A stretch of 35,294 nucleotides of DNA from an uncultured Candidatus Saccharibacteria bacterium (GTDB lineage Bacteria; Patescibacteriota; Saccharimonadia; Saccharimonadales; Saccharimonadaceae): contig CAUPTC010000001.1 in NCBI GenBank assembly GCA_963514175.1, forward strand, positions 1 to 35,294, written 5' to 3'. The notes beneath the pieces are model-generated. The model did not search any database. It worked only from the letters and a program-made list of their open reading frames with translations, and was not told where the DNA came from. This document shows, piece after piece, positions 1 through 35,294 of this stretch. The translations under genes were made by a program, and so were the position numbers. Positions within the stretch are counted from its first letter, which is position 1, and each line of letters starts with the position of its first letter.

Positions 1-1
1 C

Positions 2-37
2 CTCGTCGTTCAACCCCTTGATATAGTTACTTGTCAT
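2..37 (-). CDS. 5' end of a gene running off the window (MTSNYIKGLNDE...), product unknown
   Basis: Minus-strand ATG at 37, preceded by SD GGAGGAGG (50-43) and TATAAT (67-62); open to the window edge. Confidence 0.6.
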   Translation of the reverse strand, partial: MTSNYIKGLNDE

Positions 38-147
38 TATCCCCTCCTCCAGTGTGGTTATATTATAGCGCAGTCGCAAAGGCCTGGGGCTAACTGGCGG
101 AAACAAACATCCTTGAGAAACCCCTGACCTGTCGGAAAGAGGACGGA

Positions 148-624
148 CTATGCTGTATGCTCAAACTTATCCAAGAAGTCTCGCAAGCGATCCAGGATGA
201 TATACTCCTTCTTCATCGGTTCGCTTGATTCCAGTAGCTTTCGAGCTTTGTCAAATTCCAGCCATTCGACGCCATCGTGCTCAGCGTCATGCTTGCCGGT
301 GTTATCCAGTGGGATCATGGCGAAATAGTGAGTAGTCTTATTGAGGTGAACGCCGTCTTTCATGAAATCATCGGTGAAAGCACCCAGGTAACCCTTTATC
401 TCAGCTCGTGTACCCGATTCTTCCAGCACCTCTCGTCGAGCGTCGTCCTCCAGCGTCTCGTCGTGGTGTAAAGTGCCTTTCGGCAGATGATAGTGCCGTC
501 CATCCGGCCGATTGCGGTAGAGTACTACCACCTCTAGCTGCCCTTGCTGATGACGGTAGATTACCCCACCTGCCGAGATATGATAAGGCCAAGTCTCGGT
601 ATGACGATATTCTGCTGAGTGCAT
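148..624 (-). CDS. Nudix hydrolase
   Basis: Nudix box G-x5-E-x7-REUxEExG (GTLHHDETLEDDARREVLEESG), preceded by SAGGVI and LPKG. Confidence 0.93.
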   Translation of the reverse strand: MHSAEYRHTETWPYHISAGGVIYRHQQGQLEVVVLYRNRPDGRHYHLPKGTLHHDETLEDDARREVLEESGTRAEIKGYLGAFTDDFMKDGVHLNKTTHYFAMIPLDNTGKHDAEHDGVEWLEFDKARKLLESSEPMKKEYIILDRLRDFLDKFEHTA

Positions 625-765
625 TATGTTAACCTTCCTTCGTTTATTACTAGTCCAAAGCTTCTGCTTACTTCCTCTGACACTTCGTTTGGCGTCATAT
701 CAGATGTGTCTATTACTGTCGCATTAAGTACCATTATGGCGCCCAGCTTGTGCTTTACGTTTCAT
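624..765 (-). pseudogene. Probable gene remnant (internally deleted or frameshifted) upstream of the Nudix gene
   Basis: ORF 734..624 (MVLNATVIDTSDMTPNEVSEEVSRSFGLVINEGRLT*) ends in a TAATG overlap with the Nudix ATG. An out-of-frame ATG at 765 sits 6 nt behind a TGnTATGAT box. Confidence 0.4.
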
Positions 766-797
766 ACTACAATCATAACACCGCATATGTCCAGAGA

Positions 798-1793
798 TTA
801 GGCTTCATGACGCAGCGGCACTTCGGCTAGTACCTGTCTGATTTCGTCGGTAGAGGTGCAGGCGTAGAGGCGGGTTCGTAGATCGCTGGCTCCGGCGAAG
901 CCATTGACATATATCTTAAAGAAGTGCTTGAGCGAGTCGAAGTTTCGGACTAGCTCGGGTCGCTCGGCGGGCATGATCAGGCGATATTTATCGTATTGAT
1001 CTAAGTGATAGCGGAATAGATCAAATAGTTCGGACCGGCTGTGCGGTCTGCCGGAGCGGTCAAAGCAAAACGGATCAGCGAAAACGCCTCGCCCGATCAT
1101 GTAGCCATCTACGTCGGGGTACTGATGATAGAGCGTCGTGATCCGGGCATAGTCGGCGATATCGCCATTGATGACTAGCCTGGTCGGTGGTGATAGCCGG
1201 TCTCGCAAGTTGACCAGCTCGGAGATCAGCTCGTAGTGGGCCGGGACTTTGCTCATCTCCTTGCGGGTGCGCAGATGGACTGTTAGGCAGGCTAGCTTCT
1301 GACTAAGTAAAAAGGTAATCCAATCCCGGTACTCCGCTATCCTCGTTCGCCCCAGCCTGGTCTTAACTGATACCGGTAGTCCGCCCTCCTTAGTGGCGGC
1401 GATAATCTGCTGAGCCAGCTGACAATTACCGATCATACCTGAGCCGGCACCGATCTTAACTACATCTTTAGCGGGGCAACCCATATTAATGTCTATCCCG
1501 TCAAAGCCCTGCTCTCTGAGAGCGTGACTCATGGTGGCGAAGTGATCGGGCTCAGTTCCCCAGATCTGAGCCACGATGGGTGCTTCGCCGGCGTCGTGTG
1601 TCAGGCGACCGATGGTGGAGAAATTGCCTTGCTCGCTGCAGAAGCTGGCGGTATTAGTAAACTCGGTCGCGAAGACGTCGGGGCGAGCCGCCCGAGCGAC
1701 GACATGACGAAAGACGATGTCGGTCACATCTTCCATCGGAGCAAGCACGCTGAAGGGTGACGGCAACTTAGCCCAGAAGTTAGTCGTGTTCAA
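798..1793 (-). CDS. dus: tRNA-dihydrouridine synthase (Dus family)
   Basis: LAPMEDVTD, IDINMGCP (catalytic Cys), VSVKTRLG, VHLRT, INGDI and MIGRG motifs; 14-nt overlap with the helicase stop. Confidence 0.93.
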   Translation of the reverse strand: MNTTNFWAKLPSPFSVLAPMEDVTDIVFRHVVARAARPDVFATEFTNTASFCSEQGNFSTIGRLTHDAGEAPIVAQIWGTEPDHFATMSHALREQGFDGIDINMGCPAKDVVKIGAGSGMIGNCQLAQQIIAATKEGGLPVSVKTRLGRTRIAEYRDWITFLLSQKLACLTVHLRTRKEMSKVPAHYELISELVNLRDRLSPPTRLVINGDIADYARITTLYHQYPDVDGYMIGRGVFADPFCFDRSGRPHSRSELFDLFRYHLDQYDKYRLIMPAERPELVRNFDSLKHFFKIYVNGFAGASDLRTRLYACTSTDEIRQVLAEVPLRHEA

Positions 1794-4700
1794 TTAGCCA
1801 CCTTTCGAACTGTTTAGTACCGGTTAGCGACCGGGCGAACTTGCTAACATTCGGGAAGTCAAGGTTGACGATCCGTCTATAGACCGCTTGAACCAGCTTG
1901 GTGAATTCATCCATGTCGGCTAGCCGGCCGTAGTCAAATACCGGTGCGATCAATTGTCCGGTCTTAGGGTCCGGTACGACGAATTCGATTACCCCTTCGG
2001 TGACTTGCCAGTCGTGATACTGATTCGAACTTTCAAAGAGTAATTTGTAAAACATTAGCTGGTTGGCGTAGGCATGGATGCTATCTTTATTGATCGAGCT
2101 GAAGCTGGGGAAAGACTTGCCGGTCTTGTAATCGGTGATGATAGCTCGGCGTTTGTGGCTATCTAGTTCGACGGCGTCCAGCTTGCCGTTTAGCCTGACG
2201 CCGTCAGAGATGGTTGCCTCCAGTCTGAGCTCGGCTCGCTGGTTAGGGCGAAAACTCTCGGAGCGTTTTTCGTAGTAGGCGTCTATTATCGCCCGACCTT
2301 TGGCTAACCATTTCCGGGCAGTGGCTTCGTCTAAGCTGGTGGTACGGAAGCTAGTCTGAAAGACTTGATAGGTCTGTTCGATCGGTGGCATCTTGCCGGG
2401 GTGGTCTTCGCTACCGGCGTAGTTGTGCAGGCTCTGCATGACGGCATGGATGGCGGTGCCGAATAGCTGGTTGACGGTCTGAACTCCGGGCAGGCGCAGG
2501 AGCCGGTCGAGCAAGAACCGCTCCGGACCGCCATAAGTCAAGTCGGTAAAGGCGTTCAGGTCGCTGGCTGATAAGGAGTAGCTGCTCAGCCGGTCGGCCA
2601 GGAGCGACTTCCGGTCGAGATTATTGTCTAAGAGGAAGCTAAAAGCACTGGTGGCTAACTCCTTAGTCGCTTCAGGTGTATCAGGCTCATCTAGGCCGGT
2701 CGCCGGGATGTAGTCCAGGGCGTATTCCAGCTGATTCAGCTCCTTACTACCTTGGCCGGAGTGCGATGATAGATGAAGTTGGCGCATGGCTCTGGTGATG
2801 GCGACGAAGAACAGACGGCGCTTTTCGTCGTCGGTAGTACCGGCATTATCAAGGGGTAGATTAGGTGGCAGCTTGATCATGGCGTTTTTCTCTCTACACT
2901 TACTTCCCCACTCTTCGCTCTCGGCGTCTATCAGGTAGACGGTGTCGAATTCCAACCCTTTGGCTTTGTGGGCGGTCATTAGCTGGACACCTTCGGCAGT
3001 ACCGTAAGTGGTGACCGAGCTGAGGCTCTCGTTAAGCGCCTGATATCTGTCGGCAAATTTCAGCAGGTCGCTCAGAGTATTTTTGCGGTCAGGCCGGTAC
3101 TGTTCCAGAGCTTGACTCAAGGTGGTGTAGTCGCTGAGGAAGTTTAAGTAGGCTAGGCTGTCTTGATCCAGCTTATCTGCTCCGAAATAGTACCGGTAAA
3201 TCGGCGAGCGATATTTTTCCTCAGCCAAAGATACCGGGTCGTCCGGCCGGTCTACTCCTCTATCGTCTTCGTCGTTCGGCAGCCCGGTAATCCCCATCAG
3301 CTCGGCACACATTACCTCTAGGGGGCTATCTAATGAGCGTTGCGCCTGCTCTTTGAGCCAGCTAATTAGGTGGGGCTGGTGCTTAGCGATAGCCTTAAAC
3401 CAATTGCCCCACTGCGCCTCGGTGTCCAGGCTGATCTGGTAAAACTCCTCCCCGCTGATACCAAAAGCCGGGCTGGCAATAATATGCGGTAGATAAGCAT
3501 TAGCGTCGGTGATATTGTTGTGAGCGATGCAAACTACCGCTCGGGCTAAGTTAAGCAGCAGCTTAATCAGCTCGGAATCAAAGACATTTTGCTGGTGCTG
3601 GTAGGTAAAAGGAATATTGAGAGCGGTCAGAAAGTCGGTCAGCTGAACCAGGCTCTTGTGGCGACGAGCGATGACGGCGATCTGGGGCGGCTTCGCCCCC
3701 TGATCAATTGCTTGTTTGATCCTGCCGGCAACATGACTAAATTCGCCGGCTTGGCTGGTGGCAACCGTCCAATCAATCCGGCACTTGTAGTCGCTATGGT
3801 GAGCCACCAGCTGCTTAGGCGTGCCGTCGGCATTAGTTAGGCGCTCGGTGATATCGCCGGCTACCTGCTCTGCCAGCTCAATGATGGCGGTGCCGCTACG
3901 ATAATTAGTCTGCAGGTTGACCTGGCGCAGCTTGGGATAACGTCGAGTAAAGGTCTGAATATTGCCGATGTCTGCCCCCTGGAAGCGATAGATAGCCTGG
4001 TCGTCGTCGCCCACCACCATCAGATTGGGCTGATCATCATAGTCAGTCAGTAGATGAAGCAAGCGCATCTGCGCCTCATTGGTATCCTGAAATTCGTCGA
4101 CCATGACATACTGGTACTGCTCCTGCAGGGTGGCTTTTAGCCCGGGGTGTTCAGTGATCGCCTGAATCACCCTGAGGATCATATCGTTAAAGTCGTACAG
4201 CTGGCGCTCGTCCATTTTAGCTAAGTATTGACGATAGATGTCCAGGGCAAGTTTAAGCTTACGACAATGCTCGGTGATCTTTAGTGTCTTGGTGCCGTTG
4301 TCGCTATTGCCGACCCAGCGATTCTTGAAGGCGGTGATTGGCTTGGTGCTGTCGTCTTCACTAGCTGTAGTATAAGCCTCTGCTAAGTCATTAGTCATGA
4401 TCTGAGCTAGGGTCGGAGTAATGGCCTGGGCTAGTGATGGGGTCTGTGCGGCGAGCCGGCGTAGCTCGACCAGCAGGTCATCACACCTGGAAATGGTTTT
4501 CTTGCTGATGCCCTTAGTAAATACTTCGTTGATGGTAGGTTCTATATCGATACAGAAGTCCAGATCTTGATCAACCAGCTCTTCTAGCTGGTCAGGGTTC
4601 AGCCCCGAGTTCTTAAAGTCGCTGATGAGCTTCTGTATAGTCTTTAGGTAGATTGGCTGACCGCTAGGGTTGAGCGTGGCCAGAGGGTTGTCGTAGCTGA

Positions 4701-5100
4701 GCCCGGCCATGATTTCAGTCAGAATCTCGGCCTGGGTCAGCTGGTCGGCCGGCTGATAATTGGCGCCGCTGTAAAAATACTCACCGAAGCGCCCGATAAT
4801 CGCCGAGCCGAAGCTATGAAAAGTTTGGATCTCTACTTGGTAAGCCGTCGAGCCGATGATCTGAGCCAGGCGCTTCACCATATTAGCCGAGCCGGAGTCG
4901 GTGAAGGTCAAGCAGAGGATGTTTGACGGGTCGGCGTCGGTCTGATGTAGGATATTGGCTGCCCGCACGGCGAGAAGCTCAGTCTTGCCGGTGCCCGGTC
5001 CGGCCACCACCATCAAGGGGCCGCTGATGATATCGACAGCTTGCCGCTGCCGGGAATTTAACCCCTTAAGACGCCTATTAAACTCAGCTTCATGATCCAT
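1780..5100 (-). CDS. UvrD/PcrA-family SF1A DNA helicase with C-terminal PD-(D/E)XK (RecB-like) nuclease domain
   Basis: AGPGTGKT Walker A, VDEFQD Walker B, VGDDDQAIYRFQGA, NYRS, MTAHKAKGLEF, RRLFFVAITRA; C-terminal GKLDAV...ITDYKTG and QLMFY. Confidence 0.93.
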   Translation of the reverse strand: MDHEAEFNRRLKGLNSRQRQAVDIISGPLMVVAGPGTGKTELLAVRAANILHQTDADPSNILCLTFTDSGSANMVKRLAQIIGSTAYQVEIQTFHSFGSAIIGRFGEYFYSGANYQPADQLTQAEILTEIMAGLSYDNPLATLNPSGQPIYLKTIQKLISDFKNSGLNPDQLEELVDQDLDFCIDIEPTINEVFTKGISKKTISRCDDLLVELRRLAAQTPSLAQAITPTLAQIMTNDLAEAYTTASEDDSTKPITAFKNRWVGNSDNGTKTLKITEHCRKLKLALDIYRQYLAKMDERQLYDFNDMILRVIQAITEHPGLKATLQEQYQYVMVDEFQDTNEAQMRLLHLLTDYDDQPNLMVVGDDDQAIYRFQGADIGNIQTFTRRYPKLRQVNLQTNYRSGTAIIELAEQVAGDITERLTNADGTPKQLVAHHSDYKCRIDWTVATSQAGEFSHVAGRIKQAIDQGAKPPQIAVIARRHKSLVQLTDFLTALNIPFTYQHQQNVFDSELIKLLLNLARAVVCIAHNNITDANAYLPHIIASPAFGISGEEFYQISLDTEAQWGNWFKAIAKHQPHLISWLKEQAQRSLDSPLEVMCAELMGITGLPNDEDDRGVDRPDDPVSLAEEKYRSPIYRYYFGADKLDQDSLAYLNFLSDYTTLSQALEQYRPDRKNTLSDLLKFADRYQALNESLSSVTTYGTAEGVQLMTAHKAKGLEFDTVYLIDAESEEWGSKCREKNAMIKLPPNLPLDNAGTTDDEKRRLFFVAITRAMRQLHLSSHSGQGSKELNQLEYALDYIPATGLDEPDTPEATKELATSAFSFLLDNNLDRKSLLADRLSSYSLSASDLNAFTDLTYGGPERFLLDRLLRLPGVQTVNQLFGTAIHAVMQSLHNYAGSEDHPGKMPPIEQTYQVFQTSFRTTSLDEATARKWLAKGRAIIDAYYEKRSESFRPNQRAELRLEATISDGVRLNGKLDAVELDSHKRRAIITDYKTGKSFPSFSSINKDSIHAYANQLMFYKLLFESSNQYHDWQVTEGVIEFVVPDPKTGQLIAPVFDYGRLADMDEFTKLVQAVYRRIVNLDFPNVSKFARSLTGTKQFERWLIEHD

Positions 5101-5137
5101 GACTATATTCTACCCCATCCTGGGTGGTTTTATCAGG

Positions 5138-5659
5138 CTACATATGCAGGCGCTGATAGCCAAATCTAGCCAGCTCGGGAGCGATATCTTCATAACTCTT
5201 GCCGGCCAGCAAACCGCCGGCGATGAAGTCTTCTTGAGTAACATCTGCCAAGATAAAATCAGGCGGTGTAAACGACGCCTTGGCGTCAAGCGAATCAAAT
5301 TCGAAATCAATTAGCACTAGCCCGGCTAACTTACCGGTAAAAACGTCAAGCTCGGCTTTACTACCGTCAATCTGCATCTTATACCGATCCTTAGCAACCC
5401 TCTTTTGACTAGCTACGGCAAGTGCCTCGAATTCATCTTTGCTCAGGCTAATGGTCTGCTCTATCTGAGCCGAGGCGTCGCCATCCTTGATGGGCGTCTT
5501 CTTGGTTATCTCGCAATGGTCATCCTGCCGGCGTAAACGCAAATGAGCATGACCCGGGGTATCAGGAATGTAGATATCTAGCAGATGGCTGGGTGATACA
5601 CTGGCAACCTCTTTCGGTATTGATTTAACCAGATAAGTTAGCTCTAGTTCAGTTTCCAC
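5138..5659 (-). CDS. CYTH-domain (triphosphate tunnel metalloenzyme) protein
   Basis: N-terminal ELELTYLV, LRLRR, ITKK, KDRY, ELDVF, IDFEF; GTG start with SD GGAGGA. Confidence 0.78.
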   Translation of the reverse strand: METELELTYLVKSIPKEVASVSPSHLLDIYIPDTPGHAHLRLRRQDDHCEITKKTPIKDGDASAQIEQTISLSKDEFEALAVASQKRVAKDRYKMQIDGSKAELDVFTGKLAGLVLIDFEFDSLDAKASFTPPDFILADVTQEDFIAGGLLAGKSYEDIAPELARFGYQRLHM

Positions 5660-5871
5660 GTAATAGTCCTCCGTTATTTTGTTGAATGTAATTACATACT
5701 TTTCTAAATCCAGCGATATATTTATTAGCTTTGTCGCACAGCCCTACCTAATCTCCAAGCAAAACGAGCAGTGCTGTGCTTGTAGTATCATGAAAAACCA
5801 AACAGATAGTGCTACTCATAACCATAATAACACCATATGTCAGCGCTGGATATGTTAAAATTACGGTAGTT

Positions 5872-6360
5872 ATGAATGATCAGCTGTACGATGAAGTTAG
5901 CTTAGAGCGCCGCATCTATGAGGAGTTCAAGCTGGATACTAAGATTCAGTCGATCATCGTCCGACAGATACCGGCCGGTCGTAGTGCCGTGGCGACTGTC
6001 TTTCTGAGTGAAAAGCACCAGCTATACTGCTTTATTGATTCGCCGATGCGTCTGACTTTGCGAGACGCTCGTAAAATCGTTAGTCGGATGGGATTAAAAG
6101 CACTGAAGTACCTGCCGCCCCATGATGACGAAGCATATTTCGACACCGTCGCTAGAGACAAGTTCAACGCTATGTTTCCGGGTAGAATGGTGGTGACTAG
6201 CGAAGACCTCTTCTACTACAAGACGATGGCACCCTACTGCCCTGCTCTAGTACAAATAGGAGAGGTGACCTGTGGTGTGATCAAGCAATACGACCCTACG
6301 GCGGTGGGTAGCTGGCGGCCAAGCGTCAAATTTAGCTATCGGCGCTTGCAGACCAGCTAG
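5872..6360 (+). CDS. Hypothetical cytoplasmic protein (MNDQLYDEV...)
   Basis: Long, protein-like ORF. ATG 5872 preferred over GTG 5809 because TGnTAAAAT (5853-5861) lies 10 nt upstream. Its stop overlaps the convergent gene at CTAG. Confidence 0.75.
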   Translation: MNDQLYDEVSLERRIYEEFKLDTKIQSIIVRQIPAGRSAVATVFLSEKHQLYCFIDSPMRLTLRDARKIVSRMGLKALKYLPPHDDEAYFDTVARDKFNAMFPGRMVVTSEDLFYYKTMAPYCPALVQIGEVTCGVIKQYDPTAVGSWRPSVKFSYRRLQTS

Positions 6361-7070
6361 ACGCTCTTTTTGTTTGATTTACTGCCGGATTTTGGTGTAG
6401 TCTTAGTGCTTTTCTTAGTCCTGCCGATCTTCGGCTTAGCAGATTCCGTTCCTGTTTGGCCGGTCGGCTTGGCGTCGTGTTCTGCTTGGTTGGTAGTATC
6501 TGTTTGCGACTTAGGCTCTCCATCTTCGCCGTGGCCGGTTGAGATGCGACTGAGCCAACGCTCTGTATGGCGGTGCTTGGCGATGCGTAGTCCGACCATC
6601 CCGATAATGATGGGTACAATACCGGTTGCGGCAATGCTGCCGGAGGCAAAGATGGTTTGGCGAAGCGTCTTCTTGCCCGAGTTCTGGTGATCGGGCAGAT
6701 AAGCGTTATTGGCGGGGTGATTCGGGTCGTACTTGATCTTGACTAACTGTCCACTATGGAGGCGACATTTATCGGTGGTTGGTTCGCCGCGATAGCCCAG
6801 GATAGCGGTATACTCATCGCCTTTGATCCGAAAGTGATAATCTACCTGGCAAGCCTGATTGTTGCGACCACGTTCGTCGTCGCCGATACCGGTTATCTTA
6901 TTCACACTGATTACCCGGGCATTCGTCTCCTTGGTGCGTCTGGTCGAGGCTTGGTATTGCCAGATGGTGACGACGGACAGCAGTAAAGTAGCCAGCCCGA
7001 TCAAGATCAAGATCTGGCAAGCGGGACGAAACATTATCCCGATGAGGCGACGGCTGGTGCTGTGCGTCAC
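6357..7070 (-). CDS. DUF3592-like membrane protein (TM, beta-rich domain, TM, Lys-rich tail)
   Basis: Two hydrophobic helices flank VDYHFRIKGDEY...VKIKYDPNHPANN, the DUF3592 pattern. Confidence 0.7.
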   Translation of the reverse strand: MTHSTSRRLIGIMFRPACQILILIGLATLLLSVVTIWQYQASTRRTKETNARVISVNKITGIGDDERGRNNQACQVDYHFRIKGDEYTAILGYRGEPTTDKCRLHSGQLVKIKYDPNHPANNAYLPDHQNSGKKTLRQTIFASGSIAATGIVPIIIGMVGLRIAKHRHTERWLSRISTGHGEDGEPKSQTDTTNQAEHDAKPTGQTGTESAKPKIGRTKKSTKTTPKSGSKSNKKSV

Positions 7071-7073
7071 GGA

Positions 7074-7700
7074 CTAATCCCTCTCTGACTTCGCCTTCAA
7101 TTTGCGAGCGGCTCGCTGGTCTTCCTCCAGAGCATCCTCTTCAATCTCGAGAGCCCGATGGATAGCGACTAGCCCAACGAAGCCGATGCCCAGCGGCAAA
7201 GCACTAATGATGGCTGTGGCAACGGCGATGAAGAGTAGCCACTCTTCATCTTTTTGGTTGTCGCCATAGGAGTTATTAGCCGGGTTGAGCTTCTCGTAGC
7301 GAATGGTGGCTTGCTTTACCTGGCTGACTTCACGGTACTTGCCCAGCTGTGATTGCCCTGCTGTCTCGTCGGTAGTCTTGATGTAGCAGCCGGCGTAATT
7401 AATGGTCGGTTGCCAGCCGGTCTTGCTGCTATACTCTTTATCGCCAAGCTTGAAGTCGTACTTCACCCGACAGCTCTCATTGCCGTAGCGGTCAGTCGTA
7501 CGCCTCACCCCTCGGATGGTTGCCTTGGCGGTGGTAGTGCGCTTAGTGTAGGCGACGTAGTTGTCGGCGACGGTAAGAGCCTGGTATAGCCCAAAGACAC
7601 CGACGACCACTAGCGTGACGCAGATAATGCGGTAGATAGTTCGGGCGACGATGCTCGTGCGAACGTGTTGCTGTAGTTTCTTCTTTCTTCCCCTTGTCAT
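7074..7700 (-). CDS. DUF3592-like membrane protein, tandem paralog of 6357..7070
   Basis: TM, then CRVKYDFKLGDKEY...TIRYEKLNPANNS, then TM. Confidence 0.68.
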   Translation of the reverse strand: MTRGRKKKLQQHVRTSIVARTIYRIICVTLVVVGVFGLYQALTVADNYVAYTKRTTTAKATIRGVRRTTDRYGNESCRVKYDFKLGDKEYSSKTGWQPTINYAGCYIKTTDETAGQSQLGKYREVSQVKQATIRYEKLNPANNSYGDNQKDEEWLLFIAVATAIISALPLGIGFVGLVAIHRALEIEEDALEEDQRAARKLKAKSERD

Positions 7701-7742
7701 AATAGTCTGATTCTACCACGCCGGGCTATTTATAGCTATCGC

Positions 7743-8285
7743 TCATAAGTTTTCAAACTTCAGCTCGGCGATCTTTTTGATATCCATGCCTATTTTTCTA
7801 TATAGCTCTGCGGTATTCTCTGCCACCAGAGTTTGCTCGGAGTAGCCAAGGCGAGAGGCGGTTGCTATCACCTCGGCCGAGTTGGTCGCTTCTATCTCGA
7901 CGTATGGTTCCAGCTTTGGCCAGCTGTCAATAGCGACCTGGACGCCGTCTAACTGATATTCTTCACGCTTGTTCTCTTGATAGCCCCGTGGCTTTATACC
8001 GATCTTCTCTAATATTTTGAGAGTAGTGGCGAGATCTGACACTGTAACTTCCCATTCATTAGTGCCATCTATGGTATTACTATTTATCTTTTTGACTGTT
8101 AACGTGGTGGACTTGCCATCTGATCGGAGGCGCACCCAACGGTCCGGCGATGCCGGTATGGTGTCAAAGACGTAACGTCGAAAGTGATAATCACCAACCT
8201 TGGTTGCACCGATTTTCTTGAGCCTGCGCCGAATCATCACCGGATTAATATTTGTAATCTTTGCCTCGTGCTCTATATCTGGCAT
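7743..8285 (-). CDS. CYTH-domain protein (class IV adenylate cyclase-like)
   Basis: IEHEAK (ExExK), WVRLR, LTVK, YQENKREEY, IDSWP, YVEIE. Confidence 0.85.
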   Translation of the reverse strand: MPDIEHEAKITNINPVMIRRRLKKIGATKVGDYHFRRYVFDTIPASPDRWVRLRSDGKSTTLTVKKINSNTIDGTNEWEVTVSDLATTLKILEKIGIKPRGYQENKREEYQLDGVQVAIDSWPKLEPYVEIEATNSAEVIATASRLGYSEQTLVAENTAELYRKIGMDIKKIAELKFENL

Positions 8286-8336
8286 GTGTCTATTATCTCA
8301 CAAATGCGGTCGTCGGCTTCGCTTGGTGATTCCCCC

Positions 8337-10355
8337 CTACTCTGCTCTTAGGTCGCTGGCGGGTGAGCGATGGGTGTTGCTGATGATTGGCTGGATGCTG
8401 GCGATTAGCGCAACTACGATGATGCTGAGGTTGACGAGTGCCAGCTGAGCCAGCGTCGATTTGTCAATGGCAAATAGCTTGATCTGTGATGACCCGCCGA
8501 TGATGCTGACTGACGACCGAGCGATGGCGGTAAGCTTCGGAGCGAAGACTTGGTCAATGGCGACCGATATACCCATACCGATAATCCCGGCGATGATGAT
8601 GGTCAAGATAGCCAGCATCAGGGCGTACACCAGGTATATCAGGGTGATGTCTCGGCGCTTGGCACCGATAGCTCGATAGACGGCGGTCTCTTGCCGACTC
8701 TCGGAGATGATTCGAGAGATGGTAGTCCAGATGATGATGATAGCCAGCCCGGCGATAATAGCGGCGACGATGGTGATGGTCTGCCTGAGTTGTCTCGCCA
8801 GCTCGTCAAGCACCAGAAAGTTGACGCCATATTGCTCCGCTACATAGGGCTTGCTACTGTCGCTAGCCCTTTGCTCGGTCGTGGTTTGTTCGGTCATGAA
8901 CCGATGAGCCTGCTGGGCAGTAGCGAACTCCAGTAGTCCGTAGGGAAATTGCTTGGCAAGCCGGTCGGGCAAGTCCAGAGTGTCAAGTACATCGGGTTTT
9001 TCACCGATGATATTGTCAAGCTTCTGCTTAGTCGGCAGGCGGCTATAAAGATTGGCTGGGATGAGCGCCATGTTATGAAAGAATGGACGAGCAGCCAAGA
9101 TTGACTTGCCGATACCGATAAGATCTTTGCCGTTGTCGTCCTGTGTATTCGACTCGTTAGACACGCCCACAACTTGCATAGTGATGAGCTGGTGGTACGG
9201 TAAGATTGGCTCATCTTGGCGTTGTTTGAGCAGATTTTGCTTGTCTTGCTCTGTTTTCTGTTCGGCGGTGCGCTTATCGGCAATGATGGTGATATCGCCA
9301 CAAGGTGTGGTCGGTAGACGATAATATAGCCCCGCCCCATCGGTTGGCACCCAGGCGGTCTTCGATTTATTGGCATTACTACTATTAGAATCCTTGGAAT
9401 CAGTACCGGCCAGCTCATTTCTCGCCTGCTGAATCTTAGTCAAGATGTCTTGCTCGACTTTATTACGATGGCAGATCTGATAAGTGAGGCCGCTCGCTTT
9501 AGTCTTGATCTGCTTGAGCCAGTCTACCCTGGCCTGATCGTCAGCGGGTGGTTGCGGGCTGACACCAAGCCGGCCGGCAAATTTCTTAGCTAAGTGAGCG
9601 GCGGGGATGACTACCGGGACACCCTTGAGCCGACCATGATAAGTGATATATTTGTCCGTCAGTTTACCGGCGGCACCGGTGTAGTGGGCGGAGCTGATCG
9701 GGTTGTCGTCATAGATTAGTTTATTATCTACCCAGTCTTTGAGCTCTTCCTTGCCATCCACGACCAGCTTGGTGTCGATGAATTTGTAGAATAAGTCACC
9801 ATTAGGGCTGGGATAATAGCCGGTGGAGCCATACTTCTTGGCGGTGGCAATTAGATTGGCTGTCTTATTGGTGGCTGATTTAGCCCATCGCTCGTATTCT
9901 CGGCTAAATAGTTGCTTGGTGATACTTGAACTATGATCAATGGTGACTTGATACTTGGTTGGTTCACTCTTGTTGCTGAATTCGTCAAACTTAAGCGCCG
10001 GCGCATCTTCGCCGGGGTCATACTTTAGCCCTTGCGCCTGATATTGCTTACTCTTGGCAGCCCGATATTGGGTCTCGAAGCTTCTGACCTCGTCGATGGT
10101 CCGGTGAGATGGATTGTTGAACTTGTCGATAATCTTATTGGTCGGGATGTTGGCGTTGATGGCGACCTGATAGCGCTTGCCGCCCACCTCCTTAATGAAA
10201 CGATCCAGGCTAGTGACGACTCCGTTAGCGATGACAATCGTGGCGATCAGTACACCGAAGAGCAGCCCTGAGGTGATCAGTGACAGAATAGTCAGTCGGC
10301 GCTTGGTATGGAACTTTGCCTTGGCGAGGCGGATGGCGTTCAGAGTCTTGATCAT
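8337..10355 (-). CDS. MacB/FtsX-type ABC transporter permease with large extracytoplasmic domain
   Basis: N-terminal TM, ~480-aa soluble region, C-terminal FtsX domain (ESRQETAVYRAIGAKRRDI) with 3 TMs; ATGA overlap with the ATPase. Confidence 0.9.
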   Translation of the reverse strand: MIKTLNAIRLAKAKFHTKRRLTILSLITSGLLFGVLIATIVIANGVVTSLDRFIKEVGGKRYQVAINANIPTNKIIDKFNNPSHRTIDEVRSFETQYRAAKSKQYQAQGLKYDPGEDAPALKFDEFSNKSEPTKYQVTIDHSSSITKQLFSREYERWAKSATNKTANLIATAKKYGSTGYYPSPNGDLFYKFIDTKLVVDGKEELKDWVDNKLIYDDNPISSAHYTGAAGKLTDKYITYHGRLKGVPVVIPAAHLAKKFAGRLGVSPQPPADDQARVDWLKQIKTKASGLTYQICHRNKVEQDILTKIQQARNELAGTDSKDSNSSNANKSKTAWVPTDGAGLYYRLPTTPCGDITIIADKRTAEQKTEQDKQNLLKQRQDEPILPYHQLITMQVVGVSNESNTQDDNGKDLIGIGKSILAARPFFHNMALIPANLYSRLPTKQKLDNIIGEKPDVLDTLDLPDRLAKQFPYGLLEFATAQQAHRFMTEQTTTEQRASDSSKPYVAEQYGVNFLVLDELARQLRQTITIVAAIIAGLAIIIIWTTISRIISESRQETAVYRAIGAKRRDITLIYLVYALMLAILTIIIAGIIGMGISVAIDQVFAPKLTAIARSSVSIIGGSSQIKLFAIDKSTLAQLALVNLSIIVVALIASIQPIISNTHRSPASDLRAE

Positions 10356-11113
10356 AGCACCCCCGCCTTCGTCTCCGCCGGTCGGTTGGCGGCGGCTGTA
10401 TCTCTGACGATTGCCCCGTCACGCAGCTCGATGACTCGGTCGGCTTCTCCGGCAATCTGTTGGTTGTGGGTGACTATCACTACTGTCGTACCGAGCTGGC
10501 GGTTAATCTGATGAAAGATGCCGGTGATGGTCCGACTGTTTGCCGAGTCCAGGTTGCCGGTCGGTTCGTCAGCCAGTAGTATGCTCGGGCGATTGATGAT
10601 GGCTCGGCAGATGGCGACTCGCTGGGCTTGCCCACCCGATAGTTCGCTCGGCAAGGCGTCGATCTTCTCGTCGAGTCCGACGGCGTAGAGAGTCTGGCGA
10701 GCCTTATCTCGGGCTTGATTGTAGGGCTGTCCGGCAAACATCGTCGGCACCATGACATTGTTGACGACAGAGAGGAACGGCTGGAGGTGAAACGCCTGAA
10801 AGACGAAGCCGATACTGGTGCTGCGCAACTGACTCAGCTGGTTGTCATTAAGCCTAGCGATGTCTTGTCCATTGATGTAGACCTGACCGGCTGAAGGCTT
10901 CTCCAGAGCACCGATCAGTCGTAGCATAGTACTCTTGCCGCTACCACTTTCTCCGGTGATGGCGACAAACTCACCCGGTCGAATGCTTAACGATACATCC
11001 CTTAGGGCGGTTACTGTCTGGCGCCTGAGCTGATAAGATTGGCTAACTTGGCTCAGCAATATAGCACTACTGCCACCGGCTACTTTTTGGTTTAGCTCTT
11101 TCCCACCTGCCAT
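10352..11113 (-). CDS. ABC transporter ATP-binding protein (LolD/MacB-type)
   Basis: [35 protein letters not shown]. Confidence 0.95.
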   Translation of the reverse strand: MAGGKELNQKVAGGSSAILLSQVSQSYQLRRQTVTALRDVSLSIRPGEFVAITGESGSGKSTMLRLIGALEKPSAGQVYINGQDIARLNDNQLSQLRSTSIGFVFQAFHLQPFLSVVNNVMVPTMFAGQPYNQARDKARQTLYAVGLDEKIDALPSELSGGQAQRVAICRAIINRPSILLADEPTGNLDSANSRTITGIFHQINRQLGTTVVIVTHNQQIAGEADRVIELRDGAIVRDTAAANRPAETKAGVL

Positions 11114-11235
11114 TACTGATTATTAGTATAGTCCAGGTTTTCAGTTGTGGCAAGGCAGAACAACATGCTGTCTGCAAGATCTGTTGCAATAAATCTTGGA
11201 TGACTAATTTATGACGTGCGTGTTGGGCTTGTATT

Positions 11236-11263
11236 TTGACTAAACTACAACGCTTACTACAAT
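11236..11263 (+). promoter_or_regulatory. Putative sigma70 promoter for the AT-rich ABC operon
   Basis: TTGACT (11236-11241), 16 nt, TACAAT (11258-11263). Confidence 0.45.
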
Positions 11264-11339
11264 AAGCACATCTTGTATTCGCTTATGGTATGACCTATAC
11301 TCCCTTTGAGGGGAAGTTAAGTAGGCTAGGCTAGTCAAA

Positions 11340-12041
11340 ATGAAACCACTGATTGATCTACGAAGGGTCGAAAAAACATATTTAGCCAAAAGACAGGCTA
11401 TCATAGCTTTGCGTAGTGTCAGTTTGCAAGTTAAACAGGGTGAGTTTCTAGCTATAACCGGAGAAAGCGGTAGTGGCAAGAGCACTATGCTACGGATAAT
11501 TGGCGGACTGGAGAAGCCGACTTCGGGGCAAGTGATTATTGATGGGCATGACGTATCAAAGTTTAGTGACCATGAACTGAGTAAGTTACGCAATGAGAAA
11601 ATCGGTTTCGTCTTTCAGTCATTCAATTTACAGCCGTTCTTATCGGTACTTGACAACGTTTCTACGCCGGCAATATTTGCAGGAAGTCCGCTCAAGCTAT
11701 CACGGGACAGAGCTAAACAACTGTTGGAGTCTGTTGGGCTGGGAGATAAGGCAAACTCGCTACCCGGCGAGCTATCTGGCGGTCAGATGCAGCGAGTGGC
11801 AATTTGCCGGTCAGTTATTAATCGCCCTAGCATATTGTTGGCTGATGAGCCGACGGGAAACCTTGATTCTGTCAACAGCCGGGTGATATACGATTTATTT
11901 AGGGAAATAAACCGGAGACTGAGTACAACCATAGTAATCGTGACTCACAGCCAAAACATGGCTAATCACGCTGATAGAATTATTAGGCTTAGGGATGGAG
12001 AGATTATTGGTGATGTGGATCGCTGGGAGGATGGAGAATGA
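11340..12041 (+). CDS. ABC transporter ATP-binding protein (LolD/MacB-type), paralog of 10352..11113
   Basis: [29 protein letters not shown]. Confidence 0.95.
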   Translation: MKPLIDLRRVEKTYLAKRQAIIALRSVSLQVKQGEFLAITGESGSGKSTMLRIIGGLEKPTSGQVIIDGHDVSKFSDHELSKLRNEKIGFVFQSFNLQPFLSVLDNVSTPAIFAGSPLKLSRDRAKQLLESVGLGDKANSLPGELSGGQMQRVAICRSVINRPSILLADEPTGNLDSVNSRVIYDLFREINRRLSTTIVIVTHSQNMANHADRIIRLRDGEIIGDVDRWEDGE

Positions 12042-14026
12042 TAAGGACTACTGCGGCTATACTTTTAGCTAAATCTAAATTCCACACTAAACGTAGGCTA
12101 ACAATCTTATCGTTATCTATTGCTAGCATATTACTAGGTGTCCTGATGACATTAACTGTAATATCGCATGGACTAATCACAAACTTAAATAAGTATGTTA
12201 AAAAAGCTGGTGGCGAAAAATACCAGGTATCCGTGAGGGCAATTATTCCATCTGATATAAGCTCCTCCTTTGACAATCTCGATCACACCACCATTGATAA
12301 TATTCGACTCTTTGAGAAACAGTATCGTACAACGAAAGCTGAACAATACCGCTTGCTGGGACTGAAATACAATGAAAGTGAAGATGCGCCAGCGTTAAGG
12401 TTTAGTCAGTTTGCATCGAAAGGTGAACCCGAGAAGTACCGTGTTGAATTTGATGACTCTTCTCCCATTGCTAAAAAATTGATTAATCGTAAATACGAGG
12501 AATGGGCTAAGACGGCGAAAAATAAGACTCGGGACCTACTGAACACCGTAAAAAAATATGGTAAACCTTTGTACTACTCAAATTATGGCGCCTATAAGAA
12601 TTATCTAAATCAGAATAACTCGCAAATCATTATTAATAACCGGGAAAGACTAAGTAATTGGGTCGATAATAAGAGTATGTATAGTGGCAATAGTCTCAAG
12701 AGAAGCTACTTTGCTGGTGTTAATGACAAACTTGTTGAGAAATATATTACATATCATGGGAAACTGAAGGGCATCCCTGTTGTTGCCTCTGTTTACGATG
12801 TTGCTGATTTGTTTGGCGACCAATTGCATGTTGACAGAAAACCGCCAAACGGCAATGCAGCCAGAGCAGAATGGTTAAAAGAGGTACAACATAAAGCTAA
12901 TGGCTTTACTTATCAAGTATGTTATCGCAACGCTGTTGAGCGTACAGTACTAACCAAGATTCAACAGGCTAGCAATGATACGTCAAATGAAAAGATAGAT
13001 AACCGTGAAGGTGCTTCGGCTGATGGAGAGGGTCTATATTATCGACTGCCAACTATACCTTGCGGTGATATAGTTGCCGTGGCTGATAGACGTACTGTCG
13101 AACAAAAGAATAACGACCTCTTGCAAAACATTGCGAATAAGAAACTTGGGATTGCTACCGATCCAAGACATCGACTAATAACTATGCAAATAGTTGGGAT
13201 ATCAAATGAAAAAGAGGATCCGACTGTGATGGTTAATAATAACATTTTTGATATGGCAAGGTCAGTTTTGAAATCGAGTCCAGGTTTTGGAGGTACTACA
13301 TTGGTTCCAAATACGTTGTACTTATCGGCCCCAAATGATGCAAGGGTTGATAATCTAGACAGCGAGGACTTGACTCTTGATGCGGTGGCTGGTCTATCGG
13401 ACTCTACGTCCAAACAATTTCCTTATGGCATGCTAGAGTTCTCATCAGCTGAACAAGCTCGTAAATTTCTTGCCAACGAGACGTGCAATATCTCAAATCC
13501 AAATTGTGGAAAGGCTTATGAAGCGTCACAGTACGGCGTTAATTTCCTTGTGCTTGACGACTTAATTAATGGCGTGAATAGAATTATTTCTATCATTTTT
13601 GTAGTGGTTGCTAGTCTGGTGGCGATAATCATATGGTTAACAATTTCTCGAATTATAAGTGAGAGCAGACGTGAGACAGCTGTTTATCGTGCCGTTGGAG
13701 CTAAGAGAGCAGACATTGTTCTTGTCTATCTATCTTATACGATCATGCTAGCTTTGATCATTATTGCTTTCGCATTTATCATTGCAACCATTCTATCTGC
13801 CGTCGTCGCATATATGGCAACACCATATTTATTAGTGGCGGCTCAGGCTTCGTTTGGTATTATAGGTAGCATTTCGACCGTTAGTCTGGTTGAGCTGAAT
13901 GATTACGTGTTGGTCATGATGTTATGGATGGCTTTATTGATTGTGGCAATATCAGTTTTGTCTGCTATTCAGCCTATAGTTCGTAATATGAGAAGGGAGC
14001 CCGCAAATGACTTAGCTGTTGAGTGA
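12038..14026 (+). CDS. MacB/FtsX-type ABC transporter permease, paralog of 8337..10355
   Basis: Same architecture; shared KFHTKRRLTILSL, YITYHGxLKG, LYYRLPTxPCGDI, QYGVNFLVLD, TISRIISESR. Confidence 0.9.
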   Translation: MIRTTAAILLAKSKFHTKRRLTILSLSIASILLGVLMTLTVISHGLITNLNKYVKKAGGEKYQVSVRAIIPSDISSSFDNLDHTTIDNIRLFEKQYRTTKAEQYRLLGLKYNESEDAPALRFSQFASKGEPEKYRVEFDDSSPIAKKLINRKYEEWAKTAKNKTRDLLNTVKKYGKPLYYSNYGAYKNYLNQNNSQIIINNRERLSNWVDNKSMYSGNSLKRSYFAGVNDKLVEKYITYHGKLKGIPVVASVYDVADLFGDQLHVDRKPPNGNAARAEWLKEVQHKANGFTYQVCYRNAVERTVLTKIQQASNDTSNEKIDNREGASADGEGLYYRLPTIPCGDIVAVADRRTVEQKNNDLLQNIANKKLGIATDPRHRLITMQIVGISNEKEDPTVMVNNNIFDMARSVLKSSPGFGGTTLVPNTLYLSAPNDARVDNLDSEDLTLDAVAGLSDSTSKQFPYGMLEFSSAEQARKFLANETCNISNPNCGKAYEASQYGVNFLVLDDLINGVNRIISIIFVVVASLVAIIIWLTISRIISESRRETAVYRAVGAKRADIVLVYLSYTIMLALIIIAFAFIIATILSAVVAYMATPYLLVAAQASFGIIGSISTVSLVELNDYVLVMMLWMALLIVAISVLSAIQPIVRNMRREPANDLAVE

Positions 14027-14098
14027 AATTGAGTGGCTGTTGGTTTTAATTTACCTAATATTATTAATTAGTAGCTAACTAATACCTGTTGCATTAGT

Positions 14099-14446
14099 TT
14101 GCAAGGAGGATGTTATACTAGTATATTATCAACAAAAATTGCTTCCAAAATAAGTCTTGCGCTTGTAGCGTTTGGCGTGGTGGCGGTTATGTCTGTTGTT
14201 GGGGCTAAGCCAGCAATGGCTAAACAGCACGACATAAATATGTGGGATGCTTGCGAATACCAATACGGCTCCATTATGAGTGTCGTCTCAATCGCTGATA
14301 ACGTTTACGGTTGGCGATGTCATTGGTGGGGATCTAACGGTCGTATGTATGGACAGCTGAATCTCAGAAGTTACTGTGGCCACAGATATGGACAGGGAGC
14401 ATACTATCGCAATTTCCACGATAAATACAGCTGGTATTGCGGATAA
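14099..14446 (+). CDS. Small secreted protein with 4 Cys in the mature part and two internal repeats; start codon uncertain
   Basis: Signal peptide (KIASK, hydrophobic core, AMA cleavage site); ~74-aa mature region rich in Y/W/G; followed by a strong hairpin. Confidence 0.75.
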   Translation: MQGGCYTSILSTKIASKISLALVAFGVVAVMSVVGAKPAMAKQHDINMWDACEYQYGSIMSVVSIADNVYGWRCHWWGSNGRMYGQLNLRSYCGHRYGQGAYYRNFHDKYSWYCG

Positions 14447-14460
14447 ATAACTTGCTGACG

Positions 14461-14500
14461 TTAAAATTAAAGGAGTCTTCAAGGACTCCTTTAATTTTAA
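14461..14500. terminator. Bidirectional intrinsic terminator
   Basis: Perfect 17-bp inverted repeat TTAAAATTAAAGGAGTC-ttcaag-GACTCCTTTAATTTTAA between convergent genes. Confidence 0.85.
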
Positions 14501-14578
14501 AATAGTAGAACGTGCTAGCGATGCTTCGGATGTATGTGATTATGATTATGTGCATGCTTTAGGGCAAGCCAGTATAAT

Positions 14579-15757
14579 TTAAGGGACTAAGTCCAGTACC
14601 ACCAGGTTCTCGATGTGGGGCGTGCGAGGAAAGAAGTTAAACGGTTGGCAAAGGACGGGGCGATAATCTGAGCCGAGACAGGCGATGTCTCGAGCCTGGG
14701 TGACGGGATTGCAGGAGAGGTAGATAAGACGAGGCGGCTTTACCTCGGCTAGACGGGCAACCAGCTTGCTATCCAGTCCGGCTCGAGGTGGGTCAACGAT
14801 GATGGTAGCCTCAGGTGTGATATACTCTAACGCATCTTCGGAACGGGCGTGTATAGCGGTGATATTAGGATGATCACCGGGTAAATTGCGCTCCAGCTCG
14901 CCAAAGGCATGGCGATCGGTCTCAACCAAGGCTAACCGGCGGTCACGAGCCACCGATAGCCCGATAGTACCGACGCCGGCGTACATATCTACGACTTGGT
15001 CGGTGGTGATGAATGGCTTGATGGTCTGTAGCGCCAGCTGATAGACCGGCAGGTTGATCTGGAAGAAGCCATTTGGCGAGTAGGTATAGCGGTGCCCTAA
15101 TATGGCATCGCTAAGCTGTTTCATCTGAGGATGAGGCTGATTCATAGCGAAGATAGCGCTGCTAACCTGCCCTGCCTGGTCGCACCTGATCATGATTGAT
15201 TGATAGTGGCGAGCTTGAGCTCCGGTGCTATTGAGCTGATTGATCAGGCGATTAGCCTCTTGCCAGATTTCGACTCGTTCTATCGAGCTATGCTGTACGG
15301 CAATCTTGCGATGGCTACCCCGCTGGTGAAAAGCCGGGTAGATGCGCTCAGTCTGATGATCCCACCACAGTGAGTACTCCATCTTGTTGCGGTAGTGATA
15401 ATACCGCCCATCGCTGACGATTTCGTTTGGCTCGATCTCTACCCGGTGCTGACGGAAAGCTTCTTTGACTAGCGCTACCTTATGCCGGCTTTCTGCAGAC
15501 TCAGTCATGATCTGCCAGGGTGAAGTGGCGAGGAAGCAATCGTCCCTCGGGGCGATCCGATCGGGCGACGGCTTGATGACCTCGGTGACGATGGCTTCGG
15601 CGTGAGTTTTCTTTAGCTTGGTTAGCCGGACTAGAGCGGTCTCACCCGGTAAAGCTCCCCAGACGAAGACTTTCCTGCCGTCAGTTAGGCCGCCGATAGC
15701 TTGCCCGCCCGGGACCAGCTTCTCCAGCTTGACTACTTCCTTAATGACCCGCTTCAC
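14579..15757 (-). CDS. TRAM-domain SAM-dependent RNA m5U methyltransferase (RlmD/TrmA family)
   Basis: VFVWGALPGE (TRAM), YRNKMEY, FFQIN, DMYAGVGTIG, VDPPRAGL, YLSCNP (catalytic Cys), FPRTPHIE. GTG 15757 preferred as start because it gives only a short overlap with the pullulanase stop. Confidence 0.9.
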   Translation of the reverse strand: MKRVIKEVVKLEKLVPGGQAIGGLTDGRKVFVWGALPGETALVRLTKLKKTHAEAIVTEVIKPSPDRIAPRDDCFLATSPWQIMTESAESRHKVALVKEAFRQHRVEIEPNEIVSDGRYYHYRNKMEYSLWWDHQTERIYPAFHQRGSHRKIAVQHSSIERVEIWQEANRLINQLNSTGAQARHYQSIMIRCDQAGQVSSAIFAMNQPHPQMKQLSDAILGHRYTYSPNGFFQINLPVYQLALQTIKPFITTDQVVDMYAGVGTIGLSVARDRRLALVETDRHAFGELERNLPGDHPNITAIHARSEDALEYITPEATIIVDPPRAGLDSKLVARLAEVKPPRLIYLSCNPVTQARDIACLGSDYRPVLCQPFNFFPRTPHIENLVVLDLVP

Positions 15758-17678
15758 GTCTCTGACCCAGGATGATGAAACTAACCGGCTCGACGCCGAT
15801 CTCGCTCTCGACCGGTTGAGGATTCTGCCACAGCCAGGTGTCATTGGTGGTAGCTAGAACCTGCCATTCACCGGTAAGGTTAAGGAGATGAGGTGCTTGA
15901 TTACGATTATAGACGACCATCAGCTTAGCCCAGGGCGACGAATGGTCTTGGTCGTCATTGTCTAGCGAATAGCCGACTATGCCGGGGGTGTGCCAACTAT
16001 CATATTGACGCCGATGGGCACTCGGCGACTTGTCGTAGAGGGCGGGTAGTTGCTGACGAAGAGAGATTAGCCCTCGATAAAACTCGGCTAGTGACCGCTC
16101 TTCGCCTACCCTACTCCAGTCGAGCTGACTAAGCTCAATTGGTGAGCGGTAGGAGTTGGTCTGGCCGTGCTTGGTCCGACGAAAAGTCGAGCCCGATAGC
16201 ATGAAGGGTCGCCCCTGACAAGTCAGATAGATGCCGACAGCGAGGCGGTACTGTCTGCGGCGCAGCGACTCGTCGGGCGTGGTGCTGGTGAGCTTGTCCC
16301 AGAGAGTCTGATTGTCATGAGCAGAGACGTAGTTGATGATCTGCGCCGGACTAGCGACGTCTGAGCCTTCGCCACACCAAGCCACAGCACTCCTCAGGAG
16401 TGCTTCTTCTTTATCCGCCGCTCCATTGACGAAGCCGGCTTCCGCTATATTGCCGGCCGACCCTTTAATGGCATCTCTGGTCTTGTCGCAAAAGATGCCG
16501 ATGCTGTGACTCAGGAGCTTAAGGTTGTCTCGATTAGCCAGCGGCTGTCCATCCATAGCTGCGCTACTACCGGCCGCCCAAGGCTCACCGTAGATGAGCT
16601 TCTCGCCTGTTCCGAACTGCCGGTCGAGAAGATCTTGGATCCGGTTCATCAGCTCTATTGTCAGTACCCCCATCAAATCAAAGCGAAAGCCGTCGAGGTG
16701 GTACTCGTTTGCCCAGTAGAGGACGCTGTCGGTAATGTATTTGGCTACCATTGGTCGCTCGCTGGCCAGATCGTTACCACACCCCGAGCCATTGGTAAGC
16801 TCACCATCCTTGGTGCGATAGAAGTAATAAGGCATGGTCTGCTCTAGTGCCGTATCCAGGCTCCAGGTGTGATTGTAGACTACGTCCATAACCACTCGGA
16901 AGCCCTGCTGGTGGAGCGACTGGATGGCTCGTTTAAGCTCTCTGATGCGCACCTCGCCGTGGCAGGGATCGGTCGAGTACGAGCCCTCCGGCACATTGTA
17001 ATTAACCGGGTCGTAGCCCCAGTTAAACTCGCTGCCGCTCCGCTCGTCGACCGAGCCGAAGTCATAGATGGGCATGAGCTGCAAGTGGGTGATGCCGATA
17101 TGCTTGAGATAAGCCAACCCCGTCTTGGTCTGACCGTCACTATTCAGGCTGGTGTCGGGGATGGCTAGGGCTAAGAACTTGCCTCGCACCGGCTCGGCCC
17201 AGCCGCCGGCCGGATCGGACGAAAACTCCTTGATGTGTATCTCGTCAATGATTTGTTCCGGCGTGAGCTCGGGTGGGCGGTCGTTTAGCCAGTTGAGTGG
17301 ATTGGTCCGGCTGAAGTCTACCAGCATAGCTCGCCTGCCATTGATGCCGGTGGTGCGAGCGTAAGGGTCACCGGCTTGATGAGTCTCGCCGTCAATGGTG
17401 ATGGTGAAGTCGTAATAGATGCCATGAAAGCTACGGGGAGCTGACCACACCCAGACACCGTTCGCCTGCTCAGTCATGGTGGCTTGCCAATAAGGCTGAC
17501 CGGTCGATTTACCGTCGTGGTAGAAGTTGAGCTTGACGGCTTGGGCGACCGGACTCCATAGCTTGATCACGGTCCCCTGCTCCGTCACGGTAGCGCCGAG
17601 ATCATTGCCGTCATAATAGTACTGCTGATGAAAGTCAGCTGAGTCATATAGATCTGCCCACTGTTTGATCGTTCTCAC
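15741..17678 (-). CDS. pulA: Type I pullulanase / glycogen debranching enzyme (GH13), no signal peptide
   Basis: FNWGYDPVNY, MDVVYNH, DGFRFDLMG, YGEPW, NYVSAHDN; N-terminal CBM48-like DLGAT...LWSP. Confidence 0.92.
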   Translation of the reverse strand: MRTIKQWADLYDSADFHQQYYYDGNDLGATVTEQGTVIKLWSPVAQAVKLNFYHDGKSTGQPYWQATMTEQANGVWVWSAPRSFHGIYYDFTITIDGETHQAGDPYARTTGINGRRAMLVDFSRTNPLNWLNDRPPELTPEQIIDEIHIKEFSSDPAGGWAEPVRGKFLALAIPDTSLNSDGQTKTGLAYLKHIGITHLQLMPIYDFGSVDERSGSEFNWGYDPVNYNVPEGSYSTDPCHGEVRIRELKRAIQSLHQQGFRVVMDVVYNHTWSLDTALEQTMPYYFYRTKDGELTNGSGCGNDLASERPMVAKYITDSVLYWANEYHLDGFRFDLMGVLTIELMNRIQDLLDRQFGTGEKLIYGEPWAAGSSAAMDGQPLANRDNLKLLSHSIGIFCDKTRDAIKGSAGNIAEAGFVNGAADKEEALLRSAVAWCGEGSDVASPAQIINYVSAHDNQTLWDKLTSTTPDESLRRRQYRLAVGIYLTCQGRPFMLSGSTFRRTKHGQTNSYRSPIELSQLDWSRVGEERSLAEFYRGLISLRQQLPALYDKSPSAHRRQYDSWHTPGIVGYSLDNDDQDHSSPWAKLMVVYNRNQAPHLLNLTGEWQVLATTNDTWLWQNPQPVESEIGVEPVSFIILGQRREAGH

Positions 17679-17731
17679 TAGCTGAATTATACCACGGCGC
17701 AGGCTCAGGATATGATAAACTAAAGCTAGTT

Positions 17732-18445
17732 ATGGTGACTAATAAGTCTGAGTCGAAGCCGATTATTTCGTTACACCAAGTGACCAAAGTGTATGGCAAG
17801 GGTGATAATGCCGTCGAGGCGCTGCGAGGTATCGACCTGGATATCCGCTCGGGTGAGGCGATAGCCATCATCGGTAGAAGCGGCAGCGGTAAGTCTACCC
17901 TGGCTCATGTCATGGCGACACTCGATAGACCGACTAGCGGCAAGGTATTGATCAATGGCTCAGAGGTCGGACGGCGCTCCAGGCGTGCCTCCAATCGTCT
18001 ACGCAACCAGGAGATCGGCTTCGTCTTCCAGCAATTCTTTATGAACGCCAGGGACAGCGTCTTAGATAACGTCATGCTGCCGATGGTGATCGCCGGGATT
18101 CGCCCTAAGTTGCGTCGCAAGCGGGCGCTTGATGCCCTGGAGACGGTCGGGCTGCTGGACAAAGCTTACGCTCGGGCGAGCGATCTGTCGGGTGGGCAGA
18201 AGCAGCGAGTTTGTATCGCTCGGGCGATTGTCAACAAGCCCTCCATCATTTTAGCCGATGAACCGACCGGTAATCTGGATACGGCGACCAGTCGAGTAGT
18301 GGAGGATATGCTCTTTCGGCTTAATCAAGAGCGAGGCATCACCTTGGTCATTGTTACCCATGATCCTGACTTAGCTCAGCGTTGCGGTCGGCAAGTTCGG
18401 ATTGCTGATGGTCAAGTCGTCGGTGATCAAAAGGAGCGGAAATGA
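17732..18445 (+). CDS. ABC transporter ATP-binding protein (LolD/MacB-type)
   Basis: [38 protein letters not shown]. Confidence 0.95.
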
Positions 18446-19746
18446 GACTTACGGATATTATTAAGCGAGCGAATCACAACCTATGGCGTAATCGTTCGAG
18501 AACTATCTTGACCACCCTGGCGATCACGGTCGGCTCGTTAACTATCATGTTGACCGTCGGCATCAATGCCGGAGTCAATGGCTATATCGACAAGCAGGTC
18601 GAGAGTACCGGTGGCAACGATATCATAGAGGTCATGCCGAAAGGTATAGCCGATCGGATGTCGAGCATGATGACACTGGGCGCAACCGAGGTGCAGGAAT
18701 ACCGAAGTAATCAGGGGCAGAGTCAGCAGGTATCACTGACCGATCGTGACTTAGCCGGGATCAAGCGTCTCGAGGGGGTCAAGCTGGCTAAGCTAAGTGA
18801 CCTCCTCTACTCGAGCTATATCACTCGTGACCGGGGCGAAGCCAAGAAGTACAAGCTGACGGTCGGACCGCTGGCGGCCAGCAGCATCAAGCTGGATCTG
18901 GCGGCCGGTCGCAGCGTCCGGATTGACGGCTCGGAGGCGGAGGCTATCTTGCCTGATCGCTATCTGGAGCCGCTTGGCTTTAGTTCCGCCAAGCAAGCGA
19001 TAGGACAGATGGTTCGAGTGGGCGTACCGCACCGGCTGGGTGATCAGATGGATGAAGTGAAGATCAGAATAGTCGGTGTACAAAATCAGAGCATAGTCGG
19101 CTTCGGTCGAGTGTTTCTGAACGATGCTGCAGGTCGATTGATCAGTAGTGCTTACCTGACCGGCATGCCCGAAGCCTTGCAGAGCCAGCATGGCTTGATC
19201 ATCATCCAGGTCAAGCCCGGCTACGAGTCGAAAGAAAAACTGGCTCAGATCAAGCAGGAGCTGACCAATATGGGCTACAGCAGCATCTCGGAGGATGATT
19301 ACATTTCGTCGATCAAGCTCTTCTTTAACGCCATCACGGTGATCTTGACTATCTTTGGGGTGATCGCCCTGATCACTGCTTCGATCGGTATAGTTAATAC
19401 CTTGCTGATGTCAGTGCAGGAGCGCACTCGTGAGATCGGCCTGATGAAAGCGATGGGGCTAAGCTCGGGGCGGATCTTTGCCTTATTTAGCCTGGAGGCG
19501 GTAAGCTTGGGCTTCTGGGGCGGGATGCTGGCGGCCGGTCTGGCGGTGGTGATCAAGCAGACAGTTAATCCGTGGGCAGGGCGTAACTTCCTGTCCGGCT
19601 TACCCGGCTTCAATCTGATTGAGCTCAATCCTCTCTATGTCGGGGTGATCGTAGCGATAGTCATGGTGGTGGCTTTCCTGGCCGGTACGTTGCCGGCTAA
19701 ACGGGCGACCAAGCAAGACCCCATTCAAGCGTTGCGCTACGAGTAG
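18442..19746 (+). CDS. MacB-like ABC transporter permease (extracytoplasmic core plus FtsX domain)
   Basis: RNRSRTILTTL, GIVNTLLMSVQERTREIGLMKAMG, C-terminal PAKRATKQDPIQALRYE; ATGA overlap. Confidence 0.93.
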   Translation: MRLTDIIKRANHNLWRNRSRTILTTLAITVGSLTIMLTVGINAGVNGYIDKQVESTGGNDIIEVMPKGIADRMSSMMTLGATEVQEYRSNQGQSQQVSLTDRDLAGIKRLEGVKLAKLSDLLYSSYITRDRGEAKKYKLTVGPLAASSIKLDLAAGRSVRIDGSEAEAILPDRYLEPLGFSSAKQAIGQMVRVGVPHRLGDQMDEVKIRIVGVQNQSIVGFGRVFLNDAAGRLISSAYLTGMPEALQSQHGLIIIQVKPGYESKEKLAQIKQELTNMGYSSISEDDYISSIKLFFNAITVILTIFGVIALITASIGIVNTLLMSVQERTREIGLMKAMGLSSGRIFALFSLEAVSLGFWGGMLAAGLAVVIKQTVNPWAGRNFLSGLPGFNLIELNPLYVGVIVAIVMVVAFLAGTLPAKRATKQDPIQALRYE

Positions 19747-19842
19747 CGGTGGCCGGGGTGGATTGCATGCTGGCGCTTATAGGTAAAAGCCGGCTTGATG
19801 TCTCTTCGGCTGAGGTGGTGGCTTCTCGCCTACCTTGGCTAT

Positions 19843-21621
19843 CTAGTCATCAGAGCGGAAGAGGTAGTGGAGATAATCTCGCATCATCCTGGCGCCACAA
19901 ATAGTGGTGAGGTAGCCGGCTAAGGTAGTGGCGACGGCGTCACTCCAGCGATCATCATGGCGACAGATATTGATGGCTTGGCGCAGGCGACTGTAGAGCG
20001 AGCTAACCTCCTCCTGATAGTCGTCACCGCTAACCAGCAGAGTGGTCGGTGGAGCAACATCGGCAACGCCACCGTCATTAGTGGTCACCAGCAATGCCAA
20101 GTTAGCTAGGTCTTTCATAAATGACGTGCCACAGGCCTCCAAGCCGACTACCGGCACATTGACTGAGATATCTGAGCCGAAGCTCATCGCTCTAGCCAGG
20201 TTCTCGTCATAGTCGGTGATGTAGTGAACTCGTCGCCTGAGGACCGGGTCGTCAGCGATGCACTGTAGCATACTCGCCAGCTTCCGGTAGGTAGAATCAT
20301 TGGCCGAGACATTGCCGGCGATCATCCCTGCCATAATGTAATGAGCGTTGTAACTAACTAAGATACCCTTGAGCTGCTCGATATCCTCGAAAGGCATCCA
20401 GGGGCGCTTGTATTCGACAAAACGGCGCTTGTACTCCAGTAGGATGGCGTCCTCAGGGATCTGGACTACAGCCCCGTACTGGTCTTGTCGATGAGCCAGT
20501 TCGCCATTGAGTTGAGCTCTACCCTGCTGCTTGAGCTGACGCAGCCGGCTAAGATTGGTTCGAAAGATCCGGCGAATCTGGTCAGCAGTTGCCGCCCCGG
20601 GCATGTTGAAACGGTCAATGATGCCGCTGTGCTTGTAGAAATCAAGCAGCTCCGGCTTAACCCAACTCTGCAGGTGGATACCATTAGTGATGGCACTGAA
20701 GTGGGTCTTCTCGCCCGACAGATCGTGATAATCAGCTACCTTGGCGTGGAGCTTGGAGACGCAGTTCTTCGCCTCGGCCAGCTCAATCGTCAGGCTGCTG
20801 AGCTGTAGATAGCCGTCTCGGAATAGACCACCGATGTAGTGGTCAACTGCCGGTGATTTGATATTGGGAAAGACGAAGCGGTCAAACTGCTCGTAGCTGA
20901 ACTGCGACTCGGCGGCTTGCACCAAGGTGTGATTAGTATAGAGGGTGTGCTTGCGAACGTAGACGATCGCCTCATACAGATTCATACCGTTACTACAGAG
21001 CTCATCCAGGCGAGCTACAGCGGCGAAGACGGTGGCAGTCTCGTTGAGCTGGATAACGGCGGGCTTAAGGTCAGCCATCTTGAGGGCGGCGTAGCCACCG
21101 AAGCCGAGCGATGTCATCTGATAGAGACGGTGGTCACTGGAGGGTGTATCGCAGTAGAGCGGCCCGAAGTTAGGCTCGGTCATGCAGAGGAAACGACTGC
21201 TGCCCAGCTGCTTCTGGTAGATATCAAGTGTAGCGTCAGGCTTGTCTTTGATATGAAGCACCACCTGCCCGATCGCCTGGAAACCTTCTGCCTCGGGGCT
21301 ACGGCTAACGTAGTCGTCATGTGGCTCAAGCTTCTCCAGGCGCTGGTGTCGCTCAGTCTGATAGAAGGGGGTTAAAGTGACGAAGGGTATCTCCAGGTCT
21401 TCTGCCACCCGACGAGTGTCGGCAGCCAGCACGCCCAACCCTCCTGCTCCACGGATACCATTAGCCTGGTCGTAGACCTCCATGGTGGTGTAGACATATG
21501 GTCGCACGGGGCTGATCTTGTGGATCAGGTTGCGACGGTCGATCGTCTGGTAAAACTCAGCGACATCTTCAATTTTAGCTTGGGAAGCCCGCTGCTTCCC
21601 TTTCAGTACTTGCCCACTCAT
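19843..21621 (-). CDS. glgP: Alpha-glucan (glycogen/starch) phosphorylase, compact GT35 form
   Basis: GGLGVLAAD, YTNHT, ITNGIH, RRFVEYKR and the PLP-lysine motif EACGTSFMK. Confidence 0.88.
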   Translation of the reverse strand: MSGQVLKGKQRASQAKIEDVAEFYQTIDRRNLIHKISPVRPYVYTTMEVYDQANGIRGAGGLGVLAADTRRVAEDLEIPFVTLTPFYQTERHQRLEKLEPHDDYVSRSPEAEGFQAIGQVVLHIKDKPDATLDIYQKQLGSSRFLCMTEPNFGPLYCDTPSSDHRLYQMTSLGFGGYAALKMADLKPAVIQLNETATVFAAVARLDELCSNGMNLYEAIVYVRKHTLYTNHTLVQAAESQFSYEQFDRFVFPNIKSPAVDHYIGGLFRDGYLQLSSLTIELAEAKNCVSKLHAKVADYHDLSGEKTHFSAITNGIHLQSWVKPELLDFYKHSGIIDRFNMPGAATADQIRRIFRTNLSRLRQLKQQGRAQLNGELAHRQDQYGAVVQIPEDAILLEYKRRFVEYKRPWMPFEDIEQLKGILVSYNAHYIMAGMIAGNVSANDSTYRKLASMLQCIADDPVLRRRVHYITDYDENLARAMSFGSDISVNVPVVGLEACGTSFMKDLANLALLVTTNDGGVADVAPPTTLLVSGDDYQEEVSSLYSRLRQAINICRHDDRWSDAVATTLAGYLTTICGARMMRDYLHYLFRSDD

Positions 21622-21682
21622 AACTAACCTTATTGTATCAGACTAACACTGCTTATGCTAATGCCGGTGCATCAGAGCAAGA

Positions 21683-22939
21683 TTAGGCGCCTAGCGCTCT
21701 AATGGGGATGATGTTGATGCCGTAGGGACGGGTATAGGCATAGCCCGAGCCGACGATGACGTTGCGAGAGACGATTCGGCGACCTTTAGCTTCGATGACG
21801 TTACTGGTGAAAGCTGTCAGCGACTTGACTCCGTCGTCAATATAACCCTCCCCCAGCTTGATCTCAAAGACGGCGCAATCACCGTTGGGTTTCTGTACGA
21901 TGGCATCTGCTTCCAGGCCTAGCGAGTCACGATAATAGTAAACCTCGGCGTCAAGCCGGCTAGCGTACACTCGTAGATCGTGAATGACTTGAGACTCAAA
22001 GACGAAGCCGGCGTAGTTAAGGTCGTTCAGCAGTGCTGCTGAGTCCAAGCCCAGGCTGGCGATAGCTAATGAAGTGTCGGCGAAGTGCCATTTAGGGACT
22101 TTGCGAAGCTTGGCGGATGAGCGAATGTGAGTATTCCAGGCGGGCTGGTTCTCGATGATCATCAGGCGGTCAAGTGTCTCAAGGTAGTCCGTGATGGTGG
22201 GTCGAGAAATATCTTCGTTGTCATTTTGCTTGATGTCCTTAGTGAGAGTGGCTACTTCGGCAACTGTCGAGACATTACGAGCCAGAGACTGTAATAACGA
22301 TCTCACTCTGACCGGGTCACGTTTTACTCCGGAGACTCGACTCATATCTACTTCGGCGAGAAGCTTGACATAAGAGGCGTTGATTTGACGAGCGCCGGCC
22401 TCATCCGTGTCGATTAGCCCGGGCCAACCACCGATGACCAGCCAGCTAATCAGGTCATGAATATTCGTCCGATATTCTCGACTAGTGATCGGTCGCCCGT
22501 CAAATAGCCTAGCCAATGATACATATCCGTCGCAGTGACCCAGCTCCTGCCAGGACATGGTGCGCATTTTGAGCTCGATGAAGCGACCGGCTCCGGAATG
22601 CATGCTGATATCTTCGGTAGGGTTGGCTGACCCGGTCAGGATAAATTGACCTCGGTCACTCCGCTCATCGACCGCATGTCGGACGTAGTTCCAGAGCCGT
22701 GGCTGGACTTGCCATTCGTCAATCAGCCTCGGTGTATTGCCGGATAGTAGAATATCGGGGTCAATATTCATGATATTCGGCACCTGGGGGTCACGATCGA
22801 CTTGTAAAACACTGGCGGCCTGTTGCTTGGCCGTCTCAGACTTACCGCAAGCCTTCGGTCCACGGATTAGCACGGCACCGGCTATCTTGAGAGCATTAGC
22901 CAGCTCTTGGTCAATCAGACGAGGAATATATCTCTTCAT
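21683..22939 (-). CDS. AAA_14 ATPase with DUF4143 and C-terminal PD-(D/E)XK-like domain
   Basis: GPKACGKS, LIDEWQ, FILTGSA, GGWP, PKWHFADTSL, FESQVI, YYRD..GLEADAI..FEIKLG. Confidence 0.9.
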   Translation of the reverse strand: MKRYIPRLIDQELANALKIAGAVLIRGPKACGKSETAKQQAASVLQVDRDPQVPNIMNIDPDILLSGNTPRLIDEWQVQPRLWNYVRHAVDERSDRGQFILTGSANPTEDISMHSGAGRFIELKMRTMSWQELGHCDGYVSLARLFDGRPITSREYRTNIHDLISWLVIGGWPGLIDTDEAGARQINASYVKLLAEVDMSRVSGVKRDPVRVRSLLQSLARNVSTVAEVATLTKDIKQNDNEDISRPTITDYLETLDRLMIIENQPAWNTHIRSSAKLRKVPKWHFADTSLAIASLGLDSAALLNDLNYAGFVFESQVIHDLRVYASRLDAEVYYYRDSLGLEADAIVQKPNGDCAVFEIKLGEGYIDDGVKSLTAFTSNVIEAKGRRIVSRNVIVGSGYAYTRPYGINIIPIRALGA

Positions 22940-22961
22940 TAGGACTATTTAAGCATATGAC

Positions 22962-23020
22962 TTTACATTTTTCCACTGATTTATTTTACATATTTCCGGC
23001 ATTTCAGTTTACAATTTTCT
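22962..23020. repeat. Three direct repeats TTTACA-w-w-TTTC-y with an exact 23-bp period
   Basis: TTTACATTTTTCC at 22962, TTTACATATTTCC at 22985, TTTACAATTTTCT at 23008. Confidence 0.8.
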
Positions 23021-23036
23021 AATGCTTATGCTTAGT

Positions 23037-25085
23037 CTAGTGAGAATGAGCACCGGCTAGCTTGGCCGAATCGGGTCGGTGCTTGGCTCGGTATGACATG
23101 GCGAAGGCCAGTAAAGATAGGCTGATCACCAAGGTGGCGGTCATGTAGATGTACGAGACGGTAACTGACGACTCGGTGATACCGCCGGCGATGGCGGAGC
23201 GAATGGTGGTCAGCGAGTATGCCATGGGGACTACTTGGTGAAGAGCTTGATATAGCCCCGGCGAGGTCTCGATCGGGAAAGTGCCGCCGGCTGAGCCGAG
23301 CGATAGAATCATGATCACCATACCGATGAAGCGTCCGATATTACCCATCGATATGGCGAGGAAGAGATTGAGGAACATCATGGCATTAGCATAGAGGATA
23401 AGGATAGCGTAGAAGCGGACGGGGTTAGTCAAGTGAAAGCCGACTCCCTGCATGATCACTCCCATGATCAGTGCCATAGCGGTGGCAACGCCGGCACCGA
23501 TGGTGACCTTGCTGAGATACCAGCCTCGCCAACTACCCTGCCGGTCAGCTTTACGCTCTACCGGGTAGATTGAGCAGAAGACCAAACAACCGACGAAGAT
23601 AGCGACCGAGAAGAAGTACGGCGCCAGGCCGTGGGCGTAGTTAGGAACCTGACTCCGACGCTGATGCTCCAGGGAGACCGGCTGACTAATCTGGCGAGCG
23701 GTTTTACCGGATAGCGGTGTCTTGGCGACGGTGTCGGCGCCGGATTGTAGCTTAGCCCGGAGCAGTTCGCTGCTGTCGACTAATTGATTCGCCCCGTTTG
23801 CCAGCTGATTTACGCCGCTCTTGAGCGTCGGTATGTTGGCGTCCAGTCGGGTAATGCTGCTATTTAGCTGGCTCGCCCCATTCGCCAGCTGGTGAAGTTT
23901 TGCCCTGGTCAAGGGGCTATTGAGCTGATCACTAGTCCGGTGGAGCTGACTTGCCAAGCGGTTGGTGCCGTCGGCTAGTTGGTTAGCACCTTGGGCTAGC
24001 CGGTCAAGTCCATTAGTCAGTTTAGTGAAATGGTTGGTAGCGGTTTGAACATCCGGCAATTGAGCCAGGCTAGCTTGGAGCTTGGTCAAGTCTAGCTGCG
24101 CTAAGGCTTTGGCGGACCGGGTGAACTGAGGGTTGCTACCACTCTGCGCCTTCCTGGCTATGGCTAACCGGATATCGGGGTCGCTTAGGACGGTGCCGAT
24201 ATGACCAAGGCTGCTGCCGGCGGTCGTCTTGAGCTGATCCAGCCCGGTGAGGCTGCTACCTAGTCCGTTTAGTTCCGCCTTGGTCTGCTGATCGGCTAGC
24301 TGAAGAGACTTGGCGAGGCTGCTGGCGCCGTTATTCAGCTGATCAAGCTGAGGCAAAGATGCTTTCATACCTGTGCCTAGGTCTAAAGTCTGATTAGCCA
24401 ACCGGTCTACTCCATTAGCTAGATCGGCCGAGCCGCTAGCCAGCTGATGAGAGCCTTTAGCAAGGGTGTCAGTGCCATTAGACAGTCGGACTAGCCCATC
24501 CGACAGCTTGTCTGCCCCGCTGCTCAGCTCGCCTGCCCCGGCGGAAGCGGTCTGAAGCCCTTGTCCGGATTGCTTGATAATATCTATCAGAGCGTTGGCA
24601 TAGGTAGTGGTAATCTCGGCGGAGATCTGCGACTTGATCCGGCTGACTGCCGTACTCGCTACCGTCTCGATCGGGTAATTAAGCGAAGCGTTAGTCTGAT
24701 AACGGAGCTTTAATTGCTGCGGGTCAAGCTGAGTAACGGTCGTGGCGTTATGGGAAAAGTCGGTCGGGATGGTCACCGACAGGTAGTATTTATTATCCTT
24801 CATCCCCTGCTTTGCCTCGTCCTCGTCAACGAACTGCCAGTCGAAGGTGTGGTTACGGTGCAGGCTATCGACCACCTTTTGCCCCAGGTTCATCGTCTTG
24901 CCTTGGTACGACACCGGCCGGTCTTGATTGACTACGGCAACCTTGAGCTGATCCAAGTGGCTATATGGATCCCAGATGCCTTTCAGGAAAACTACGGCAT
25001 ACAGCACCGGGATACAACAAATAGCGATGGTGGTGACCAGCAACATCTTGCTCTGTCGGATGTTCTTGAACTCTGCCTTAATCAT
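23037..25085 (-). CDS. YhgE/Pip family membrane protein
   Basis: WDPY..LKVAVVNQD N-terminal YhgE motif, x-x-x-L-x-x-G heptad repeats, VPNYAHGLAPYF, SAGGTFPIE, C-terminal TMs; start at ATG 25085 after SD AAGGAGGT. Confidence 0.92.
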   Translation of the reverse strand: MIKAEFKNIRQSKMLLVTTIAICCIPVLYAVVFLKGIWDPYSHLDQLKVAVVNQDRPVSYQGKTMNLGQKVVDSLHRNHTFDWQFVDEDEAKQGMKDNKYYLSVTIPTDFSHNATTVTQLDPQQLKLRYQTNASLNYPIETVASTAVSRIKSQISAEITTTYANALIDIIKQSGQGLQTASAGAGELSSGADKLSDGLVRLSNGTDTLAKGSHQLASGSADLANGVDRLANQTLDLGTGMKASLPQLDQLNNGASSLAKSLQLADQQTKAELNGLGSSLTGLDQLKTTAGSSLGHIGTVLSDPDIRLAIARKAQSGSNPQFTRSAKALAQLDLTKLQASLAQLPDVQTATNHFTKLTNGLDRLAQGANQLADGTNRLASQLHRTSDQLNSPLTRAKLHQLANGASQLNSSITRLDANIPTLKSGVNQLANGANQLVDSSELLRAKLQSGADTVAKTPLSGKTARQISQPVSLEHQRRSQVPNYAHGLAPYFFSVAIFVGCLVFCSIYPVERKADRQGSWRGWYLSKVTIGAGVATAMALIMGVIMQGVGFHLTNPVRFYAILILYANAMMFLNLFLAISMGNIGRFIGMVIMILSLGSAGGTFPIETSPGLYQALHQVVPMAYSLTTIRSAIAGGITESSVTVSYIYMTATLVISLSLLAFAMSYRAKHRPDSAKLAGAHSH

Positions 25086-25617
25086 CTGTGACCTCCTTTT
25101 GGTTAATGGTGAAGATAGCATTGGTCTCGACGCCGGGGTCGTTCCAGTCCAGCTGAGGCAAATGGCGATGTGACGAAATAACTCGGTCGATGATATCGCC
25201 GATATTTACTTCGCTCAGCACCTGTCGCCAGACGGCATCAGCGGTCATGAAGATACGGTGTACCGCCTGGTCGGCTGTAGTTATGGCTTGGTGAGCGTTG
25301 GTGTCGGTTTGGCTGGCAAAGATAGCGCTAAAGAGCCCCGTACTGGGAAAGCTGTCTACCCTGCCCTCCAGCGCTTCGACCACCTCCAGGATGGAGATCT
25401 GCCCGACGGGACGAGCCAGAGTGAACCCACCACTATTCCCCGGCACTGATTTGACGATACCGGCGACGACCAGCTTGCGCAGTAACTTCTGGCTATAAGT
25501 CATAGACGTCGGCAGGCGTCGCTGTAGAGTGCGAGATGAGACGGGAATAGCCTTAGCCTGAGTGGCGAGGATTGCCATCAGACAGACTCCCTGCTCAAAG
25601 CTCTTAGTTAGCTTCAT
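25078..25617 (-). CDS. Rrf2 family transcriptional regulator
   Basis: YSQKLLRKLVVAGIVKSVPGNSGGFTLARP..ISILEVVEALEG winged-helix signature; SD GGGAGG. Confidence 0.92.
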   Translation of the reverse strand: MKLTKSFEQGVCLMAILATQAKAIPVSSRTLQRRLPTSMTYSQKLLRKLVVAGIVKSVPGNSGGFTLARPVGQISILEVVEALEGRVDSFPSTGLFSAIFASQTDTNAHQAITTADQAVHRIFMTADAVWRQVLSEVNIGDIIDRVISSHRHLPQLDWNDPGVETNAIFTINQKEVTDD

Positions 25618-25641
25618 GTGGCCTCCCTAGCTGATATCCAA

Positions 25642-25684
25642 TATCCATCGTGGATAAAATATATCTATAATGAAAAATAGTCAA
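25642..25684 (-). promoter_or_regulatory. Promoter and palindromic operator of the rrf2-yhgE operon
   Basis: Minus strand TTGACT (25684-25679), 17 nt, TATTTT. It overlaps the imperfect palindrome GTGGATA-aaata-TATCTAT (25650-25668) and adjoins TATCCA-tcg-TGGATA (25642-25656). Confidence 0.65.
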
Positions 25685-25737
25685 GGGTATGCTAACTATT
25701 ATTGATACATGTAGCCAACGTCAATGTAGGGAGCTAC

Positions 25738-25766
25738 TTGACAAAATAAGGATAGAGTGTTATAAA
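25738..25766 (+). promoter_or_regulatory. Near-consensus sigma70 promoter
   Basis: TTGACA (25738-25743), 17 nt ending in TGt, TATAAA (25761-25766). Confidence 0.8.
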
Positions 25767-25776
25767 TGAACACTAT

Positions 25777-26269
25777 CAGGTTGCATGCGAGAAAAGCTCG
25801 TATGACCTGCGTTCTTTGGAGGAAATATGTATGATATGGAAGAGTGTGTGTCGTTTAGAACGTTAAATATTGGCTACGAGCTCCAGGGAGCTCGTAGCCA
25901 GCTAGAGCAGGCGCTTGAAAGCGCCCGCTCGGTAGCAGGTGCTTGTCTCGAGGACTCGCTTGAGCGAGCCCTCGAGAGTATCGAGAAAGCAGAGCAACAT
26001 TGGTTTGCTCTGCAGAGAGAGACTCGGAGCAGCGGTGACAACCGTTGCTCCGAGATGAACGGCTCCTCCTCTAAAGAGGAGGAGCTAGTCCTTGTATCCC
26101 CTGTTCAGGGGGTACAAAGGGACGGTCACCTGATTCTAGGCGACCCCAAGCTCTTGAGAGCTGACACTCTCAAGAGCTAGCACTACCCCGGCAAGTCGGC
26201 GTATGTATTTTGTACGCCGGCTCGCCGGCATCTCTATCCACCCTCCACCCCCTACTTACGAGTAGGGGG
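25777..26269 (+). other. Array of 12 hairpins (structured mRNA or ncRNA candidate)
   Basis: Inverted repeats read directly at 25777-25809, 25871-25900, 25905-25930, 25946-25977, 25989-26013, 26023-26054, 26062-26085, 26088-26123, 26124-26145, 26149-26178, 26188-26228 and 26248-26269. Confidence 0.85.
25827..26180 (+). CDS. Hypothetical 117-aa protein encoded within the hairpin array
   Basis: SD GGAGGA (25818-25823) with its own promoter and terminator; N-terminal half looks like an amphipathic helix. No recognisable family, so the ORF may be secondary to the RNA structure. Confidence 0.5.
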   Translation: MYDMEECVSFRTLNIGYELQGARSQLEQALESARSVAGACLEDSLERALESIEKAEQHWFALQRETRSSGDNRCSEMNGSSSKEEELVLVSPVQGVQRDGHLILGDPKLLRADTLKS

Positions 26270-26282
26270 ATTTTCCTTTTTT
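26248..26282 (+). terminator. Intrinsic terminator
   Basis: CCCCCTACT-tacg-AGTAGGGGG followed by ATTTTCCTTTTTT. Confidence 0.8.
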
Positions 26283-26320
26283 ACCGACCTCGGAATGGTG
26301 TATAATCTTATTAGCTTTAC

Positions 26321-26395
26321 TGGGATGTCGCCAAGTGGTAAGGCATCAGGTTTTGGTCCTGACATTCGGGGGTTCGAATCCCTCCATCCCAACCA
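26321..26395 (+). tRNA. tRNA-Gln(UUG), CCA encoded
   Basis: Acceptor stem TGGGATG/CATCCCA, D arm GCCAAGTGGTAAGGC, anticodon stem TCAGG/CCTGA with loop TTTTGGT (anticodon TTG), T loop GGTTCGAATCC; TATAAT at 26301. Confidence 0.97.
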
Positions 26396-26439
26396 AAGCT
26401 TATTTTGTTGCCCCACTATGTAACTTTTAAGGAGAAGAT

Positions 26440-27276
26440 ATGGCAGATGACTTAGTTTTCGTACTATTTCGATTGACGGTCGATAGAATGCGGGGAGCGG
26501 TAAGCGCCGGCTCAGGATATATCATTAAGCGAAGCCAAGTGGCTAGCTATCTAGATCAAATTACCGACGAGCTGGAGTCTCGCCGGGTCAGTAAAGAGCT
26601 GACGCTGAAGAAGCATAGCGACGATGTCTATGCCTACGAGCTGAAGAAGCCGACTAAGACTATCTTCGTTCGCATCATGCCGACCGCTGACATATCTTAT
26701 CGCATCGGCACGATTAATGAGAAAGGACAGCTGGTTGATGCGGCGAAGACGGATAGCTACCCCGCTGCCGTCAAGTGGATACAGGGGCACGAGGCGTCAG
26801 ATCCATCTCGCCATTATCAGCTAGTGGCTAGCCTGCCCAATGTCGAGATCCCGGTCATAGTTAGCGATGTGCTGGAGCAGATCAAGTCGGGCGAGAATAA
26901 TATCTTCGTAGCGAAAGCCGGCCATCTCGGCAAGGTTAACCGGATTGATGACCCGAACGGTAAGAAGAAAGCTAACAAGAGCTGGCTGGGTAAAGTCTTG
27001 GAGACAAACAAGGCAGGGCGGATCATCTTCTACATCGGGCTGATTCCGTTTATCCTGTGCGGCATAGACGCCTTGATGTCAATGGTCTTTAGCGATGGCG
27101 GACGTCATCGAGTCAATGTGATTCTTTATCTTATCTGGGCGGTGACCAAGCCTGTCGTGACTGATTATGGTCAGTGGCTATTGCCTGTCTCTATCGTGCT
27201 GGTGCTGGGTGGCTTTAGCTCTTGCCTGAATAGTTACCTGTCTGACAAGAAGAAGACGAAGCAAGCAGACCGCTAG
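26440..27276 (+). CDS. Hypothetical membrane protein (soluble N-terminal domain, 2-3 C-terminal hydrophobic segments)
   Basis: 278-aa ORF with SD AAGGAGA; hydrophobic IIFYIGLIPFILCG and WLLPVSIVLVLGGF. Confidence 0.75.
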   Translation: MADDLVFVLFRLTVDRMRGAVSAGSGYIIKRSQVASYLDQITDELESRRVSKELTLKKHSDDVYAYELKKPTKTIFVRIMPTADISYRIGTINEKGQLVDAAKTDSYPAAVKWIQGHEASDPSRHYQLVASLPNVEIPVIVSDVLEQIKSGENNIFVAKAGHLGKVNRIDDPNGKKKANKSWLGKVLETNKAGRIIFYIGLIPFILCGIDALMSMVFSDGGRHRVNVILYLIWAVTKPVVTDYGQWLLPVSIVLVLGGFSSCLNSYLSDKKKTKQADR

Positions 27277-27313
27277 ACGTAGGTATAGTGGAAGCTTACC
27301 TTACTTCTAAAAT

Positions 27314-27347
27314 AAGATATGACCGGCGCTGCGACCGGTCATATCTT
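27314..27347. terminator. Bidirectional terminator hairpin
   Basis: Perfect 13-bp inverted repeat AAGATATGACCGG-N8-CCGGTCATATCTT, flanked by A/T tracts, between convergent genes. Confidence 0.8.
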
Positions 27348-27365
27348 TTGTTAGCCCTGATATGC

Positions 27366-28637
27366 CTACTCGTCGTTCCAATTGCGGGGAGTGAAGCGTG
27401 GTCGCTTGGCCGCCTTAGCACCTTTGCCTTTGGCTGCTGCTTTCTTGCCGCTGACCACCGCCTCGGTTTCTTCGGCGATGACCAGCTCTTCGTTAGTGCG
27501 GATAGCCATGATCACCGGTGTATCTTTCTCTGATATCACTCCATCCAGCCCGTTGCGTCCACGAATTCGTCTATTTTGATCCTTATCTATCTGATAGTTA
27601 AACACCTTGAGATGCTCGACGATCCCCGCTCGTAGCCCCGAGGCATTCTCGCCGGCACCGGCGGTGAAGATGAGGGCATCTACTCTAGGTAGCGCCACCA
27701 TCATAGCGGCAATATTCTTAGCTATACTATAGGCCAGTGTCTCCATGGCGATGGCTGACTTCTCGTCGCCTTTAGTAGCAGCGGCCGAGACCTCTCGCTG
27801 GTCACTGCTAAAGCCCGACATGCCAAGCAGCCCCGAACGGTGGTTCAGGTCATCGACTATCTCCTCAGCACTCTCGCCCAGTCGATCCATCATGTAAGGA
27901 ATAATGGCCGGATCAACTGAGCCGGCTCTGGTACACATGACGATGCCGTCCAGCGGGGTGAAGCCCATGGTGGTATCGACTGATTGACCGTTGAGTACTG
28001 CCGCCAGCGAAGCGCCGCTGCCGATATGAGCAATGACGAAAGCGCTGTCTTCTATCGGTATATTGAGGAGCTGAGCGGCTCGATTGCTGACGTACTTGTA
28101 GCTGGTGCCGTGAAAGCCGTAGCGTCGGACGCCGTAGTCTTGGTACCAGTCATCAGGCACGGCGTAGCGGAAAGCATACTCGGGCATAGTACTGTGAAAG
28201 GCAGTGTCAAAGACGGCTACTTGGGGCAACTCGGGCATAACCTTCATAGCGGCTCGCATAGCAGCGGCAGCCGGTGGGTTGTGTAAGGGGGCGTAGGGCT
28301 TCAGAGCCTCGATTTCGTCGACTATCTTGTCGGTTAGGCGGACCGGATGAGTGAACTTATCGATACCGTTTACCACTCTGTGTCCCACCGCCATGACGGT
28401 ACGCTTGAGCCCTCGTTCTTCCAGCTCGTCAAATAGGCGCTGCATCGCTCCCTCGAAAGACGGGTCATCTAGCTTATCCGTCTCCTTGGCGTTATTGGCC
28501 TTGATGGTGAAGTTAGCTCGGGGCGTCTTCAACTCCTCGGCGATGCCTTTGGCGATGACTTGATGGGTGGCGGTGTCCAGCAGCGAGAACTTGAGCGAAG
28601 AACTGCCGCTATTGATGACGAGAATACTACTTTCCAT
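27366..28637 (-). CDS. ackA: Acetate kinase
   Basis: INSGSSSLKF, GHRVV, APLHNP, VFDTAFH, RRYGFHGTS, DTTMGFTPLDG, FTAGAGEN, TNEE; start at ATG 28637 (MESSIL). Confidence 0.96.
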   Translation of the reverse strand: MESSILVINSGSSSLKFSLLDTATHQVIAKGIAEELKTPRANFTIKANNAKETDKLDDPSFEGAMQRLFDELEERGLKRTVMAVGHRVVNGIDKFTHPVRLTDKIVDEIEALKPYAPLHNPPAAAAMRAAMKVMPELPQVAVFDTAFHSTMPEYAFRYAVPDDWYQDYGVRRYGFHGTSYKYVSNRAAQLLNIPIEDSAFVIAHIGSGASLAAVLNGQSVDTTMGFTPLDGIVMCTRAGSVDPAIIPYMMDRLGESAEEIVDDLNHRSGLLGMSGFSSDQREVSAAATKGDEKSAIAMETLAYSIAKNIAAMMVALPRVDALIFTAGAGENASGLRAGIVEHLKVFNYQIDKDQNRRIRGRNGLDGVISEKDTPVIMAIRTNEELVIAEETEAVVSGKKAAAKGKGAKAAKRPRFTPRNWNDE

Positions 28638-28723
28638 ATGCCCATATTCTACCATAGCCTCCGGAAAATGGTTTAAGGGTTATCTATCGACAAGTCGGAT
28701 CAAAGCTGGTCGAAAACCTATAC

Positions 28724-30829
28724 CTATTCCCCAATTGGCTTTGCCAGCTCGACACTAACGGAGCTTTTATCGACATTAAACATTTCTGCCAGTTCGCGCA
28801 TGAGTCGTATTTTCTGCTTCGTCTTCGTTGCCACGTCAACCACGAGCCCTGTGTCGTGAATCTTTACGGAGGCAGAGAATCTATCGGGGCCATTGCTAAT
28901 CCAATTCCTCGTCTTTTCATTGTTCATAACTCGATCAACAAAATCTGAGTTTCTATCATACAAATGCTCGCAGTATACGCCGAGAGCTTGCACCCAGCTC
29001 GTTATCGGATACGAATCATCACTGATATAGAGCATTTTTACCACCGTGCCCGTAAAATCAATATCGTCGAAGATATTAACTTTTGTGTTGAGCACCGGTG
29101 GTTCAAACGTACTTGCCGGTAACGGCCAAATGCTAATTATTTTATCAATCCACCACTGCTGACGCTCCAGCATAGTCGTCTCATTCCAGGTGCTATATTT
29201 GGCAACAGTCTTATTGATCTTAAGTGGGCTATCGGCGAACCCATTCGGCATATTACATTTTTCCCGGAAGCTCTTATTTGAGTATTCGGAGTTATAACCG
29301 GTTAGCGTTAAATTCGCTAGTCCGTGCAAATAGACGTTATGAATCTCATCGGCACGTTCGCCGAGCTCATTCCGCCAAGCCTTGGTCATGGTCTGTGGCA
29401 TGATGTGCTCAATTGTTAAATGTAGCTCTTTGTCGTAAATCTGTCTTAGCAACGAAACGTCTTTAGACTCATCGTCAACTGCAGTCAACAGATACATGAC
29501 ATTAGAAGAACGCTGATTGTAGGTGAAGTTTGCCTTTATCGCCATCTCTATCTCATTATTCCGGGGTAATCGAACCCGCCCATTTTTCGAAAGTATGGTG
29601 TATTTCAGCACTTCAAGATATGCAGCATTATCCTGCTCGGCAATTGATAATACACTTCTGTGTAATCCGGCAAAATAGCTGTCTAAGCTTGTCGTCGATA
29701 GGTTAACTACGGCACGTCGTGAAAAGTAGATGCGTAGCACATTAAACACCTCGGCAATTTCATCATCAGACAAATGTCCATCTTGCCAATATTTCATGAC
29801 TGATACGGCATATGGGAAGAACACTTCAATTCTCAGATAGCGCATAATGAACGCTACTGAACTTAACTTGGTAAATTCATCATTTTCATCTATGCCAAAT
29901 TTTAAAAAGCGGTAGTATTTTAGCACTCTCAAAATCTCGCCGTAAAATTCGTCAAGTGATTCATATGACTGGTCATCGGAAATACTTCCGGCGAACACTC
30001 TTTTGAACTCCGGATATACTCTGTCGGTATTCACGACCGATTGGTTCTTGGCGATCAAATAGACACGGAAGAAGTCGGTGATATCATCACGTTGCGGGTC
30101 GGTTAGGTGCGTTTCAATATATTGCCAATAGTTAGTCAAAACATAATCTTGCTTTTCGGAGGTGCGCAACATTAACGAGAAGTTTCGGATTTTATCGCCA
30201 TCCGTCAATGGTTTGCCGGTCGAATTGATACTCTCGAAGACTTTTTGCGGATTATCATCATCTTTATCTAGAATGATTGTGACGATCTCGAAGTCACCAA
30301 GTGTATCAATATATTGTTCTAAACAATCACGATTTCTAAAGTAGTCGTAAAATTGGAGGTAGGATTTATACAAATTACTTTTCTTTTCATATTCTGTCAG
30401 TTCTGTTTGCTTAAATATTTTCTTAAATATTTTATTGTCAGTAGTTACCGCCCGCAGTTTGATACGGTTTTCCTCAGAGCCGTATTGTTTAGCATATCTG
30501 TTATATAGATATTCGTCCTTGATTTGCTCGGCTACCAGCTTAAGCTTTTCGGGTGACTCTAACGCTAAATGGTAAATCGCAGTAATCATCAGTAAAACTG
30601 TCGTCGCACGCTGCTGACCGTCAATAATAATGCTTCGGTCGCCGTCGTTGATATATACGACACTGCCAAAATAGTGCTTTTTGTCCCCACGCCTCACCTC
30701 TTCAAGGTCGTCTAAAAACATTTGGACGTTATCGATCGTCCAAGAATAAGGGCGTTGGAAATTGGGTATCTCAAAGAATTTATTTGGCGTGTACAAGAAC
30801 AGCTTAATATTAGTCTGCAGTGCTTTCAT
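28724..30829 (-). CDS. GmrSD-like fused DUF262-DUF1524 (HNH) putative modification-dependent restriction endonuclease with an extra C-terminal domain
   Basis: IPNFQRPYSW, IIDGQQR, FESINSTGKPL (DUF262); TIEHIMPQ, LANLTLT.YNSEYSN (DUF1524/HNH); visibly AT-rich. Confidence 0.88.
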   Translation of the reverse strand: MKALQTNIKLFLYTPNKFFEIPNFQRPYSWTIDNVQMFLDDLEEVRRGDKKHYFGSVVYINDGDRSIIIDGQQRATTVLLMITAIYHLALESPEKLKLVAEQIKDEYLYNRYAKQYGSEENRIKLRAVTTDNKIFKKIFKQTELTEYEKKSNLYKSYLQFYDYFRNRDCLEQYIDTLGDFEIVTIILDKDDDNPQKVFESINSTGKPLTDGDKIRNFSLMLRTSEKQDYVLTNYWQYIETHLTDPQRDDITDFFRVYLIAKNQSVVNTDRVYPEFKRVFAGSISDDQSYESLDEFYGEILRVLKYYRFLKFGIDENDEFTKLSSVAFIMRYLRIEVFFPYAVSVMKYWQDGHLSDDEIAEVFNVLRIYFSRRAVVNLSTTSLDSYFAGLHRSVLSIAEQDNAAYLEVLKYTILSKNGRVRLPRNNEIEMAIKANFTYNQRSSNVMYLLTAVDDESKDVSLLRQIYDKELHLTIEHIMPQTMTKAWRNELGERADEIHNVYLHGLANLTLTGYNSEYSNKSFREKCNMPNGFADSPLKINKTVAKYSTWNETTMLERQQWWIDKIISIWPLPASTFEPPVLNTKVNIFDDIDFTGTVVKMLYISDDSYPITSWVQALGVYCEHLYDRNSDFVDRVMNNEKTRNWISNGPDRFSASVKIHDTGLVVDVATKTKQKIRLMRELAEMFNVDKSSVSVELAKPIGE

Positions 30830-30913
30830 ATGTTAATTATACTACTTTCATTAGTGTCCTCCGGTGTGTCGTATTTGAGTATTATTGCCTATAGTGCTGA
30901 TATAATATCTAGC

Positions 30914-32152
30914 GTGAATCAGTCAAGCTTTGGCTTCCGGATAGTGTCTCGGGGCGATGCCGGCTATCCGTTGATGCGAGCCGGCGTCATTCGCACGCCA
31001 CATGGCGATATCAAAACGCCGAACTTTAACTTGGTCGGGACGATGGGCTCGGTGCGGTTCTTGCCGCCATCAGACATGCGGGCAGTCGGGGCACAGGTCA
31101 TGTTGAGTAATGGCTACCATCTGTATCGTCGAGCGACTGTCATCTCGGCTAACGGTGGACTGGCTCAGTGGTCGGGTTGGCAGGGTCCAACCTTTACCGA
31201 CTCGGGCGGCTTTCAGGTGATGTCGCTGGGGTCAGGCCTGGGTAAGGTAATTTCTATGGCTGGTGACAAAGCTGACCAAGGCGAGCTGCGTGAGCCGGAT
31301 GAACGTTTGGCGCTGGTCGATGAAGAGGGGGTGGAGTTTCGTGATCCATTCAGCGGCCGAATCATCAAGTTTACCCCCGAGATATCAATCGCCACCCAGC
31401 ACAAGATCGGAGCGGATGTGATGATGTCTTTTGACGAGCTGACTAATATCAATGATACTTATGAGTACAATGTTCGCTCACTGGAACGGACTAGGCGCTG
31501 GGCGGAGCGTGGTCTGGCCGAGCACATCAAGCAGACGGCTCTACGCTCGGATCGCCCCTACCAGGCTCTCTATGGAGTACTTCAGGGTAGCTATTTTCTC
31601 GACTTGAGGCGTCAGGCGGCTCGAGACATCTCAAGGATGAATATCGACGGTCACTATTTCGACGGTTTTGGGCTGGGAGGCGCACTGGACAAGGCGAACC
31701 TAAGCGAGATTTTGGTGGCGATGAATGAAATATTGCCTGCCGACAAGCCCCGTCATTTACTGGGGCTAAGTCACCCTGATGATATCTTCGTCGGCGTAGA
31801 AGCCGGGGTGGATACATTTGACTGCGTAGCGCCGACTCGGGAGGCTCGCCACGGGCGGATCTATACCCCGGACGGTAATTATAATATCAAGCGATCAATG
31901 TATCGGGATGACACTCAGGTGCTGGCGGCAGATTGTGACTGCCCGACCTGTCGAGCCGGTCATACCAGGGCTGAGCTACGAGCTCTACTCAAATCGGCCG
32001 AGCCGGCCGAACGAGCCAGGGCATTTAATCTGTTGACGGCGCACAATACTCGCTTTATCATTCGGCTGTGCGAGCAGATACGCCGGGCTATCATGGATGG
32101 CAACTACCGGCAATTTCGTGACGACTTTTGTCGTCGCTACTACCGGGCTTAG
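30914..32152 (+). CDS. tgt: tRNA-guanine transglycosylase
   Basis: TPHGDIKTP, DSGGFQ, SFDE, LQG, DTFDCVAPTR, Zn site CDCPTC...HN. Start taken as GTG 30914, 7 nt after TATAAT; the longer ORF call overlaps the DUF262 gene. Confidence 0.95.
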   Translation: MNQSSFGFRIVSRGDAGYPLMRAGVIRTPHGDIKTPNFNLVGTMGSVRFLPPSDMRAVGAQVMLSNGYHLYRRATVISANGGLAQWSGWQGPTFTDSGGFQVMSLGSGLGKVISMAGDKADQGELREPDERLALVDEEGVEFRDPFSGRIIKFTPEISIATQHKIGADVMMSFDELTNINDTYEYNVRSLERTRRWAERGLAEHIKQTALRSDRPYQALYGVLQGSYFLDLRRQAARDISRMNIDGHYFDGFGLGGALDKANLSEILVAMNEILPADKPRHLLGLSHPDDIFVGVEAGVDTFDCVAPTREARHGRIYTPDGNYNIKRSMYRDDTQVLAADCDCPTCRAGHTRAELRALLKSAEPAERARAFNLLTAHNTRFIIRLCEQIRRAIMDGNYRQFRDDFCRRYYRA

Positions 32153-33408
32153 TGCTTAGAGTGTCTGCCCGATTGACGACGTTTCCGGCTACGGTCATTA
32201 CCCAGGGGTGGAATGATATCCAGCTCCAGTCCGATGTATTGGCGATCAGCCGGCACGAAGATGACCGGCGCGCTGGATACACCGGCAAGGTGCGGCTCGC
32301 CGGAACTATCTTGACTTATCTCGCCTCGCCCATGTGACTGCAGGAAATCACGCACCAGGATAACGACGCAACCGGATAGCGGAATGGCGATCATCGCTCC
32401 GAGCAGCCCGCCGGCTTGCATCCCCAGAGTCATGGAGACCAGGATGATCAGAGCGGAAGTCTCCATGTGTCTGGACTGAATCCGGGGCTGGACGAAATTA
32501 TTCTCGATCTGCTGCTCGATGGTGAAGACGACGGCGTAGATAATGGCAGCCGGCGGAGAGTACACCAGTAAAATCAGGGTGACAATCGTGCCGCCGATGA
32601 CGGCACCAAACATCGGTACGAAGATCATCATAAAGATGGTGATCCAAGCCGGCCAGACCAGGCTGATATCAAAACGAAAGACTGTGGCTAAGATGCCGAC
32701 TACTACAGCGGTAAAAGTGCCGCTGATCACCCCGACTGTCGCCTGCCCGACCATGTAGCCGCTGATGACATCGTACATCTTGCGAGCCATCCGGCGGTGG
32801 CGTCGACGACGGGTCGGGTTAGTATAGGCTAGACGCCAGAACTTCTCTTCCCAGTTCGGCCCTTCGACCAGCATGAAAAAAGTGGCAAAGAGTACCAGAC
32901 AGGTATTGCCTAAGACAACGAAGATATTGGATAGAGCGTCGAAGAAGGCTGCCCCCATGTTGCTAGTGGCGTGTCTCAGCTGCGCCCCGGCATCAACCAG
33001 CCATTGGTTAAACTGATCGGTCAGATGATAATGGGCTAACAGACTACCCAGCCAACTCGACTCTTGCTTTAGGTGATTGACCATACTAGGTAGATTAGCG
33101 AGGAACGAGGACAGCTGACGGGCGAAAATCGGCACCACGGTAAGGAGTAAGACGCCGATCATGATAGCGATAATCAAGTAAGCGATGAAGATGGCTACGG
33201 TACGGGACTTACCCGGTAAATAACGAGCGATGAAAGAGACGGGGCGATTAAGCACCAGTGCCATGAAGAACGAGATGGCTAACATGGCGAGGGGTATCCG
33301 AGCTGCCCAGCAAACCAAAGCTAATGTGATGAACCCCAGAATCACCAGCCAGAACCGAATAAAAGTCTTAGTACTAATGGTCAGCTCGACATCAGGTGAT
33401 TGCTTCAT
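32149..33408 (-). CDS. AI-2E (PerM/TqsA) family transporter
   Basis: Multi-TM protein; LVLNRPV, FVPMFG, QQIENNFVQPRI, GGLLGAMIAIP. Confidence 0.9.
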   Translation of the reverse strand: MKQSPDVELTISTKTFIRFWLVILGFITLALVCWAARIPLAMLAISFFMALVLNRPVSFIARYLPGKSRTVAIFIAYLIIAIMIGVLLLTVVPIFARQLSSFLANLPSMVNHLKQESSWLGSLLAHYHLTDQFNQWLVDAGAQLRHATSNMGAAFFDALSNIFVVLGNTCLVLFATFFMLVEGPNWEEKFWRLAYTNPTRRRRHRRMARKMYDVISGYMVGQATVGVISGTFTAVVVGILATVFRFDISLVWPAWITIFMMIFVPMFGAVIGGTIVTLILLVYSPPAAIIYAVVFTIEQQIENNFVQPRIQSRHMETSALIILVSMTLGMQAGGLLGAMIAIPLSGCVVILVRDFLQSHGRGEISQDSSGEPHLAGVSSAPVIFVPADRQYIGLELDIIPPLGNDRSRKRRQSGRHSKH

Positions 33409-33455
33409 GCTACCAGTCTAACACAAGAGGAGCGCCGGGGGCTATTTATTAGGAT

Positions 33456-33794
33456 CTAGTGATATTTAGCGAGTATGTAAACGTTGTGTGGGTCGGTATC
33501 ATCTTGGGTGAAGAAGGCTGACAGAGTCCCCTCACTGCCCTTACTTTGCACGCCGGTCTTAGGCGGAACCAGCTTGACCTCCTCGGCGCTAAATATCTCA
33601 CTGATTATCCTTATCGCCTCGGCGTCGTTATAGATATAGTCGGCTTTGATCATGGCATATTTGTCGCCCGGCGTAGAGGGAACCAGCTCGTATACTTTAA
33701 TATCCGGTGAATAGTCGATTCGGGTAGTCACGCTGAAATGCCGGTCGGCCGCCAGGTCAAAGTTGTTAGTGATGGTGCTGATTCGATTAGTCAT
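33456..33794 (-). CDS. Hypothetical protein translationally coupled to cysS
   Basis: 112-aa ORF whose ATG overlaps the cysS stop (ATGACTAA). Confidence 0.65.
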   Translation of the reverse strand: MTNRISTITNNFDLAADRHFSVTTRIDYSPDIKVYELVPSTPGDKYAMIKADYIYNDAEAIRIISEIFSAEEVKLVPPKTGVQSKGSEGTLSAFFTQDDTDPHNVYILAKYH

Positions 33795-35196
33795 TGTTTC
33801 TACTCCAAATAGGCGTAACGCCGTCGTTAATAGTGATGTGACGATCAGCCAGCCGGTCTCGCAGCCGGTCAGACTTAGCCCAGTCCTTCGTTTCCCTTGC
33901 CTTTTGACGCTGAGCGATAAGCTCGTAGTCTTCGGGCAGGATATCGGGTGTAGTCTCCCCTACTTTAATACCGAGAAGCTGATCGCCGGTTTCGATGAGC
34001 AGATCTAGGGCGGCTAGGTCAGTCTGATCTGGGCTAAATAGATTGTATGCTTGGTCGAGATATCGAAGAGCACCGGGAGTATCAAGGTCGTTCTCCAGAG
34101 CAGAGGCTAGCTGCTCAACTAGCTGATGAACTTGCTCGGTCTGCTCTTGGCTGGGATTATCCGATACCTGCCAACGCAGGACGGCGACCTCTTGCCAGTG
34201 ATGGCGTCGATTGCGAGCGGCGGTCAGACTCTGCCAGCTGAAGTTAGTGGCACTACGATAATGTGATTGCAAGACCAGTACCCGAAAATCAAGCGGGCTG
34301 TAGCCTCTGCTAATCAGGTCGGGCAAGGTAAAGAAATTGTGGGCTGATTTCGACATCTTCGCACCGTCAACCAGTAAATGCTCGTTATGGACGAAGAAGT
34401 TGGCATAGAGCTCGGGCTGATCGCCGGCTGTACTCTGGGCAATCTCGTTCTCGTGGTGAGGAAAGATGAGGTCAACCCCGCCGGTGTGGATATCGAAAGG
34501 TTGCCCTAGGTTGTGGCTACTCATGACTGAGCATTCAATATGCCAGCCGGGACGACCCGCCAGGTGGGTACCGTTAGCCAGAGTAAAATCCCAAGCCGGC
34601 TCGCCGGGCTTTTGCTTCTTCCAGAGAGCAAAATCGCTCGGGCTATCCTTGTCGTATTCGTCGTTCATAATCCTCTCTTGATGGTGGCTGTGGAGGTCAA
34701 TATGAGACAGCTGGCCATACTGACGCTTCTTGGCGTATGTATCGACTGAGAAATAGATGCCGTCGCTAGCGACATAGGCTACTTTCTGATCTAATAGCCT
34801 CAGGATAAGCTGTTGGATCTCGGCGATGCTATCGGTGGCTTTGACCAAGGTGATATCGTCGATGTTGTTGCCCACCGCCTTCATCTCATCAAGAAAGATC
34901 TGCTGATAATGGTCGGTTAAGCGTTGAAGTGCCTGCCTCGGTGGCCGGTCGGGATATTTGGCCAGTGAGTCTCTGATGGTCTTGTCGTCAACGTCGGTGA
35001 TATTCATCACATGCTTGGTGGTACCGAAGCACTGTCTGAGCGTCCGGCGCAAGATATCGGCGTAAATGTACGAGCTTAGATTGCCGATATGAGCGTGGTT
35101 GTAAACCGTCGGACCGCAAGAATACATTCGGACGGAGTCGGGATGAAGCGGTGTGAACTGCCGGAGCTGATGTCCTCTGGTATTAAACAGTTGCAT
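33787..35196 (-). CDS. cysS: Cysteine--tRNA ligase
   Basis: CGPTVY, HIGN, NITDVDDK, DFALWK, GRPGWHIECS, DIHTGGVDLIFPHHENE, KMSKS; start at ATG 35196 or 35199 after AGGAG. Confidence 0.97.
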   Translation of the reverse strand: MQLFNTRGHQLRQFTPLHPDSVRMYSCGPTVYNHAHIGNLSSYIYADILRRTLRQCFGTTKHVMNITDVDDKTIRDSLAKYPDRPPRQALQRLTDHYQQIFLDEMKAVGNNIDDITLVKATDSIAEIQQLILRLLDQKVAYVASDGIYFSVDTYAKKRQYGQLSHIDLHSHHQERIMNDEYDKDSPSDFALWKKQKPGEPAWDFTLANGTHLAGRPGWHIECSVMSSHNLGQPFDIHTGGVDLIFPHHENEIAQSTAGDQPELYANFFVHNEHLLVDGAKMSKSAHNFFTLPDLISRGYSPLDFRVLVLQSHYRSATNFSWQSLTAARNRRHHWQEVAVLRWQVSDNPSQEQTEQVHQLVEQLASALENDLDTPGALRYLDQAYNLFSPDQTDLAALDLLIETGDQLLGIKVGETTPDILPEDYELIAQRQKARETKDWAKSDRLRDRLADRHITINDGVTPIWSRNND

Positions 35197-35293
35197 CATC
35201 GCTCCTTTGCCTGACTCGGAAGCTGCCCAGCTTCGCCTGATCAAGGCTGGCATGACTTCCCTTTTCGGCTGCTTGCTCCGCCTTAGCTAAGGC
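35183..35293 (-). CDS. 3' end of an upstream gene entering the window (...ALAKAEQAAEKG...DDATV*)
   Basis: Open frame from the window edge to a TAA at 35185-35183 that overlaps the cysS start. Confidence 0.45.
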   Translation of the reverse strand, partial: ALAKAEQAAEKGSHASLDQAKLGSFRVRQRSDDATV

Positions 35294-35294
35294 G

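Follow-up and report, generated by a model that had tools for sequence, protein, structure and literature searches.

RNA structure within bacterial coding regions is generally regarded as weak and local, with the protein taking precedence. Stable hairpins are a feature of several other systems. At the 5' terminus or the 3' end of a message they stabilize mRNAs, as in the ompA 5' UTR, the Bacillus aprE and ermC leaders and the REP elements that follow genes. The mRNAs of type I toxins (hok-like) are compactly folded and long-lived, RNAs of the CsrB/RsmZ type are sponges made of hairpin arrays, and the GOLLD and ROOL class consists of large, ornate non-coding RNAs, often located beside tRNA genes. 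Finally, RNA viruses and RNA phages have ordered RNA structure on the scale of the genome, with packaging hairpins and recognition signals dispersed through their coding regions.

The locus described here lies at positions 25738–26282 of a 35,294-nucleotide stretch of DNA, hereafter the window, from an uncultured Candidatus Saccharibacteria bacterium (assembly GCA_963514175.1, contig CAUPTC010000001.1; genome of 0.74 Mb, 91% complete). Over ~0.5 kb it lines up a promoter, a leader hairpin at the 5' terminus, a Shine-Dalgarno sequence, a 117-codon open reading frame (ORF), a 3' hairpin and a terminator (Table 1). The unit is a real protein gene and a conserved RNA structure at once. Its ORF evolves as a coding sequence does, its stems are maintained through covariation, sometimes with amino-acid changes as the price, and their pairing follows the rules of a + strand RNA. 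It is a member of a genus-restricted set of about 5–14 per genome, with promoter, leader and terminator modules in common, and most of these units encode small orphan proteins in hairpin-saturated mRNAs. In the literature covered by full-text searches, other papers being represented mostly by listings or abstracts, no account of such genes was found; a tandem-repeat gene in a Gracilibacterium (PMC6851277) is unrelated to them.

Table 1. Parts of the unit and its downstream neighbour, in window positions. Percentages are paired cells; two-sided, pairs changed on both sides.
Feature	Coordinates	Strand	Description	Helix, pairing and changes
Sigma-70-type promoter	25738..25766	+	TTGACA (25738), 17-nt spacer ending TGT (extended -10), TATAAA (25761); read from sequence	
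5' leader hairpin	25777..25809	+	5-bp outer stem, 2-nt bulge, 8-bp inner stem, 5-nt loop; fold	Helix 1: 13 pairs, 98.8%, 7 two-sided
Shine-Dalgarno GGAGG	25818..25822	+	5 nt upstream of ATG	
CDS, 117-aa orphan protein	25827..26180	+	117 codons, GGAGG 5 nt upstream	
CDS hairpin 1	25871..25900	+	14-nt arms, 100% complementary	Helix 4: 96.8%
CDS hairpin 2	25901..25935	+		Helix 5: 92.3%, 2 two-sided
CDS hairpin 3	25938..25982	+	Core 25946-25977 plus outer helix	Helices 6, 7: 80%, 88.5%, 4 two-sided
CDS hairpin 4	25989..26013	+		Helix 8: 98.3%, 2 two-sided
CDS hairpin 5	26023..26054	+		Helices 9 and 10: 5 two-sided
CDS hairpin 6	26062..26085	+		Helix 11: 99.3%
CDS hairpin 7	26087..26121	+		Helix 12: 86.6%, 2 two-sided
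CDS hairpin 8	26124..26145	+	Fold	Helix 14: 96.9%, one-sided changes only
CDS hairpin 9	26149..26178	+		Helix 15: 98.7%, 3 two-sided
3' UTR hairpin	26188..26228	+	Inverted repeat	Helix 16: 96.3%
Intrinsic terminator	26248..26282	+	9-bp G+C-rich stem (26248-26269), then T-run; listed by scan	Helix 17: 99.3%, 1 two-sided, in 11 rows
tRNA-Gln (UUG)	26321..26395	+	Neighbour with own TATAAT box; outside unit	

Like the end stabilizers, the unit has a monocistronic message that carries hairpins a few nucleotides from its 5' terminus and at its 3' end, with a presumed block to end-dependent RNases. However, nine covarying stems here fill the coding region, even at the price of amino-acid changes, and unlike the REP elements found after genes they are unique sequences rather than copies of a repeat family. 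As in RNA viruses and phages, conserved local stem-loops saturate the coding sequence, which carries a double constraint of protein and RNA, but this is a cellular chromosomal gene, fixed beside tRNA-Gln (28/32 loci), with no phage or plasmid similarity and no motif common to the loops. With the hok-like mRNAs it shares a small stand-alone format and a very stable fold that would limit the message's own translation, whereas its product is a hydrophilic protein without a membrane helix, and its structure is a chain of local hairpins, not a long-range 5'-3' pairing. By its product the unit does not fit a type I toxin mRNA, the protein being 117 aa long and not a short hydrophobic membrane peptide. 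Many tandem hairpins in one transcript between promoter and terminator recall the CsrB/RsmZ sponges, but here the transcript is coding, no Rfam family matches it, and none of the 13 predicted loops, which vary in size and sequence and have no common motif, contains GGA; a Csr/Rsm-type sponge was rejected on the loops. A strongly structured element of about 0.5 kb that adjoins a tRNA gene in a host-associated bacterium is also reminiscent of GOLLD and ROOL. In contrast to these, the hairpins are simple and serial, without multistem junctions, the ORF is under coding selection, and 0 of 4227 Rfam models match the unit at E up to 1.

The locus had been singled out from its letters alone, in what we call the original prediction, as a TTGACA-17-TATAAA promoter followed by a hairpin array, nine hairpins of which lie inside a Shine-Dalgarno-led ORF of 117 codons, and by a terminator. 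All of these parts were recovered, the promoter by direct reading, the terminator by the scan and the array as 11 inverted repeats in 25700–26320, at the coordinates predicted, with arms of 9–16 nt, 88–100% complementary and 2–9 nt apart. Five of the repeats, with just 2 nt separating the arms, are near-perfect DNA palindromes. The promoter is missing from the promoter scan list because the scan rule requires a T at the end of the -10 hexamer and TATAAA ends in A. Its -35 hexamer, a GTGTTA stretch and the -10 position are all conserved among orthologues, and the other leader units are preceded by the same promoter type. The leader hairpin starts about 3–5 nt past the expected transcription start. 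In the predicted fold the ORF begins with 44 nt that are nearly open and weakly structured, the first strong stem (CDS hairpin 1) beginning 44 nt past the A of the ATG; stems take up about 70% of the coding nucleotides overall, and the 3' arm of CDS hairpin 9 overlaps the TAG stop codon (26178–26180). The 3' UTR hairpin opens a 3' module that is common to other units and recurs in the genus. At the 28 orthologous loci where the tRNA-Gln gene is the neighbour, it lies about 30 nt downstream; the link between the two is positional only.

Folding of the interval 25770–26285 gave -277 kcal/mol for the + strand, against -174.7 +/- 6.5 for dinucleotide shuffles (z -15.7, 0/100 as good), and z -14.8 for the - strand. 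With synonymous-codon shuffles of the CDS, z was -11.1 (native -199.7; mean of 100 shuffles -126.8, best -148.6), while three sister units ranged from -10.7 to -14.4 and a control gene gave -2.7. Both shuffling tests, which had been proposed together with the prediction, bear out the observation. Locally, the CDS folds at -0.551 kcal/mol/nt, versus a genome background (400 random windows of 400 nt) with a mean of -0.252, a standard deviation of 0.047 and an extreme of -0.373 kcal/mol/nt. When hairpin-dense regions were located by an exact-stem scan of the source genome, this was the one dense region on its contig, so the claim that no other gene in the window has a comparable hairpin density holds; five more were found in the rest of the genome. 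The 78 hairpins of five units have a median of 12 pairs, with a longest uninterrupted run of 16, and 41 of them are closed by tetraloops. Between 25738 and 26290 there are 0 direct-repeat families and 0 tandem repeats, and the stems are unrelated in sequence. This rules out both REP/BIME repeated palindromes and a CRISPR array, as had been anticipated.

The reading frame is retained in 31 of 33 aligned orthologue rows, 24 of them with 113–123 aa and 7 with 79 aa; 1-nt frameshifts in G-runs, in 2/33 rows, may be assembly errors or real. Six indel events were counted in the ORF, all multiples of three (+9, -12, +3, +9, +3, +3). The median dN/dS was 0.30 (269/276 pairs, those with dS above 0.05), and the minimum number of changes per site was 0.43–0.47 at codon positions 1 and 2, versus 0.68 at paired and 1.03 at unpaired third positions. 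The ribosome-binding site and the ATG are invariant. In a second unit, aligned over 14 species (alignment A3), the ORF is open in 14/14 rows. The unit thus has the general properties of protein-coding sequence, namely a kept frame, in-frame indels, an excess of third-position changes and a dN/dS below 1.

The 117-aa product is predicted to comprise a helical hairpin (residues 10–71) and a small beta domain (residues 87–111) joined by a disordered linker, the beta domain being modelled by AlphaFold2 with a pLDDT of about 90. This C-terminal domain is common to a paralogue on contig 24, and the 146 related protein clusters are all unnamed. The best Pfam-A scores, 13–14 bits, fall below cut-offs of 26–28; NCBIfam and PHROGs gave no match, and PADLOC (best 13.8 bits, E 0.006) no fitting family. 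A protein-language-model search of the ESM Atlas returned only chance-level scores of 0.80. For the predicted model, Foldseek against the PDB had a best E of 0.22 and none at E up to 0.001, and VIA-align a best Z of 9.1, to generic helical hairpins, where ~13 is expected by chance for helical models. At the RNA level, Rfam 15 (4227 models) matched the tRNA alone in 25000–27000 at E up to 1, and gave no match in 11.6 kb from six sister loci at E up to 0.1. The unit therefore belongs, as first suspected, to no named family in Rfam, Pfam, NCBIfam, PHROG or PADLOC. A toxin-like or host-directed role, also suggested at the outset, found no support, with no family match and a hydrophilic protein. 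Phage and plasmid records showed no DNA similarity, hence a mobile-element origin is not supported.

Conservation of the stems was measured on 33 orthologue rows and 166 pairs (alignment A1), the control being the same count with the partner slid. In A1, 94.0% of stem cells pair, versus 36.9–48.5% with a slid partner; 31 pairs changed on both sides, versus 2–8, in 144 cells versus 2–19; and the covariation score was 0.152, versus 0.033–0.045. In A3, 89.3% of the cells are paired versus 40–46% for slid partners, and 50 pairs changed on both sides versus 8–16. Relative to slid and shuffled controls these are the properties of a conserved structured RNA, on counts that ignore the tree; the cell counts overstate the number of events, because the sequences are related, and so not independent, and species have evidently recombined. 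A test of covariation versus dN/dS had originally been proposed, and both constraints are seen.

The protein yields in places. In CDS hairpin 1, a synonymous change from GGC to GGA or GGT is matched in 3 rows by AGC to ATC or AAC (Ser to Ile or Asn); the same pair is unpaired in 5 rows. In the second unit, stretches of peptide differ wholly between species and the hairpin stays at the same place. A 67-nt deletion allele, which encodes the 79-aa form (10 sequences), removes CDS hairpins 6 and 7, and the two former coding hairpins persist in it, now in the 3' UTR. They show no two-sided change, and 2 of the 10 sequences have one pair-breaking change each, with little divergence overall.

The strand on which the stems are selected can be read from their imperfect pairs. 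On the + strand of the window unit, G-U cells outnumber A-C cells 627 to 145, or 287 to 127 if only pairs that are Watson-Crick in the window are taken and the other rows counted; the second unit gave 194 versus 87. This excess of about 2.2- to 4.3-fold indicates that the sense RNA, and not the DNA, is what selection acts on, and agrees with the + strand RNA that had been proposed from the G-U pairs of several stems.

A covariance model of the leader (R1) found 9 matches in the source genome, 5 of them followed by hairpin-saturated ORFs whose orphan proteins are unrelated or paralogous. Small proteins of sister units carry the motif ALExG..V.L.G...EGG. The genome scan for sister units that the original prediction had suggested was thereby carried out, with a positive result. 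In all nine units the leader hairpin stands directly ahead of the ribosome-binding site, and in several sister units GGAGG lies inside a short C-rich/G-rich mini-hairpin. In the window unit a weak 5-bp mini-hairpin (25812–25824; helix 2, 96% paired) may partly enclose this site; the mini-hairpin is not demonstrated, since no pair changed on both sides. Elsewhere in the genus, 66 of 81 genomes have 5–14 copies of the leader, versus 0 of 150 genomes from other genera of the order. Two of the other genomes have 18 ORFs of 49 aa or more after leaders, of which 11 fold below the extreme of the source-genome background, 5 are intermediate and 2 ordinary.

The leader does not dictate hairpins, because two genes that bear it have ordinary structure, a radical SAM gene (-0.199 kcal/mol/nt) and a 236-aa gene on contig 24 (-0.286); an ORF on contig 29 is ordinary as well (also -0.286). 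As further evidence of coding, the protein of the hairpin-saturated contig-12 gene is homologous (32% identity, E 2e-26) to that of a gene with normal structure and the same leader. The radical SAM gene raised ideas of peptide maturation or of viperin-like defence, from which no conclusion was drawn; its scores are far below every curated cut-off (MoaA, 99.8 versus 325; viperin, 52 versus 180). The motif of a flanking inverted repeat on contig 24 is absent from the window. The promoter-leader motif identifies a regulon of orphan proteins that is specific to the genus.

As to function, we consider it about an even chance that this stand-alone coding unit has an "armoured", long-lived mRNA that is translated slowly or conditionally, the stability and the slow translation being what we infer from the arrangement of the stems. 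Four sequencing runs yielded short contig pieces alone (6, 1, 2 and 1), with the unit spanned by none of them, and so speak neither for nor against transcription. The decay enzymes found in the genome are RNase III, RNase Y and RNase J; no RNase R/II (RNB) domain was found in the 91%-complete assembly. The leader hairpin, only a few nucleotides inside the 5' end, would hinder 5'-end-dependent attack, for which RNase J is encoded, near-continuous stems would leave the endonuclease RNase Y few single-stranded sites, and the two 3' hairpins would stop 3' exonucleases. RNase III prefers roughly two helical turns, and stems of 16 or fewer uninterrupted pairs would be under that length. The weakly structured beginning of the ORF would let ribosomes start, and each would then have nine stable stems to melt. 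The outcome would be a long-lived message translated slowly or only upon a trigger, which would suit an energy-poor epibiont that makes these proteins when transcription is limited. Evasion of Rho was a further idea, abandoned since the 91%-complete genome yielded no Rho RNA-binding domain. Among the roles first listed for the locus, the nuclease-resistant mRNA remains in the lead together with a dual-function RNA, both as inferred roles.

That second role, which we hold to be rather unlikely, would have the RNA translated and its hairpin array do a job of its own besides, as a sponge or scaffold for a protein that binds double strands or hairpins, as a small-RNA precursor, or as packaging or recognition signals. 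It would account for stems that are kept where the protein changes thereby, for the constant hairpin position over differing peptides in the second unit, and for the hairpins retained downstream of the new stop in the 79-aa allele. Several unrelated proteins share the hairpin saturation, which makes the RNA feature their common denominator. However, the window unit's loops have no common motif, so that a single binding protein would need to read shape only. Rfam gave no match, no gene for a partner protein lies next to the units, and the dN/dS together with the confident beta domain shows that the protein matters.

Unlikely, in our estimate, is that the structure mainly silences the message, with ribosome-binding site and ORF kept shut until they are opened by a helicase, by a factor that binds the leader or by a physical cue, and with stability secondary. 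The conserved leader hairpin directly before the ribosome-binding site in 9/9 units, the GGAGG mini-hairpins of several sister units and the DEAD-family helicase domains encoded by the genome are consistent with such masking. Against it, the mini-hairpin of the window unit is weak and lacks two-sided changes, the ORF is nearly open over its first 44 nt, stems of 12–16 G+C-rich pairs would be far too stable for a thermometer, and masking would need structure at the start alone, not over the whole ORF.

The arrays might also be DNA-level palindromes, that is cruciforms or single-strand DNA hairpins, or a neutral by-product of template switching between arms. Template switching in quasi-palindromes copies changes from arm to arm and mimics compensation, and such conversion would explain amino-acid-changing "compensation" without selection; moreover, the two strands fold about equally, and the arms of five inverted repeats are separated by just 2 nt. 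A DNA-level process should nevertheless treat G-U and A-C alike, whereas the + strand excess of G-U was found in two independent units. The arrays also start downstream of the transcription start, leave out the initial 44 nt of the ORF, stop at the terminator, always run in the sense of the ORF and, in the source genome, occur only behind one promoter-leader type. The DNA element selected to fold when single-stranded, one of the options first raised, is disfavoured by the G-U excess and the confinement of arrays to sense transcripts, and we regard DNA-level origins as improbable. Scarcely credible, finally, is a pure non-coding RNA with a chance ORF, the "large structured ncRNA" of the original prediction: the lack of a protein family and the chance-level language-model scores would fit it, but the ORF is under coding selection, with its frame kept in 31/33 and 14/14 rows, in-frame indels, codon periodicity with third positions varying most, a dN/dS of 0.30, an invariant ribosome-binding site and ATG, and a confidently modelled beta domain that is common to paralogues.

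Here a cellular gene family shows the reverse of the usual view of structure in coding regions, with stems kept across dozens of species and amino acids yielding. It offers a natural test case for the limits of mRNA structure compatible with translation, for the gain in stability and for the trade-off between RNA and protein constraints, and it resembles the computational design goal of highly structured therapeutic mRNAs. More doubtfully, the units may be lineage-specific "armoured messages" that store RNA, or RNAs that act or travel as RNA themselves. If so, coding sequences would have been rebuilt from hairpins, with proteins bent to fit and the RNA persisting as a store, one use of which would be to survive the epibiont's host-free or dormant phase without new transcription that it could not afford; alternatively, the RNA would be a protein-binding scaffold or a cargo that passes from cell to cell. 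In either case bacteria would express genes or use RNA in a way of which the literature searched yielded no description. The Saccharibacteria are a largely uncultured group whose biology is poorly known, and the promoter-leader motif provides a handle for finding the function of their genus-specific orphan proteins.

The hairpins recognised in the original prediction are genuine and lie far beyond chance expectation. The transcript, 516 nt long, has a folding energy of −277 kcal/mol, versus −174.7 +/− 6.5 kcal/mol for dinucleotide shuffles (z = −15.7; −14.8 for the reverse strand). Against synonymous-codon shuffles (n = 100), which hold protein and codon usage constant, the native ORF scored −199.7, compared with a shuffled mean of −126.8 and a best shuffled value of −148.6 (z = −11.1). 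Its local folding energy, −0.551 kcal/mol/nt, is below that of all 400 random 400-nt windows drawn from the same genome (0.74 Mb, 51% G+C, 70 contigs; mean −0.252, sd 0.047, lowest −0.373 kcal/mol/nt). A repeat search of the unit returned 11 inverted repeats with arms of 9–16 nt, 88–100% complementary, as expected for the proposed tandem hairpins. It returned no direct or tandem repeat, so no stem is a copy of another, again as first supposed. The promoter was likewise confirmed.

Features of the window unit and of the other leader-borne ORFs in the same genome
Feature	Position	Strand	Details
Promoter	25738 (TTGACA)	+	TTGACA, 17-nt spacer with terminal TGT, TATAAA; read from sequence
Leader hairpin	25777–25809	+	33 nt; begins about 3–5 nt past the expected start
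Ribosome-binding site	25818	+	GGAGG
Hairpin-saturated ORF, window	25827 (ATG)–26180	+	117 codons (117 aa)
3′ UTR hairpin	26188–26228	+	
Intrinsic terminator	26248–26282	+	terminator scan
tRNA-Gln	from 26321	+	downstream of the terminator
Hairpin-saturated ORF	contig 24		162 aa
Hairpin-saturated ORF	contig 4		182 aa
Hairpin-saturated ORF	contig 12		202 aa
Hairpin-saturated ORF	contig 11		67 aa
Leader-borne ORF, ordinary structure			56 aa
Leader-borne mini-ORF (MST..SDLRLAQI)	contig 15, 11919–12030 (L082)		13–14 codons (14 aa in this genome); overlaps a hairpin
Leader-borne gene, ordinary structure			236 aa; −0.286 kcal/mol/nt, synonymous-shuffle z = −2.7
Leader-borne radical SAM gene	contig 5, 20090–21030 (L083, 3091–4031)		290 aa; −0.199 kcal/mol/nt

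Upstream of the unit lie a divergent Rrf2-family regulator gene (25078–25617, minus strand; PF02082, E 2e-25) and a gene for a 694-aa ABC-2/YhgE-like membrane protein (23037–25121, minus strand); no connection of either to the hairpin unit was found.

Orthologues of the unit were aligned in 33 rows (32 distinct) representing 37 loci. A reading frame of 113–123 aa is kept in 24 of the 33 rows, 2 rows carry 1-nt changes in G-runs, and all remaining ORF indels except a 67-nt deletion (7 rows) are multiples of three. This deletion (26056–26122) takes out exactly two hairpins, 6 and 7, and the resulting frameshift runs into a stop, leaving a 79-aa product that consists of the helical hairpin alone. 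It was also seen in 3 of 18 metagenome loci (loci with the allele: L010, L011, L042–L046, L095–L097), and at least 21 of 120 listed protein clusters have the 79-aa form, with 93% average column identity. Among the 24 full-length rows, median dN was 0.12 and median dS 0.38, with a ratio of 0.30 (269 of 276 pairs, those with dS above 0.05). The minimum number of changes per site was 0.43–0.47 at codon positions 1 and 2, and at position 3 it was 0.68 for paired and 1.03 for unpaired sites, which indicates a coding signal together with a restraint on synonymous sites within stems. Of the options first listed for the unit, a nuclease-resistant mRNA and a dual-function RNA are the leading ones, and a pure non-coding RNA is disfavoured by the frames, the in-frame indels and the dN/dS ratio. 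AlphaFold2, run on a 56-sequence alignment, predicted long helices at residues 10–36 and 40–71, then a linker without order, and at 87–111 a beta domain of four strands whose pLDDT is about 90 (mean over the whole model 71, pTM 0.40). Fold searches with this model retrieved generic helical hairpins only.

Conservation of the stems was assessed by projecting the local hairpins of the window (166 pairs in 17 helices) onto the orthologue alignment, with partners slid by 1–3 columns and 500 shuffles as controls. Pairing was kept in 94.0% of cells (36.9–48.5% when slid), 31 pairs were altered on both sides (2–8 when slid), and the covariation score was 0.152 (0.033–0.045 when slid); none of the 500 shuffles equalled the observed pairing or score. 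Cells altered on both sides numbered 144 (2–19 when slid). A second unit, aligned from 14 species, behaved similarly: 89.3% paired versus 40–46%, both-side changes in 50 versus 8–16 pairs, and all 14 frames open (152–170 aa). In hairpin 1, three rows combine a silent GGC to GGA/GGT change with a Ser to Ile/Asn replacement on the opposite arm, and the same pair is unpaired in five rows; compensation in some cases costs the protein. All of these counts are of cells and not of independent events, in sequences that are visibly mosaic through recombination.

Two variants of the promoter-leader segment (25738–25810) occur among the orthologues, the second being of the type found in sister units, and 3′ segments too are shared in a mosaic pattern. 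This indicates recombination or gene conversion of modules among units and species.

A transition in a Watson-Crick pair is a priori as likely to give G-U as A-C, and a DNA palindrome should disfavour both. On the plus strand of the window unit, G-U exceeded A-C by 627 to 145, and by 287 to 127 in the other rows when the count was limited to positions that form Watson-Crick pairs in the window; in the second unit the counts were 194 and 87. Each array starts past the promoter, leaves the initial 44 nt of the ORF free and ends with the terminator, always in the same orientation as the ORF. This excess and this placement point to selection on the sense transcript, in line with the plus-strand RNA first suspected from the G-U pairs. 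Among sequencing runs searched for the stretch, none on record as RNA contained it, and contigs from the runs examined matched it in fragments only.

An exact-stem scan of the genome yielded six dense regions, built on a common plan of near-identical promoter, leader hairpin, ribosome-binding site, hairpin-packed ORF and related terminator. A covariance model (R1) of the leader alignment (A2) located nine leader copies, five of which precede hairpin-saturated ORFs, with folding energies of −0.41 to −0.60 kcal/mol/nt and, in the three tested, synonymous-shuffle z of −10.7 to −14.4. The contig-24 and window proteins have a C-terminal domain in common, and the 236-aa protein, whose gene has ordinary structure, shows 32% identity (E 2e-26) with the contig-12 protein. 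None of these proteins had a convincing match in Pfam, NCBIfam, PHROGs or PADLOC. The mini-ORF, which is kept at two loci of a second genome, G090 (L090 and L091), could represent either a leader peptide or a unit that has decayed.

The radical SAM gene has the same promoter and leader hairpin, yet its coding sequence is ordinary and A+T-rich; it is left without a class because its best scores (MoaA, 99.8 bits; viperin models, 52–57 bits) fall under the cut-offs of 325 and 180. Its neighbours include a toxin-antitoxin pair, judged Doc/Phd-like by inspection of the translations, and an rve integrase fragment (28.4 bits, Pfam cut-off 32.6). The contig-24 unit is flanked by a perfect inverted repeat of ~27 nt (contig positions ~5735–5761 and ~6641–6667; locus L077) and a further outer inverted pair (~5540 and 6715); these may mark the two ends of a small element that is mobile or invertible. 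The repeat motif also adjoins the contig-12 unit (near 8070) and is absent from the window.

Within the genus, 63 of the other 81 genomes contained DNA matching the window; none of 16 genomes from other families did. The leader model matched 66 of the 81, with 5–14 copies apiece (the remaining 15 had none), and 0 of 150 genomes from other genera of the order. In G090 and another genome, G077, 20 of 26 leader matches were inspected, and all 20 precede small orphan ORFs, many with the pattern ALExG..V.L.G...EGG. Of 18 such ORFs of at least 49 aa, 11 fold beyond the extreme of the window genome's background, 5 are between and 2 are ordinary. Tandem clusters comprise five units in G090 (contig 4, 10802–16098; L085) and four in G077 (contig 1, 27654–31465; L086). 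Their proteins are orphans of 61–95 aa, several with the pattern, whose carriers look like a lineage-specific small-protein family. The window protein has 146 related clusters in a large protein collection; among 120 listed, none had a Pfam domain or informative name, one being titled "hypothetical protein". Since tRNA-Gln lies ~30 nt past the unit in 28 of 32 orthologous loci, and searches of phage and plasmid records showed no similarity, the unit is a stable chromosomal gene.

As to the functional reason for the hairpins, we infer a role in mRNA decay and translation. In Gram-positive-type decay, a stem a few nt from the 5′ end hampers RNase J and 5′-end-dependent cleavage, RNase Y requires single-stranded sites, and 3′ exonucleases are halted by 3′ hairpins. 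The genome (91% complete) encodes RNase J, RNase Y and RNase III; neither an RNB-type exonuclease (RNase R/II) domain nor a Rho RNA-binding domain was found in it. Across the five units there are 78 hairpins, with a median of 12 pairs, uninterrupted runs of no more than 16 pairs, and tetraloops in 41; we take this to mean numerous short stems instead of extended duplexes open to RNase III cleavage. The leader stem would hamper RNase J and 5′-end-dependent cleavage, the array would leave RNase Y few single-stranded sites, and the 3′ hairpins would halt 3′ exonucleases. The open start region would let ribosomes load, and each would then have to melt stem after stem. Because of this enzyme set, the hairpin geometry and the open start, we favour "armoured" mRNAs that are long-lived and translated slowly or conditionally, a mechanism with about an even chance of being correct. 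An additional RNA-level job of the array is unlikely, and translational masking as the main purpose somewhat more so. A DNA-level origin of the stems, close to the DNA element of the original prediction, is very improbable given the G-U excess on the plus strand.

No published description of such hairpin-built genes was found in the literature searched. The feature is an mRNA that codes for a protein and on which a second, strong selection acts in favour of serial hairpins. The window unit belongs to a genus-specific set of Saccharibacteria genes marked by the leader.
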